Below, in pieces: positions 1 through 64,000 of a stretch of 64,000 bases of DNA (its first letter is position 1; each line of letters starts with the position of its first letter). Both the position numbers and the translations under genes were made by a program. Where the stretch lies: assembly GCA_963753975.1 (NCBI GenBank), contig CAVWEH010000001.1, positions 32,001 through 96,000 of the forward strand. The letters run 5' to 3'. This DNA comes from an uncultured delta proteobacterium (GTDB taxonomy: Bacteria; Desulfobacterota; Syntrophia; Syntrophales; Smithellaceae). The notes under the pieces were generated by a model that was given only the letters and a program-made list of their open reading frames with translations, did no database searches and was not told the DNA's origin.

Positions 1-199
1 CGAAATTAACTTTAAGATTTCTGGTAAGGAAATGATTGCGATAGAAACCAAATACGGTATCACAGAATGTGCAGTCTTCACGATAATCAAGTACAAAGAT
101 AAGGGAGGCGTTGAGAGAGAAAAACAATCCCTTGTTGGAGGATTTGATAAAGGGAATATACCCATTTTTGTTTTAAGAGACGGTGATGCGGTAACTTGA
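1..199 (+). CDS. 3' end of a hypothetical protein (probable integron cassette gene), truncated by window edge
   Basis: Open frame from position 2 (EINFKISGKEMIAIETKYG...VLRDGDAVT*) ending TGA 197-199, immediately followed by an attC-like site. Confidence 0.6.
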   Translation, partial: EINFKISGKEMIAIETKYGITECAVFTIIKYKDKGGVEREKQSLVGGFDKGNIPIFVLRDGDAVT

Positions 200-210
200 T
201 TTTAACGCAA

Positions 211-264
211 CGTGACCACGCAATACAGCAGATTGCTACGCTCCGACTGATTTCTACGTTACTC
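211..264 (+). other. Degenerate integron attC site
   Basis: CAATACAGCAGATTGCTACGCTCCGACTGATTTCTACGTTACTC closely resembles the minus-strand attC at 48239-48293 (TTCAGCCGGTCGCTACGCTCAGGCTGATTTCTACGTTGATC); ends in a GTT core. Confidence 0.65.
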
Positions 265-325
265 TCTTTCAATTGCTAATCTTCAGTGATAGTAATTTCA
301 CGAATCTATTGACTCGTAGGTGTAA
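258..325 (-). repeat. L-type half of the dispersed bipartite site
   Basis: Plus strand GTTACTCTC-TTTCAA-N4-TAATC-N34-GTAGGTGTAA, the reverse complement of the copies at 52540-52606 and 53166-53237 with the same TAATC-to-GTAGG spacing. Confidence 0.7.
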
Positions 326-377
326 CAAACGAAAAATAAATTGCCATCCGCCGGAGAAAACGCGGAATTGAAGCGAA

Positions 378-893
378 TTATGAGTTTGGATCATCATCTT
401 GCATGTTGACGATCACATTCAGTCTGCGGGCAAGTCGTTGATGCTCTTGGGGTGTTATCCAGGCCACGCGCAGATAATCGGCGATAGCCTCATCGTTTAA
501 ACCGATTCGCCGGGCTTCCCGTACGGTCACGAGATAGGCCTCGATTTCGGTATCCCGATCCACGTAAGCTCTGCTCTGATCATAAAGATTGCGTCCCTGC
601 CGAAGTTGCTGTATATGACAGAGCTCGTGAATAATGTCCAGATACAGGATATTGTCGTGAGAAGTGCGCAGGTGCGCCAGACCAATGATTATGGAACCGT
701 CTTTGTTATCCACAAACATTTCATAGGAATGGTCCACTACAAACACCCGGGTATGAGCAATGACCCTATCGATTTCTTCCGTTCCGGCAAAGATCGTATA
801 CAGAATATCGTAGGAGCGGATATCCGCAAAAACTTCTTCCAGACGGTATTGCCCCGGTTCCAGCCGGCGATTGATGCAAAAAACATTTTTCAT
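378..893 (-). CDS. Hypothetical protein with HExxH zinc-metallopeptidase-like motif
   Basis: 171 aa ORF, IIHELCHIQQ and downstream EIEAY. Confidence 0.65.
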   Translation of the reverse strand: MKNVFCINRRLEPGQYRLEEVFADIRSYDILYTIFAGTEEIDRVIAHTRVFVVDHSYEMFVDNKDGSIIIGLAHLRTSHDNILYLDIIHELCHIQQLRQGRNLYDQSRAYVDRDTEIEAYLVTVREARRIGLNDEAIADYLRVAWITPQEHQRLARRLNVIVNMQDDDPNS

Positions 894-1045
894 CAGGATT
901 ATCTTGCCTCATTTAGCGCCATGGGAGCCGGTCTTACACGTTGAAACCAACCCAGCTCACAACAGTTTCCATGGACTGGCGCCTGATGGCTTACTATACA
1001 TTCTCGTTTACAAGAAATCAATCCCAGCACACCGACAAACGCAGA

Positions 1046-1104
1046 TTGCGATCTGTAATTCTCAATTCTGTCAATTGCTCTTCACTGAATAGTAGTAGGT
1101 GAAA
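1046..1104 (-). repeat. L-type half of the dispersed bipartite site
   Basis: CTGTAATTCTCAATTCTGTCAATTGCT...TAGTAGGTGAAA aligns without gaps to the reverse complement of 53165-53216. Confidence 0.65.
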
Positions 1105-1282
1105 CACTTAAGAGTATTTTTAAGATTATGCGTATTTTCTTAAAAATACCCTTTTTTAAGAAAAAATTAGTTCATAGCATCTACAAGTCAGGAAAACGAG
1201 GGACAGCTTTTATTTCTTGACCTATAAACATAACCTTAATATGTTGGGAACAACAAAAAAATCAAAAAGGAAGGAACGATAT

Positions 1283-2008
1283 ATGCCTATCATGACCTGG
1301 GCCAAAGACGAAACCGTGGCGATTCTCACTATGACCAACGGCGAAAACAAGCAAAATCTCTACTTTGCCCAAACCTTAAACGCCATGCTCGATGAAATAA
1401 TAGCCGACAAGTCAGTGACCGCCCTGATTATTACTTCCAATGACGAGAAGAATTTTTCGCAGGGGATAGACGTGGAGTGGATATTGGCAAAATTACAAAA
1501 AAAGGAATATCAGCCTGTCAATGATTTTATCAGCGGCATGGACGACGTGTTTAAAAAATTACTTCTTTATCCGATGCCGGTAATCGCGGCAATCAACGGG
1601 CATGCCTATGGCAACGGCTCGATTATGTCCTGCGCCTGTGATTTTCGATTTATGAAGTCGGATCGTGGATTTTTCTGTTTTCCGGAAGTAAATCTCGGCA
1701 TTCCTTTCCGGCGCGGCATGATTGCCTTTATCAAAAAAGCCGTTCCGCTGTACAAGTTATCGGAAATGCAGCTCACCGGAAACCGCTACGGTGCGCCGGA
1801 ACTGGAAGCGCACCATATTATTCTGAAGGCATGCGCCAATAAAGAAGAACTTATGGCCGAGGCATTAGCTTTTGCCAAGACATTTCAGAAGAAGCGCGGA
1901 ATTTTCGGGGAGTTAAAAAAGCGTCTGTACCAGGACATCATTGAAATTTTGGATGCCCGGGAGCCATCAATGTTAAGTGAGACTTCTTCTCTTACTATGT
2001 CCGATTAA
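1283..2008 (+). CDS. Enoyl-CoA hydratase/isomerase family protein
   Basis: Crotonase motifs FSQGID, PVIAAINGHAYGNG, FPEVNLGIP; ATG 1283 after AGGAAGGA. Confidence 0.9.
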   Translation: MPIMTWAKDETVAILTMTNGENKQNLYFAQTLNAMLDEIIADKSVTALIITSNDEKNFSQGIDVEWILAKLQKKEYQPVNDFISGMDDVFKKLLLYPMPVIAAINGHAYGNGSIMSCACDFRFMKSDRGFFCFPEVNLGIPFRRGMIAFIKKAVPLYKLSEMQLTGNRYGAPELEAHHIILKACANKEELMAEALAFAKTFQKKRGIFGELKKRLYQDIIEILDAREPSMLSETSSLTMSD

Positions 2009-2068
2009 AACAAGCGGCACGCAAAAATAATTCATGATTGCAATTTACATTAGCAAGGCAGGAAAGAA

Positions 2069-3065
2069 ATGAAAACAGCAATTACCGAAATGTTTGGTAT
2101 TAAATATCCCATTATCTGCGGCGCTATGATGTGGCTGAGCAAGCCTAAACTCTGCGCGGCAGTATCGAACGCGGGCGGGATGGGAAATCTGACCGCCGGA
2201 AACTATGCAACAGAAGATGAATTCCGCAATGCTATCAGGGAAACAAGGAAAGCTTACAAACAAACCCTTTATGGTCAATGTAACTATTCTGCCTTCGGTG
2301 CATATTACCCCGGAACATCACAAAATGTATCTGCACGTGTGCGCCGAGGAAAAAGTGGCGGGGTTGGAAATATCCGGTACGCCGCTGGATAAAGCGGTGG
2401 GGAGAGAATTCATCGACATACTAAAAAAGGCGGGAATTAAAATTTTTCACAAAGTCGGATCGGTTCGCCATGCCGTGCACGCGGAAAAGATCGGTTACGA
2501 CGGCATTTATGCCGCGGGCATCGAAGAAGGAGGCCATCCGCTCGATGATGACGTGACCACAATGTTGCTCACGCCGCGTATAGTCGAGGCAGTAAAGATT
2601 CCGGTGGTAACCGTGGGCGGTATCGCGGACGGACGCACCATGGCCGCGGCACTCGCCTTGGGAGCCCAGGGTGTGATGATGGCGACGCGCTTTGTGGCAA
2701 CTAAGGAATGTGAAGTGCACGACAATATCAAGCAGGAGCTTATTAAACGGCAGGAATTTGAGACCACTCTCATCTGTAAAACCATCGGCCTGCAGGGAAG
2801 AGCTATCAAAAACAAAGTTGTCTCTGACGTTTTAGCTCTGGAAGCAAAGGGCTGCGGCCTCGCCGAGCTTATCCCGCTCATCTCCGGCAAAAAAGTAAAA
2901 GATGCCTGGGAAATGGGCAATGTCGAAGACGCACCCATGATGATGGGACAATCGGTCGGGCTGGTAAAGGATATTCCCACCTGTAAAGAGCTGATCGAAC
3001 GGATGGTTAAGGAAGCCAAGGCAGATATTGAGCGAGTGAGAAATTTAATTAAGCAGCAGATATAA
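2069..3065 (+). pseudogene. Nitronate monooxygenase / FabK-like flavoenzyme split by one extra base near 2249-2251
   Basis: N-terminus (MKTAITEMFGIKYPII...AAVSNAGGMG) in ORF 2069; remainder (KLTNKPF...EEGGH...GGIADG) in ORF 2205; removing one A restores a single frame. Confidence 0.8.
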
Positions 3066-3322
3066 GACCAACAAAAATTACAAAATTTTCTGTAAGCAAA
3101 TATCCGATCACACTTCCTGAAATCAGCGGGATCAGCATACCGCGACTGTGAAAATCTCTCTCTTTACCAGGGGATCTCCCCAGCTACGTACACAATATTC
3201 TGTGACTTAATTTTCTTGACACACAAGTGCCTTCTACATATACTCCGCTAATAAAAAGGCGAGCTTTTATAAAGTATAAATAGAGAAGTCGAACTACTAT
3301 AAAAAAGGACAGGAGGTTAATT

Positions 3323-3862
3323 ATGAAACACAAGGTATGCAAAAGTAGTATGCAGGCAATATTGTTTCTGGCCGGGGCATGTATGTTGGTATTGGCACTT
3401 TCTCCGTCTATAGCTTCGGCGGCAGTGTTCAACTACGATAAAAAGCCGGCTTTCTCCGTTACCTATCCAGACGATTGGAGTGATAATCCCGACAACGCTA
3501 GCCAATATCATTTATTGTTTAGCGCACACGGTGCTGCCGGCATTCCCGTTTTTAATGTGCAGGTGCGGGAAATTCCTGCTGGTGCTACTATTGCAGACGC
3601 CGGGAAACTATTCAAGAAACTGATCCTGGATCCGGAACAAAGCCAAGATTGTCCAATCATCTCGGATAAGCTAACAACTCTGAAGGACGGAACCAAAGCC
3701 AATGAAACAATACTGAAATATAAATATCAAGGCTGGTTACCTTTGCAGGCGGTCGTCCTTGCAGTCTTTAAGGACAACAAGTGGATACGTGTTGATATTC
3801 ACCAGGCAGTAAGCGAAGACCCAGAATGGGGTGTTCTCCATACATTGACATTTAAGAAATAG
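3323..3862 (+). CDS. Secreted hypothetical protein (PsbP/Mog1-like fold possible)
   Basis: Signal peptide ending ASA, FSVTYPDDW motif, RBS AGGAGG. Confidence 0.65.
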   Translation: MKHKVCKSSMQAILFLAGACMLVLALSPSIASAAVFNYDKKPAFSVTYPDDWSDNPDNASQYHLLFSAHGAAGIPVFNVQVREIPAGATIADAGKLFKKLILDPEQSQDCPIISDKLTTLKDGTKANETILKYKYQGWLPLQAVVLAVFKDNKWIRVDIHQAVSEDPEWGVLHTLTFKK

Positions 3863-3981
3863 TCGATTAAAAGCGCGGCTATATGGACTCACGGGAGTTT
3901 AACAAGGTTTAGGGGAACGATTTTATAGTGAGAGTAACCGTTTTTAGAAACTCGTCTTCCCCTAATTATTGATAATTTTCG

Positions 3982-4013
3982 GCGGTTGGAGCTTAATCTC
4001 CAACCGCTTTTTT
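3982..4013 (+). terminator. Rho-independent terminator
   Basis: GCGGTTGGAG-N6-CTCCAACCGC followed by T tract. Confidence 0.85.
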
Positions 4014-4373
4014 ATTTATCTGGAAAATTTAGTTAATAGCCCCCTTTTTCTTATATATATCCAACAGACATAAACACACGATTAAGCAAGATTTCCCCTT
4101 TAAATTCCATTATGCATTGTTTGGCAGCAAATAAGAATATCCATCGCAAGAAAAAAGATTGCAGATTTGTTTATCATGCGGTATCGAATACCTCACCGTC
4201 CATGCGCTAAATGATTAGAAGATAGGCGGATTAACCTCTTGGATATTCAAAATTAATCGTTCCAAGTTTTTTTGGGATGTCTTTGCATCTATTAGCGGCT
4301 CAGGTATATTGAGTCTTTAATACGAGAAGTGAAGATCATTGTAAATTATGCCGGATGTAATAGGAGTTAAAAA

Positions 4374-6086
4374 ATGAAACGTGAACAATTCTGGCGCTTG
4401 TCTTATGATGCAGGGATGGTCGACATCGATCCCAAAGAATGGGAAATAAGCTACGTCGACGCGATTAAGGATACCTTCGAAAAATTCCCCCGACAGTTAG
4501 CTTTTACCTTTATGGGTACGAAGGTAAAATTAAGCCAGCTGGATCAATACGCCAATCGTTTTGCCAATATGCTTATCGCTCACGGATTTAAAAAGGGCGA
4601 TGTAGTAGGAATAAATCTTCCGAATATTCCTGAATATATAATAGCCTGGCTGGGAACCCTGAAGGCCGGCTGTGTAGCCTCCGGTGTTTCCCCTCTGCTT
4701 TCTACCGAAGAAATGGAACACCAACTCAAAGATTCCGACGCCCGATGTCTCGTGACACTGGATGCCATTTTTGCCGGAAGACTTGTCCATATAGCCTCCC
4801 AACTTCATGAACTGAAACTCGTGGTCGCAGCCAATGTGGGCGGGTTCATGCCTTATGTAAAGCGCACGCTGGGAAAACTTTTGAAAAAAATTCCGCAGGG
4901 CAAGGTTACAGAACTAACAGACAAATATGTCCTTCATTTCAAAGAAACTATTTCTCCCAAAAGATATTCAGACACGCCTCCGAAAGTCAAAGTAGCCCCT
5001 GACGACATCGCCTATCTTCAATATACCGGCGGCACAACGGGCATGCCCAAGGGAGCAATGATTTCGCATAGAAATTCCGTTGCCAATCTATTCATGGTGC
5101 AAAAATGGGGTGGCTGGAAAAAAGGCCAGGGAGTGGCGCTTTCCGGATTCCCTTTTTTCCATCTGGCCGGAACTTTTTTCGCGGCCAATGCCGTATATCT
5201 GGGCTGGCCACAAGTTCTTATTCCCAATCCCCGAGACACGAATCATATCTGCAAGGAAATAAAAAAACACAAACCTACTCATTTGGTTAACGTTCCTTCC
5301 CTTTACCAGATGTTGATTGCGAATCCGCGTTTCAGGAAACTGGACCATTCCAGACTTCAGGCCTGTGTCTCCTCTGCGGCACCGTTACCGGAAGAATCCC
5401 AGAAAACTCTGGAAAACATCGTCGGCAAAGGAAAACTGCTTGAAGTTTACGGCATGACTGAAACATCGCCGGTTACGACAATGAATCCCGAAAAAGGCAA
5501 AAGGAAGGCGGGAAGTATCGGCCTGCCGATCATCAATACAGATATAATTCTCGTTGACCCGCTGACTGGCAAAAAAGTGGCGCAGGGAGAGCCGGGAGAA
5601 ATTTGCGTTAAAGGGCCGCAGGTAATGGTGGGGTATTACAAAAATCCCGAAGAAACAAAAAATGTCATAGATAAAGACGGTTATCTGCACACAGGAGACG
5701 TGGCAATGCAGGACAAGGACGGTTATCTGCGCATTGTCGATCGCACCAAGGACATGATTATTGTCAGCGGATTCAAGGTGTTTTCGAAAAAAGTCGAAGA
5801 TGTGTTGACCAAGCACCCGGCCGTAGAAAGCGCCGCCTTAGTAGGAATTCCCGACCCGAAACGTCTCGGCTCCGAACTGGTAAAGGCTTATTTGACTAAG
5901 ACTCCAGGATACGCTTCAGGTAATAATGAAGAATCTTTAAAAGCCGACATCATAAAAATGGCTGTGGAAAAACTCGCGCCTTATGAAGTCCCCAAAATTA
6001 TCGAGTTTCGTCAGGAGCTGCCTTTGACGATGGTGGGGAAGATTGATAAGAAAGCACTCCGGGCCGAAGCTCGGGCGGAACAATAA
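4374..6086 (+). CDS. Long-chain fatty acid-CoA ligase
   Basis: AMP-binding motifs YTGGTTGMPKG, YGMTE, LHTGD, GKIDKK. Confidence 0.92.
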   Translation: MKREQFWRLSYDAGMVDIDPKEWEISYVDAIKDTFEKFPRQLAFTFMGTKVKLSQLDQYANRFANMLIAHGFKKGDVVGINLPNIPEYIIAWLGTLKAGCVASGVSPLLSTEEMEHQLKDSDARCLVTLDAIFAGRLVHIASQLHELKLVVAANVGGFMPYVKRTLGKLLKKIPQGKVTELTDKYVLHFKETISPKRYSDTPPKVKVAPDDIAYLQYTGGTTGMPKGAMISHRNSVANLFMVQKWGGWKKGQGVALSGFPFFHLAGTFFAANAVYLGWPQVLIPNPRDTNHICKEIKKHKPTHLVNVPSLYQMLIANPRFRKLDHSRLQACVSSAAPLPEESQKTLENIVGKGKLLEVYGMTETSPVTTMNPEKGKRKAGSIGLPIINTDIILVDPLTGKKVAQGEPGEICVKGPQVMVGYYKNPEETKNVIDKDGYLHTGDVAMQDKDGYLRIVDRTKDMIIVSGFKVFSKKVEDVLTKHPAVESAALVGIPDPKRLGSELVKAYLTKTPGYASGNNEESLKADIIKMAVEKLAPYEVPKIIEFRQELPLTMVGKIDKKALRAEARAEQ

Positions 6087-6109
6087 TCTAAGGTATTCTG
6101 CAGTGTCAG

Positions 6110-7015
6110 TTATAAAACTCCCACTTCTTTCATCAGCAATTGTATCTGCTGATCCTTCTCCTGCCACAACTGATTCACCCATTTGTGAAAAGTAACATGA
6201 AAGTCCTTATCAGCAGCATAATCGCCGTGCAGAAGCTGTTTGGGCACCTCCATTTTCTGAAAGCGCACAATTACTCTTTTGACCTTGCCGCAGAGAAACA
6301 TCCAGAATGTCGGAATACCGTCGGGGTAAACTATCGTAATATTTAACAGGGAATGAAACTTTTCGCCCAGCACATCCAGAGCCAGCGCCATTCCGCCGGC
6401 TTTCGGGCGTAAGAGATGTTTGTATGGCGACTGCTGTCTTACGTGTTTTGCCTCGGTAAAGCGCGTGCCTTCCAGGAAATTCATCACGCTGGTCGGAGTA
6501 TGAGCGAACTTCTCGCAAGCCTTACGTGTTGTGGCGAAATCTTTGCCTTTCTGTTCGGGATGCTTTTTTAAATATTCGACACTGTGGCGGCGCAGAAAAG
6601 GAAAATCCAGCGCCCACCAGGCGATGCCCATCACCGGCACCCAGATAAGCTCTTGTTTCAGAAAAAATTTCATCAAAGGAATACGCCGGTTCAGCAGATG
6701 CTGCATTACGAAAATATCTACCCAGGACTGGTGGTTGCTGATGACCAGATACCAGCCGTGATAATTCAAACCTGTGAGTCCTTGCACATCCCATTTAGTC
6801 TTTTGGGTGAGAAGCATCCAGCCGCTGTTGCACGAAATCCAGTTTTCCGCGAGCGACAGCAAAATCCTGTCGATGAGCCGGCGTAAAGGCGAAAAAGGTA
6901 AGAGAAATTTCAAAATGGAAAAAACAAACACAAGCAGCGGCCAAAAAAGGACATTCAAACCAAAAAGCAGCGAGGCAATGATCCCCCGCACGAGGGGCGG
7001 CAAAAAATTCAGCAT
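6110..7015 (-). CDS. PlsC-family acyltransferase (YihG-like)
   Basis: NHQSWVD and FLEGTRF motifs. Confidence 0.9.
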   Translation of the reverse strand: MLNFLPPLVRGIIASLLFGLNVLFWPLLVFVFSILKFLLPFSPLRRLIDRILLSLAENWISCNSGWMLLTQKTKWDVQGLTGLNYHGWYLVISNHQSWVDIFVMQHLLNRRIPLMKFFLKQELIWVPVMGIAWWALDFPFLRRHSVEYLKKHPEQKGKDFATTRKACEKFAHTPTSVMNFLEGTRFTEAKHVRQQSPYKHLLRPKAGGMALALDVLGEKFHSLLNITIVYPDGIPTFWMFLCGKVKRVIVRFQKMEVPKQLLHGDYAADKDFHVTFHKWVNQLWQEKDQQIQLLMKEVGVL

Positions 7016-7294
7016 AATGATTTTGTAACTCTAATAATTGATTTTGATGAATAGGCATTAACATTAGTACCGGATAAGGTCAAAGAATTAATATTAATGA
7101 CTCTGCTGATTTCTTAAAATCCAGCCCATCCCTGATCCGTCTCTGCTTCATCTCTGTTCGCAATGCTCTGAATTAATGGTACGAAAACAAAACAGTCCTT
7201 TCCCCTTGTATCAATGTCATTTTAGATGTATGTTTTTCACATAATGATCGTCAAACGTAATTAATTTTTTCAACAGGACGAACAGGAGGGAACA

Positions 7295-9811
7295 ATGAAT
7301 ACGTCGCTAGCACCAAAGACGATTCAGAAGATAAAAGAACCCAAAAATCTTTCAGCCCGAATAACCTGGTTAAGGGATTATTATTTCCAGGGGACGAACC
7401 GTGCCTGGAATAACGAGTTCAGCGCCTGGAGCACAGGCACCCCCTGGGACGTGCAGTTCGATGAGATGACCTTCTATATCGTGCCGGAAACATATCCCTT
7501 CCTCCAACCTTTCCGCATCTCCATGCAGCAGAATGCCAAACCCGTGGAACTCCATCCGGATTTTTGGTCCTGGAGTCTGCCTGAACGCAAGGCCTGGTTT
7601 ATCAAAGAGGTGATGGTGAAATATGTTCCGCAGGAAATTCTGCCGGGTGACCTGATTGCGGGCGGCCGTTTCAATCTTCAGACATCCATGTGCTGGAACG
7701 AAAAAGAGGCAAAAGAGCGCGACAGCCTCATCTACGGCAAAAAGGGAGTGCGCGCGCAGATGAAGTGGTTTCACGATCATGGCTACGGCAATTCGGGGGC
7801 CACAAGCGGGCACCTTATTCCCGGATATGAACGGGCGCTGCAAATAGGGTGGAAGGGAATCTATAAGGACCTTGAAAAAAGATACAACGCTCTGTTTTCG
7901 AAAGACAAAAAGGGCAAAAGAGGCGCCCAACTGCGGGCCATGATGACAGCTGCAGCAATGCCCGGAGGACTGGCTGGAAAGTACGCAAGCCTGTGTCAGA
8001 GACTCGCTACAGCGGAGAAGAATACAACCCGCCGGGACGAACTTGCACAGATGGCAAAAAATCTGAGCCGCGTGCCCTGGGAGCCAGTGCAAAATTTCTG
8101 GGAGGCCGTGCAGTCTTTGTGGCTCACGCATATGCTGGTCATGAGCGATGAAAACTACCCGGGACCGGGCGTTTCCTTCGGGAGGATCGATCAGTACCTG
8201 TTACCTTACTGGCAATACTCGCTCGAAAACGGAATGGATAGGGAGTTCGGCAAGGAAATACTGAAATGCTTCTGGCTTCACGCCAACACTGTCTACGACG
8301 CTATGATACGCATCGGCAATCAGGGCATCACCTCGGGTTACGGCCAGCTCATCACGCTGGCGGGCTTAGGACCCGGCGGCAAAGATATGACCAACGATTT
8401 AACTTATGCCATGCTGGAAGTCATTGATGACATGTCGCCGCTTTTGGAGCCCAAACCAAACGTGCGTCTTCATCGCGGCTCTCCGGAGGCGCTTTTGAAT
8501 AAGGTGGTAGATATGATTTCGGCAAGTCAGGGCGCGCCATTCCTGCTCAACTTCGATGAGCGCTCCATGGCCGGAATGATGCGCGAAGCCAGGAAGGCAG
8601 GCGTTACCCATCTCATTAATGAAAACAATGTACACGACTACGCACCGGTCGGCTGCCTGGAAAACACCATGCAGGGCAACGACCGTTCCGGCACGGTGGA
8701 CAATAACATCAATTTGCTCAAAGCCGTGGAACTAGCGCTCAATAACGGCAAAGATTTTCATGTGTTTGTGGACCCGATTACGGGCAAGAGCGAGAAGATC
8801 AAGCAGGACGGCCCGAAGACCGGCGATGCTGCTACGTTTGCCAAATGGGAAGTGTTCTGGAAGTCCTATGCCGAACAAACCCGATTCATTATTAAACGCT
8901 GCGCGGATCTCTACGAACAATCGGAATCCATCAGAGCCTGGCTCTGTCCTACTCCCTACCTCTCCTCGCTGGTCAGGGGTTGTGCGGAAAAGGGGCTGGA
9001 TATAACTGAAGGCGGAGCTGAGCTGAGTTTCACCACACTCGAGGCAATTGCATATGCCACAACCATTGACTCCCTTCTGGCTATAAAATATCTGGTCTTC
9101 GATAAGAAAGAATGCACCATGGCCGAACTCATCGTGGCACTAAAAGCCAACTGGAAAGGCTATGAAAGGCTGCAGGCCCAAGCCCGATTCAAGGCTCCTA
9201 AATACGGCCGGGATGACGATGAGGCGGATACCATGGCCAAAGCCGTCATGGACCTGTGGTGCGCGGAGACCTGGGAGCACAGGACCGTCTCTACAAACCG
9301 GCAGTTCCGCCCCGGCATGTTGAGCTGGAATTACTGGGTGGGTGACGGTTTTATTCTGCCGGCAAGCCCTGACGGCAGACCGAAGGGAAGATTCCTGTCC
9401 AATGCCATATGTCCTTCCAACGGGGCCGATATCAACGGCCCCACAGCCAACGCCAACTCTGTAGGTAAAGTCCTCGGCGGCAAAGATACGGAAGGCAAAG
9501 GCGATCTTCTGGGATATTATAATTGTCTGCCGAATGGTGCCAGCCACACCATCACCATTAATCCTTCTTTCGTCAACAGCCCGGAACACCGGGATAAGTT
9601 CAAAGCCTTTCTTAAGGGCTATATGGAAAACGGAGGAAGTGCTCTGCAGATCAACATGCTGGATGCTGACATGCTGCGTGACGCCCAGAAGAAGCCGGAA
9701 GACTACCGCTCACTTTTGGTTCGGATCACCGGATACAATGCCTATTTCACCAGTATCGGGCGAGAATTGCAGGACGAAGTCATTGCCAGAATCAGCCACG
9801 GGTCTCTGTAG
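7295..9811 (+). CDS. Glycyl radical enzyme of unknown substrate (PFL superfamily)
   Basis: 838 aa; Cys loop PVGCLE; C-terminal Gly-radical motif LLVRITGYNAYF. Confidence 0.92.
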   Translation: MNTSLAPKTIQKIKEPKNLSARITWLRDYYFQGTNRAWNNEFSAWSTGTPWDVQFDEMTFYIVPETYPFLQPFRISMQQNAKPVELHPDFWSWSLPERKAWFIKEVMVKYVPQEILPGDLIAGGRFNLQTSMCWNEKEAKERDSLIYGKKGVRAQMKWFHDHGYGNSGATSGHLIPGYERALQIGWKGIYKDLEKRYNALFSKDKKGKRGAQLRAMMTAAAMPGGLAGKYASLCQRLATAEKNTTRRDELAQMAKNLSRVPWEPVQNFWEAVQSLWLTHMLVMSDENYPGPGVSFGRIDQYLLPYWQYSLENGMDREFGKEILKCFWLHANTVYDAMIRIGNQGITSGYGQLITLAGLGPGGKDMTNDLTYAMLEVIDDMSPLLEPKPNVRLHRGSPEALLNKVVDMISASQGAPFLLNFDERSMAGMMREARKAGVTHLINENNVHDYAPVGCLENTMQGNDRSGTVDNNINLLKAVELALNNGKDFHVFVDPITGKSEKIKQDGPKTGDAATFAKWEVFWKSYAEQTRFIIKRCADLYEQSESIRAWLCPTPYLSSLVRGCAEKGLDITEGGAELSFTTLEAIAYATTIDSLLAIKYLVFDKKECTMAELIVALKANWKGYERLQAQARFKAPKYGRDDDEADTMAKAVMDLWCAETWEHRTVSTNRQFRPGMLSWNYWVGDGFILPASPDGRPKGRFLSNAICPSNGADINGPTANANSVGKVLGGKDTEGKGDLLGYYNCLPNGASHTITINPSFVNSPEHRDKFKAFLKGYMENGGSALQINMLDADMLRDAQKKPEDYRSLLVRITGYNAYFTSIGRELQDEVIARISHGSL

Positions 9812-9819
9812 GATCTTTA

Positions 9820-10878
9820 ATGAGCGCAAACGAAAAAAATATTTCAGGAACAATATTGAGAATACAGCGCATGTCCACCGAGGATGGACCGGGCATCAGG
9901 AGTACTATCTTCTTCAAAGGTTGTCCGCTTTCGTGCGTCTGGTGTCATAATCCGGAAAGCATCTCACCCAAAATACAGGTGCATTGGGAAAAGACCAGGT
10001 GCCTTGGCTGCATGGGTTGTATAGAAGCATGCGTAAAAGGATCTTTGGCGATGGCCCAATCCGGCATTGTTATCGATCGGCTGACGTGCGACTCCTGCGC
10101 TACATGTGTTGTGGCCTGCCCGTCAACAGCCATGGATATCTACGGAGAAGACTGCAAGCCCAATGATCTGGCGCGTGAAGTTATGAAAGATAAGGTATAT
10201 TTCCAGAAGTCAGGGGGTGGAGTGACATTATCGGGCGGCGAACCGACTATGCAGCCGCTTTTTGCCAGAGAGCTGCTTTCCGCTTTCAGGAAGAGTGGCC
10301 TCCATACAGCTCTGGATACCTGCGGACAATGTTCGTGGGAAACCCTGGAGGAACTCCTGCCATATACGGATATGGTTATGTATGATCTCAAGGAGATCGA
10401 TCCCGACAAGCATAAAAAATTCACCGGAATTTCCAATACCAGAATATTCGAAAATCTTACCTCGCTTGGTCGCTTTATGAAGGAGCGCGGCATGCCCGGC
10501 GAGCTCTGGATTCGCACACCTTTGATACCGGATTGCACAGCCACACGAGAGAACATCACGGGTATCGGCGTCTTTATTAAAGAACACCTGGGAGAAATTG
10601 TCGGCAGATGGGAGCTTTGTACCTTCAATAATCTGTGCACTCATAAATACGAGAGTTTGGGAATCGATTGGGCATTTAAAAGAACGGGCCTGATTTCCCC
10701 CGAAGAAGCTGGAAACATGGCTTTATTGGCCCGGGATTCGGGGGTCGAAACCGGGATCGTTCACGTAAGCGGACCCATGAGAAATACAGACTCGGCTGAA
10801 TCTATGGGAGACGCATCTGATAAAAGTGTTATAAATAATAATTCCCGCGAATGGAAAAGTGAGGAAGGTTACGCATGA
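9820..10878 (+). CDS. Glycyl-radical enzyme activating enzyme (radical SAM with ferredoxin insert)
   Basis: DGPGIR, CPLSCVWC, two CxxCxxCxxxC motifs, GGVTLSGGEP. Confidence 0.93.
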   Translation: MSANEKNISGTILRIQRMSTEDGPGIRSTIFFKGCPLSCVWCHNPESISPKIQVHWEKTRCLGCMGCIEACVKGSLAMAQSGIVIDRLTCDSCATCVVACPSTAMDIYGEDCKPNDLAREVMKDKVYFQKSGGGVTLSGGEPTMQPLFARELLSAFRKSGLHTALDTCGQCSWETLEELLPYTDMVMYDLKEIDPDKHKKFTGISNTRIFENLTSLGRFMKERGMPGELWIRTPLIPDCTATRENITGIGVFIKEHLGEIVGRWELCTFNNLCTHKYESLGIDWAFKRTGLISPEEAGNMALLARDSGVETGIVHVSGPMRNTDSAESMGDASDKSVINNNSREWKSEEGYA

Positions 10879-11726
10879 AAAAGAAATTAACGCGCTTCGA
10901 TGAAGAAGATCTGAAACATTTTGAACCCGAAGCCAAGGTGGGGTTGATCGCTACAGTAAATCCGAAAGGTCTGCCCCATATAACCCTCATCACAGCCCTG
11001 CAGGCAAAAACTCCAACCAAACTCATCTGGGGTCAATTTTCGGAAGGACAAAGCAAACAGAATGTGAAGACCAACCCTAAGACGGGCTTTCTTATCATGA
11101 CTTTGGATAGAAACCTTTGGCGGGGCAAGGCTATGTGGACAGGAAAGACTACCCATGGTGAAGATTATGAGATGTTCAACAACAAGCCCATGTTCCGGTA
11201 CAACGCCTACTTCGGTATTCACACTGTGCACTATATGGATCTTGTGGAGACTTATGGCCGGGAGTCTTTGCCCCTGGCAAGGATCGCTATGGGATCAATT
11301 CTGACGATGATCTCAAAGTCCGCCGCCAGGCAAAAAAACAGCATCCAGCGCATCTTAAAACCTTGGGCTGAAGGGTTGTTCAACCGTTTAGATTCTATCA
11401 AATTTCTCTCTTATATCGACAATGACGGTTTCCCTGTCCTTATACCGCTTATTCAGTGTCAGGCGGCAGACAGCACAAAGCTGGCCTTCTCCTCTCTGGC
11501 CTATACGGACGAGTTAAACGCTCTGCGGCAGGATTCATCCGTTGCTGTATTCGGCCTCACCCTAGACATGGAGGATGTTCTGGTTCAGGGTATTTTTACC
11601 GGATTTAAGAGACACCGGGGGGTCACACTGGGATGCGTGGATATTGATTGGGTCTATAATTCCATGCCGCCGAAACCCGGACAGATTTACCCTGCCCAAG
11701 AGCTCAGGGCAGTGGTTAACTTCTAG
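10875..11726 (+). CDS. Tandem pyridoxamine-5'-phosphate-oxidase-like (split-barrel) protein
   Basis: Two similar halves (LIATVNPKGLPH / FLSYIDNDGFPV); ATGA overlap with activase. Confidence 0.7.
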   Translation: MKKKLTRFDEEDLKHFEPEAKVGLIATVNPKGLPHITLITALQAKTPTKLIWGQFSEGQSKQNVKTNPKTGFLIMTLDRNLWRGKAMWTGKTTHGEDYEMFNNKPMFRYNAYFGIHTVHYMDLVETYGRESLPLARIAMGSILTMISKSAARQKNSIQRILKPWAEGLFNRLDSIKFLSYIDNDGFPVLIPLIQCQAADSTKLAFSSLAYTDELNALRQDSSVAVFGLTLDMEDVLVQGIFTGFKRHRGVTLGCVDIDWVYNSMPPKPGQIYPAQELRAVVNF

Positions 11727-11779
11727 CAGAAGGAAATCAGGCCGTATCGGGACAATGAAATGTACTCTGCTGAACAAAA

Positions 11780-12709
11780 TTAGATATTGAGTAGTTTTTT
11801 CGCGTTCGCGCCGAGGAGCATTTCAATTTCGCTGGCGGTAAATTTTGTATGATCCGGCGCTTTCGTTGCCAAATCCTTTATAGCCGTAACAAAATCTTTT
11901 TCCGATAGCACGCTCCATGTATAGGGACTATCCGTGCCGAACAAAACTCTTTCCGGTCCGAAAGCATCCGCTACTTCCCTTATAATTCGGGCGAATTTCG
12001 GATAATCCGTTTTGGCCATATCCTGCGCAACGGAAATATCGGTATAGAGGTTTGGCCTTTGCCACCCAAAGGAACAAAGCTGTGGCCGGTATCCATAAGC
12101 CATATGGGCGGCGATGACATTAACTTCCGGAAAGCTCAGCAGCATTTTATCCAGATAAATCGGATCGCCGTATCTGCTGGATGTGGGAACGATACTGGGG
12201 CCGGTATGAGTTATCACCGGAATCCCATAATCCGCGATTGATTCAATCAGTTTTAGCGTTGCCGATTCCTCCGGATTGAATCCGGCGCCCGGATGCAGTT
12301 TTAATCCTTTTGCCCCCCATTCCTCAACACATTTCTGAACAAACTTTATGGCGCCTCGCCTGCGGGGATCGATATGCACAAAAGGAATAATTTTATCCGG
12401 ATATTTTTTCGCGGCCTGGAAAATAATTTTGTTTTGTTCTTCGATGCAAACTTCCGGTTCTCCCGTTAAAAGGCCGGTGTCAAAAAGAAAAACAACCGTC
12501 TTATCAATGCCGGCTTGCTCCATTTGCTCCAAATGCTTTTCACCGTCGGTATCGAAGTACTTGGGGAACACCTTGGCTTGGACATCTTCGTAAGAAAGCG
12601 GCCGGCCCATCCGCATTGTGATTTGCTGGATTATCCGGGCGTAATTTTTCCAAAAATTTTCCGAAAACCACTCTTTGGCTACAAAGTGGCGGTGAATATC
12701 AATGATCAT
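11780..12709 (-). CDS. Amidohydrolase_2 family metal-dependent hydrolase
   Basis: IIDIHRH, GLKLHP, AHM, VLFGTDSP. Confidence 0.88.
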   Translation of the reverse strand: MIIDIHRHFVAKEWFSENFWKNYARIIQQITMRMGRPLSYEDVQAKVFPKYFDTDGEKHLEQMEQAGIDKTVVFLFDTGLLTGEPEVCIEEQNKIIFQAAKKYPDKIIPFVHIDPRRRGAIKFVQKCVEEWGAKGLKLHPGAGFNPEESATLKLIESIADYGIPVITHTGPSIVPTSSRYGDPIYLDKMLLSFPEVNVIAAHMAYGYRPQLCSFGWQRPNLYTDISVAQDMAKTDYPKFARIIREVADAFGPERVLFGTDSPYTWSVLSEKDFVTAIKDLATKAPDHTKFTASEIEMLLGANAKKLLNI

Positions 12710-12851
12710 TTTTTGTTTCCCTTTTCTTTTATGAATATGGAAATTTCTTTTTACTTTCTAAAACATTTGATCAGGACATACCTGCAATTCTCTTAGCTAT
12801 AAAAAAGTGTTGGATTTATTTTTTACTAATGTGACACCCCTAAAATTATTC

Positions 12852-12926
12852 TGGTAGTCCCACGGGGAGTTGAACCCCGGTTTCCGGCGTGAGAGGCCAG
12901 CGTCCTAACCACTAGACGATGGGACC
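12852..12926 (-). tRNA. tRNA-Glu(CTC)
   Basis: Cloverleaf GGTCCCATCG...GCCTCTCACGC...GGTTCAACTCC...ACCA. Confidence 0.96.
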
Positions 12927-12927
12927 G

Positions 12928-13001
12928 TGGCTGGGGGACCAGGATTCGAACCTGGGTAGCAGGGTTCAGAGCCCTAAGTCCTGCCGCTAGACGATCCCCC
13001 A
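12928..13001 (-). tRNA. tRNA-Gln(CTG)
   Basis: TGGGGGATCG...GGCTCTGAACC...GGTTCGAATCC...GCCA. Confidence 0.96.
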
Positions 13002-13116
13002 GCAAAAGTGATCAATGTGAGGGCAGAGTATCTATTCAATCATATTATAAATGTCAAGACGAAATTGATATTTTCGCGAGTCTGTGGCTAGGTTAATCGG
13101 CTTTCTTTTTCCAGAA

Positions 13117-14517
13117 TTATTTTTGTGCTTCAATATAAGCCACTGCATCTTGAATCCTTTTTTCCACGCGGTCTTTGCCCAACGTAACCATCACTTCATC
13201 AATACCGGGGCTCACTGTTTTTCCGGTGAGAGCCACCCTTAGCGGCTGCGCGATAACTTTGAGTTTAATTTCCCGCTTTTGGGCAAAGGCCTTAAGAAAA
13301 TCTTCAATTTCTTCTTTGCTGAAATTTGCGAGCGTTGTGAGTCCCAAGGCAATCTCTTTTAAATAAATGCCAATAGCGGGCTGAAGAAATTTTTGCACCG
13401 CTTCTTTTTCATATTGAACTTTTTCGACAAAATAAAAACCGGCGGCATCTGCCAGCTCTATGAGCGTTTTTACCCGCGGCTGTAAATCGGCAATCACTCT
13501 CCGTACTAATTCAGCATCGGCCTTTCCTGCGGCTTCCGACCAAATAGGTTTCATCTCTTCGGAGAGGCGTTCCAGTTTTGCCTCCTTTATATAATGAGCG
13601 TTAAGCCAGAGCAGTTTTTCGGGATTGAAAACCGCGGGTGATTTGCCCACCGCTTCCAGAGAGAACACATTAATTAATTCCGCAAGTGAAAAAATTTCCT
13701 GATCGCCGTGCGCCCAGCCCAGGCGCACCAGATAATTAACGAGCGCTTCCGGCAGGTATCCCATTTCTTTATAAGCCATGACAGACGTCGCGCCGTGACG
13801 TTTACTGAGGCGCGCTTTATCGGCCCCGAGAATCATGGGTACATGGGCAAATTTTGGAACGGCAAAACCCAGAGCCTGATAGAGCAAAATCTGGCGCGGG
13901 GTATTATTGACATGGTCATCGCCGCGGATGACGTGAGTAATGTTCATGAGTGCATCATCGACGACCACGGCAAAGTTATAGGTCGGGTAGCCGTCGCTGC
14001 GTTCGATGATCAAATCATCAAGCTCTTCATTATTAAAACTGATGTTTCCTTTAATCAGATCTTCAACAATCGTCGCTCCTGTTCGCGGGCCACAAAAGCG
14101 CACAACGCTGCCCGCCGATCTACTTAATTTCTTATCACGGCACGTACCGTCGTATTTGGGTTTTTTACCTGCCGCCAGAGCCTGCTTTCTTTTTGTTTCC
14201 AATTCTTCCGGCGTGCAGGTGCAATAATAGGCTTTGCCTTCATTGATTAATTTTTGCACCATCTCCCGGTGCAAACCGACGCGCTCGGCCTGAAAATGCG
14301 GCCCTTCATTCCAGTTTAAGCCCAGCCAATTCAGAGAATCAAGGATGGCTTTTGTCGATTCGGTAGTCGAGCGCGCCTGGTCGGTATCTTCTATCCGCAA
14401 GACAAATTCGCCGCCGTGATGGCGGGTGAAAAGCCAATTAAAAAGGGCAGTTCGCGCTCCGCCAATGTGCAGAAAACCTGTAGGTGAAGGCGCAAAGCGA
14501 GTTCTAATTTTTTCCAT
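13117..14517 (-). CDS. gltX: Glutamate-tRNA ligase
   Basis: RFAPSPTGFLHIGG, LSKR motifs. Confidence 0.97.
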   Translation of the reverse strand: MEKIRTRFAPSPTGFLHIGGARTALFNWLFTRHHGGEFVLRIEDTDQARSTTESTKAILDSLNWLGLNWNEGPHFQAERVGLHREMVQKLINEGKAYYCTCTPEELETKRKQALAAGKKPKYDGTCRDKKLSRSAGSVVRFCGPRTGATIVEDLIKGNISFNNEELDDLIIERSDGYPTYNFAVVVDDALMNITHVIRGDDHVNNTPRQILLYQALGFAVPKFAHVPMILGADKARLSKRHGATSVMAYKEMGYLPEALVNYLVRLGWAHGDQEIFSLAELINVFSLEAVGKSPAVFNPEKLLWLNAHYIKEAKLERLSEEMKPIWSEAAGKADAELVRRVIADLQPRVKTLIELADAAGFYFVEKVQYEKEAVQKFLQPAIGIYLKEIALGLTTLANFSKEEIEDFLKAFAQKREIKLKVIAQPLRVALTGKTVSPGIDEVMVTLGKDRVEKRIQDAVAYIEAQK

Positions 14518-14676
14518 CGTTGTATTTTCCTTATTTCTTTTGGTTTTTATAAGATTGAGAGCCGTCGTTTGTCAAGCTGCAATTCCCCGAAAACGTCAAA
14601 TTATCCTTGACAAGGAAAAGATTTTATAATTTACTTCCGCACTTAATACGCTTGGCAGTATTTTGACAAGGCCAAT

Positions 14677-15228
14677 ATGGTTTCAACGACTAATTCTTTG
14701 AAAATTAATGTAGTTACGGTTCCTGAGGAAGGGTTGAATGTTGTTTTCTCTGAAGACAGTGCGTGGTTTAAGGAATGCTTTCCGGACAGTGAAACGCTTG
14801 ATTTTACTTTGCGTAAGGTGGATATAAACTGTCTCCTAACAAAAACCGCGAGCACCATTTTTATTAAAGGTAAACTTTCCGCGATTATTGATATTGATTG
14901 CAGCCGCTGTCTGGAAAAAACAAAACTTCCCCTGGGAGCCGATTTCTCTTATACATTAATTCCAGCGAAAGCCGAAAACAAAGAAGATTTAGAACTAAAA
15001 GAAGAAGAGCTGGAAATTAGCCATTACCAGGGTGATTTTATTGATTTGACGCCTATTATCTGTGAGCAAATAATTTTGCAAATACCGATTAAGGCGCTTT
15101 GCAGCGAAAACTGTAAAGGTTTATGTCCGCATTGCGGCACTAATTTAAATATTTGTGCCTGTAATTGCTATTTGGATTTTGCCGATAATCGTATGGCTGT
15201 ATTAAAAAATTTTAAAGTGAAAAATTAA
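14677..15228 (+). CDS. yceD: DUF177/YceD family protein
   Basis: CSRCL and [14 protein letters not shown]; upstream of rpmF. Confidence 0.9.
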
Positions 15229-15247
15229 TCGTAAGAAAAGGATATTT

Positions 15248-15433
15248 ATGCCAAATCCGGTAAAGAGACATTCCAAAACCAGACGCAATACAAGAAGAGC
15301 TCATGATTTCCTGAAACAGCCTTCCTTGTCTTTATGTTCGCAGTGTAATGAGCCTAAATTGCCTCATCGTGTCTGTCCTACATGCGAAACATATAGGGGC
15401 AAGGAATACAAAAAACCTGAAAAGAAAGCCTGA
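15248..15433 (+). CDS. rpmF: 50S ribosomal protein L32
   Basis: [13 protein letters not shown]...PHRVCPTC. Confidence 0.96.
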
Positions 15434-15459
15434 TATCGGAAACGAGTTCAAGAATCGCT

Positions 15460-15564
15460 AAAACGGCGTTTGTTTTTCCCGGACAGTGTACGCAACATGT
15501 CGGTATGGGCAGTTCGTTATTGGAGTAATTTGCGGCTGGAAGAGACGTAGTCAATCGCGTAAGT
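15460..15564 (+). pseudogene. fabD: N-terminal remnant of malonyl-CoA:ACP transacylase
   Basis: Reads KTAFVFPGQCTQHVGMGSSLLE*FAAGRDVVNRVS, matching FabD 'AFVFPGQGSQxVGMG'; no start codon, internal TAA. Confidence 0.8.
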
Positions 15565-15666
15565 TTCGTATAGAAAAAAATAAGGAATTATTTTGAAAAA
15601 CAATGTAAAACAAACATTATCTGGCTCAATTTTTTAGGGCACTAATAGACTGGAGGAGGATTTTGC

Positions 15667-15903
15667 ATGACATTAGAAGAGAAAGTTATTAAACTCGTGA
15701 TGGAACAACTGGATGTCACCCGGGAGGAATGCGTTCCGGAGGCTTCTTTTATTGACGATTTAGGAGCGGACTCGCTGGATCTTGTTGAGCTCATCATGGA
15801 AATGGAAGAAGTTTTCGGTATAGAGATCGCGGATGAAGAGCTGGAAAAAATTCGCACAGTTAAAGATGTTATTGAGTTCTTAAAAAGCAAAGGTATTAAT
15901 TAA
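15667..15903 (+). CDS. acpP: Acyl carrier protein
   Basis: DLGADSLD. Confidence 0.97.
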
Positions 15904-15930
15904 GTTTAAAAAAAGACAAGGTATAAGTTG

Positions 15931-17172
15931 ATGAAAAGGCGCGTCGTCGTAACCGGCCTCGGGGCATTGACCCCTTTGGGTAATTCCGTTCGGGAATCAT
16001 GGGCAGGTGTGATTGCGGGAAAATCCGGCATTGGCCCGATTACCAAGTTCGATTGCGCCGCTTTTAAATCCAGAATTGCGGGCGAGATAAAGAATTTCGA
16101 ACCGCTGCACTTTGTGGATAAGCAGGAAGTTCGTCGCTACGACGATTTTATTTTATACGCCCTAGCCGCTTCCACAATGGCGATGGCCGACGCAAAACTA
16201 ACAATCATTCCGGAAATTTCCGGCCGCGCCGGCGTAATAATCGGATCTGGTATCGGCGGCGTGGCCACGATGGAGAGCGAAATAAAAGTTTTATTTAATT
16301 CCGGCCCTCGCAAGATCTCCCCCTTTGCCATTCCGGCAATTTTGGCCAATTTAGCTTCCGGTCATGTTTCCATTCGCTTTGGAGCCAAAGGCCCGATCAA
16401 TTGCACCGTTACCGCTTGCGCTGCCGGAACATCGGCGATTGGCGACGCTTATAAAACCATTGCCTATGGAGATGCCGATATCATGATTACCGGCGGTGCG
16501 GAAGCGGCAATCACTCCTCTGGGAGTCGGTGGCTTTAGTGCCATGCGGGCACTATCGACGAGAAACGATGAACCGCAGAAGGCGAGCCGGCCGTTTGATC
16601 GCGGCCGCGATGGGTTTGTGATCGGAGAGGGCTGCGGGATAGTTATTTTGGAAGAATTATCATTTGCGGAGAGGCGAGGCGCACATATTTACGCAGAACT
16701 TGCAGGTTACGGCTGCACATCCGACGCTTTTCACATGGCTGCGCCGCCGCCCGGACACGAGGGAGCTGCGCGTAGCATGCAGATTGCGCTTACGGCTGCC
16801 GGTCTGAACACGACCGACATCGATTATATCAATGCCCACGGCACGTCAACGCCGCTCAATGATTTATATGAAACACAAGCCATCAAAACTCTCTTTGGGG
16901 AGCACGCCAAAAAGCTCATGGTCAGCTCCACAAAATCCATGACCGGTCACATGCTGGGCGGAACAGGAGGCGTTGAGGCTATCTTTGCCGTTAAGGCCAT
17001 ACAGGAAGGCGTTATTCCGCCGACTGTAAATCTGGATAATCCCGATCCCGAATGCGATCTTGATTATGTGCCCAACGTGGCCCGGCGGAAAAAAATTAAT
17101 ACGGCCATGTCCAATACTTTTGGTTTTGGCGGCGTCAACGCTGTTTTAGTATTTAAAAAATATATCGCTTGA
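15931..17172 (+). CDS. fabF: Beta-ketoacyl-ACP synthase II
   Basis: [33 protein letters not shown]. Confidence 0.96.
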
Positions 17173-17204
17173 CAAGATAAGGTGCGAAGGAGGAATCAGT
17201 TTTC

Positions 17205-18449
17205 ATGTCTTTTTTAGAAAAAGTTGATCCGGAAATCTACCAGGCCATTAAATCGGAAACGCGCAGGCAAGCACAGAAAATCGAGCTTATCGCCTCCGAG
17301 AATTTTGTCAGCGAAGCAGTATTGGAAGCACAGGGCTCAATAATGACCAACAAGTACGCCGAAGGTTATCCCGGTAATCGTTATTATGGCGGCTGCGAGT
17401 TTGTCGATATCGTGGAAAATCTGGCAATCGAACGCTGTAAACAGCTTTTCGGTGCCGACCATGTCAATGTGCAGCCGCATTCCGGCACGCAAGCGAACAT
17501 GGCCGTATATTTCGCGGCGGTTCAGCCGGGCGACACTGTCCTGGGAATGAACCTGTCGCACGGCGGGCATTTGTCTCATGGAAGCCCGGCCAATTTTTCC
17601 GGCAAATTATATAAGATTGTCGCCTACGGCGTAAGCAGAGATACGGAAACAATCGATTTTACCGAAGTCGAAAAAGTAGCCAAGGAACATAAACCAAAGA
17701 TGATTATAGTCGGCGCCAGCGCTTATCCGCGGACGCTTGACTTTCAGAGATTCCGTAAAATCGCCGACGAAGTAGGCGCGGTAATCATGGCCGATATCGC
17801 CCATATAGCGGGCCTTGTCGTCACAGGATTGCATCCAACGCCTATACCTTTTTGCGAATATGTAACTTCCACGACGCATAAAACTTTGCGCGGACCCCGC
17901 GGCGGTTTGATTATGTGCAAAGAAGCTTATGCCAAGACTTTGAACAGCAGGGTTTTCCCGGGTTCTCAGGGCGGACCGCTGATGCATATAATAGCGGCCA
18001 AGGCCGTTGCCTTTAAAGAAGCGCTCGCGCCCGAATTTAAGGGATACCAACTACAAATCATTAAAAACGCCAAAGTGCTGGCGGACGAATTAAAGAATCA
18101 GGGTTTTCGTCTTGTTTCCGGCGGGACAGACAATCACTTGATGCTCGTTGATTTGACGGCAACAGGCGTCACGGGCAAAGATGCCCAGGAAGCTCTCGAC
18201 CGGGCGGCGATTACCGTCAATAAAAACGGCATTCCTTTTGATACGAAAGGTCCGCAAGTAACGAGTGGAATCAGAATCGGCACTCCCGCCGTGACCACCA
18301 GAGGCATGAAGGAAAACGAGATGCGCCAGATTGCTTCCTATATCGCCGAGGTAATTAAAAACATAGCCACTGAAAAGAAAATTCAGGCCGTGGCGGAAAA
18401 GGTAAAAGCCCTCTGCGTCAAATTTCCTCTTTATCAACAGAGAATTTAA
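17205..18449 (+). CDS. glyA: Serine hydroxymethyltransferase
   Basis: [28 protein letters not shown]. Confidence 0.98.
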
Positions 18450-18504
18450 AGTCTATAAGCCGGCATCTGTCGGAAATTTTCAGCTTCTTGAGAGCGTGTT
18501 AACT

Positions 18505-18990
18505 ATGGCCGCAAAGAAAGTTTCTTCGGTAAATTCGCCGGAAAGAATCAATAAAAGGCCAGACTGGGATTCTTATTTTCTGGATATCGTAGACATCATA
18601 TCCCGGCGCAGTACTTGTTTGCGCCGCGCAGTGGGTGCGGGATTGGTGCGCGATCGCCGGATTCTGGCGACAGGCTATAACGGTGCGCCTTCCAAGCTCC
18701 AGCACTGTCTGGATATCGGTTGTCTGCGCGAGAAGCTCAATGTGCCTTCCGGCGAACGTCATGAGTTATGCCGCGGACTGCACGCGGAACAAAATGCCGT
18801 TATTCAGGCAGCATTGCACGGGGTAAGCGCCAAGGGATCGACACTGTATTGCACCAATCATCCCTGTGTTATTTGTGCCAAAATGATCATCAACGCCGGA
18901 GTTGTGCGTATCGTTATCCGCGAAGGCTACAGTGATAAATTGGCGGGAGAAATGCTTAGAGAAGCGGGTATTGACGTAAAACGACTCTAA
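18505..18990 (+). CDS. dCMP deaminase family protein
   Basis: [19 protein letters not shown]. Confidence 0.9.
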
Positions 18991-19020
18991 CCTTATAGAA
19001 AGAGTACGGTAACCAAGTTC

Positions 19021-19482
19021 ATGAAGTGTCCTTTTTGCGGTCATGCGGAAAACAAGGTTATTGATTCGCGGATAAGTAAGGATGGCAAGGCCATTCGCCG
19101 CCGCCGGGAATGTCTGGACTGCGCCAAGCGTTTTACCACTTATGAATTTGTTGAAGATATCCTGCCGATGGTCGTAAAAAAGGACGGTCGCCGCGAGACA
19201 TTCGACCGCATGAAGATCCGCAATGGGGTGATGAAAGCTTGCGAAAAGCGTCCGATCAGCATGGAGTCTATGGAAAAAATCGTGGAAAATGTGGAGCAGG
19301 CCTGTCAGGAATTCCAGGGCGAGGAAATTCCTTCGACGGTTATCGGAGAAAAAGTCATGAACGAACTTAAAGCTCTTGATGGCGTCGCTTATGTGCGCTT
19401 TGCCTCTGTCTACCGGCAATTCCGCGATGTCGGAGAGTTCATGACCGAATTAAAAGATTTATTGAGCAAGGGCAAAAAATAA
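19021..19482 (+). CDS. nrdR: Transcriptional repressor NrdR
   Basis: MKCPFC, RRRREC, ATP cone, [10 protein letters not shown]. Confidence 0.97.
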
Positions 19483-19486
19483 ATTT

Positions 19487-20125
19487 ATGTTTACCGGAAT
19501 CGTGGAAGGATTGGGCAGAGTGAAGCGTCTGGCAATGAAAGGCGCCGATGCGGTTTTGGAAGTTGAGGCCTTAATCGACCTGAACGATGTGACCATCGGC
19601 GACAGCATCGCCGTAAACGGTGCTTGTCTTACCGTTACCGCTAGAAATAAAAATATTTTTAACGCCGACGTTTCCGCAGAAACACTGGATAAAACAAACC
19701 TTAACCGATTGCACGCGGGAGATAAAGTCAATCTGGAAAAATCACTGCGGGTAGGAGGCTACGTGGGCGGGCATTTTGTTTTAGGCCATATTGATGCCAC
19801 AGGCAGAATTCTTTCGCAAACGCAGAAATCCGGCTCAATCATTCTGGCTGTCGAAATCGATGATAAACTTTCGCGCTATATCGTGGAAAAGGGTTCGGTG
19901 GCCGTAGACGGCGTAAGTCTTACTGTAAACAAGCTTGAAAAAGGCCGGTTTTATGTTAATATAATCCCGCATACGGCGGATAAGACGACCATCGTGATGA
20001 AAAAAGAAGGCGATTGGGTGAACATTGAGACGGATATTCTTGGCAAATATGTGGGGAAATTATTGCAAACTCCGCGGGGAATAGATAATGATTTCTTAGC
20101 GCGGCACGGTTTTTTAGATAAGTAA
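19487..20125 (+). CDS. ribE: Riboflavin synthase alpha chain
   Basis: MFTGIVE, GDSIAVNGACLTV. Confidence 0.96.
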   Translation: MFTGIVEGLGRVKRLAMKGADAVLEVEALIDLNDVTIGDSIAVNGACLTVTARNKNIFNADVSAETLDKTNLNRLHAGDKVNLEKSLRVGGYVGGHFVLGHIDATGRILSQTQKSGSIILAVEIDDKLSRYIVEKGSVAVDGVSLTVNKLEKGRFYVNIIPHTADKTTIVMKKEGDWVNIETDILGKYVGKLLQTPRGIDNDFLARHGFLDK

Positions 20126-20138
20126 GGATCAAAAGACA

Positions 20139-21341
20139 ATGGCAGTAAGCACTATTCGGGAAGCAATTGATGATATTCGTAGCGGGAAAATGATTATTCT
20201 CGTTGACGACGAAGACCGGGAAAATGAAGGCGATCTTTGCACGGCGGCGCAGTTTGTCTCACCGGAAACAATTAACTTCATGGCGCGTTACGGCCGCGGC
20301 TTGATATGTTTGACTCTTAATGAGGAAACGGCGGACAAATTAAAACTTCAGCCAATGGTTATAGAAAACAAAGCGCGTTTCGGAACGGCGTTTACAATTT
20401 CGATCGAAGCGCGAAGCGGCGTGACCACCGGAATTTCCGCCGCGGATAGGGCAACAACAATTAAAGCTGCCGTCAATCCGGAGGCAAAACCGGAAGATTT
20501 GGTCAGCCCCGGCCATGTGTTTCCCATCCGCGCCCGCAAAGGCGGTGTTCTGGTGCGCACCGGACAGACCGAAGGATCAGTGGATTTATGCCGTCTGGCC
20601 GGTTTGACACCCGCCGGAGTGATTTGCGAAGTCATGCGGGATGACGGCACAATGGCACGGATGCCGGATCTGGAAGTTTTTGCCCGCGAATACAACTTGA
20701 AGATAGTTACCATTGCCGATCTTATTGACTATCGGATGCAAAATGAATCGCTCATCAGAAGGGTCGCCCAGGCAACAATCCCTACCTGCTACGGCGGCGA
20801 TTTCAAAATCATCGTTTATGAAAATGACGTTGACGAAATGCAGCACATAGCTCTGGTGAAGGGTGAAATCGAGAAAGAAGACGAGGTTTTGGTGCGCGTC
20901 CATTCGGAATGTCTAACCGGTGATGTTTTTGCCTCGAAAAGGTGCGACTGCGGTGAGCAACTCCATTGCGCGATGAAAATGGTGGAAGAGGAAGGGAAAG
21001 GCGTCATCGTATACATGCGGCAGGAAGGCCGGGGAATCGGACTGGTGAATAAAATCAAAGCTTACGCTTTGCAGGAAGAAGGACATGATACGGTCGAAGC
21101 CAATATCGCTCTTGGTTTTAAGCCCGATCTAAGGGATTACGGTATCGGCGCGCAGATACTTGTTGACCTGGGGGTGCGCAGAATGCGATTGCTGACCAAT
21201 AACCCTAAGAAAATAGTCGGACTGGAAGGTTACGGAATCGAGATTACTAAAAGAATCCCCCTGGAGATACACCCGAACGACGACAACATAAGATATATGC
21301 AGACTAAACAAAAAAAGATGGGGCATCTTTTGAAAATATAA
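20139..21341 (+). CDS. ribBA: Bifunctional DHBP synthase / GTP cyclohydrolase II
   Basis: [26 protein letters not shown]. Confidence 0.97.
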
Positions 21342-21379
21342 CAAGTGTAAATCGCACATACCGGCGAAACAGTGAACAC

Positions 21380-21508
21380 ATCCCGCTTCGTTTAAACTTG
21401 CGGGATATATTTCGACTAACAAGTTTCAGTGCGCTTCGTTTCTGAAATTTGAGTCTCAATACAGCTTACAAGTTTCAGATCGCTTTCTTCCTGAAACTTG
21501 AGTTTCAT
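21380..21508 (-). repeat. Cluster of REP-like palindromic units
   Basis: ATCCCGC...GCGGGAT plus two CAAGTTTCAG-loop-CTGAAA(C/T)TTGAGT(C/T)TCA units; homologous to clusters at 35.5, 41.4 and 55.0 kb. Confidence 0.8.
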
Positions 21509-21578
21509 TAATTCGAGTATAATTTTTGCTACGCGTTGCTTGCAAAAATTAAGTCTCATTAAAGGATGGTAATAAATC

Positions 21579-22043
21579 ATGCCAAAAATAATTGAAGGAA
21601 AAATCGTTGCCAAGGGAATGAAGTTTGGCATTGTGGCCAGTCGTTTTAATGATTTTATTTGCAGCAGGTTAATCGACGGGGCTATCGATGCGTTGATGAG
21701 AGCCGGCGCGGAGGAAAAAGATATTGCTATCTATAAAGTGCCCGGTTCCTTTGAATTACCGCTCACGGCGAAAAAATTGGCCAAAAGCAACCGCTTTGAC
21801 GCAGTAATTTGTCTGGGAGCCATCATTCGCGGCGCGACCCCGCACTTTGAGTTTATCAGCGCCGAAGTGTCCAAAGGCATCGCCAGCGTTGGCCTGGAGA
21901 CCGAAGTTCCGGTGGTATTCGGCGTATTGACGACGGATACGATCGAGCAAGCCATTGAACGCGCGGGAACGAAATCCGGCAACAAAGGCGCTGACGCGGC
22001 AATGACGGCAATAGAAATAGTTGATTTATTTAAAAAGATTTAA
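21579..22043 (+). CDS. ribH: 6,7-dimethyl-8-ribityllumazine synthase
   Basis: [19 protein letters not shown]. Confidence 0.97.
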
Positions 22044-22122
22044 GGCCAAACCTCTTTCTACAGGGCAATCAAACGGCTAAGAGGCAATTTAAATCGCAGT
22101 TTTATGAGGTTCGGGATTTTAA

Positions 22123-22581
22123 ATGCGCGGACGCAGAAAGGCACGGGAAATTGCCTTACAGGTTCTTTACAGTCTAAACTTTGTAAATATTGATGTGCAA
22201 AAGGCACTCGATCTTTTCTGGGGCAATTTTGTCGCCCCGAAAACAGCTAAAGAATTTGCCGCGGCTTTAGTGCAAGGTACATGGGAACACAAGGATGAGC
22301 TGGACCGGCTTATCGCCGGTTGTTCGGATAATTGGTCTTTGGGACGAATGTCCAAGGTGGATATCAGCATTTTGCGCATGGCCGTGTTTGAATTTCTCTA
22401 TTGTGACGATATTCCGCCGAAGGTTACCTTGAATGAAGCTATTGACCTGGGCAAGATTTTTGGTTCGGAAAATTCCGGATCTTTTATCAATGGCATCCTG
22501 GATGCGCTCAATTTAAAATTAAGCAATAAAAAGAATGCAAATACATCTATCGACAGAACCGCCCGACCTGCCAAAACATAA
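22123..22581 (+). CDS. nusB: Transcription antitermination factor NusB
   Basis: RRKAREIALQ, NEAIDL, FINGILD. Confidence 0.96.
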   Translation: MRGRRKAREIALQVLYSLNFVNIDVQKALDLFWGNFVAPKTAKEFAAALVQGTWEHKDELDRLIAGCSDNWSLGRMSKVDISILRMAVFEFLYCDDIPPKVTLNEAIDLGKIFGSENSGSFINGILDALNLKLSNKKNANTSIDRTARPAKT

Positions 22582-23086
22582 ATGTCTGGCGTTGGGTATT
22601 TTTTCCGATGAAAAACCGCCGCGCGGAATTTGTGGATTTATCGATTGGCGTCTCAACGGCTTGATTTCGAGAGAAATTAAACAAGGAAAAATCGGCGGAA
22701 AATTCGCGGAAAAGGTTATTATTCCCTTCCCTCAGCGCATTGGGACGGAAATTTTAATGCTCTTCGGTTTGGGGAATCGCGCTACGGCCAATCAGGATAG
22801 GATTCAAACCGCTGCTTACCAAATCATCAGCGCCGTAGACGCCCTGCTGCTGAATAACTTTGCCTTTGACCTGCCGGGAGAAAACCGTATCAGCATGGAT
22901 GCGGCAGATATCGCCCAAGCTATGGTCACAGGTTTTTTTGACTATCTGTCTAAAGATGAAGAAAAGCTCTCCAAAATGTCTCCCTGTATGATTACTTCCT
23001 CCGGCCATTTGAAAGAAGTATCGATGGGCATCAAGAATTTTCAGGCTAAAGTCAGGAACATTGGTACTGTTAAAATCGTCACTTAA
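22535..23086 (+). CDS. Peptidase M17 N-terminal-like domain protein
   Basis: FSDEKPPRG...IDWRLNGLIS, LFGLG; no M17 catalytic domain. Confidence 0.65.
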   Translation: MQIHLSTEPPDLPKHKCLALGIFSDEKPPRGICGFIDWRLNGLISREIKQGKIGGKFAEKVIIPFPQRIGTEILMLFGLGNRATANQDRIQTAAYQIISAVDALLLNNFAFDLPGENRISMDAADIAQAMVTGFFDYLSKDEEKLSKMSPCMITSSGHLKEVSMGIKNFQAKVRNIGTVKIVT

Positions 23087-23194
23087 AAAACATTTTTACC
23101 TAAACATTTAATTCCGGCTGTGCGGAAGGACATCTTGTAGTGAAGATATCGTTCCGACGGTGAGCGGAAGCTTTAATTGCACAATCTGTAAATT

Positions 23195-23554
23195 ATGAGC
23201 AACGATAACTTGAACCCCGCCGGCTCAAAAAATAAATACCTGCCCTCTTTGCCCCGCTGGCGGAGGTGGTTAAAATGTCTTCAGGCCGAAAGTATTCCCT
23301 GGCCCGGCTGTTTCTTTTATAACGCTGTCAGCACGACTGGTATATTCCAAAAACACTACGACCTTACTGCCAAAGATATCACCAGATATTGTTCCACGGG
23401 CAAATTACTGGATATCGGTACCGGCCCCGGCTGGCTTTTGCTGAAATTGCATCAGCTTGCCCCGGCACTTGATTTTTCCCCTCCTAGCGCTAAAACTATT
23501 CAATATTCAATCTTATCTGTGGTCGGGAAACGCAAAAGTCTCATCTGGGCATAA
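23195..23554 (+). pseudogene. Truncated class I SAM-dependent methyltransferase
   Basis: Motif I LLDIGTGPG present; resemblance to the fold ends about 10-15 aa later and the ORF runs into the convergent gene. Confidence 0.65.
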
Positions 23555-25175
23555 TGTATTTTTGTTCGTCTTTAGGCACGTACCACTTGATAAAATTATA
23601 ATCGAGGCCGATTGGCGCGGGTGTAATACCGCGAAAGCGGTTGCTGATGATGATCAATTCCTCCGGCACATAAAGAAAGGTATAGGGCTGCTCTTCCGCC
23701 AGTATTTCCTGAAACCTATCATAGTATTTTTTTCTTTCCTTTTGGTTAAAGGTGCTACGGCCTTCATCCAGTAATTCGTCGACTTCTTTGTTCTTATAAG
23801 AGATGAAGTTCAATTCTTCCGGCGCGGTTTTGCTGGAATGCCAGACATCATAAGCATCGGGATCTAAGGGAATAGTCCAGCCCAGAATGACAGCGTCAAA
23901 GCGCCGCTTATTGATAAAATCGTTCACAAATGCCGCCCACTCCAGTATTCTGATTTTTACATTGATGCCTATTTCTTTTAGCTGTCGTTGAATTATTTCC
24001 GCGCATTTCTGGCGCGTCTCATTTCCCTGATTAGTGATTATCTCAAAAGCAAAAGGTTGGCCGCCTTTTTCTAAAATGCCGTCGCTATTGACATCGATCC
24101 ATCCGGCCTCGCGTAAAAGTGCTTTTGCTTTCTGAGGATTGTAGGAATAGGTTTTAACGTTGCCGTTATAAGCCCACGTCCCCGGTTTGTAAGGGCCTGT
24201 GGCCGGCTTACCCAGGCCCAGGAGAACCCCGCTGATAATTTCCTCTTTATTAATGGCGTAGGAAATTGCCTGACGAACTCTTTTGTCAGTGAAGAGCGGA
24301 TTTTTTAGATTGTAGCCGAGGTAAGTGTATTTAAAACCGAGGTAGCGATACTTGTTAAAATTATTTTTGAATAAATTATTTTCCGTCTGCCGCGTGTATT
24401 GCAGCGGTGTTAAGTCCATATAACTGATGCCCTGGGCGCGCAATTCCAGAAACATGGTGGCCGTATCCGGAATGATACGGGTGATATAACCGTCAATGTA
24501 AGGACGCCCTTCAAAGTAATCGGGATTGGATATAAGAACAATTTTTTGGCCGGCAACCCATTCTTTAAACATATAAGGGCCGGTGCCGATAGGCCGGCGC
24601 TTAAGGGGGCTTTTCGTTATATCACGCCCTGCCAGAAGATGTCGGGGCAGGATAGCGCTGCCCCAGCTAATCAGCGCCGGGGCAAACGGCTTGTCATAGG
24701 TTACGCGGAAAGTATAATCGTCGAGAATTTCCGCCTTTTTCACTTTCAGAAAATCTCCCGAATAAGCCGTTGGCGTTTTCGGATCAACTGTCACCTGATA
24801 AGTGTAAAGAACATCGGCGGCGGTAAACGGATGGCCGTCATGCCACTTAACTCCTTTGCGCAAATGAAAGGTGATGACGAGGCCGCTTACGGAAATTTGC
24901 CAGGATTCGGCCAGATCGCCGACAATATTCATATCTTTGTCATACTTCACGAGACCGTTATAAACCAGCCCGGCAATATTGTGCGACGGCGAATCGGAAG
25001 CAAGCAGTGGAATCAAATTGCTCGCATCTCCGATATCACCCCGGACCATTATATCGCCATAGGCGGGAGGTTTTACGGACAATTGCTGCGGCTTTTCTTC
25101 TGTATGCTCTTTGCCGCAAGCGAGAAGCATTATCAGAGTCAAAAATGAAATAATTAAAAAACGAATCATACGCAT
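23541..25175 (-). CDS. Peptide ABC transporter substrate-binding lipoprotein (family 5)
   Basis: Lipobox LLAC, GDLAESW, KWHDG, PIGTGPY. Confidence 0.92.
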   Translation of the reverse strand: MRMIRFLIISFLTLIMLLACGKEHTEEKPQQLSVKPPAYGDIMVRGDIGDASNLIPLLASDSPSHNIAGLVYNGLVKYDKDMNIVGDLAESWQISVSGLVITFHLRKGVKWHDGHPFTAADVLYTYQVTVDPKTPTAYSGDFLKVKKAEILDDYTFRVTYDKPFAPALISWGSAILPRHLLAGRDITKSPLKRRPIGTGPYMFKEWVAGQKIVLISNPDYFEGRPYIDGYITRIIPDTATMFLELRAQGISYMDLTPLQYTRQTENNLFKNNFNKYRYLGFKYTYLGYNLKNPLFTDKRVRQAISYAINKEEIISGVLLGLGKPATGPYKPGTWAYNGNVKTYSYNPQKAKALLREAGWIDVNSDGILEKGGQPFAFEIITNQGNETRQKCAEIIQRQLKEIGINVKIRILEWAAFVNDFINKRRFDAVILGWTIPLDPDAYDVWHSSKTAPEELNFISYKNKEVDELLDEGRSTFNQKERKKYYDRFQEILAEEQPYTFLYVPEELIIISNRFRGITPAPIGLDYNFIKWYVPKDEQKYIMPR

Positions 25176-25263
25176 AAAAACAAATTAGCGCAGCAGCTTC
25201 GCCATTGCAATAAAATTTTACAAGTTGTAGGATTATTAATCCCCATCGCCTCACCGGACTTTT

Positions 25264-26832
25264 ATGTTTAAAAAGAAGAAAGGCACATCACCGGGAATAA
25301 ACCAGCGCTCCGAATCATTAAAAATGAAGGCGGCCAGCGGTTGGGATATTCTGGCTGATTCTTTTAAAAATTATAGCGCCAATGGCGACGCCAATCAGGC
25401 GGCGGCAGTTGCTCTCTATACAATCCTTTCGGCTATTCCGCTTTTTATCCTGACAAGTATTGTTGCGGGATATATTTTCAGCTCATATCCGCACATTCAA
25501 GGCGATATAATCTATGCCATCAGAGGTTTTCATCCTTATTTTTCCGAAAAGCTCGTGGCGCAGTTAGGCCAAATTGAAAGTAAAAGGCATTTGCTGGGCT
25601 GGGTGGGGCTGCTGGGATTGGTATGGCTTTCCGCGATGATTTTCAATTCCTTGGAAAAGGCTCTAAACATTATTTTTCGTTCTCAGAAAGAGCGCAATTA
25701 TTTTGTCTCCAAGCTGCTGGCCATTTCCATGATCCCTATGGGATGGATTGTAGGCACGATCAGTGTTGCTATCAGCTATGTAGCCGCCCTGCTGGTGAAC
25801 ACGCCTGCGGAAATAGCCGGTGGAATTGACATTTCTCTTTCCGCCATGCCGGGAGCGTTATTGCGTTACGGTGTTCCTTATTTAATCACGGTTATTTTCT
25901 TTTACTTCGTTTATCGGGTAATACCCGCGGCAAAAATTCGTTCTTCTGTTGCTTTAGCCGGCAGCGCTATTTTTGCCCTGCTTATGGAAATCGCCAAGCA
26001 GCTCTTCACTTGGCACATCGCCAATTATACTCGTTACAATGTAATATTTGGTTCTTTGGAAGCAGTCGTCATTCTGGTTATCTGGGTATTTTATCTAGCT
26101 CTTATTTTTCTTTTTTGCGCGGAGCTTATGTCCTCGTATCAGCGCCGTAATCTGATATTATTAGAAAGAGTAATGCTCAAACCCCGCAAAACAAACATGA
26201 AAGTTGACGAACGGCTCTTTAAAAAATTCGGCCGCGTCTATGAGAAAGACAGCATCATCTTTAACGAAGGCGACAGCGGCCACGAAATGTTTTTTATCCT
26301 TTCCGGACGGGTTCGTTTGGAGAGGGTTTCCTGTCAGGTAAAAAAAGTAGTGGCCGAAATGGAGGCTGGACAATATTTTGGTGAAATGGCCGCGCTCATT
26401 GATATTCGCCGCAGCGCTACCGCGCGTGCGCTTGCGGACAGTCATCTGGCGGCGATTGATGGCGATACGTTCCGTGATTTGATGAGAGAAAGCCAGGAAG
26501 TCGGTATTGTCATGCTCCAGGAATTTTCCCGCCGCTTAAAAAAATCAAACACGGCCCTTGACGAATTAACCAACCTGTGGACACGTATGGTTATTGTAAT
26601 TTATTTTATGGATTACGCGCAGGTTGTTATTGAAGAGCACTTGCCGAGACTTACACTGCTCACTCATAAAGAGACAGCAGAAATCAGGGAATTAATAAAT
26701 GAGCTTGCTCTGCAGAATATATTTATCATCAAGGACGGATCGATGATGGAAGTGGCCAGAGCAAAAATGTGGTCACTGCTCGATTCCGGCGCGCTCAGTA
26801 GATGTTTTATCGAAGACGCAGACAAAATCTGA
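25264..26832 (+). CDS. YihY/BrkB membrane domain fused to a cyclic-nucleotide-binding domain
   Basis: N-terminal multi-TM YihY (AAAVALYTILS, YNVIFGSL); C-terminal IFNEGD, GQYFGEMAAL...RSATARA. Confidence 0.82.
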   Translation: MFKKKKGTSPGINQRSESLKMKAASGWDILADSFKNYSANGDANQAAAVALYTILSAIPLFILTSIVAGYIFSSYPHIQGDIIYAIRGFHPYFSEKLVAQLGQIESKRHLLGWVGLLGLVWLSAMIFNSLEKALNIIFRSQKERNYFVSKLLAISMIPMGWIVGTISVAISYVAALLVNTPAEIAGGIDISLSAMPGALLRYGVPYLITVIFFYFVYRVIPAAKIRSSVALAGSAIFALLMEIAKQLFTWHIANYTRYNVIFGSLEAVVILVIWVFYLALIFLFCAELMSSYQRRNLILLERVMLKPRKTNMKVDERLFKKFGRVYEKDSIIFNEGDSGHEMFFILSGRVRLERVSCQVKKVVAEMEAGQYFGEMAALIDIRRSATARALADSHLAAIDGDTFRDLMRESQEVGIVMLQEFSRRLKKSNTALDELTNLWTRMVIVIYFMDYAQVVIEEHLPRLTLLTHKETAEIRELINELALQNIFIIKDGSMMEVARAKMWSLLDSGALSRCFIEDADKI

Positions 26833-26882
26833 CATTGACTTTAGAAATAGTCTATCCTTGGACCGATGAGTTAAACGATTCT

Positions 26883-26943
26883 TACTTCCTGAAATATTGC
26901 TTTTCTCATTTTCCTAATTCACACAACATTTTAATCGGAAATA
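26883..26943 (-). repeat. R-type half of the dispersed bipartite site (degenerate)
   Basis: TACTTCCTGA-N28-ACAC-N4-TTTTAA-N4-AAATA versus consensus TTCTTCCTGT-N28-ATGC-N4-TTTCAA-N4-TAATC. Confidence 0.45.
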
Positions 26944-27033
26944 ATCAAAATACTGCTGGACTCTAATTTAATGTGTGATAAACACTTCTAAAAATCCTCC
27001 GGAATTTGGATTGAATATAAGGACAAAGAAACA

Positions 27034-28794
27034 ATGCCAACTTTACGAGGAATGTTGAACCCGGAAACAACCCAAAATAAGAATTTGACTTCGGTCTTGA
27101 TTTGTCTGGCGCTGGCGATACTCACGGTTATCATTTTTTGGTCCCTCAAGGACTGTGGCTTTATCAACTTTGATGACGATTTCTATGTATATGAAAATGC
27201 TTATGTACAATCCGGCCTGAACTGGAATAGTGTAATACAGGCCTTTTCATTTGAATTGGTAGAGATAAGCGGCAATTGGCATCCATTAACGTGGCTGTCA
27301 TTAATGTTTGACCATCAAATCTTCGGCCTTAGCCCGTCCGGTTATCATCTGATAAATCTTCTCTTCCATGTTATGAACACCATCCTCCTTTTTCTGGTAT
27401 TACGCCAGATGACAAAGACACTCTGGCCAAGTGCCTTAGTGGCCTGTCTCTTTGCGATACATCCTCTCCATGTAGAGTCTGTCGCCTGGATAGCAGAACG
27501 CAAAGATGTTCTTTCAACTTTCTTCTGGATGCTTACCATGGGAGCGTACAGCTATTATGTTGAACATCCGGGAGTTCGTAGGTATTTTCTTGTCCTTCTG
27601 TTTTTTGTCCTGGGTCTGATGGCGAAATCCATGCTGGTAACCCTCCCTTTTGTATTGCTGCTTTTGGATTACTGGCCCTTGCGGCGTTTTCAGAAAATAA
27701 AACCAGATCCCAAAGTTCAAGCTGAAGTGCCCAAGCGGTCAACGATCTATCCGCTATTCCGGGAAAAAGCCCCCCTTTTTGTCCTGGCAATACTTTCAGG
27801 GATAGCAACATACATCGCACAACAGAATAAAGGATATGTGCAATCTCTTGAATTATTTCCCCTATCTGTTCGGATTGGGAATGCCTTCGTTGCCTATATC
27901 ATTTACATTAAAAAAATGATCTGGCCCAGCAATCTTGCTGTTTTTTATCCCCATTCAAGTTTATTAGTACCTTGGCAGGTTTTGGGATCCGTATTCCTTC
28001 TCATCGCAATCACCTTAGTAGTTATCTGGAGGGCAAAGAAATTCCCTTATCTGGCAACAGGTTGGCTATGGTATATAGGTACACTTGTGCCTGTTATCGG
28101 TATCGTAAAGGTCGGCAATCAGGCCTTGGCGGACCGGTACACTTATATACCCCTGATAGGGTTATTCATCATAGTGGCATGGGGTGTTCCGGATCTCTTT
28201 AAAAAATGGAATCACCGAAAAGAAATATTTTGGACATCAGCTGCATTGAGTATTTTGTGCCTTTCAATTATTACCTGGACACAAGTCAACTACTGGCGGA
28301 ATAATATTACACTATATGATTATACCTTGAAAGTCACTGAAGATAATTGGATCATTTATAATAGCAGGGGCAATGCCTATAAAGGCCTCGGCAATTACAA
28401 GCAAGCGATTGAGGATTATAACAGGACGATCGAGATCAAACCGAATTGTGCGGTGGCTTATTATAACAGGGGTATTGCCTATTACAAACTCGGCAATTAC
28501 AGACAAGCGATTGAAGATTATAGCGAGGCGATCGAAATCAGACCGGCTTATGTAGAGGCTTATAATAATCGGGGCACTGTCTATAACATCCTCGATAATT
28601 GCCACCAAGCGATTGAAGATTATAACAAAGCGATCCAGATCAAACCGGGTCATGTAAGTGCCTATAATAACCGAGCCCTTATTTATCTAAAACAAGGCGA
28701 TAATATCTCCGGATGTCGCGACGCACGAAAAGCATGCGAACTGGGGAATTGTAAATTATTGGAATTCGTAAATACCAGAAGATTATGCCGCTGA
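27034..28794 (+). CDS. TMTC-like membrane glycosyltransferase with C-terminal TPR repeats
   Basis: FDD, WHPLTWLS, HPLHVESVAW, ADRYTY and tandem TPRs (YNxRG...AIEDY). Confidence 0.85.
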   Translation: MPTLRGMLNPETTQNKNLTSVLICLALAILTVIIFWSLKDCGFINFDDDFYVYENAYVQSGLNWNSVIQAFSFELVEISGNWHPLTWLSLMFDHQIFGLSPSGYHLINLLFHVMNTILLFLVLRQMTKTLWPSALVACLFAIHPLHVESVAWIAERKDVLSTFFWMLTMGAYSYYVEHPGVRRYFLVLLFFVLGLMAKSMLVTLPFVLLLLDYWPLRRFQKIKPDPKVQAEVPKRSTIYPLFREKAPLFVLAILSGIATYIAQQNKGYVQSLELFPLSVRIGNAFVAYIIYIKKMIWPSNLAVFYPHSSLLVPWQVLGSVFLLIAITLVVIWRAKKFPYLATGWLWYIGTLVPVIGIVKVGNQALADRYTYIPLIGLFIIVAWGVPDLFKKWNHRKEIFWTSAALSILCLSIITWTQVNYWRNNITLYDYTLKVTEDNWIIYNSRGNAYKGLGNYKQAIEDYNRTIEIKPNCAVAYYNRGIAYYKLGNYRQAIEDYSEAIEIRPAYVEAYNNRGTVYNILDNCHQAIEDYNKAIQIKPGHVSAYNNRALIYLKQGDNISGCRDARKACELGNCKLLEFVNTRRLCR

Positions 28795-28819
28795 TTTAAT
28801 AAGCATACTCTATCATTAA

Positions 28820-28876
28820 TTACAGATAGTAGTCCTCACTTCAATTCAAAATTGAGAATATTTATTTGTAGGTGAA
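28820..28876 (-). repeat. L-type half of the dispersed bipartite site
   Basis: TTACAG-N4-TAGTC-N33-GTAGGTGAA. Confidence 0.55.
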
Positions 28877-29181
28877 GTAAAGTATCGTAATTATAATCTA
28901 GCTTTGATCAATTAATAAGTTTTGTTTAAAAATAAAAAAGGGGCATGATTAGAAGTAAAGAATTCCGGCAGGCGCTGAATAAGCATCGTTTCCGGCGCTT
29001 TGCCGTGGCTTAATCTCCCTTTTGCCATCCTCTATAAACCTCTCAAATCGCCTCTCCGAATCTTCTGCAGTATCTCTGTTTGTTTTATCAGTCGCCTTCT
29101 ATCATTAACTTCTAAACCGGGCAGTTTATATTCTACACAACCGGACATATTATGTGCTTTTTAGAATTACCATATTATTTC

Positions 29182-29232
29182 TTGACAGATTCAACGGACA
29201 AATATAAATATGTTGTCATGACAACATATTTA
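29182..29232 (+). promoter_or_regulatory. Sigma70 promoter with overlapping MarR-type operator
   Basis: TTGACA at 29182; perfect 28-bp palindrome TAAATATGTTGTCA|TGACAACATATTTA at 29205-29232. Confidence 0.85.
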
Positions 29233-29256
29233 GAAAAATGAACAAAAATTGTTTTA

Positions 29257-29709
29257 ATGAGAAAAAAGATCAAACCATTATTTTTAGATGAATCGCTAGG
29301 GTTCTGGCTATACCGTAGCCATATTCAAGTATCCGCTGCTTTGCGCCAGGCGTTTCAGGATGCAGGCTATGATTTAACACCGGAGCAATGGGCGGTGTTG
29401 TTGCGTCTGCGGGAACAAGAAGGACTGAATCAAAGTCAATTGGGAGAAAAGACTTTCAAAGACCGTCACAACATTACCCGCATTCTCAAACAACTGGACA
29501 AGCGGGGATATATTGAAAAACGTCATGATAAAAAAGATAAACGCGCTTTTCACGTTTATTTAGCTCCGGCGGGGCGCAATATTTTAAAGGAATTGAAACC
29601 CATGGTATTGAAGCACCGTAATCGGGTGTGTAAAGGTTTTAGCAAAGATGAGTTGTTAAAGATTCGTGATTATCTTGGACATATAGTTAATAATCTGCGG
29701 CGTTCGTAA
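29257..29709 (+). CDS. MarR family regulator
   Basis: LTPEQWAVL, DKRAFHVYL winged-helix pattern. Confidence 0.92.
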   Translation: MRKKIKPLFLDESLGFWLYRSHIQVSAALRQAFQDAGYDLTPEQWAVLLRLREQEGLNQSQLGEKTFKDRHNITRILKQLDKRGYIEKRHDKKDKRAFHVYLAPAGRNILKELKPMVLKHRNRVCKGFSKDELLKIRDYLGHIVNNLRRS

Positions 29710-29790
29710 TTATGATAAATAATGCATCGGAATAGGTAAATTTAAGTTGATGCAAATAAATAAAATAGTTTCAAAGTTAGAAGGAAAAAT

Positions 29791-30837
29791 ATGAAAAAAT
29801 GGGGATTCAGAATATTTGCTGTTACTCTAATCGCGGCGGCGGTTGTATATGGAATTGTGTATTTCATTCACTCCCTCTCTCACGAAAGTACTGACGACGC
29901 ATATGTGTCGGGTACTATTGTTCCCATTGCCGCTGAGGTAAAAGGCAGGGTGGTTAAGGTGTATATTGACGACAATCAATATATTGATGCCGGAAAGCCA
30001 CTCTTGGAAATTTACCGGCAGGATTATCTCGATCTGGTTAAAGAAAAAAAAGAGGCTATATACAGATTGACTTCCGAAGAAAATGAGCATGCAGCAGCTA
30101 TTGAGGAAAAAGAAAAAACTCTGACCAAAGCACGAGCCAATCTGGATGTAGCGATAAGCGAAGAAGACCTGGCGCAAAAGGAAGTGCAACGTTATGAAAG
30201 TTTGCTGAAAAAAGATGCCATATCCCAAAATCAATATGATCAAGTAAAATCGCGCTGGCAGGTAACGGTCGCCCGCCGCCAGGCTGCTGCTGCCGCTATC
30301 GATGAAGCGGAGGCTGCGGTCAAAGCTATCAAGGCAAAGTACGCGACTCAGTCTTTTAGAATCAAGGAAGCACAAGCAACAAAAAATCTGGCTGAGCGTG
30401 ATTTGGCAAGGACTGTCGTTATCGCGCCTATCAGCGGCAGAATTGCCATGAAAAATGTCGATCCGGGGAAATATGTGATGCCGGGGCAGGCTCTGCTTGC
30501 TATCGTAAAAGAAGATATCTGGGTAATTGCCAATTTCAAAGAAACTCAAATAACAAAAATGACGGTCGGCCAGCCGGTGGAGATTAAAGTTGATGCCTAT
30601 CCCTCAGTAACCTTCTCGGGCCATGTCGACAGTCTACAGTCCGGTACCGGTTCCGTCTTCAGTTTACTCCCTCCGGAGAATGCGACAGGCAATTTTGTGA
30701 AAGTTGTGCAAAGGGTTCCGGTTAAAATTGTTATCGATTCCAAATTCGACCCACGACATCCTCTGTGGCCGGGTCTGTCGGTTGTTCCCACTGTTGATGT
30801 AAGCCGCCAGACTGGGCCAAAATTGTTGAAACAATAG
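29791..30837 (+). CDS. EmrA/HlyD family membrane fusion protein
   Basis: STDDAYV, ANFKETQ, PENATGNFVKVVQRVPV. Confidence 0.93.
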   Translation: MKKWGFRIFAVTLIAAAVVYGIVYFIHSLSHESTDDAYVSGTIVPIAAEVKGRVVKVYIDDNQYIDAGKPLLEIYRQDYLDLVKEKKEAIYRLTSEENEHAAAIEEKEKTLTKARANLDVAISEEDLAQKEVQRYESLLKKDAISQNQYDQVKSRWQVTVARRQAAAAAIDEAEAAVKAIKAKYATQSFRIKEAQATKNLAERDLARTVVIAPISGRIAMKNVDPGKYVMPGQALLAIVKEDIWVIANFKETQITKMTVGQPVEIKVDAYPSVTFSGHVDSLQSGTGSVFSLLPPENATGNFVKVVQRVPVKIVIDSKFDPRHPLWPGLSVVPTVDVSRQTGPKLLKQ

Positions 30838-30844
30838 AGGTTCC

Positions 30845-32398
30845 ATGGACGAAAGCCACGGTCCACATAAATGGTTAATTGCTCTGACAGTCATGACCGG
30901 TACTATCATGTCTGCGCTGGACATAAGCATCGTCAATGTAGCCCTGCCGCACATGCGCGGCACGCTGGGCGCCTCCGTGGAAGAAATTACCTGGGTTTCC
31001 ACCGGATATATTCTGGCCAATGTCATCATTATGCCGATAGTTGCTTTTTTAAGCTCACGTTTCGGCCGCAAGAATTTTTATATTTTTTCCGTATTGCTGT
31101 TTACCGTTTCATCCATGCTTTGCGGAATAGCATGGGACCTTACCTCCATGGTAATATTCCGGATAATGCAGGGCATCGGCGGCGGTACGCTGATACCGGT
31201 TTCGCAATCAGTACTGCGAGAAACATTTCCGCCTAAAGAACAGGCTATGGCTATGGGAATTTTCGGGGTGGGTGTAATGCTGGGGCCGGCAATCGGCCCG
31301 ACCCTTGGCGGATGGCTTACCGACAATTATTCCTGGCCGTGGATATTTTATATTAATGTTCCGATTGGTTTTATCAATATCCTGCTGATTATGAAGTTTA
31401 TAGAGGATCCGCACTATCTTGTCCGGCAAACCGGCAAGGTTGATGTTCTCGGCCTATCCCTCATGATGGTTGGCTTGGGAGCATTGCAGACGATGTTGGA
31501 GCAGGGAGAAATAAACGATTGGTTTTCTTCGGAATTTATTATTTATCTTTTTGTAGTCGCCGCATTGGGGCTGATATTATTTGTCTGGCGGGAATTGAAG
31601 GTGGAAAATCCGGCAGTAAATCTGCGCATTTTAAAAGATATCAATTTCAGTTCAGCGACGTTTCTGAATGGCCTTCTGGGCTTGGCGCTGATGAGCAGTC
31701 TTTTTATCCTGCCGTTATTCTTGCAGCAGCTTTTGGGCTATCCGGCTTTAGATTCGGGACTGGCGCTTATTCCCCGATCTGTAGCCATGCTCGTGATCAT
31801 GCCGCTTGCCGGGAGAATTTATAATCGAGTAGGCCCCCGGCTGATGATAGGGGCGGGATTGCTTCTAAATGCGGTTTCATTTTATCAACTTTCCATTCTT
31901 TCCCTGAGCATAGGTTTTTGGGACATATTATTACCCCAATTTTTACAAGGAGTCGGATTCGCATTAATTTTTGTTTCTTTAAGCACGGCAGCACTTTCCA
32001 CCATTGAAAAACAGATGCTGACTGCTGCGGCAGGACTTTATAACGTTGTGCGGCAGGTGTTTAGTAGTGTCGGCATTGCTCTGGCCGCTACAATACTAAC
32101 CCGCGGAGAACAAACCAACAGGTCACTACTGATGGAACATATAACCGCATTCGGCAATACCAGTGCGGAAACTTTGCGTTCTCTATCTCAATATTTTTCT
32201 TCCCATGGTATGAACATTACCGATGCCCAAAACAAGGCATTGAAAGCAATTGAAGAAATAGTGATGAGGCAGGCCAGTATGATTTCTTTCAATCATGTAT
32301 TTTTTCTGATCGCAGTGGTTTTCGTTATTTCCACACCCTTAATATTTTTAATAAACGATTTAAGAAGAGAAATAAAAGCGGAAATCATTAACGAATAG
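30845..32398 (+). CDS. DHA2 family MFS efflux permease (EmrB-like)
   Basis: LDISIVNVALP, GPAIGPTLGG, WIFYINVP. Confidence 0.93.
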   Translation: MDESHGPHKWLIALTVMTGTIMSALDISIVNVALPHMRGTLGASVEEITWVSTGYILANVIIMPIVAFLSSRFGRKNFYIFSVLLFTVSSMLCGIAWDLTSMVIFRIMQGIGGGTLIPVSQSVLRETFPPKEQAMAMGIFGVGVMLGPAIGPTLGGWLTDNYSWPWIFYINVPIGFINILLIMKFIEDPHYLVRQTGKVDVLGLSLMMVGLGALQTMLEQGEINDWFSSEFIIYLFVVAALGLILFVWRELKVENPAVNLRILKDINFSSATFLNGLLGLALMSSLFILPLFLQQLLGYPALDSGLALIPRSVAMLVIMPLAGRIYNRVGPRLMIGAGLLLNAVSFYQLSILSLSIGFWDILLPQFLQGVGFALIFVSLSTAALSTIEKQMLTAAAGLYNVVRQVFSSVGIALAATILTRGEQTNRSLLMEHITAFGNTSAETLRSLSQYFSSHGMNITDAQNKALKAIEEIVMRQASMISFNHVFFLIAVVFVISTPLIFLINDLRREIKAEIINE

Positions 32399-32416
32399 AT
32401 AACCGGGGAGGTGGGC

Positions 32417-33061
32417 ATGAAAGAAAAACCATATAATATAATTACCGTATCCAGGCAAATGGGCAGCGGCGGGACTTATATCGCTTATCTTGCTGCCAAA
32501 GAGTTGGGATTCAAATATCTCGACAGGGAAATATTACGACAGGCTGCAAACAAATTAGGAATTGAACCAGGCATGTTGGAACAGTATGATGGAAGATCGG
32601 CGAGCCTAATGGAAAATATTGTCCAGTCGTTTTGTTTCGGTACGCCGGAGATGTCTTTTCCGCCGCCTCTGGGGAAGCCGGTTTATAATAAAGATTTATT
32701 TGCCTTGGAAAGCAAAATTATAAAGGAGATCGCTGAAAAATCCACTGCCGTGATTGTCGGCCGCGGCGGATTTCATATCCTGAAGGACAGACTCAACACG
32801 ATACATATTTTTATTCATGCCCCGCTGGATTATCGTATCGAGAGGATAATAAAAGAACAAAAAATCGCCGACAAGCGAAAAGCACAAAAGATGGTTGAAG
32901 AATCAGATCACGAGAGGACCAAATTTATTCGCGATATGGTAAGCACTGATTGGTGCGATGCACGCAATTATCATTTGTGTATAGATTCCAGTGTTGTTGG
33001 TTTCCCGGCCTGTGTGAAAATGATTACAGAGCTTGTGAGCATAAAAAGATCGGCGCAATAA
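32417..33061 (+). CDS. Cytidylate kinase-like family protein
   Basis: ITVSRQMGSGG, VIVGRG, YHLCIDS. Confidence 0.85.
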   Translation: MKEKPYNIITVSRQMGSGGTYIAYLAAKELGFKYLDREILRQAANKLGIEPGMLEQYDGRSASLMENIVQSFCFGTPEMSFPPPLGKPVYNKDLFALESKIIKEIAEKSTAVIVGRGGFHILKDRLNTIHIFIHAPLDYRIERIIKEQKIADKRKAQKMVEESDHERTKFIRDMVSTDWCDARNYHLCIDSSVVGFPACVKMITELVSIKRSAQ

Positions 33062-33166
33062 CTAAATGGAGAGCTTCACAAATGATGTAAATTGCTTTAC
33101 AGAGGGTTTTAGGTCCAATATCTATATTTTATTGACAGAACAAGTTGGTGTACATATACTTCGCGC

Positions 33167-33871
33167 ATGATTGAATTGAATAATGCAACCAAACAATATG
33201 GTTCTCTTACCGCCGTCGACAATGTTTCCTTTAATGTCCAGAAAGGCGAGTATTTTGCTCTTCTTGGACCCAATGGCGCAGGAAAGACGACAATCGTCAA
33301 GATGCTGCTTGACTTTACAAAGCCGACATCAGGAAGCTTATCAGTAAATGGTCTTTCTAGCACACAGTCAGCAAGCCGTACGGCAATCGGTTATCTGGCC
33401 GAGAACTGCCGTATTCCTCCCTATCTTTCCGGCTGGCAGTATCTGCTACGCTCTTCAGAACTATTGGATATGAGCCGATCCGCTGCGCTGGATCAATGCC
33501 GGCGCATTGTCGAACTTATCGGCATGCAAGGCAGGGAATTCGCAAAAGTGGGCACCTATTCCAAGGGCATGATTCAACGGTTCGGACTTGGCGCCGCACT
33601 CATCGGAAACCCGAAGCTGTTAATTCTCGATGAACCCACCGCCGGCCTTGATCCTATCGGGATAAGAGAAATACGCCAGCTTCTGGAATCGCTTAAAGAT
33701 CAAGACATGACTATCTTTTTGAATTCGCACTTGCTTTCGGAAGTGGAAAAAATATGCGATAACGCCGCCATCATCAACAACGGCAGGCTTTTGGTGAAGG
33801 ATGCAATTTCCACCCTGGTGAAAGATAACGATACACTCGAAAATGTATTCGTCAGGCTGGTGAAAGGTTGA
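33167..33871 (+). CDS. ABC transporter ATP-binding protein
   Basis: GPNGAGKTT, YSKGM, ILDEP. Confidence 0.93.
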   Translation: MIELNNATKQYGSLTAVDNVSFNVQKGEYFALLGPNGAGKTTIVKMLLDFTKPTSGSLSVNGLSSTQSASRTAIGYLAENCRIPPYLSGWQYLLRSSELLDMSRSAALDQCRRIVELIGMQGREFAKVGTYSKGMIQRFGLGAALIGNPKLLILDEPTAGLDPIGIREIRQLLESLKDQDMTIFLNSHLLSEVEKICDNAAIINNGRLLVKDAISTLVKDNDTLENVFVRLVKG

Positions 33872-33872
33872 A

Positions 33873-34706
33873 ATGAAAATGCCGCAAGCACTTCCTTCCA
33901 TCATCAGAATTGCCAAATATACACTTACGGATGAAATACGGCAGAAAAGCTTCATCGTTATGTTCATCAGCTGCGCCGTATTTATATTTCTTGTTCGCGG
34001 TTGTTATCAGGGCAATTTCATGGTGAACGGTCAGGCGCTCGATACTGAAACTGTTATCCAGGTAGTGTCGAAATTGACTTTTCATGTTATTGCTGTGGGC
34101 GCTATGCTTCTTACTGCCTTACTTTCGATGCGTGTCTTCAGACGCGACCGGGAGGACGGGATGCAATCGAGCATTCTGTCCAAGCCGGTAGCCCGCTGGC
34201 AGTATGTTGCAGGTAAGATCATTGGTTTGTGGGCTTTATCGGTCATCTTCATGTTCGTCCTGCACAGCATTGTGTTTATAATTGCCTCCATAAATTTGCA
34301 GGCTCTTCTGCCGGAATACCTCCTTGCCTCACTACTTTGCTCTTTCAATCTGCTCTTTGTGGTTGTTGCCGTGCTTCTTTTATCGCTGCTGATGTCCGAC
34401 GTATTCGCCTTTCTGTGTGTTCTGGGAATCGGCGTAGTTGGCGTTGTGGCCGACGGGATATACGCTATTAGCCGCAGTCAAATGGCGCAGGCGATGATCG
34501 GCCAAGCAGGCGCGCGGTCAGACTGGACATGGTGGAAAGCCGTCTACTATTTGTGGCCGAAACTTTCCGGTGCGGAGCGATTTGCTTCTTCTTTTATCGG
34601 CGGTGAAAGACTCGGACCTATGTATCCGCTCATTAACGTCCTTTTCTACATCGTCATCCTCGGTGCGTTACTATTCTGGCGTTTCCGGGATGAAGACATA
34701 ATTTAA
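33873..34706 (+). CDS. ABC-2 type permease
   Basis: Multi-TM, ILSKPVARWQYVAGK. Confidence 0.85.
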   Translation: MKMPQALPSIIRIAKYTLTDEIRQKSFIVMFISCAVFIFLVRGCYQGNFMVNGQALDTETVIQVVSKLTFHVIAVGAMLLTALLSMRVFRRDREDGMQSSILSKPVARWQYVAGKIIGLWALSVIFMFVLHSIVFIIASINLQALLPEYLLASLLCSFNLLFVVVAVLLLSLLMSDVFAFLCVLGIGVVGVVADGIYAISRSQMAQAMIGQAGARSDWTWWKAVYYLWPKLSGAERFASSFIGGERLGPMYPLINVLFYIVILGALLFWRFRDEDII

Positions 34707-34732
34707 CCGCCTAGAGAACGAAATCTAACAGG

Positions 34733-35038
34733 ATGGTGCGGGATATGGAAAGCAACGACGATATAAAACTGCTCCTCATGGAGGAGCAAACTCTTCTCTC
34801 CCGCGAGAGGACCATGCATTCATATATGCAGACAGGCCTGGCTTTTACGTCCGTCGGTCTTGTTATTATGAAATTTCTGAGCGGTCTGTTTTATTTTTGC
34901 ACCGGGGTAGTCTTTATTATTCTGGGCATTCTTCTTATAACCGAATCGGCGAGGCGGTATGTGTACTTCCGGAAGGCAGTCCGGAAACTCCGCGAGAAAG
35001 AAACAAAGCTAGGTTATGAAATTGGGATGGTACGATAG
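34733..35038 (+). CDS. DUF202/YidH family small membrane protein
   Basis: LSRERT..SY.QT motif, two TM segments. Confidence 0.75.
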   Translation: MVRDMESNDDIKLLLMEEQTLLSRERTMHSYMQTGLAFTSVGLVIMKFLSGLFYFCTGVVFIILGILLITESARRYVYFRKAVRKLREKETKLGYEIGMVR

Positions 35039-35064
35039 GAAAAAACCGGTACGGTTCTAATTGA

Positions 35065-35242
35065 TTAACAGAACAAAGAAGATAATAAAATAAATAGAAC
35101 CTCCCCGATAAACTCATATTTGGCATCATCTTGCTTTTGCTCGACAGGTTTCTGTTCTTGTTGCCCGGGAAGTTACCGGCAATGCGGTAATAATCATCAA
35201 AAGTAAAACCGCCGTAATTATTTTCTTCATCTTGGTTTTCAT
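35065..35242 (-). pseudogene. Small secreted/membrane protein with one extra base near 35160
   Basis: MKTKMKKIITAVLLLMIITALPVTSRA continues as QEQKPVEQKQDDAKYEFIGEVLFILLSSLFC* after removing one base (178 nt = 59 codons + 1). Confidence 0.45.
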
Positions 35243-35370
35243 AGTGTAATCTTCCTTTACATTTGATCCTCATCTTAATTGTTCGCAGTCAATCCCGTAT
35301 TTAGGTGAAGGAAAGTATTATAATTATAAATGAAATTCGCACCGCCAACGCCAATATTTCAGTTGTGATC

Positions 35371-35684
35371 AATCCCGCGACTTAGAATCCCCCGACTCCG
35401 GCTAGGGGAGGAAAGCGCCGTGACCCGCGGGAAGTCACGCTTTCCTCTGCTTTGCGAGATAATCACGGGCATTTGCAATGCCCTCCGCTTATGCGGGATC
35501 AATTCAACCTGCAAATATTGCTGCATTGTGTTGGCAATATTTGAGTTTCATTGATTCGACCTGCAAGCTTCAGCATGAGTGACCTCTTGTGACCTTCATG
35601 TTATTAGGTTATGCACTTCGTTTCTGAAGCTTGGGTCTCATTATTTCAGGGAGCCTCCGGCTCCTGCCAGACGGGGTTCCGCTT
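35371..35684 (+). mobile_element. IS200/IS605-like miniature element containing REP-like units
   Basis: Ends ACTTAGAATCCCCCGACTCCGGCTAGGGGAGG and GAGCCTCCGGCTCCTGCCAGACGGGGTTCCGCTT match the copy at 44281-44392; no transposase. Confidence 0.6.
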
Positions 35685-35914
35685 AATAAGCTTTGTTTAA
35701 AACATGCCCAACTAGATTTTTGACATTTAGAGATATTCAAAACAAGACGGGCCTCGATTTCCTGTCAAATCTTGATAAATAGGTTCGAGATGTGATAGAG
35801 ACTAAAAAAGCCGAATTGAATTCAAATGAATTTTTAATGTCCTGAGTAAAGGAGCGAAAAAAGTAACCCGACCGATTAATAACCGAACCAATAAGTCTCG
35901 AAAGGAACTAAACC

Positions 35915-36358
35915 ATGGAAGAAATAATAAAACGCATACTTGTTGTAAGCAGGATGACCAGCTATTGCCGGGAGGCAATTCACTATGGAATATCGCTCGC
36001 CCAGAAGTGCGGCGCCGAGCTTTCCGTGATTCATATCTTGTATAACCCTTTCGAAAACATGAATATGCCCATGATATCACTGGAAGAGGAGTACAAAAAA
36101 GACTGCCAGAGGACAAAGAGAGAGCTGGAAGAAATCATTGACGCCGAGAGAAAGAAAGGCGTGGAGATAAAAGAGTCCGTCAAAGAAGGCGAGCCTGCAG
36201 CGCAGATCATGAAAGCTATTGAAGAAAAAAATATCGATCTTGTCGTCCTGCACGATCATAAGGATAGCTTTTGGGATCATTTCCTTTACGGCTACCGCAG
36301 TGATGACATTATTCGCAAGATTCCGTGTTCGGTCCTATTGGTGAAAGAATCAATGTAA
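35915..36358 (+). CDS. Universal stress protein
   Basis: IKRILV, EGEP, DLVVL, PCSVLLVK. Confidence 0.9.
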   Translation: MEEIIKRILVVSRMTSYCREAIHYGISLAQKCGAELSVIHILYNPFENMNMPMISLEEEYKKDCQRTKRELEEIIDAERKKGVEIKESVKEGEPAAQIMKAIEEKNIDLVVLHDHKDSFWDHFLYGYRSDDIIRKIPCSVLLVKESM

Positions 36359-36410
36359 CAAAATTAAGAAATTTTCCACAACGGAGGAACTTTCTGAAAA
36401 GGGTGACAAC

Positions 36411-38855
36411 ATGACCATGCAAAACAAAAATGAATCCCGGGAAAAATCTATAGCAGAACTGCTCAAAGAGCTCGATGCAACAAAAGAAGGTCTGAGCAGT
36501 AAAGAGGCGCAAAAACGCCTCGCTGAATACGGCATGAATGAAATTGAGGAAAAGAAAGTTAATCCACTTCTTAAGTTTCTGGGATATTTTTGGGGTCCTA
36601 TCCCCTGGATGATCGAAGCAGCCGTGATTCTATCGGCAGTTGTCCGCCACTGGCCCGATTTTTTCATTATCCTTGTCTTGCTTGCAGCCAATGCCATAGT
36701 CGGGTTCTGGGAGGAGTACCAGGCGGGCAACGCCATCGAGGCGCTGAAGGCCAAGCTGGCAATCCAGGCCCGGGTCCTTCGTGATGGGAAGTGGACCACA
36801 GCGCCGGCGCGTGAGCTGGTGCCGGGCGATGTCATTCGCGTGCGCCTCGGCGACATCGTGCCGGCAGACGCACGCTTGCTTGCGGGTGACCCCGTGGAAG
36901 TCGATCAATCCGTGTTGACGGGCGAGTCATTACCCGTTACCCGCAAAACTGGAGAGACGGTTTACTCGGGCTCGATCATCCGTCAGGGAGAAGTCGACGC
37001 GCTGGTCTATGGTACGGGGCAAAACACCTATTTCGGCAAGACCGCACAATTGGTGCAGGAGGCGCACACTGTCAGTCATTTTCAGCGCGCGGTATTGAAG
37101 ATCGGGAACTATCTGATTGTTATCGCAGTGGCACTGGTCGCCTTGATTCTTACCGTCGCACTTTTTCGCGGCGATAAAATGATCACCACTCTGCAGTTTG
37201 CCCTGATCCTGACAGTGGCAGCCATTCCTGTGGCCATGCCTACCGTGTTGTCGGTGACCATGGCCGTGGGTGCCCGGCTTCTGGCTGTAAAGCAGGCCAT
37301 AGTCAGCCGGCTGGTAGCTATCGAAGAACTGGCGGGCATGGATATGCTCTGCTCGGATAAGACAGGAACCTTGACGCAGAACAAGCTCACGCTTGGTGAT
37401 CCGTTCACTGTCGAAGGGATCACCGCCGACCAGCTTATTCTGAGCGCAGCGCTGTCATCTCGCGCAGAAAATCAGGATACTATCGATCTGGCCGTACTGA
37501 GCGGCCTGAAAAACGATCAGACTCTCAAAGGTTACAGACTCGTTCATTTTATGCCTTTTGACCCTGTGCACAAGCGCACCGAAGCCTCCATCAGCAGCGC
37601 GGATGGGAAAACATTCAAAGTTACCAAGGGAGCGCCGCAGGTAATTCTGGAGTTGGCAGCCAACGCCGTCGAGGTAAAACCAGCAGTAGAAGAAGCTGTT
37701 AGCGCCTTTGCTGTGCGCGGCTTCCGGTCACTGGGCGTGGCGCGAACGGACGCGGCCGGTCAGTGGCAGTTCCTTGGAGTCCTGCCGCTTTTCGATCCGC
37801 CGCGCGAGGATTCGCAAGCAACCATCGCGACAGCGCGGCAGATGGGTATAAATGTAAAGATGGTCACGGGCGATCAACTGGCCATCGCCCGGGAAACCGC
37901 CGGGCAACTCGGGATGGGCAAGAATATCCTCGATGCGAGCGGTTTTGGTGACACGAAGCATCACGAGACGGCGCGGCTGGCCGAGTCCATCGATAAGGCG
38001 GACGGGTTTGCCCAGGTCTTTCCCGAACACAAGTTCCACATCGTCGATGTCCTGCAGCAACTCGGCCACATTGTCGGTATGACCGGTGACGGGGTGAACG
38101 ACGCCCCGGCGCTGAAGAAGGCCGACTGCGGCATTGCGGTATCGGGCGCAACGGACGCCGCCCGTGCGGCGGCGGACATCGTACTGCTGACACCGGGCCT
38201 ATCGGTAATCATCGGCGCGATCAAGGAGAGCCGCAAGATTTTCCAGCGGATGACGAGCTATGCTATTTATCGGATCGCCGAGACAATCCGGGTACTGCTC
38301 TTCATGACTCTGTCTATCCTGGTCTTTAACTTTTATCCGGTAACGGCCGTGATGATCGTCCTGCTCGCATTGCTCAACGACGGCGCCATCCTGTCCATTG
38401 CTTACGACAATGTTCGCTACTCTGACCAGCCCGAAGCATGGAACATGCAGAGAGTCCTGGGAATATCGTCCGTGCTGGGCGTGGCCGGTGTCATTGCATC
38501 ATTCGGATTGTTCTATCTCGGTGAGCGTGTATTTCATCTCAGCCGTGAGATTATACAAACACTGATGTATCTCAAACTCTCCGTGGCGGGACATATGACA
38601 ATATTCGTGACGCGTACCAGGGGCCCGTTCTGGTCGATCCGTCCCGCACCGGTTTTGCTCGCGGCGGTACTTGGCACGCAAGCGGTCGCAACATTGATTG
38701 CCGTCTACGGATTGCTGATGCCCGCGATCGGTTGGGGTTTGGCGCTGGCGGTATGGGGCTATGCACTGGCGTGGTTCCTCGTTAATGATCGGATTAAACT
38801 AGCGGCCTACCGAATCCTTGATCCGCAGCAGCAGCCGTTAGAGGGGAAGCAGTGA
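36411..38855 (+). CDS. Plasma-membrane-type proton-efflux P-type ATPase (type IIIA)
   Basis: TGES, IPVAMP, CSDKTGTLT, PFDP, KGAP, MTGDGVNDAPAL, LNDG. Confidence 0.92.
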   Translation: MTMQNKNESREKSIAELLKELDATKEGLSSKEAQKRLAEYGMNEIEEKKVNPLLKFLGYFWGPIPWMIEAAVILSAVVRHWPDFFIILVLLAANAIVGFWEEYQAGNAIEALKAKLAIQARVLRDGKWTTAPARELVPGDVIRVRLGDIVPADARLLAGDPVEVDQSVLTGESLPVTRKTGETVYSGSIIRQGEVDALVYGTGQNTYFGKTAQLVQEAHTVSHFQRAVLKIGNYLIVIAVALVALILTVALFRGDKMITTLQFALILTVAAIPVAMPTVLSVTMAVGARLLAVKQAIVSRLVAIEELAGMDMLCSDKTGTLTQNKLTLGDPFTVEGITADQLILSAALSSRAENQDTIDLAVLSGLKNDQTLKGYRLVHFMPFDPVHKRTEASISSADGKTFKVTKGAPQVILELAANAVEVKPAVEEAVSAFAVRGFRSLGVARTDAAGQWQFLGVLPLFDPPREDSQATIATARQMGINVKMVTGDQLAIARETAGQLGMGKNILDASGFGDTKHHETARLAESIDKADGFAQVFPEHKFHIVDVLQQLGHIVGMTGDGVNDAPALKKADCGIAVSGATDAARAAADIVLLTPGLSVIIGAIKESRKIFQRMTSYAIYRIAETIRVLLFMTLSILVFNFYPVTAVMIVLLALLNDGAILSIAYDNVRYSDQPEAWNMQRVLGISSVLGVAGVIASFGLFYLGERVFHLSREIIQTLMYLKLSVAGHMTIFVTRTRGPFWSIRPAPVLLAAVLGTQAVATLIAVYGLLMPAIGWGLALAVWGYALAWFLVNDRIKLAAYRILDPQQQPLEGKQ

Positions 38856-38905
38856 AAATAACAATGAAGTTCGCATTGCCAACGACAAAATCTTAGTTTC
38901 GATAC

Positions 38906-40444
38906 TCAATAGGCTTTGTTTAAAACAAAAAGCGGGGCGTGATTGGAGGTAAAAAATTCCGGCATACGCCGGACAATCGGCGCGACCGCCGGATGCTTTT
39001 TGAAAGTTTTCTCCAGAAAATTGCGCACAACCGGCCTCTGCCAGCCCGAAGGATGCTGAAAGCTTTTGTAAAGCGACAGATCGCCTTCGTAAAAATCGCT
39101 AGTTTTCAGGCTTTGCGCCTCAATGCTCCCGGAAGGTAAATTAAAAATTGCCAGATTCAAAAAATCGATACAGCCATGATGTTGACATACGAATTCGAGC
39201 GTCTTCATAGCATGGGCTTTCGTTTCCGAGGGTGTCCCGAAAAGGAAATAGCAATACGCGGCAATGCCTGCTTTCTTGAGAGCTTTCAAAACTGCTGAGG
39301 CCGTGGGCAAATTTATTCCTTTATTCAAACAGTCGAGCACTTCCTGATCGCCGGATTCTATTCCCAGCTTCAGCATAACACAGCCGCTCTTTTTTAAAGC
39401 TAAGCAAAAATCATTATCCGCCAGGTGTGCTGTGATACGGGTAAATCCATACCAGGGAATGCCCGGCGGTTCTTGGGCCAGTGCGCCTAACAGCGCCGGA
39501 CTTATGGCGTTGTCTAAAATATGAATCAATGTCGGATTCGTCTGCTCCGTAAGCGTCTGCAGTTCTTCCAAAGTTTGAGAAACGGGTAGGGGCAGATAAG
39601 GGTTCTCTTCCGATTTTTCCGGGCAAAAAGCGCAGTTATGCCAGTAACAGCCGCGGGAACTGCTATAGGGAAGGATAACGCCGGGGACGAAATATTGGTT
39701 GCCAAAAAATCCTCTATAGTCGGGTGGATAATTTATCCGATCAGTGTTGATTCCCAGCAGTTCTAATAATTTTTTTTCTCCGGCGCCGGCTACTATTTCA
39801 TCGACAAGCCCGCTGAAGATATCACCGCGAACACCAAGCTTTACCCAAGAAGTGACAAGCGACCCGCCCAAAATAATTTTCTGCCGCAGATTGTTGCGCC
39901 TGATAAAACCAATCATAGCGAAAGTGCATAGTGCCTGACTCAGGTAATTTAAGGAAAAGCCGATAAACTCAGGTTCTTCTTCCAGCGCGGAGGCTAAATG
40001 ATTTTCAAAGTACGGGTAAAAGGGATTATCTTGATATTTTTCCGCGGCGCAAATTAAATCTAAGCTTCTCACCGGCGTGAGATTGTCGGCATGATAATCA
40101 ACAAGCGACAGATCAACGCTCCGGGCCTTGCCTGCTATTTTTAAAAGAAGGTTAACGTCGGAGACAACTTGCTGATACGTGCTTCTATTGCCGTACGTCG
40201 CTATATTCCGCAGGGCGCCAAGATTTTTTTGCAAATTTTTTACAGCGCGCACTGTCCAGCGGTCGATTGCCGTATTTTTATCAGCAGTTTCTTGCAGCAG
40301 ATAGATGATGCCTTCCAGATTGGCGTCAATGATTTGATGATTAATATTATGTGCCTTGAGGCAGGAGGATAACTTGGCGATGCCTGCCGGTGGCTCCGCC
40401 GCCTTGGCAACTGGTGGATGAATTAAAATTATTCTTGGTTTCAT
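38906..40444 (-). CDS. B12-binding-domain-type radical SAM protein
   Basis: SRGCYWHNCAFCPE, LGIESG. Confidence 0.8.
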   Translation of the reverse strand: MKPRIILIHPPVAKAAEPPAGIAKLSSCLKAHNINHQIIDANLEGIIYLLQETADKNTAIDRWTVRAVKNLQKNLGALRNIATYGNRSTYQQVVSDVNLLLKIAGKARSVDLSLVDYHADNLTPVRSLDLICAAEKYQDNPFYPYFENHLASALEEEPEFIGFSLNYLSQALCTFAMIGFIRRNNLRQKIILGGSLVTSWVKLGVRGDIFSGLVDEIVAGAGEKKLLELLGINTDRINYPPDYRGFFGNQYFVPGVILPYSSSRGCYWHNCAFCPEKSEENPYLPLPVSQTLEELQTLTEQTNPTLIHILDNAISPALLGALAQEPPGIPWYGFTRITAHLADNDFCLALKKSGCVMLKLGIESGDQEVLDCLNKGINLPTASAVLKALKKAGIAAYCYFLFGTPSETKAHAMKTLEFVCQHHGCIDFLNLAIFNLPSGSIEAQSLKTSDFYEGDLSLYKSFQHPSGWQRPVVRNFLEKTFKKHPAVAPIVRRMPEFFTSNHAPLFVLNKAY

Positions 40445-40628
40445 CAAATGCAAAATTATTTAAATGTTTTCTCGCTTATTCACATATCTTTAGTATTTAA
40501 TTAGCGCTGGCACAAGGCTAATTATCGGCTATGATTTCCAGCTTGACAGGAGGCGCTCTTTACGCAATAGTTCCGCGCAATGGTTAAGTAATAAAAAAAT
40601 TCGCCTCTCCATAATCTTTTGGTACGTT

Positions 40629-41414
40629 GTGAAAAATGAAATGATCAAACCTCCCGGCGGCAGAGGTAAGATAATACTGTCTCTATGCACAGCGGTATTT
40701 ATCACTTTGCTGGCGAACACATTATTCGCGGCAGAGAAATATCCATCGCCGCGCGGCGCGATTAACGATTTTGCCAATGTTATCGATCCGGCCGATGCCG
40801 CAAGAATGGAGACGCTGGCGCGCGAAGTATTGCAAAAAACAGGCACGGCTGTTGTCGTGGCGACTGTTGAAACTGTCGGCGAGAATCAGGACTACAACCT
40901 CTATGCCAACGGCCTTTACCAAGCGTGGGGTATCGGAAAAAAAGGCGAGGATAAGGGTGTTTTAATCTTCCTGACCGTAAAAGAAAGAAAAATCCGCATT
41001 GAAACCGGCTACGGTGTGGAAGGAATCTTGCCGGACGGCTTAGTAGGCGAAATACTCGATAAATATGTTATTCCTCTGCTTAAAGAAGGCAATTACGGGG
41101 GAGCCCTCTATAACGGCATGTATGCCTGTTCTGTTTACATTGCCCAAGATGCCGGTGTCCGGTTGAGCGGATCGGCCGCGCCATACCGGACAAGAGTCCG
41201 AGCGGAAAATAAAGGGATTAACGTTTTTGGAGTTATTTTTTTATTAATTGTAGCCGCTCTGCTTTTAGGTACGAGGACAGGTCGATCTATGCTCCCTTGG
41301 TTGTTGCTTATATTGTTGAGCGGCGGACGCGGAGGAGGCGGCGGTTTTAGCGGAGGATTCGGCGGCTTTGGCGGCGGCGGCAGCGGCGGCGGTGGAGCCG
41401 GACGGGATTTTTAG
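40629..41414 (+). CDS. TPM domain protein (YgcG-like) with Gly-rich tail
   Basis: INDFANVI, WGIG, IETGYGVEG, FGGGGSGGGGA. Confidence 0.9.
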   Translation: MKNEMIKPPGGRGKIILSLCTAVFITLLANTLFAAEKYPSPRGAINDFANVIDPADAARMETLAREVLQKTGTAVVVATVETVGENQDYNLYANGLYQAWGIGKKGEDKGVLIFLTVKERKIRIETGYGVEGILPDGLVGEILDKYVIPLLKEGNYGGALYNGMYACSVYIAQDAGVRLSGSAAPYRTRVRAENKGINVFGVIFLLIVAALLLGTRTGRSMLPWLLLILLSGGRGGGGGFSGGFGGFGGGGSGGGGAGRDF

Positions 41415-41491
41415 TGAGACCCCAATTTCAAAAGCGTAGCGCATTGAAATTGGTTGGTCGAACTATCCCGCGAGCGAAGCAATGCGGGATA
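41415..41491 (+). repeat. REP-like palindromic cluster
   Basis: TGAGACCCCAATTTCA...TGAAATTGGTTGGTCGAA plus ATCCCGC...GCGGGAT. Confidence 0.75.
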
Positions 41492-41607
41492 ACTATCCAG
41501 CTAATCAGGGATATGATACCATGTGGCCAAGTTTGCGAATTGTTTTCAAAGTGTGCTTTGGGTTTCATACCCATGACTAACTGATAAAGGGTAAAGAGAG
41601 ATAGATT

Positions 41608-42333
41608 ATGGCAAAAATACCGGATAAACCACAAGACATTTTCGTTCCTTTAACGCAGGATTACTTAAAAGTATTCAGCAAAGAGCTTGTATCTCTCATT
41701 CTTTACGGTAGCGCCGCCGGCGGCTCTTATATCAAAGGCAAGTCGGATATTAATTTGCTTTTGGTTTTGACGCCGGAAGGAATAGATAAATTAGCGGACG
41801 CATTTGTTACCATTAAATACTGGAGAAAACGGGGCCTCGCCGTACCGCTGGTTATGACCAAGGCGTTCATTAACACTTCTTTGGATTGTTACCCTATTGA
41901 ATTTTTGAATATGAAAAACAACCATATTCTGATTTATGGCGAAAACATTTTGGAGCAGATAAACGTTAGCCCGGAATGTCTGCGTTTGCAAATAGAGAGG
42001 GAACTAAAAGGGAAACTGATTTTACTGCGTCAGGGTTATCTGGAAGCCCAGGGCAAGCCGCAGCAGCTGAAAAATTTAATCAGCCGTTCTTTTACGGCGT
42101 TTATTTCCATTTTCAACGCTCTGCTTTATTATAAGCATGATGCCGCGCCGCGGGAAAGGCGCGATACGATCAAAGAGTTGGCTAAAGTTTTTGCAGTTGA
42201 TGCGGGAGCATTCCTCCAATGCGCGGATATCAAGGAAGGAAAAAATAATTTATCCGGCGAAGAGATCGTCGGGCTTTTTAAAAAGTATGTCCAAGAAGTC
42301 GCGAATATGTGCAATATCGTCGATTCGCTATAA
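41608..42333 (+). CDS. Nucleotidyltransferase-domain protein
   Basis: LYGSAAGG...SDINLL Pol-beta-like motif. Confidence 0.7.
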   Translation: MAKIPDKPQDIFVPLTQDYLKVFSKELVSLILYGSAAGGSYIKGKSDINLLLVLTPEGIDKLADAFVTIKYWRKRGLAVPLVMTKAFINTSLDCYPIEFLNMKNNHILIYGENILEQINVSPECLRLQIERELKGKLILLRQGYLEAQGKPQQLKNLISRSFTAFISIFNALLYYKHDAAPRERRDTIKELAKVFAVDAGAFLQCADIKEGKNNLSGEEIVGLFKKYVQEVANMCNIVDSL

Positions 42334-42362
42334 AACGAGCTAACATAATTCAGGAGGTCAAA

Positions 42363-42938
42363 ATGGATTCAGGGAAAAGAAATTTAATCATCGTGCTGGT
42401 GGTAATACTTGTTATTGTTCTGGGCATCTACTCGTTTTTTGCCGGAAACTATAACAAATTTGTCAAGCTGGATGTGGCAGTAAAAGCCGCCTGGTCACAG
42501 GTGGAAAACCAGTTGCAGCGCCGTTATGATTTGATTCCCAATTTAGTGGAAACGGTCAAAGGTTTTGCCAAGCAGGAAAAGAGTGTTTTTGTGGAAGTGA
42601 CCAACGCCCGCGCGAAAGTCGGCGGAGCGGGTAATATTCCCGATAAAATTGCAGCCAACAATCAGTTGTCCGGCGCTTTGAGCAGACTTTTGCTGGTAGT
42701 CGAACGATACCCGGATTTGAAATCGAACCAGAATTTTATGCGCCTGCAGGATGAGCTGGCCGGAACGGAAAATAGAATAGCCGTGGAAAGAATGCGATAT
42801 AATGAAGCGGTCAAGGCTTATAACGAGGCTATCAGATCGTTCCCCGCAAACATAATCGCCGGCATGTTCAATTTTAAAGAAAATCCTTATTTCGAAGCGC
42901 CGAAAGAAGCAAAAACTGCTCCACAAGTAAAATTCTAA
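42363..42938 (+). CDS. lemA: LemA family protein
   Basis: QRRYDLIPNLV, YPDLKSNQNF, ENRIAVER. Confidence 0.93.
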   Translation: MDSGKRNLIIVLVVILVIVLGIYSFFAGNYNKFVKLDVAVKAAWSQVENQLQRRYDLIPNLVETVKGFAKQEKSVFVEVTNARAKVGGAGNIPDKIAANNQLSGALSRLLLVVERYPDLKSNQNFMRLQDELAGTENRIAVERMRYNEAVKAYNEAIRSFPANIIAGMFNFKENPYFEAPKEAKTAPQVKF

Positions 42939-42962
42939 CTAAAACACGAATGAGCTTGGATT

Positions 42963-42998
42963 TAGCCCTGAACCTCTTTCTAAGAAGGTTCAGGGCTA
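42963..42998. terminator. Terminator hairpin between convergent genes
   Basis: 13-bp stem TAGCCCTGAACCT/AGGTTCAGGGCTA. Confidence 0.8.
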
Positions 42999-43071
42999 TT
43001 TGTCTGTAAGTTATAGTAAGTAGCGACTCAGCAATCTTACAATCAATATCTTGGATAAATAATTGCAGTAA

Positions 43072-43962
43072 TTATTTTTTGTAGAATGCTGTCTTCCACA
43101 CTCCGTTTTCAGCCAATATCCGTGAAGGTTCGTTAAGATTTGGCGGCCTTTTATAAGCGTCAATACTATATTCGGGATCATGCGGTAATTTGAGGCTCTT
43201 TCCTGCTAATTGCGGCAGAATGGGATAGATAATCTTTTTTTTGGTTGCAGAAAACAGTTCTTCAATATCTCTAAAAGCTGATAACTCTTCTATAGTTTTC
43301 AGGGTGGGCGGCATTAAAAGAATTTTCTGCTCGCTATGCATTGTGAGCGCGGCTTTAGGCGCTACCCAGAGTGATTCGGTAAGCTCTACCGCATCGGCTA
43401 CAGGTGTTTGGCATGGCGGCAACTTGGCCAGAAAAAAGCGAGTGTTAAATCTCATCTTTTCAAATTCCGGTGTAATCCAGTGGGCATAGGGGATCAAAGT
43501 GTCGGGGAATAACAAAATCTTTTCTCTGCGGACAATTTCCGCCAGCGTAATTTGCGAGGCATTAAGCTCCGGCCGGTAATCATTGAATCTTTGAAGAACG
43601 CTCTTGTCATAAAACGAAACAAAGTTTCCGGTAGTTTTGCCGCCTAAAAGAATGCCGGCTTCCTCGAAAGTTTCCCTGATGGCGGCGATAAACAATCCAC
43701 GCGCTTTTTCTATGGGCAAGCTGTTATCCTGCAGCAGCCGGCAGGGATCAAAGACATCCGTAGTCTTGATATAATTTTCAAGTTGCGGGTCGCTGTCGGA
43801 TTCTTCCAATTGCCCGCCGGGAAACACATACGCCCCGGCCATAAAAGCCTGCTTTTGATGGCGCCGCGCCAGAAATATTTCCCCGCCGCCGTCTTTCGCC
43901 GGCCGGATTAAAATCACGGTGGCCGCGTCTTTAAAAACAATTTTATTTGTCGTTGAATACAT
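43072..43962 (-). CDS. NUDIX hydrolase (NUDT19-like acyl-CoA diphosphatase type)
   Basis: AATVIL, VFPGG, AAIRETFEEAG, HWITP, RFNTRFF. Confidence 0.85.
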   Translation of the reverse strand: MYSTTNKIVFKDAATVILIRPAKDGGGEIFLARRHQKQAFMAGAYVFPGGQLEESDSDPQLENYIKTTDVFDPCRLLQDNSLPIEKARGLFIAAIRETFEEAGILLGGKTTGNFVSFYDKSVLQRFNDYRPELNASQITLAEIVRREKILLFPDTLIPYAHWITPEFEKMRFNTRFFLAKLPPCQTPVADAVELTESLWVAPKAALTMHSEQKILLMPPTLKTIEELSAFRDIEELFSATKKKIIYPILPQLAGKSLKLPHDPEYSIDAYKRPPNLNEPSRILAENGVWKTAFYKK

Positions 43963-44178
43963 AATGGAGATATTATTCTTACCTTGCCGAAAATTCACGT
44001 CACACTATCTGTGAATTCCACGGATATCAGTGCTATCACCAAAAGGAATATCGTCATAGCAAATTTTGTGGGCGAGAAATTTCCAACAGATTGGCCGGGA
44101 GCTTCCTCCTCGGAAACATCGGCAACCAGCGCTCATGCTGATTGCTCTTCCGGCCGTCAAATAAGCGGCTACAGCCGC

Positions 44179-44275
44179 AGACGGGAGTGGGAATCGAACC
44201 CACATCTACTCGTTTTCACGCGAGTAGCATCACAGGTTTGAAGCCTGCGCCGCACACCAGCACGAACGTCCCGTC
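44179..44275 (-). tRNA. Atypical tRNA with UCA anticodon (tRNA-Sec-like)
   Basis: GCAGG-CTTCAAA-CCTGT anticodon arm, 6-bp D stem with TGGT loop, long variable arm, GTGGG-TTCGATT-CCCAC T arm, GACGGGA/TCCCGTC acceptor; no encoded CCA. Confidence 0.8.
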
Positions 44276-44280
44276 ATCTC

Positions 44281-44392
44281 AATCCCGCCACTTGAAATTC
44301 CCCGGCTCCAGCCGGGGAGGAAAGCGCCTTGATCCGTGGGAGGTCGCATTGTTTTAGAGAGCTTCCGGCTCCTGCCAGAGGAGGCTCCACTT
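44281..44392 (+). mobile_element. IS200/IS605-like miniature element
   Basis: Two sub-terminal hairpins (TCCCCGGCTCCAGCCGGGGA; CTTCCGGCTCCTGCCAGAGG), ACTT near both ends; homologous to 35371-35684. Confidence 0.6.
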
Positions 44393-44587
44393 ATAAAAGA
44401 TCACTAGCTGCTCGATCCGTCCATCATAATAACCAGGCTGTGAGTATCCAAAGAAGCTAGAATTTTCTTATGTTATAGATTCAACCTTCAGAGTTCATCC
44501 TAATAAACGGTTATTTACAAGGATGCTTATTTAACTAATATTTTAGGAATAAGTCAAATTCCAAAAAGTTATAATTAACCTTTGTTG

Positions 44588-44602
44588 ATAAAGAAAATTT
44601 AT
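44588..44602. promoter_or_regulatory. Putative LysR box
   Basis: ATAA-N7-TTAT (T-N11-A) just upstream of the LysR gene. Confidence 0.45.
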
Positions 44603-44616
44603 GCTATGCAAAAAAT

Positions 44617-45552
44617 ATGAGCTCCGGACACTTCAAAAGCATTACCCTGCAGCAAATGGAAGCCGTTATCTCTCTTGTCGAAGAAGGGAGTTTCAGCCGT
44701 GCCGCCAAAAGAATGTCTCTGACTCAGCCGGCGTTGACCAAGAACATCAAAAATGCGGAAAATTATCTTGGTGTGCTGCTGGTTAATCGCAGCAATACGG
44801 GAGCTTCATTAACTCCGGAAGGAAAAATTCTCTACACTTACGCGCGGCGGATGGTTAAACTCAGAAATGAAGCAAAAGAAAAAATTCTCACACTGAACAA
44901 AAATATCGGCGGGAATATTTACATGAGCGCCAGCACTATTCCGTCGACATATATTCTTCCCCATGTCTTGAGTGCGTTTAGCAAAATACATCCCGATATA
45001 AGAGTTTATATTAAGACGGCGGACAGCGAAGAAGCCATGAACATGGTTCTGGAAAATGAGGTGGAAATTGGCTGCATCGGGAAACGGCCGTCAAATAGAA
45101 AACTGAAGGCGGAACCTCTCTGGAAGGATCGCCTTGTTCTGGCGATTCCCCGGCATCACCGCTGGCGCAAAAAGAAATCGATCGCCCTGTCCGAATTATT
45201 AGACGAGCCTTTTGTCATAAGAGAAAAAGGATCGGCGACGCGGGAATTGTTGGAATCATGTTTGAAGGAATCAAAATCAATAAGTCTTTCCCAGTTTAAT
45301 ATTTGCAGCGAACTGGGAAGCTCGGAGGCGATAAAAGAAGCGGTCATTGCCGGACTAGGGGTTTCCGTAATTTCTATTTATGCTGTCGAGCGGGAGTTAT
45401 ATCAGGGCTTACTTTTTGAAGTTCCAATTCAAAGCTGCAAGATGGAAAGAACCCTTTATTTAATTTATAAACGGCATTTCGATTTCCGGCCGGCACATAA
45501 AACATTCATCGATTTTCTGAAAAAAGATGCTTCGGGCAAGCACGGCCTGTAA
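44617..45552 (+). CDS. LysR family regulator (CysL-like; possibly the selenium-metabolism-associated subfamily)
   Basis: HTH SFSRAAKRMSLTQPA, ASTIP, REKGSATR, LGSSEAIK; divergent from the UCA tRNA. Confidence 0.88.
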   Translation: MSSGHFKSITLQQMEAVISLVEEGSFSRAAKRMSLTQPALTKNIKNAENYLGVLLVNRSNTGASLTPEGKILYTYARRMVKLRNEAKEKILTLNKNIGGNIYMSASTIPSTYILPHVLSAFSKIHPDIRVYIKTADSEEAMNMVLENEVEIGCIGKRPSNRKLKAEPLWKDRLVLAIPRHHRWRKKKSIALSELLDEPFVIREKGSATRELLESCLKESKSISLSQFNICSELGSSEAIKEAVIAGLGVSVISIYAVERELYQGLLFEVPIQSCKMERTLYLIYKRHFDFRPAHKTFIDFLKKDASGKHGL

Positions 45553-45613
45553 TAATCGTCACCAGATACCATACAAAAGTAATAATTCCACAAAACGTAT
45601 GGTAACTTGATAT

Positions 45614-45916
45614 TTAATTATAATAGACCTCGTCATGTGAACCAACATCTAAAAGAATAACTTCTTTATCAACAATTTTTAGAAGTAGAACTATACGATA
45701 CTCATAGTTCAGCCTTACGACGTGCTTTCCTTGATGCCGCCCTCTAAGAGAATGAAGATGTAATTGCGGTGTCTGTGGATTTGTTTCAAGCAGGTGCAAT
45801 ACGTTTTTAAATAAACCGACTAACTCGGGATGCCGACGCAGAAATTTTCGAGCAGTTCGAAAAAAAGTATCCGTCCAAACTAATGAATAAGCTGGGTTCG
45901 TCTTGTCGGCGGGCAT
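45614..45916 (-). CDS. Type II toxin, RelE/YafQ-like mRNA interferase
   Basis: LHLHSLRG, YRIV, DVGSHDEVY. Confidence 0.85.
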   Translation of the reverse strand: MPADKTNPAYSLVWTDTFFRTARKFLRRHPELVGLFKNVLHLLETNPQTPQLHLHSLRGRHQGKHVVRLNYEYRIVLLLKIVDKEVILLDVGSHDEVYYN

Positions 45917-45918
45917 TA

Positions 45919-46170
45919 TTAATTCTTTAGTAATTCGGTCATTAGTTGTCTGAAATTCCCCCGCTTTATGCGCCCGGCTTTCAGATCGTTTTCGGATGCG
46001 GCAAGACGTGCCTCGGCCAAATCACTAAGAATGTTTTCGTAATCTTTTTCAGACAGGATGACATACTTGGGCTGATTATTACGAACTATATGTACGGGAC
46101 CATCTACAAGCGCTTCATCAACGGCGCTGATGCCCCGACGCTTGATTTCCTGGGCGGCAATAGTTTTCAT
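45919..46170 (-). CDS. Type II antitoxin, Phd/YefM family
   Basis: GPVHIVRNNQPKYVILS; directly upstream of toxin. Confidence 0.85.
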   Translation of the reverse strand: MKTIAAQEIKRRGISAVDEALVDGPVHIVRNNQPKYVILSEKDYENILSDLAEARLAASENDLKAGRIKRGNFRQLMTELLKN

Positions 46171-46373
46171 AAATCATTAACTCCTTTTTGTATCAATTTC
46201 GGTACTATTATAAGTGCTAATTATGGACTTGTCAACTCAATTCAATGGATTTAATAAAGAAATAATCAGTCCTCTCGGGCATAAATTCCCATTGACAATT
46301 TATTTGTAATCATATTAGAAAAAGTAACATATTTAATAAAATAAAGTAAAAAGTATCGCCTTTCTTATAGTTT

Positions 46374-46431
46374 TACACCTCCTTATCAACAACTTGCCAT
46401 GATGGACGGTATTGCAGATTAACATAAGAAA
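46374..46431 (+). repeat. L-type half-site, left boundary of the tandem unit array
   Basis: TACACCTCC-N34-GATTA-N4-AAGAAA with exact consensus spacing. Confidence 0.6.
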
Positions 46432-46664
46432 GGTACAATAAGACTGCCCCTTCTTATGTTACCTGCAGTTCTTCGAAGGCTTGTTCTTTTTCGCTCACTT
46501 TGTTCGCCGTGATAATTATCTTGATAGAGGTCTTTTTCATCTGCGTTGCTTAACCTTGCCACCCAATGTGAACAGATCACCTTTGGGTAGCGAAATAGAT
46601 GACGCAAGCCCCTTTGATAGATACAAGGCTCTTTTTAAAAAAGTGGGATGAACTTTTCGTCATC

Positions 46665-47238
46665 CTACCTTCTATCCTCTCTTTCTTCCCTTCCTCTTTC
46701 ATGGTTTCCCTGTTGTTGTGGCCGGGACTGTCGTGGTCGCACCTCTCGAGAAGGTTGTTGTGATCGCGTTCGGGGCTTCAAACCTTGGACACCCCAAGTA
46801 TTTTGCTTCTCCCAATGTCTGCTCTTTTCCCAGTTGCTCCAGTTCTGTTGGACTTGTTGGTGGGGTATTCGCTGGTAGTTCCATGGATGTCCTCTCCAAC
46901 GATGCTCCCTGTAGTCATTCCTCCAACCTGATGGTATCCCTCTATAAAAAGATGGAACGTTTCGATAGTAGCCCCAACCTGAATTATAGTTCCGCGAGCG
47001 ATACCATCGCCCTTCCCACGGACGCCACCACCAACCATTGTAGAAGAAGATGTCCACATCTACAGTCAGGGACGACATAGACATACGTCTCAGGTATCAC
47101 TACCACCTCTGGAGGTGCGGCAAATACGATGGGTGGCGGCAGAGAAATGCTAACGTCTACATCTACCCTTGCCATCGTTGGAGCAGGAAATACAAGTACC
47201 AACGCCAAAAGTATTGTTCCCAAAAATAACTTTTTCAT
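46665..47238 (-). pseudogene. Secreted Trp/Pro-rich protein split by one extra base near 47064
   Basis: MKKLFLG...VYVVPD (ORF 46984..47259) continues as VDVDIFFYNGWWWRPW (ORF 46665..47084). Confidence 0.75.
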
Positions 47239-47327
47239 TTTATTGTATCCTATACACATCAGTGTTTTGTCTCCTCTCTAAAGATATATGACAATCCAGT
47301 TTTTTAAAAAAATGCGAAAACCAGATT

Positions 47328-47792
47328 TCATCCTTTTGCCGGGTATTGACTATCGTGGTCACGATGGTGTGCCCACCTCTTTGCATGGTGTCTGTGAGGT
47401 ATTCTATCAAGTTTAGCAATCTGCTCCGGAGTGAGAATTTTACGCCACTCGATTTTCATTCCACCCTTCTTGTCCGATAGTTGCTGGCGAAGTTCACTTA
47501 TCTCCTTCTGCTTAGCAAGAAGTGTTGCATCATCCGTCTTAGGATCTGTGAAAAGTTTACGCATTTCTAATCGCTTGATTGCGAGATTGTATCTCAAATC
47601 TCTCGTATCATTACGAAAGCTGTTTCTCAGATCTTTCATTTTGGCTACTTGTTTGTCTGAAAGGCCAAGATAGTTCTTAAAACAGAATTCTTTGTAGGAA
47701 CCGGGTTTCTTATCGGGCTGAAGTGCATACGCCGACACTACAACCGCTGCCGATACGATAAGGACAGCAATAACGATAAATATTTTCTTCAT
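47328..47792 (-). CDS. Spy/CpxP/ZraP-like periplasmic protein
   Basis: Signal peptide, LGLSDKQ and ILTPEQ (LTxxQ) motifs, His-rich tail. Confidence 0.85.
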   Translation of the reverse strand: MKKIFIVIAVLIVSAAVVVSAYALQPDKKPGSYKEFCFKNYLGLSDKQVAKMKDLRNSFRNDTRDLRYNLAIKRLEMRKLFTDPKTDDATLLAKQKEISELRQQLSDKKGGMKIEWRKILTPEQIAKLDRIPHRHHAKRWAHHRDHDSQYPAKG

Positions 47793-47835
47793 TTTTTCTA
47801 ATACTCCTTTCGCAAAAATATTTTGATTATGTTAA

Positions 47836-47853
47836 AAGCAAGAAATAGACCAA
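47836..47853 (-). promoter_or_regulatory. Putative sigma54 promoter
   Basis: TTGG-TCTATTTCTT-GCT (GG-N10-GC) about 45 bp upstream of the Spy/ZraP-like gene; short inverted repeats at about 47928-47970 could be activator sites. Confidence 0.5.
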
Positions 47854-48103
47854 TCAAAAGATGCATAACAAACACTCGAATATTACTAAATATAATCTAA
47901 TAGACACGGGAATGTCATGAGCGATAGCGGATAGAATGTATCCACTTATTGGTATCCATATGGGTAATAAATATGCAGAGAGGAGAGAATTAAATTGACG
48001 ATACTATAGCCCAGAAAAATCTAGTTTTCAGAATTATGTTGTTTTTCAGGGGGAAAGTTGTGTAGAGCTTAGCATCATGAAATAAACGGTTCAATCCAAT
48101 AAC

Positions 48104-48233
48104 GAATATCGTTTGAAAGGGTGCATGCCCATTAAAATAGCCGAATACTTGACTTCGGGAACAAGTGCTTACTCACTACACCTACAAAGAAACAAGCATA
48201 GCGAATAAATATTTTAATGATTTTCATTTGAAA
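48104..48233 (+). repeat. Full R+L junction of the bipartite site
   Basis: GAATA-N4-TTGAAA-N4-GCAT-N28-TCGGGAACAA-N12-TACACCTAC-N33-GATTT-N4-TTGAAA. Confidence 0.7.
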
Positions 48234-48238
48234 TGTTT

Positions 48239-48293
48239 GATCAACGTAGAAATCAGCCTGAGCGTAGCGACCGGCTGAATTTTATTGTTAGAG
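48239..48293 (-). other. Integron attC site
   Basis: CTCTAAC...TTCAGCC...GGCTGA...GTTGATC imperfect palindrome. Confidence 0.85.
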
Positions 48294-49245
48294 CTTCTCC
48301 TTTTTTTCCTTTCCTTACCAGCTCATCATACTGCTCAACGATGTCTTGATTATAAATTTGCTCCATCATTATTCCGAATGCCACATTATGCGAAAGTTGT
48401 TCTAGGAAAATAGCTTCAAGCCGGAATTCTTCCTGTTTATCAGGATGCCAATTATGTTTTCTTTTAGTTGAATAGTGATGTAAATAACCCCTCATCATTA
48501 CTAGTTGATTTATTATTTGCTCAACATCTTTGGACAAGTACTGGCTTTCATATTTACTTCTCATTTCAACTGGAAGATGCCGCCGAAATTCTTCGTTCCC
48601 CAAAACACTACGTATATTCTCAATAAATTCTGGAGATTCTTTTAGCGCTTTCTCAACTGCATAATTCTTATTCTTGCCTCCAGCATAATAAGACTCAATG
48701 ACAAAGTAGAAATTGTAAATTGCCTCAATATAATCTTGGTTCTTAACATCAACCCTGCCACGCTTATTAAAAGATAGCAATACATTGTGCTGCTTGGCTT
48801 TGACCGATGCAATTATTGGCCTAGCAATCAAATCAAAGGATACTGGCATTATTTCATTATCTTTAAGTTCTTGAAAACCTACAGAGAAGTTAAAGATCTG
48901 TAATTTTTCCTTCTCTTCTTCATTTTCAGCAATCCATTCATGCTTTGGCCTGCGTATTCCGATAGATTCCACTCCCCAAAAAGACAACATTCCTTCGATT
49001 TGCCTCATTATTTCTTCTACTTCATAGATGCGAGGACTGGTTACATTTACGTGAAGAGTAATGCCTGGCTGAGGATGATTGATTACACTTGGTAATTCAT
49101 GGTCAGTTATTTCGAACGACACACGTATATTTCTAATGAATCCTCGCTCGACATCAAATTCGAACAAGAAATCGTCAACCTCAAATGAACAGATCTGTTG
49201 AGGCTTTATCCTTCCTTTTATCTCGAATGTGTAGCGGCATCTCAT
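48253..49245 (-). CDS. Cassette-borne protein with C-terminal HEPN-like motif (ApeA-like architecture possible)
   Basis: AT-rich; RGYLHH (Rx4H); C-terminus reads through the attC. Confidence 0.65.
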   Translation of the reverse strand: MRCRYTFEIKGRIKPQQICSFEVDDFLFEFDVERGFIRNIRVSFEITDHELPSVINHPQPGITLHVNVTSPRIYEVEEIMRQIEGMLSFWGVESIGIRRPKHEWIAENEEEKEKLQIFNFSVGFQELKDNEIMPVSFDLIARPIIASVKAKQHNVLLSFNKRGRVDVKNQDYIEAIYNFYFVIESYYAGGKNKNYAVEKALKESPEFIENIRSVLGNEEFRRHLPVEMRSKYESQYLSKDVEQIINQLVMMRGYLHHYSTKRKHNWHPDKQEEFRLEAIFLEQLSHNVAFGIMMEQIYNQDIVEQYDELVRKGKKGEALTIKFSRSLRSG

Positions 49246-49259
49246 GTTTGCTTTTTGTA

Positions 49260-49318
49260 CTCTAACGCTAGGCATCAGCGGCGGTGTCAGCGCGTCTGCG
49301 TGGATACCATGGTTATGT
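49260..49318 (-). other. Integron attC site
   Basis: ACATAAC...GTTAGAG, 59 bp. Confidence 0.85.
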
Positions 49319-49338
49319 GATAACTTCTTCCTTGAAAA

Positions 49339-50145
49339 TCATTTTTTATTTTTTAATGATCGAACTTTTTTCCCCATATCTGTTGGTTGGATATACCCAG
49401 TTTCTTTCTCAAAGTAGTCACGTGTCTTATGCAAATACTCGAATAATTCCTTTGAACCTAATTTTTTTGCGAGACCTTCAAATACAGTTATTGCTCTTTG
49501 CGTGTAAACCTCTATCTGACCGATGCACATGTGTACTCGTGGAGTTGCGCGCATCCCCCCTAAATGAAATTTGGGAGGGCTACCACCATACGTCTCCATA
49601 ATATGTGGATAAGCGCCATGCACATAGCCAGAAAGAGCGTCATTGGTGACTTGAAACATCTTCTGCAAATCGCTTGGATTAACATAAGGCCCCATCTGTC
49701 GCGCAACGGAAGCCCATATTTTCCTTTTCGGAACAGTCTCACGACGTGTCTCATTTTGCAAAGGATTATTAGGGTTTTTAAATTCTTCATTAAAAAAGTC
49801 CTCTATAAACTTCCTCTGGTGATTATCAAGTGTGCTGCTTTCAGCGTTTTCAAGAATGAATAACATTTCATGTAAAAAGTCATCTAAGGTACGCAAAAGC
49901 ACCATGGCTTCTTGAACAAAACCCCCAGTCAGCAGGAACAAACAAGCGTTCAATCCACTAACGACACGTACACCTTTTAGGAAAGCAACGTGATAAACAG
50001 TGTGCTCCTTATATCTAAATTGTTTTTTACCAGAGACATCGATGAATACAGGCTTTGGGACTAGGCCGTCGTCAATCGCTCTAATCGAAGCAGCAAGCCG
50101 ATTAACACACTTTGTAATTACAGTTAGTAATTTGATTTGGTCCAT
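49339..50145 (-). CDS. Cassette-borne DUF5677-like (HEPN-related) protein
   Basis: LLRTLDD and LSGYVHG motifs. Confidence 0.6.
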   Translation of the reverse strand: MDQIKLLTVITKCVNRLAASIRAIDDGLVPKPVFIDVSGKKQFRYKEHTVYHVAFLKGVRVVSGLNACLFLLTGGFVQEAMVLLRTLDDFLHEMLFILENAESSTLDNHQRKFIEDFFNEEFKNPNNPLQNETRRETVPKRKIWASVARQMGPYVNPSDLQKMFQVTNDALSGYVHGAYPHIMETYGGSPPKFHLGGMRATPRVHMCIGQIEVYTQRAITVFEGLAKKLGSKELFEYLHKTRDYFEKETGYIQPTDMGKKVRSLKNKK

Positions 50146-50155
50146 TGTTTTCAGG

Positions 50156-50211
50156 TCATAACGAAAAAATCAGCCGGAGCGCAGCGATCGGCTTTATTGT
50201 TTTTGTTAAAA
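50156..50211 (-). other. Integron attC site
   Basis: TTTTAAC...AGCCGATCGCTGCGCTCCGGCTGATTTTTTC-GTTATGA. Confidence 0.85.
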
Positions 50212-50213
50212 AC

Positions 50214-50765
50214 TTAGACTCTAATGCTAGTTTTTTTCACTACTTTAATAATAGCCTCCACGTCTGCCCCATCATAAACTGCTGGAATGAATGGCTTATT
50301 GTGGGCGGCTAGATGCAGTTCTTTGAGAACTTCCCAAAGTTTTTCCATTACCGAATTGAAGAGCAAACCTTTTATGCCAGCATTTTTCCACACAGCCGAG
50401 GGATTGAAGACTGCATTCTTATCAATATGAAAATGTGTTTTGTCCCGAATTTGGTTTAATTTGTCAGATAAATCTTCAATATCTTCATACGGCAGTTCAT
50501 ATTTATCCAATAAAACCTGGAATTCTTTTCTATTACATTTATACAAATATAGAATTGATGATGCATCTTTATGCTTATCTAATACTTTAATAGCATGAGC
50601 AACCATATCATTATACAAAGCCAGATACGCATATGAAAAAAAAGTCCCGGATGTTTTCGGTGCGGATTTTGCAAGCGCATTAACTGCATTCCGATTCGAC
50701 AAGCAACGATGCACTTCGTAAAGATTTCTTCTTAAAGCCATATAGTATCTGTCAGGTTTATTCAT
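50214..50765 (-). CDS. Cassette-borne HEPN-like protein (AbiU2-like possible)
   Basis: Helical-looking sequence with IRDKTHFH (Rx5H) motif. Confidence 0.6.
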   Translation of the reverse strand: MNKPDRYYMALRRNLYEVHRCLSNRNAVNALAKSAPKTSGTFFSYAYLALYNDMVAHAIKVLDKHKDASSILYLYKCNRKEFQVLLDKYELPYEDIEDLSDKLNQIRDKTHFHIDKNAVFNPSAVWKNAGIKGLLFNSVMEKLWEVLKELHLAAHNKPFIPAVYDGADVEAIIKVVKKTSIRV

Positions 50766-50772
50766 GCTCAAT

Positions 50773-50823
50773 TTCTAACGAAAAAATCAGCCGAAGCCGC
50801 AGCGATCGGCTGGATTGTTATAT
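50773..50823 (-). other. Integron attC site (shortened spacer)
   Basis: ATATAAC...CAGCCGATCGCTGCGGCTTCGGCTGATTTTTTC-GTTAGAA; near-identical to the attC at 50156. Confidence 0.82.
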
Positions 50824-50826
50824 GGG

Positions 50827-51645
50827 TTATTTCATCAGCTCAGGACCAACTTCACACCAAGTTCCGATAAACTCTTGATCTTTTTCATTCAGTAACTTTT
50901 CAATCTCCTGGAACATCAATGAGTAATTGTAAAGATATAGTCCTGTACATATAAATAGGGCGTTGAGCATTGTATTCAAAATCCAATTTGAGGTCTTAAA
51001 GTCTGACTGTGACGTCTGTAAAAGGCTGCTACTTGTAGGATGTGCATATGATGAGAAGTAATTGTAACAGTTCTTAGAAAGTGGTTTTGAAAAGCCTGCT
51101 CTTTCCAATAATTCCCGTTTGCTCACAAAACACCATTTCCCTTCTTCCTCATATCTCTTTTTTTGTTTGCTGCTAAATGATTGGTACGACTTATGCCCTT
51201 GTAACTCATTCCAGATGCGATCAATCTCCTGCTTATTATTCTTCAGTTTCTCAGGATAATAGATTACGGTCAACCGTTGTTTATACATCAAACCTTCTCG
51301 AAACCAACTCCAGAATCTGAAGTATGTTTCTTGAAAATCGCTTGACTCTCTATAAATGTGATGAAATATGGCGAAGTTTTCTAAGCTCGCCCTGATTAAA
51401 ACCAATACTGAGGCTAACGCGGTCATTTCGTCCTCTCTGCTTTTATAGTATATTCGCAATCCTGGGGTTAATGTCTTAATTGAGATAAAATGAGTAAAAT
51501 ACTGCTTGAAAAATTCTTGTTTGTAGTAGTCCAACTTTACATAGTTCAAGGATTTTCCGTCAAGCTCCTCAAAAGATTTTGTAATCAATCCCTCAAACCA
51601 ATTAAACAGTATTTCTTTTTCCATTGAGAGATAAGCGAGATTCAT
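50827..51645 (-). CDS. Cassette-borne DUF5677-like (HEPN-related) protein
   Basis: LIRASLE and YNYFSSYAHP motifs. Confidence 0.62.
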   Translation of the reverse strand: MNLAYLSMEKEILFNWFEGLITKSFEELDGKSLNYVKLDYYKQEFFKQYFTHFISIKTLTPGLRIYYKSREDEMTALASVLVLIRASLENFAIFHHIYRESSDFQETYFRFWSWFREGLMYKQRLTVIYYPEKLKNNKQEIDRIWNELQGHKSYQSFSSKQKKRYEEEGKWCFVSKRELLERAGFSKPLSKNCYNYFSSYAHPTSSSLLQTSQSDFKTSNWILNTMLNALFICTGLYLYNYSLMFQEIEKLLNEKDQEFIGTWCEVGPELMK

Positions 51646-51663
51646 TGTAGTGCAATCCTATAC

Positions 51664-51721
51664 ATATAATGACTGATTTCAGCGATGCGCTTGTTGTATC
51701 CGATGTAACGATTTGTTATGC
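51664..51721 (-). other. Degenerate attC site
   Basis: GCATAAC...ATTATAT (core G to A); internal palindrome eroded. Confidence 0.65.
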
Positions 51722-51760
51722 GCACTAAAAATCTAACGGGCACACAATGTAAACGCCAAC

Positions 51761-51822
51761 GATTACAGATTGTAACCTAGCATAAAAATTAAAAATTTGA
51801 AAAATAAGGATTACAGGAAGAA
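51761..51822 (+). repeat. R-type half-site closing the cassette array unit
   Basis: GATTA-N4-TTGTAA-N4-GCAT-N29-ACAGGAAGAA. Confidence 0.7.
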
Positions 51823-51851
51823 ATTTACTTATAGCAGGGGAAAGTCATATC

Positions 51852-52358
51852 TCAAAGCCCTTGTTTCTTATATTTCTGGGCTAGTTCAATATTAAATGCA
51901 GAGGTTATTGTTATATAATCTTTTTGTTCCTGAGATAGTTTGCCTTTCACTTTGGCAGGCACACCCGCGGCCAACGATTCTGCGGGGAATTTCGTTTCTG
52001 GAGCAACTACGGAGCCGGCGGCGATAATGCAATAGTCTCCGATTTCAGCATTATCTAGGACAGTAGCATTGTTACCTATCAGAACATTACTACCGATTTT
52101 CTTGCAGTGGACGACAGCTCCGTGTCCCACGACCGTATTGTCTCCAATAATCATATCTGTGGCACTGTGCACTACGCAATTATCTTCGATGCAAGTGTTT
52201 TTACCTATGGTTATCTTGGCAATATCTCCCCTGATGACTGCCCCTGGCCAGATGTTAGCATTTTCACCAATTTCAACATCGCCGGCGATATAAGCAGTCT
52301 CACTCACGAATGCAGAAGCTGCTATTTGAGGATTCTTGCCATTGAAATCTCTTATCAT
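51852..52358 (-). CDS. Gamma-carbonic-anhydrase family (hexapeptide repeat) protein
   Basis: IAGDVEIG, IRGD, VVH...VGHGAVVH. Confidence 0.9.
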   Translation of the reverse strand: MIRDFNGKNPQIAASAFVSETAYIAGDVEIGENANIWPGAVIRGDIAKITIGKNTCIEDNCVVHSATDMIIGDNTVVGHGAVVHCKKIGSNVLIGNNATVLDNAEIGDYCIIAAGSVVAPETKFPAESLAAGVPAKVKGKLSQEQKDYITITSAFNIELAQKYKKQGL

Positions 52359-52466
52359 GGTTTGGCTCTTTAATAAGATGTAACTTTTAATGCAGGGAGT
52401 ATAGAGAAAAACGGTCTTGCATGTCAATTTAATATTGACGACAAAATGTGGGTTGCGGATTGTGTT

Positions 52467-52606
52467 TATAACGGATTGAAAGTTTGCATGTACATGAAAA
52501 ATGTTAAACGCTCACTTACAGGAAGAAATGCATGCTGAAAATACCTACTACTGTTTAGTCTTGCGTATTTATAATAACTAAGAATTATGGATCGGAAGAG
52601 AGTAAC
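52467..52606 (+). repeat. Full R+L junction of the bipartite site
   Basis: TTGAAA-N4-GCAT-N28-ACAGGAAGAA-N12-AATACCTAC-N34-AATTA-N4-TCGGAA-GAGAGTAAC. Confidence 0.72.
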
Positions 52607-52671
52607 AACGCAAATCAACCTTGAGGAGACCACGCAATGGGTTCCGAATAGGATGAATTTGCTTGTTGTGC
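52600..52671 (-). other. Integron attC site
   Basis: GCACAAC-AAGCA-AATTCATCC...GGTTGATTTGC-GTT-GTTACTC; cassette start TTGTGC (53027-53032) is complementary to this R'' box. Confidence 0.7.
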
Positions 52672-53019
52672 GGAATTTATCTTTTTTCGTGCTTTACGAT
52701 CATTAAGCAAATATATGACCATAGGAACCATGAGACCCAACACCCATCCACAAGGAATACCAATATCTAGCGAAAGAATTGCCCACCCCTCGGTCTCGAC
52801 TTCATCAAAAGGGCCGACAAATAAGTATATTACTAGACCAACAATAAGAGTTGCTATGACTGGACAGGCGAAAGTCCACGCATAGACAATTTTACATCGA
52901 CTGACGGACTTAAAATAAAAACCGGCGATTAGTCCCGGAATGACAAAGACCACCACACTAACAGGAAAAATTAATAGGGGGTTCGGTATCGTGTATAGAA
53001 TGTCTAAAATATGTTCCAT
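52615..53019 (-). CDS. Cassette-borne small membrane protein
   Basis: About three TM segments; C-terminus reads through the attC. Confidence 0.65.
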   Translation of the reverse strand: MEHILDILYTIPNPLLIFPVSVVVFVIPGLIAGFYFKSVSRCKIVYAWTFACPVIATLIVGLVIYLFVGPFDEVETEGWAILSLDIGIPCGWVLGLMVPMVIYLLNDRKARKKINSAQQANSSYSEPIAWSPQG

Positions 53020-53092
53020 ATTTCATGCACAAATATTAATATACGTGCTTCGCTTTTTCCGGTGAAAGGAAAAACAAGGAAAACTTATTCAA

Positions 53093-53237
53093 GATTATTG
53101 GTTGAAATCAAGCATTATTTTCAAGGGTGACGTTTTGCTGACTACAGGAAGAAGCAAATAATACTTACACCTACTAATCCACAGTATTTAGCAGTCGTCA
53201 AAATTGAGGATTACTGGTTGAAAAAAAAGAGAGTAAC
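53093..53237 (+). repeat. Full R+L junction of the bipartite site (best-preserved copy)
   Basis: GATTA-N4-TTGAAA-N4-GCAT-N28-ACAGGAAGAA-N12-TACACCTAC-N34-GATTA-N4-TTGAAA(A5)GAGAGTAAC. Confidence 0.75.
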
Positions 53238-53270
53238 GAGTGACCACTCACAAGCCCCGACTGGTTAGCG
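53231..53270 (-). other. Internally deleted attC remnant
   Basis: CGCTAACCAGTCG...CACTC-GTTACTC, only 40 bp. Confidence 0.4.
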
Positions 53271-53492
53271 GCTTATTAGAAGCTACCTTGGAGGTAGAAC
53301 CTCATATGTAAACATAACGCCATCATCATAATATTGATGAGCATGATACTTCCTGTTGCTTTTTATTGAAATAGATGCAAGGAATAACTTTCCAACATAC
53401 TTGTCAGTTACTTGGAACGTAGCTAAAAAATCTGTAAGAATAATATTAACAAGAAGAATGCGATTGACAATACGTTTTGGGAAATGCAGGCT

Positions 53493-54386
53493 TTATTTTG
53501 TATCTGCAATATCGATATACTTGGCATCAGGCCAGCGAAGTAATCCCATTATCAGGTGATACAATACGAAAAGCTCCATCGAAAAGGGAATGTAGCCGCA
53601 ATAGCCCAAGAGCGGCATCTCAAATATGTGCCAGAAATCAATATAGGGAATCGTGTATATCCACTTGGGGTATGACCAGAAATTCCACATTTCCCAAAAG
53701 AAGCCGCAGATGAGACTGCCCAGCCACAGAGATACAATGGGCCGCCAGTCGCCACGTTTTGTAAAATCAGTAATAGAGGGGTATTTGAGGATGATATTAA
53801 TCGGCTCAATGATAAAGAACACGGAAAGCCACATTAAAGGAAAAAAATATCGGGGCCATGCCAGAAGAACTGCGATCATCGAGGTCCCGAAAAGAAAAGA
53901 TGATACAATGGTTCTGCGAGTGGGATAAATCTTTGGCCCTTCACTGAATCTTCGTACACAGGAGAACGTACCGACTAACTCAGCGGTGCCAAAAAGGGCC
54001 GGCATGACCGTAGAAAAACTTACTGTAGCAAAAAGTGTATATTGAAGATTAGTGAAGCAATCACGACCCAGGTAGTGCCAGTTTTGTACCCGCCAGTTGA
54101 GAGCTTCAAAGAGCCACCAGGCAGGAACTGAAACGATAAATAAGCTCATAAACCACCAGATGTTTTTTCCCTCCTTGAAGCTACGCATCAGCAAGGATGT
54201 GCCCTTTCTCATCAGGACAAGTGCATCCACAACCAGAATGTAACCAAGCCATAAAGGAAAAAAGAGAAGGTGAGTGCGCAGCCCTGAAAAAAACCAGTTT
54301 GCAGGCCAGGCAAAGCTAATGAGGAAGAGGCCGATCCAGCCATGCACAGCAAAATCTTTCACGGAAATAAAATGTTTCATAGTCAT
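53493..54386 (-). CDS. Conserved-looking polytopic membrane protein
   Basis: Multiple TM segments; internally repeated WWLFE..N...NWHY / FFWEMWN...KWIY. Confidence 0.75.
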   Translation of the reverse strand: MTMKHFISVKDFAVHGWIGLFLISFAWPANWFFSGLRTHLLFFPLWLGYILVVDALVLMRKGTSLLMRSFKEGKNIWWFMSLFIVSVPAWWLFEALNWRVQNWHYLGRDCFTNLQYTLFATVSFSTVMPALFGTAELVGTFSCVRRFSEGPKIYPTRRTIVSSFLFGTSMIAVLLAWPRYFFPLMWLSVFFIIEPINIILKYPSITDFTKRGDWRPIVSLWLGSLICGFFWEMWNFWSYPKWIYTIPYIDFWHIFEMPLLGYCGYIPFSMELFVLYHLIMGLLRWPDAKYIDIADTK

Positions 54387-54595
54387 TCAGATTTCATGAC
54401 CTTCGACACACATTTGCTATACGATTAATCCGCAACGGTGTAGATCTTTACACTGTTCAGAAACTAGGTAGATGGAAGACAGTAACGATGGTTCAGCGGT
54501 ACGCCCATCATCACCCGGAAAGTCTGAGAGCTGCTATTGAAATGATTGATGAGATCAAAGAGCCGATTATCACAAATTTATCACAATCAGTCTAA
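54383..54595 (+). pseudogene. C-terminal remnant of a phage-type tyrosine integrase
   Basis: Reads FRFHDLRHTFAIRLIRNGVDLYTVQKLGRWKTVTMVQRYAHHHPESL...*; HxxR, W and catalytic Y present; no start codon. Confidence 0.88.
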
Positions 54596-54644
54596 AAACG
54601 AAAAAATTTTTATAACGCTAAACGTAGAAAACCCTTGATTCTAC

Positions 54645-54731
54645 TGGTGCCGGAGGTCGGAATCGAACCGACATGTCCTTGCGAACGGGGGATTTTGAGT
54701 CCCCTGCGTCTACCAGTTTCACCACTCCGGC
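54645..54731 (-). tRNA. tRNA-Leu(CAA)
   Basis: GCCGGAGTGGTG...GGACTCAAAATCC...GGTTCGATTCC...ACCA. Confidence 0.96.
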
Positions 54732-54741
54732 ACGGGCAGCG

Positions 54742-54769
54742 ATTATATAGTCGGCAGAAAGAAAGTCAA
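54742..54769 (-). promoter_or_regulatory. Sigma70 promoter of tRNA-Leu
   Basis: TTGACT-N16-TATAAT. Confidence 0.7.
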
Positions 54770-54836
54770 GCTAAAATCTGTTGACAAGCAATTAATGCCT
54801 GTGTTAAGGGGGCTGCACAATTTATCAAGGCGTATT

Positions 54837-54912
54837 GGGGCTGTAGCTCAGCTGGGAGAGCGCTTGAATGGCATTCAAGAGGCCAGCGGTTCGATCCCGC
54901 TCAGCTCCACCA
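54837..54912 (+). tRNA. tRNA-Ala(GGC)
   Basis: GGGGCTGTAGCTCAG...TGAATGGCATTCA...CTCCACCA. Confidence 0.97.
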
Positions 54913-54951
54913 ATAATTAAAGAGAAGGGTTAGTTTTGGCACTTCCCTTTT

Positions 54952-55182
54952 AGTGAGACTCAAGTTTCAGGAACGAAGTGAACTGAAACTGCAAGTGAAA
55001 TCAATGAAACTCAAATTTCCAAAACGTAGTGTATGGAAATTTGCTAGTTGAATTGATCCCGCGAGCGAAGCGAGTAGGGATTAATGACACATCTCTTTTT
55101 CAGGAACAAAGTGAATAACCTAATAACCTGAAGGTCACAAGAGGTCACTCATGCTGAAACTTGCTAGTTGAATTGATCCGCC
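54952..55182 (+). repeat. Cluster of REP-like palindromic units
   Basis: Three TGA(G/A)ACTCAAR...hairpin...CTAGTTGAA-type units plus ATCCCGCGAGCGAAGCGAGTAGGGAT. Confidence 0.8.
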
Positions 55183-55235
55183 ATACCTTACCTTAAAGGA
55201 CACACGTAGGCGAAGGGTTCCATAGATACTTGTGA

Positions 55236-56834
55236 TTATAAATCTTTTGCTTCCTTTTTGATATTGATTCTTTTCTCCTTAATCATGGCCATTTTATTGC
55301 CCTCCAACCATGCCTGCATAGCTTCTTCTCTTTTGATGGAGGCAAATATCTTTTTATAGGAATCTTTTTTTGATTCAAAATCTTTCATATCCAGTTTGCT
55401 CAAATCCTTGAGCTTTAATACGACATAAGAATTATTGATGACCAACGGCCTTTCTGCGTACGGTTTCCGGATAGAAAGCTGATAAAGAGTTTCGGCCGCG
55501 TCCTGATTAAATCCCAACTTGGGGATTGTGTTGCCCGGCATAAAGAATCCCGTTTCATTAATTTTCAACCCTTTTTCTCGGGCGATTTTATCGAAAGATT
55601 CTCCCGATTTTGCCCGATCCAAAATCGTTTCCGCTTCCCTTCCGGCCAGCATATTCTTTTCGCTTTCAATAAAATTAGTTTTTACTTCATTTTCTATATC
55701 TTTGAGTTTCGGTAAATAAGCCGGTTTTTTATCGATAACTTTTAAAAGGTAATAACCGTTTTCAGCAACAATAATTTTACTGATATCGTTTTTCTGCATA
55801 TCCAAAAGCACAGCGGCAAAATCTTTCAGAGAGGCAAATTCTTTCGGTGGTTTATTAAGAGGAAAAAATTCCACATTATAAATCTTTAAATTATTTTTAT
55901 TGCTATAGACATCAAAATTATCTTCTTGGTAGATAATGTCATGAGCCTTTTTGGCTTCTTTGTAAGCGTTTTGCATTCCTCTTGTTTTTTTGAATTCTTT
56001 GATGATGATATTCCTGGCATCGGTCAGCGATAATTGTTTGCCGTCCTTTTTTCTATACTTGTCTCTGTCGCGATTGTAATAATCACGGATATCGGAATCG
56101 CTGATACCGCCCGGTGAATATGCATCAGAGGAAAAATATAGATATTTAATTTTTACCTGTTCGGGACGGCGAAATAAGTTGCTGTTGTTACTTAAATAGT
56201 TTTCCAATTCCGCCGACGTGGGCGTGATTTTCTTGTTCACGTTTTTACCGGAAATTTGCACAAAATTTACGTTGATTTTTTGATTTTGTAAAACGTAAAT
56301 GTCGTAAATTTCCTTGTCGGAAACCTTAATGCCTTCGCGAATAATTGCTTCAATTTTACTGGCCATTAGGTTAACTTTTTGTTGAGCTTCAAAATCTTCG
56401 GCAGAAGATCTGTTATAGCGCAGCATTTGCCGATATTTGCGTTCATCAAACACTCCGTTTGTTTGCAGAGCCGGTATATTTAAAATCATATTTCTTAATT
56501 CTTCATCGGAGACCTGAACCTTTAAATCCGCGGCTTTGGCAATGATAACTTGCTGGTTAATCAGGCTATTGTATGCCCTTTGTTTAAGATCCATTTTCTG
56601 CAGTATCTCCGGAGAAAGATTTGCGCCGTAACGTATTTTCACCATATCCAGTAATTTTTCGTATTCATTGCGAAATTCTGTTTCGGTGATTGTTTTTCCG
56701 TCAATTATGGCTATTACATGTGCCGAATCTCTGCCTCTCGTTGAACCGAAATAAAGGACAAAAACGAAAATGATTACTCCCAGTATGATGTACATTACCC
56801 AACTGCGCGCGTTTCTACGCAAAAATCTCAGCAT
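55236..56834 (-). CDS. ppiD: PpiD/SurA N-terminal domain chaperone
   Basis: MLRFLRR + TM, VSDEEL, NGVFD, PEQVKIKY; central parvulin domain appears reduced. Confidence 0.8.
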   Translation of the reverse strand: MLRFLRRNARSWVMYIILGVIIFVFVLYFGSTRGRDSAHVIAIIDGKTITETEFRNEYEKLLDMVKIRYGANLSPEILQKMDLKQRAYNSLINQQVIIAKAADLKVQVSDEELRNMILNIPALQTNGVFDERKYRQMLRYNRSSAEDFEAQQKVNLMASKIEAIIREGIKVSDKEIYDIYVLQNQKINVNFVQISGKNVNKKITPTSAELENYLSNNSNLFRRPEQVKIKYLYFSSDAYSPGGISDSDIRDYYNRDRDKYRKKDGKQLSLTDARNIIIKEFKKTRGMQNAYKEAKKAHDIIYQEDNFDVYSNKNNLKIYNVEFFPLNKPPKEFASLKDFAAVLLDMQKNDISKIIVAENGYYLLKVIDKKPAYLPKLKDIENEVKTNFIESEKNMLAGREAETILDRAKSGESFDKIAREKGLKINETGFFMPGNTIPKLGFNQDAAETLYQLSIRKPYAERPLVINNSYVVLKLKDLSKLDMKDFESKKDSYKKIFASIKREEAMQAWLEGNKMAMIKEKRINIKKEAKDL

Positions 56835-57023
56835 AAATTCACCTCGAAAGGATAATTAGTTTTACCCGCTAGCAACTAAGACTCGCGTTTTTCTATTACA
56901 GTCACTTATAAAAAGCAAACATAATTTAAAAAGGCGTTGATTAGGGCCAGGAAATACGGTATAGAAAAAACCTTCGCCAAAGAGCAAATTATATCATTTC
57001 GTGTAAAAAAGACTGGAGGATAA

Positions 57024-58061
<1,038 letters not shown>

Positions 58062-58155
58062 AAGTATCTGGTGATAAAATGGGCTCTCTATACCTTCATA
58101 TACGGTAATCAGCGTTTGCAGTGGTTTTATGATTATTTCCCTATTCGGGTAAAAA

Positions 58156-58983
58156 ATGTTTTTTTTAAGAAATTATAGGACTGTTATTTTTGTTACTGCT
58201 CTTCTTATCGTAGCCCTGGTTATGCTATCCTACGGCGTTAAGTATGATACAGGCGGAGGATTTTTCAGAAAAGTCGTGCTAGAAGCAACCGCGCCCGTGC
58301 AAAAAGTTTCGAGTATTTCCGTCAAAAGTGTAAGTGATGCCTGGCTGCGCTATATTTTTCTTGTCGGTCTGGAAGAAGAAAATAAAAATTTAAACAAAAA
58401 AATTAATGAACTCAAAGCGGAAATTGTTTTATATGAAGAAGGTTATCTGGAGGCGCAGAGACTCAGGAAACTTCTCGCTCTTAGAGATGATTATAATTAT
58501 CGTTTTGTTTCCGCCGAGGTTATCGGTAAAGAGCAGGCTGCCCTATCCAAAACGATATTGATCAACAAAGGCACCTCTGATGGCCTCAAAATAGGCATGC
58601 CGGTTATGGCGCCTCCCGGATTAGTCGGCCGCTTGATTGATGTTTCCTGGCATGTTTCCAAAGTACTGCTGCTTATTGATGAAAACAATAATATGGGCGC
58701 CATGTTACAGAGAACGCGAACACAAGGAATTGTCAGCGGTGCAGGCTCCCGCGGATGCATTTTAAAATATATTTACAAAAATCAAGATGTTAAAGAAGGG
58801 GATCCCGTTATTTCATCCGGCATGGGGGGTATATTCCCCAAAGGTTTGTTAATCGGCAAGGTCAGTTATGTCCAAAAGCAAGATGCCGGGCTATTTTTGA
58901 AAATTAATATTGCTCCATTTGTTGATTTTGCCAAATTGGAAGAAGTTTTGGTCTTAGCTTCCGCGGAACAGGGAAGTAAATAA
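58156..58983 (+). CDS. mreC: Rod shape-determining protein MreC
   Basis: TM + coiled coil, INKG, GLVGR, SSGMGGIFPKG. Confidence 0.94.
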   Translation: MFFLRNYRTVIFVTALLIVALVMLSYGVKYDTGGGFFRKVVLEATAPVQKVSSISVKSVSDAWLRYIFLVGLEEENKNLNKKINELKAEIVLYEEGYLEAQRLRKLLALRDDYNYRFVSAEVIGKEQAALSKTILINKGTSDGLKIGMPVMAPPGLVGRLIDVSWHVSKVLLLIDENNNMGAMLQRTRTQGIVSGAGSRGCILKYIYKNQDVKEGDPVISSGMGGIFPKGLLIGKVSYVQKQDAGLFLKINIAPFVDFAKLEEVLVLASAEQGSK

Positions 58984-58985
58984 CA

Positions 58986-59525
58986 ATGCTTTATTATTTA
59001 TCGCTCCCCTTTTTATCAATATTACTGGTAGTAGTGCAAACAACTATCGCCGACATAATATTTTCCGGCCGTCTGGTGGTAGAATTATCTCTAATTGCTG
59101 TCATTTACGCCGGATTCAGGCTTGATTTAATCAGGGGATCAATCTTCGCCTTCATTCTTGGGTTTGTATTTGATTGTGTCGCGGGTTCGGTAATCGGATT
59201 ATTTACTTTTGTTTATGTAGTCATTTTTCTATGCTCATTTCTTGCTTCTTTCCGGATGGCTGCCGAAAAAATGTATTTCATTGCCTTGTTTAGTTTCATT
59301 TGTGCTTTCCTGGAGGAAATTTTGGTGATCTTGTTTTATAATATATTTTTTAAATTTGATATATTGGCAAATATTCCTTTTATTTTTTTACCGCAGGCCT
59401 TAGTGGTGGGCCTTGTTGCACCAGTATTTTTTTATCTGATACATCGGTTAGAGGTATTGCTCTATGGAAAACCGCTTAAACTTGCTGAACGGACAGGAAA
59501 CGTCCGAATTTCGGCAGAAGTTTAA
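58986..59525 (+). CDS. mreD: Rod shape-determining protein MreD
   Basis: Hydrophobic; located between mreC and mrdA. Confidence 0.85.
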   Translation: MLYYLSLPFLSILLVVVQTTIADIIFSGRLVVELSLIAVIYAGFRLDLIRGSIFAFILGFVFDCVAGSVIGLFTFVYVVIFLCSFLASFRMAAEKMYFIALFSFICAFLEEILVILFYNIFFKFDILANIPFIFLPQALVVGLVAPVFFYLIHRLEVLLYGKPLKLAERTGNVRISAEV

Positions 59526-61347
59526 AATCTTTTTCATTTTATTGTTGATCATCTTCTCCGTTTTGTTGATCAGGCTTTGGTATCTACAAGTTATCAAGGG
59601 AGGAGAATTGAAGCAAAAATCGGAAATAAATTCCGTTCGTTTTCGTAAAATTACACCTTTGCGCGGCCTGATTATGGATAGAAACGGACGCTTGCTGGTG
59701 GATAATCTTCCTTCCTTTGATGTCGTTTACATACCCGGTAAAGTGAAAGATCAAGAGCAGTTAATCGAAAAACTCAAAATCCTGTATAAAAAGAAATCCC
59801 TCCAATTTGTTCTTGACCAACACTTTCCCAAAATAGTGAAACCATATTTGCCGATAAAATTGGAAAAGAACGTGGGTATGGAAAAAGTTGCCTTGGTGGA
59901 AACCAATTCCATGGATCTGCCGGGCGTCTACATAGATGTTTCACCCGTCCGCTTATATCTCAATGGAGAGATGATGGCACCGGTAATTGGCTATACAGGG
60001 GAAGCCAGCAAAGAGGAGTTGGAAGAAGGTGATCAAGAATACACTTACGGCGATATTTTAGGAAAACATGGCGTGGAAAAAGCCCTTGACGCCTATATCC
60101 GCGGCCGCAACGGCGCGGAGCTGGTGGAAGTAAATGCTTACGACAAAGAAATAAAAAATTTGGGTCGAATCGAACCTGTCCCCGGTTATAATGCCGTGTT
60201 GACCATCGATGCTGATTTGCAGAAGGCTGCCTGGCAAGAATTTAAAGGAAAAGCCGGCGCGGCGGTTGTCTTGGATCCACGCGATGGTTCGGTATTGGCC
60301 ATGGTGAGTTCCCCTTCCTTCGATCCTCATTTATTCAATAGCGGGATTTCTTACAATCAATGGGATAAACTGCAAAACAGCCCGCTGGCTCCTATGTCCA
60401 ACAGGGCGATATCCGGTCAATATCCTCCTGGTTCGACTTACAAACTAATAGTTGCCGCCGCTGCTTTGGAAGAGGGCATCATCACCCCCGACACAAAATT
60501 CTTTTGTAACGGATATTTTAAAATGGGTAATAAAACCTTTCGTTGCTGGAAAAAGACCGGGCACGGTTATATAAGCCTGCATAGGGCCATTGTCGAATCA
60601 TGTGATGTCTATTTTTATAATGTCGGCAAATTGTTGGGCCCGGACAAGATAGCAAAATACGCCAAGCTTTTTGGTTTAGGAGATGCAAGCGGCATCGATT
60701 TACCCAACGAAAAAAACGGAATTGTGCCGACGGAACAATGGAAATTGGCTAGAGTGCAAGAGCCCTGGCAGCCCGGTGAAACTATATCCATAGCCATCGG
60801 GCAGGGCTACGATTTGGTTACCCCGCTGCAGTTGGTTAACGCTTACAGCTCTTTTGCTAACGGGGGTACAGTATGGCAGCCGCGTTTAATAAAACGTATC
60901 GAATCAATAGACGGTAAGACCTACAAAGAATTTCCGCCGGTAAAAATCGGAAATCTTACCTTAAGCAAGAAAACCTTCGATATTTTGAGCGAGGCCTTAT
61001 GGGGTGTAGTGAATGAGCAGGGCGGTACCGGAGGAGCTGCCAGGATACTGAATGCTGACGTTTGCGGCAAGACCGGAACTGCACAAGTTATCAGCTTACC
61101 GGAAAATGAAAGAGGGCGCCGCCAGAGAAAACCCGGTGTTTTGATAAAAGATCACGCTTTGTTTGTCGGTTACGCGCCATTAAAAAATCCGGAAATAGCT
61201 GTCGCGGTAGTTGTGGAAAATGCCGGTCATGGCGGTTCGGTTGCTGCTCCGATCGCCCGTAAGATTTTTGAAGCTTATTTTGAAGAAAAAGCAAAACAGC
61301 CGAAAGTTACGGCGCAAAACCTAACAGCAAATAAACTAAATCCGTGA
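59464..61347 (+). CDS. mrdA: Penicillin-binding protein 2
   Basis: PGSTYK, SCD, GKTGT. Confidence 0.95.
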   Translation: MENRLNLLNGQETSEFRQKFKIFFILLLIIFSVLLIRLWYLQVIKGGELKQKSEINSVRFRKITPLRGLIMDRNGRLLVDNLPSFDVVYIPGKVKDQEQLIEKLKILYKKKSLQFVLDQHFPKIVKPYLPIKLEKNVGMEKVALVETNSMDLPGVYIDVSPVRLYLNGEMMAPVIGYTGEASKEELEEGDQEYTYGDILGKHGVEKALDAYIRGRNGAELVEVNAYDKEIKNLGRIEPVPGYNAVLTIDADLQKAAWQEFKGKAGAAVVLDPRDGSVLAMVSSPSFDPHLFNSGISYNQWDKLQNSPLAPMSNRAISGQYPPGSTYKLIVAAAALEEGIITPDTKFFCNGYFKMGNKTFRCWKKTGHGYISLHRAIVESCDVYFYNVGKLLGPDKIAKYAKLFGLGDASGIDLPNEKNGIVPTEQWKLARVQEPWQPGETISIAIGQGYDLVTPLQLVNAYSSFANGGTVWQPRLIKRIESIDGKTYKEFPPVKIGNLTLSKKTFDILSEALWGVVNEQGGTGGAARILNADVCGKTGTAQVISLPENERGRRQRKPGVLIKDHALFVGYAPLKNPEIAVAVVVENAGHGGSVAAPIARKIFEAYFEEKAKQPKVTAQNLTANKLNP

Positions 61348-61386
61348 TTATTACATGTCTGGTGTTTATAATATTCAGGAGAACCG

Positions 61387-62502
61387 ATGATTTTTTTAAA
61401 ATTTGACCGCCGCATTTTCCAGAATTTCGACTGGACGCTGATGATACTCGTACTATCCATTTGCACCATCGGCATTTTAAATATTTATTCCGCAGGTTAT
61501 GCCGTCGGCGAAAGGCAATTTCCTTTTTATCTTAAGCAAATTCAGTGGATCGCGCTTGGATTAATAATAATGATGGTTATTTTTTTCATCGATTACCGCT
61601 TAATTAGCAAAGGCGCTTATGTAATTTACGGCATTTCCATAGTACTTCTCGCCCTGGTATATATTTATGGTTATACAATGCACGGCTCACAAAGGTGGCT
61701 CGCTTTAGGTGGCTTTGTCTTTCAGCCTTCGGAGTTAGTGAAGCTGACAATAATAATTGCTTTGGCGCGCTATTTTGACGATCATAAATCCAATGAACCT
61801 TACAAATTAAAAGAGCTCTTTGTACCTTTTCTAATCGTCATCGTTCCTTTTTTAATGATACTGAAACAGCCGGATTTAGGCACGGCATTAATCATTATGA
61901 TTATTTTCGTTTCCATTATTTTTTTTGTAGGAGTTGATTGGAAATCCTTTCTCATTGCTCTAGCCGGGGGATTAATCTTAATTCCCACAGGATGGTTTTT
62001 TTTGAAAGATTATCAAAAAGAGAGATTGATTACTTTTTTTAATCCGGAAAATGATCCTTTAGGTTCCGGATATCACATTATTCAATCTATGATAGCTGTA
62101 GGTTCGGGGGGATTTTTTGGCAAGGGTTTTTTAAATGGTTCACAAACACAATTAAAATTTTTACCTGAGCAGCAGACTGATTTTGTATTTTCCGTTTTTG
62201 CTGAAGAGTGGGGTTTTATTGGCGGGATGATTTTGATCATCATGTTTATTTCGCTTATCTTTTGGGGGCTAAAAATTGCCTTGCATGCCAGAGATTTATT
62301 AGGCACGATTATAGCGTTCGGAATAACAGCCCTTATTTCGTGGGAAGTTTTTATCAACATAGGAATGGTTTTGGGGATGTTGCCGGTAGTTGGTATTCCG
62401 CTTCCTTTTTTGAGTTACGGCGGTTCGGCAATGATTGCTTTAATGACGGCGATCGGGCTGTTAATGAATATCAATGTACGAAAATTTATTTTGCAGCGCT
62501 AG
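61387..62502 (+). CDS. rodA: Rod shape-determining protein RodA
   Basis: FQPSE, KQPDLGT, TDF, LPFLSYGGS. Confidence 0.96.
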   Translation: MIFLKFDRRIFQNFDWTLMILVLSICTIGILNIYSAGYAVGERQFPFYLKQIQWIALGLIIMMVIFFIDYRLISKGAYVIYGISIVLLALVYIYGYTMHGSQRWLALGGFVFQPSELVKLTIIIALARYFDDHKSNEPYKLKELFVPFLIVIVPFLMILKQPDLGTALIIMIIFVSIIFFVGVDWKSFLIALAGGLILIPTGWFFLKDYQKERLITFFNPENDPLGSGYHIIQSMIAVGSGGFFGKGFLNGSQTQLKFLPEQQTDFVFSVFAEEWGFIGGMILIIMFISLIFWGLKIALHARDLLGTIIAFGITALISWEVFINIGMVLGMLPVVGIPLPFLSYGGSAMIALMTAIGLLMNINVRKFILQR

Positions 62503-62676
62503 CCATTATTGAAGTATATTGAAGATGTCTTTAAAAAGTTAGATGAATTGCCGGGAACATACATTTTACAGTGGAAGCAAATGACGGGAACATCTTTTCA
62601 TCCCGGCATTGCCCTCTTTAGGGTTCCGAATTCAATGCTATTTAATACGTGAATTAACGATTAAGGAGAAAATGTT

Positions 62677-63054
62677 ATGTGGGAAAAAAAGCAAGAAAGC
62701 GAAGAAATCAAAGCGATTTTAGGCAAAGGAGCAGAGTTTGTCGGAAAGCTTATTTTTAATGGATCCGTCCGCATCGATGGCGATTTTCAAGGTGAAATTC
62801 ATGGACAAGGATCATTGGTTGTCGGAGAAGGTGCACTGGTAAAAGCTAACATCGCGGTTAAAAATATTTACCTAGGCGGCGAAGTACAGGGCAACATTGA
62901 AGCTAAAGAAAAAATTACTATCCATTCCACGGGCAAATTTTTGGGCGATGTACAGACACCGATACTTATTATGGAAGAGGGCGCTTTTTTTAGCGGTAAA
63001 TCGCATATGTCCGAAGCCGTGGAAAAGAAAATTGATGATCATCAAGCAGATTGA
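62677..63054 (+). CDS. Bactofilin (polymer-forming cytoskeletal protein)
   Basis: ILGKGAEFVGKL, VRIDG, MEEGAFFSG. Confidence 0.9.
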   Translation: MWEKKQESEEIKAILGKGAEFVGKLIFNGSVRIDGDFQGEIHGQGSLVVGEGALVKANIAVKNIYLGGEVQGNIEAKEKITIHSTGKFLGDVQTPILIMEEGAFFSGKSHMSEAVEKKIDDHQAD

Positions 63055-63401
63055 ACGGCAGCAAAATTATTACAAATCCGGTAACTTAAAAGTGTAATAA
63101 TTACCAACTGTTTTAATCGTTTCGAGCTTATCACTATCGTTGATAATATGGATCAGGGAAAATTAGACTGCCGGTCATAAAAAAGCTTGACAAGCAATCA
63201 AGGTTATGATTAGTAACCCACAAGTTTTGGGTATCAATGGTAAGGTCTTTTCTGCTTATACATTAAACATATTCAAAACATCCTTAGAGTAATTAGAAAT
63301 TTATCCGTTTGAGGGTATGCATATTAATGAAAGCGGCCGAGTGAGCAAAAGGAATGTTAAACACTCGGCTTTTTTTATGAAAAAATGCAATGAGGTAGAG
63401 A

Positions 63402-63836
63402 ATGGTTACTGTCATTCCTGATTATACGCTGTTGATCCAAATAGTTACGTTCCTAGCATTAATTTATATCCTTAATTTTCTTCTTTTCAAACCGATTCTC
63501 AATATAATTGACCGCCGTAAAAAAAAGCTGGAAGAATTAGAAAACGAAATCAAGCTGTTTAACGATTCCGTGGATAAAAGAGCGGCTGAATATGATGAAA
63601 AACTCAAACAAGCCAAAACAAATGCTTCCGAATTAAAAAAAGAAATAATCAAAGAAGGGGATAATCAGGCTAAAGGCATAATTGATATTGTCCGTGGTGA
63701 AATACCTTTAATGACACAAGAATTTCAAAAAAAAATGGACGAAGAAATCCAAGCCGCGCAGAAAATTTTGCATAATCAATCCCGAAAGCTGTCTTTGGAG
63801 ATTGCCGAAAAAGTGTTGGGAAGGAGCGTGCAATGA
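63402..63836 (+). CDS. atpF: ATP synthase F0 subunit b'
   Basis: TLLIQIVTFL...LFKPIL, coiled coil, IAEKVLGR. Confidence 0.88.
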   Translation: MVTVIPDYTLLIQIVTFLALIYILNFLLFKPILNIIDRRKKKLEELENEIKLFNDSVDKRAAEYDEKLKQAKTNASELKKEIIKEGDNQAKGIIDIVRGEIPLMTQEFQKKMDEEIQAAQKILHNQSRKLSLEIAEKVLGRSVQ

Positions 63837-64000
63837 AAAATTCACCTCAATCGGTGGCACGGCCTTCGTTATTCTTTTTGTTATCCTTGATTTTTTTATT
63901 TTTTATTTCCGTATCCGTTGCTTATGCTTCCGGCGGCGAAAGCGGTCATGAATCAAGTAAATGGTGGGATTTCGGTTGGAAGACATTCGATTTTATCGTG
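63833..64000 (+). CDS. atpF: ATP synthase F0 subunit b, 5' part (truncated by window edge)
   Basis: ATGA overlap; MKNSPQ...AYASGGESGH...WWDFGWKTFDFIV. Confidence 0.75.
   Translation, partial: MKNSPQSVARPSLFFLLSLIFLFFISVSVAYASGGESGHESSKWWDFGWKTFDFIV

Follow-up and report, generated by a model that had tools for sequence, protein, structure and literature searches.

The motif that divides positions 46374 to 53320 of the window (the whole stretch of 64,000 nucleotides that was analysed, to which all coordinates refer) is real and consists of two sites: L, with the core CACCTAC, and R, with CAGGAAG as its core. Comparison of these sites within the genome of origin (G000) and among its relatives suggests that they probably belong to a system of gene cassettes that recombine at double-stranded sites of two kinds, and in which a 279-aa recombinase would cut at the edges of the heptameric cores.

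Cassette units in the window

Every motif copy listed in an earlier, sequence-only reading was recovered in place: three R+L junctions (R boxes at 48104, 52467 and 53093; cores at 48156/48179, 52519/52542 and 53145/53168, respectively), a solo R (box 51761, core 51814) which is not followed by an L, and a solo L (core 46376) with the degenerate core CACCTCC. The claimed spacing of 115–116 bp from box to box across the junctions was likewise confirmed. The three full copies do contain both sites, but the consensus quoted for them is a composite from which individual copies deviate; the copy at 48104 has the R core CGGGAAC rather than CAGGAAG, and in the copy at 52467 TATAA replaces GATTA and the second box is decayed. 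The degenerate L opening unit 1 scored 14.3 bits in the profile scan, versus a top score of 5.7 bits in the reversed window. The features of the region are:

46366..46441, + strand: degenerate L site, opens unit 1 (core CACCTCC 46376-46382, decayed box 46417-46431)
46665..47259, - strand: unit 1 cargo, small protein with signal-peptide-like start, no Pfam family, split across two overlapping frames (46984-47259 and 46665-47084)
47328..47792, - strand: unit 1 cargo, Spy/ZraP-like protein of 154 aa (Metal_resist, E 5e-12; LTXXQ, E 2e-8)
48100..48162, + strand: R site, closes unit 1 (36.8 bits; box 48104-48118, GCAT 48123-48126, core CGGGAAC 48156-48162 with two mismatches)
48163..48178, + strand: junction spacer S, 16 bp, the commonest class
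48179..48243, + strand: L site, opens unit 2 (31.6 bits; core CACCTAC 48179-48185, box 48219-48233); its inner edge joins the GTT of the last attC
48239..51760, - strand: unit 2 cargo, array of captured integron cassettes (repeat families D6-D8 and reading by eye), its first GTT (51760-51758) adjoining the R box
50827-51645, 50214-50771, 49339-50145 and 48253-49275, - strand: unit 2 genes (Pfam matches below cut-off to HEPN_Apea, DUF5677 and HEPN_AbiU2)
~51664-51721 (imperfect), 50773-50823, 50156-50211, 49260-49318 and 48239-48293, - strand: unit 2 attC-like sites
51757..51820, + strand: R site, closes unit 2 (27.6 bits; box 51761-51775, core CAGGAAG 51814-51820)
51852..52427, - strand: unit 3 cargo, hexapeptide-repeat (gamma-carbonic-anhydrase-like) gene (Hexapep, E 1e-24)
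52459..52525, + strand: R site after unit 3 (49.0 bits; box 52467-52481, core CAGGAAG 52519-52525)
52526..52607, + strand: 16-bp spacer and L site, opens unit 4 (32.3 bits; core TACCTAC 52542-52548, decayed box ~52583-52597), with an attC-type GTT at the inner edge of L
52615..53019, - strand: unit 4 cargo, hydrophobic protein of 134 aa
53085..53151, + strand: R site, closes unit 4 (42.2 bits; box 53093-53107, core CAGGAAG 53145-53151)
53152..53223, + strand: 16-bp spacer and L site, opens unit 5 (54.1 bits; core CACCTAC 53168-53174, box 53209-53223)
53231..53281, - strand: hairpin resembling attC, bordering the last L on its inner side (read by eye)
53493..54386, - strand: membrane protein of 297 aa downstream of the last L, no Pfam family
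54314..54517, + strand: decayed phage-type integrase (PF00589, E 5.8e-15, 4 stops)
54645-54731, - strand: tRNA-Leu beside the decayed integrase

The cargo of unit 3 lies between two R sites, where the profile scan finds no L. The segment from 53166 onward, previously taken for an empty cassette, does begin with L and an attC-like hairpin, but the 297-aa gene comes next and no R closing unit 5 was found. The decayed integrase is a remnant of the island hosting the array and not a candidate for the enzyme of the system. As a whole, the 45.6–54.6 kb stretch is absent from two congeners, and an Rfam search of 44–56 kb returned tRNAs only. A protein-coding remnant was rejected as the source of the repeats, since the period of 116 bp is not divisible by 3 and stops occur in the frames, as inspected by eye.

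Structure and distribution of L and R

Each site has one GATTA-N4-TTGAAA box about 45 bp inside its core, on the cargo side. Among sites anchored with up to two mismatches, the core is exact in 247 of 303 L and 236 of 279 R sites. Both share a weak dyad, GAYTW-N7-WARTC, centred on the heptamer, whose centre scored best among the axes tried for either site; the symmetry is modest (mean 0.41–0.43 over six positions), so that the heptamer could be a binding arm beside the cut, which counts against the main model. A hairpin model of the sites was discarded, as 28 R and 27 L sequences gave no consensus structure (0 consensus pairs). The box has the 6-4-3 layout of the IHF consensus of E. coli. Of 349 boxes, 99% deviate from this consensus at one position and 95% at another, and no more than 11 come within one mismatch of it; of the 34 best matches in the genome, 26 fell in L or R. 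IHF/HU-family matches number 4–7 per genome.

Refined profiles (E<=0.01) detected 33 L and 42 R sites in G000 and none of either in the reversed genome, which shows that the motif is no chance product. Within 8 kb of L (n=34, G000), the next site was R on the same strand in 22 cases and L in 3, while 9 had none; an opposite-strand site followed in 0 of 34. For the class, 75 of 101 genomes have R sites, and for the phylum 19 of 151, counts that, like our other comparisons, include related genomes and hence non-independent kin. The system is thus not confined to this island, as had been supposed, but is genome-wide and spread through the class. A plasmid search gave no match, and viral contigs contained the exact junction in 0 cases; looser patterns gave 11 viral loci, 5 of them with profile-supported sites.

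Cassettes have the form L-cargo-R, with a median of 1.3 kb and 1–6 genes, and are solitary or joined in long arrays that include R-only runs. They are dispersed over dozens of loci, and their functionally unrelated cargo includes multi-gene sets and housekeeping genes; in 118 units, 143 of 174 ORFs run from R towards L. Orthologous loci retain L and R with different cargo, and a clean empty site was not found among relatives. In 52 units with both ends free, there was no consistent target-site duplication (0–3 bp) and no direct repeat >3 bp. These data support the proposals that units stack head to tail and carry integron cassettes as well as ordinary genes, and that the motif is neither a transcription factor regulon nor a recognisable IS end.

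Mapping of the crossover points

Pairs of sites sharing either cargo or flank were used to locate the points of exchange. For L, identity in 21 pairs with the same cargo but different flanks was at background at -1 and above background from +9, and in 23 pairs with the same flank but different cargo it dropped to background at +7. For R, same-cargo pairs (18) were at background by +9, and same-flank pairs (17) stayed near background as far as -1 and reached 100% identity at +7/+8. The breakpoints hence lie within the heptamer, +/- 2–3 bp. The spacer between R and L belongs to neither neighbouring cassette; its length classes range from 16 to 100 bp, the 16-bp class accounting for 30 of 57 junctions, and recur irrespective of both neighbours. 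Since crossovers occur at two 7-bp cores and not in the R-L spacer, L and R look like separate, mutually incompatible sites rather than halves of one att site. The sequence-only reading had interpreted R+L as a single attP-like site with a core of roughly 30 bp split into halves, a view at odds with exchange points inside two different heptamers and with a spacer of variable length common to neither neighbour.

Candidate recombinase

A clade of 279-aa XerA-like tyrosine recombinases is located inside R-L junctions and likely provides the enzyme of the system. At least one flanking site (L upstream or R downstream) was counted by hand at 14 of 23 near-homologue loci from the protein search, omitting a locus discovered via its site, as compared with 0 of 25 more distant homologues on the same footing and 0 of 44 other tyrosine-recombinase loci. 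Of the 22 loci with enough flank among homologues sharing at least 60% identity with L569, 9 have L upstream and 11 have R downstream (sites of at least 11 bits), R mostly 95–139 bp past the recombinase stop. At least five families share this stereotyped junction layout, and a reversed copy of the GATTA-N4-TTGAAA-type box is located between the recombinase stop and R. In L618 there are two copies of the recombinase, each flanked by L and R inside an array, and all 16 genomes of the class with the enzyme have R sites. Wider flanks were read at 3 enzyme loci. The canonical L/R layout is missing at 9 of 24 near homologues, two G103 copies (L547, L583) have R in opposite orientation, and many recombinase copies carry stops. 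The gene was not found in G000 by tblastn and had no match in the site-rich genomes G011, G032, G039 and G073; G025 is absent from the 16 genome matches.

The candidate comprises SAM-like and catalytic domains only, and its catalytic residues R142, H224, R227, H251 and Y260 (R-H-R-H-Y) align with those of XerC/XerD. This is the architecture of simple tyrosine recombinases, characterized by CB and CAT domains without an arm domain (PMC8138268). Its closest solved structure is XerA (5hxy, E 4e-14). Scores fall below the cut-offs of the Xer profiles (XerC, 67 of 335 bits; XerD, 73 of 330; XerA, 125 of 220) and of integron-integrase TIGR02249 (61 and 63 bits, cut-off 265). At E<=1e-40, the family numbers 2,679 homologues. 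On either side of the gene is an inverted motif of its own, CCCCAAAGACC, present upstream in 18 of 25 and downstream in 22 of 26 near homologues; the corresponding counts for distant homologues are 4 of 25 and 1 of 24.

An L...R unit encoding the recombinase had been anticipated; the candidate gene instead occupies the spacer position, between R and L. A two-motif scan for recombinases inside units found none in 620 ORFs, and a homology search retrieved an IS91-type pair and a P4-type integrase missed by that scan, which were judged passengers. In G000, a broad tyrosine-recombinase profile matched nothing but XerC, a frameshifted XerD, one integrase of phage type and two fragments. A serine recombinase was rejected (PF00239 in 0 of 5 high-copy genomes; control positive in 12 of 14). 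Three of 5 genomes contain the IS110 family PF02371, and at 1 of 7 loci an L is located about 1.2 kb away; the IS91 family PF04986 occurs in 0 of 5, its control likewise being without match. The suggestion that the cargo units are non-autonomous mobile elements moved in trans by a tyrosine recombinase is supported.

Alternative explanations

The most serious competitor, although improbable, retains the cassette system but regards the 279-aa recombinase as a passenger or parasite that enters R-L junctions via its own ends, another protein being the true enzyme. The gene's own flanking motif and its absence from the highest-copy genomes fit this explanation, and an IS91-like element also targets the sites, being inserted in the box in 3 of 3 G039 copies. 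The stereotyped layout and the reversed box between stop and R argue against it, as does the finding that no other recombinase or transposase recurs beside the sites (755 ORFs, 247 loci). It is rather unlikely that R and L are attR/attL halves of one attP-like site, accreted in tandem without an integrase like CIMEs through a single spacer crossover: the prevalence of the 16-bp spacer, the alternation of L and R on one strand and the constant box distance across junctions would agree with this, but exchange occurs at both heptamers, the spacer stays with neither cassette and may reach 100 bp or contain a whole gene, R-only runs exist, and units occupy dozens of loci rather than one attB.

We consider it unlikely that a different helper acts, either host XerC/XerD or a tRNA-integrating element that encodes both a rolling-circle Rep (PF23343) and an integrase of phage type. 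XerC and XerD are encoded in all high-copy genomes searched, but also in genomes without sites, and no XerC/D locus has a site nearby. PF23343 was found in 7 of 12 genomes with at least 30 R sites versus 7 of 89 others, and L lies about 19 bp past the Rep stop in G000 and G039; nevertheless, the Rep element carries its own att repeat at a tRNA, its G080 copy lacks a site, and L and R lack a conserved hairpin. Non-autonomous DDE (copy-out, paste-in) transposons favouring insertion beside existing ends are very improbable. In their favour, ends abut with short spacers between them, the flanks are symmetric and rich in AT, and each end has an IHF-like box nearby; against them, the 52 units whose ends are both free show no consistent target duplication (0–3 bp), the ends do not form true inverted repeats, and rve has no match in G000 or G080. 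Scarcely credible is the shuffling of regulatory sites (promoter/operator modules) by ordinary homologous recombination, for which the position of R on the 5' side of most cargo genes (143/174 ORFs) could be adduced; breakpoints at the 7-bp cores are sharp between otherwise diverged sites, L lies at gene 3' ends and the cargo is functionally unrelated.

Proposed mechanism

In the favoured two-site cassette system, the enzyme would cut at the edges of the heptamer, which would form the overlap region, so that pairing would be restricted to L with L and R with R. A single crossover would excise or insert a circle, building R-spacer-L arrays or R-R-R runs, and a double crossover would replace the cargo while the locus stays fixed, amounting to recombinase-mediated cassette exchange in nature. 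Short spacers are putatively junctions without the enzyme gene, in which case genomes like G000 would receive the enzyme in trans or preserve their cassettes as traces of earlier activity. Further cassettes might arise as sites come to flank chromosomal genes or, alternatively, from integron cassettes joined at a GTT on the inner edge of L.

Comparison with known systems

CIMEs are integrase-less units that stack head to tail and are mobilised in trans, and they share one att core and one attB. The L...R units resemble them in the former respects but have two different end cores and many loci. In engineered recombinase-mediated cassette exchange, a laboratory method, a heterospecific lox or FRT pair allows a double crossover to replace the cargo. 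Here, too, paired incompatible sites would permit cargo replacement, but the system would be a natural one, equipped with accessory boxes and with arrays that grow. DDE insertion sequences and MITEs differ in possessing terminal inverted repeats and target-site duplications.

Integrons are described as mobile arrays of enzyme-less cassettes with a tyrosine recombinase whose gene adjoins a site (PMC9771954). On that description, the common polarity of enzyme-less cassettes in arrays and the recombinase gene adjoining a site are shared. However, L and R lack an attC-like hairpin, each cassette has two sites, multi-gene and housekeeping cargo resides in arrays at dozens of loci, and the candidate enzyme scores far short of the cut-off for integron integrases (61 vs 265 bits). 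True integron attC cassettes occur here as cargo; only a C-terminal fragment of an integron integrase, IntI-like by eye, is present in G000. The shufflon sfx sites recognized by Rci are asymmetric, with a conserved 7-bp crossover core and one conserved and one variable arm (PMC9045228). L and R likewise combine a 7-bp crossover core with asymmetric arms; shufflons invert segments at one locus with one core, whereas here two cores in direct orientation would serve genome-wide insertion and exchange, and facing sites after L are absent (0/34, G000). The pdif modules of Acinetobacter, acted on by XerC/XerD, are small, enzyme-less, site-bounded and shuffled in arrays (PMC9771954), and are similar in these features. 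The pdif sites are dif-like (11-6-11 arrangement) and inversely oriented, while L and R are unlike the dif consensus (logos) and are accompanied by an accessory box and a dedicated enzyme clade. A search for the dif site of the host itself did not locate one. Strand-biased circularizing elements (SE; PMC10214605) and RIT elements (PMC8138268) also move cargo by tyrosine recombinases; they hold several core genes or three recombinases internally, unlike the L...R units examined, which have none.

Significance

No description of a natural cassette arrangement with two incompatible sites was found in the literature searched, most subscription papers being outside its coverage. On balance, we lean slightly towards regarding the system as a second class of bacterial gene cassettes, independent of integrons, in which one small tyrosine recombinase would act on two heterospecific sites with 7-bp cores and perform natural exchange; its arrays at dozens of chromosomal loci would have captured housekeeping genes and whole integron arrays, its own gene would be an exchangeable part of the R-L junction, and it would have reshaped the genomes of syntrophic Desulfobacterota to a noticeable extent. 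Integrons are the textbook cassette system, and the present one, which escapes integron and IS finders, apparently uses double-stranded sites of two incompatible kinds. A named enzyme family and its exact substrates make the proposal directly testable in E. coli; if it is true, the enzyme and the incompatible site pair would be a ready-made tool for genome engineering, and the system would account for a large part of the variable genes in syntrophs of the Smithella and Syntrophus types, organisms relevant to anaerobic digestion and wetland methane cycling.

Sites in the window

The repeated motif of the sequence-only reading was recovered at all of its positions in the window; its consensus is a composite from which single copies depart. 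The motif resolves into two sites, L (core heptamer CACCTAC) and R (core CAGGAAG), which bound units of the form L-cargo-R and meet in junctions of R, a spacer and the next L:

48156/48179, 52519/52542 and 53145/53168, R core/L core of three R+L junctions
51814, core of a solo R
46376, core of a weak solo L (14.3 bits, against a best reversed-window score of 5.7)
257-332, 1042-1111, 26878-26951 and 28811-28881, minus strand, four further L/R sites
28881-26878, minus strand, a complete unit with a single gene

The array sits in a 9-kb island flanked by a LysR gene on one side and tRNA-Leu on the other, its tRNA end being marked by a decayed phage-type integrase; the whole island is absent from two congeners. 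Because the same sites occur at dozens of genome positions, the island is host of the array, not its cause. A YafQ-like/Phd toxin-antitoxin pair (45614-46170) occupies the island's left end and is not enclosed by the first L, and a tRNA-Sec missed by ARAGORN was matched by Rfam at 44180-44275.

Anatomy of the L and R sites

Alignment of 243 distinct copies of each site gave the consensus TTRYTGNTTW [CACCTAC] WAVT-N2-TCART ... TTGARGATTAC-N3-TTGAAA for L, with the box starting at +41, and ATTAC-N3-TTGAAA-N4-GYAT-N28-TTW [CAGGAAG] WART for R. The boxes are direct repeats, each on the cargo side of its core. Their layout resembles that of the E. coli IHF consensus, but nearly all of the 349 boxes depart from it at two positions (99% and 95%). 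Of the 34 best box matches in the genome, 26 fall within L or R. The box may thus be either a bending site of variant sequence or a site specific to the enzyme. No conserved hairpin was found in L or R, and among the axes tried the best symmetry axis in both is the heptamer centre, symmetry being modest. A recurring motif, TTGAC-N7-GTCCAA, which looks like a sigma-70 promoter read from the other strand, occurs 25-45 bp outside many L sites (outer flanks of loci L029, L035, L027, L112, L129 and L140).

Distribution of the sites

At E<=0.01, a profile scan of the window's genome (G000) detected 33 copies of L and 42 of R, and its reversed sequence gave no hit to either, so the sites are not a product of chance; since the profiles were trained in part on window copies, independent support comes from other genomes. 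Among 101 sampled genomes of the class, 75 contained R, with per-genome counts of up to at least 48, and 62 contained L (E<=1e-5); in the phylum, R was present in 19 of 151 genomes. The exact junction was present in sequences labelled Smithellaceae, Syntrophaceae and delta proteobacterium.

Units, arrays and cargo

After 22 of 34 L sites in G000, a same-strand R follows within 8 kb, and an opposite-strand site after none. Among 118 distinct L...R units the median length is 1,329 bp; cargo ORFs are oriented from R to L in 143 of 174 cases. Relatives contain long arrays, some as R-only runs, and L and R are kept at orthologous loci while the cargo differs. R core-L core distances at 57 junctions fall into classes of 23 (n=30), 24 (n=9), 48-52 (n=12), 65-70 (n=3) and 107 bp (n=3). 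The L/R-bounded units almost certainly constitute a mobile cassette system.

Cargo, mostly classified by eye, comprises secreted proteins, sensors, efflux and metabolic operons, an mreB copy (between L and R, L438:1752-2789, genome G025) and an IHF/HU-like gene (adjoining an R, L133:6738-7016, G032), the last two recognised by eye. AAC occurs 5, 6 or 8 bases past the box in 80 of 267 L sites, where other offsets have about 4 each; many of 25 such sites inspected run on into attC-like sequence, and the attC array of the window likewise meets both inner edges at a GTT, so that integron cassettes are often carried as cargo. The proposal that the units carry integron cassettes as well as ordinary genes was thus borne out.

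Minimal forms of 97-103 bp, in which one box is common to L and R, make up 5 of the 118 units (e.g. L027:9723-9832, G000 C2:441222-441331). At the same locus, about 260 bp of the start of a flanking gene is duplicated between R and the next L (L027:3570-3812 and 9847-10467), which looks like a carry-over of flanking DNA. Elsewhere, two R sites face each other on opposite strands, 60 bp apart (L025:9862-10056).

Exchange at two heptamers

Breakpoints were mapped by comparing sites that share cargo but not flank with sites that share flank but not cargo. At L, identity of same-cargo pairs (n=21) does not exceed background at -1 but does so from +9 on; that of same-flank pairs (n=23) drops to background at +7. 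At R, same-cargo pairs (n=18) stay above background up to +7 and reach it by +9, and same-flank pairs (n=17) show near-background identity up to -1 and complete identity at +7/+8. This places the exchange inside each heptamer or no more than 2-3 bp away from it, and the spacer moves with neither cassette.

The sequence-only reading had taken R and L as halves of one attP-like site bounding tandem integrative elements. This is unlikely, as exchange falls at two heptamers and the spacer belongs to neither cassette. In addition, 52 units whose ends are both free show no consistent target duplication; this, the breakpoints and the symmetry axes argue against one split att site, and L and R are likely to be two separate crossover sites. 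Tyrosine recombinases need identical overlap regions, and the mapping argues for L and R carrying different ones, of 7 bp each. In the shufflon, as outlined in PMC9045228, the sfx sites cross over within a conserved 7-bp core, of whose two arms one is conserved and the other variable.

A candidate recombinase

No fitting recombinase was found in G000, no serine recombinase in five high-copy genomes, and no transposase recurring near the sites. A contig with R close to a short tyrosine recombinase provided a lead to a 279-aa family with intact catalytic residues, which consists of SAM-like and catalytic domains only, falls under every NCBIfam cut-off and has archaeal XerA as its closest solved structure. 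It was found in 16 of 101 class genomes, all 16 with R sites (Fisher p 0.01, kin not being independent); among phylum genomes, 23 of 401 gave a match.

Flanks were scored at 52 recombinase loci (duplicate L584 left out) with profiles trained without these loci. Near homologues (>=60% identity to the reference locus L569) with >=350 bp of flank were counted at a threshold of 11 bits: L is found upstream, its outer side toward the gene, in 9 of 22, and R downstream in 11 of 22, two further R scoring 10. The position of the gene is thus that of the spacer, R - gene - L. By hand, 15 of 24 have at least one of the two sites (14 of 23 minus the locus found via a site), compared with 0 of 25 homologues <60% identical, three loci found via sites having been taken out, and 0 of 44 other tyrosine-recombinase loci. 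At L618, two copies occupy this position inside one array. A tree was built from 23 rows with a near-intact frame, together with XerC and XerD; a single branch of 18 rows (support 91/92, not starred) contains every one of the 14 site-flanked rows. The gene is framed by the inverted motif CCCCAAAGACC, and a reversed box follows its stop.

Against this candidate stand the failure to find it in G000, G011, G032, G039, G073 and G025, the many broken copies, and the missing R - gene - L layout in 9 of 24 near homologues. A rolling-circle Rep family counts against it as well, being found in 7 of 12 high-copy genomes versus 7 of 89 others; L directly follows Rep in two genera (G000 and G039, about 19 bp past the Rep stop). 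Weighing both sides, we regard the 279-aa tyrosine recombinase as the probable enzyme of the L/R sites.

One copy is truncated at an R site, beside a divergent second tyrosine recombinase of the paired type (L282:1190-2863). In the G000 assembly, xerD is split over two frames (L001, C2:602455-603499), by a sequencing error or a real frameshift.

Other elements at the sites

A tRNA-integrated element of G000 (L028:3172-10500, C2:536684-544044), with a repeat of the 3' half of the tRNA at its borders, encodes a phage-type integrase, an HTH_17 protein and a REP_ORF2-G2P Rep, and holds four L/R units. In G039, an IS91-like element that encodes a tyrosine recombinase and a Y2 transposase has three near-identical copies (L130:12191-14289, L404:4591-6689 and L405:5225-7323), all inserted just before GAAA of the box, in two clear L sites and one box-like sequence; since this element targets the box, passengers can favour L/R sites, which also weighs against the 279-aa candidate. 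A further point against the overall reading is that no clean empty site was found among relatives.

Model and relation to known systems

The analysis shows how the sites are built, the polarity and arraying of the units, the turnover of their cargo, the windows in which breakpoints fall, and that one enzyme clade is linked to the sites. Beyond this, the model envisages that the recombinase would act in trans and cleave at the heptamer edges, that recombination would be specific for L×L and R×R, and that a double crossover, through circular intermediates, would replace the cargo. Short spacers may arise by loss of the recombinase gene, and new cargo might be captured via pseudo-sites or IntI. 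A modest balance of probability favours the model as a whole, with its two-site cassettes, enzyme and L×L/R×R exchange.

In outcome the system is like the integron; its sites are designed like those of the shufflon, and its logic resembles that of engineered cassette exchange. Integron, pdif module, CIME, shufflon and DDE element were each rejected on their defining tests. None of the simple-recombinase subgroups, as far as described in PMC8138268, is given this role, the 279-aa protein having been compared with them by description only. No description of an L/R cassette system was found in the literature searched, from which most subscription journals are absent. The system is real and widespread, with a named candidate enzyme and exact substrates, and it is apparently undescribed.
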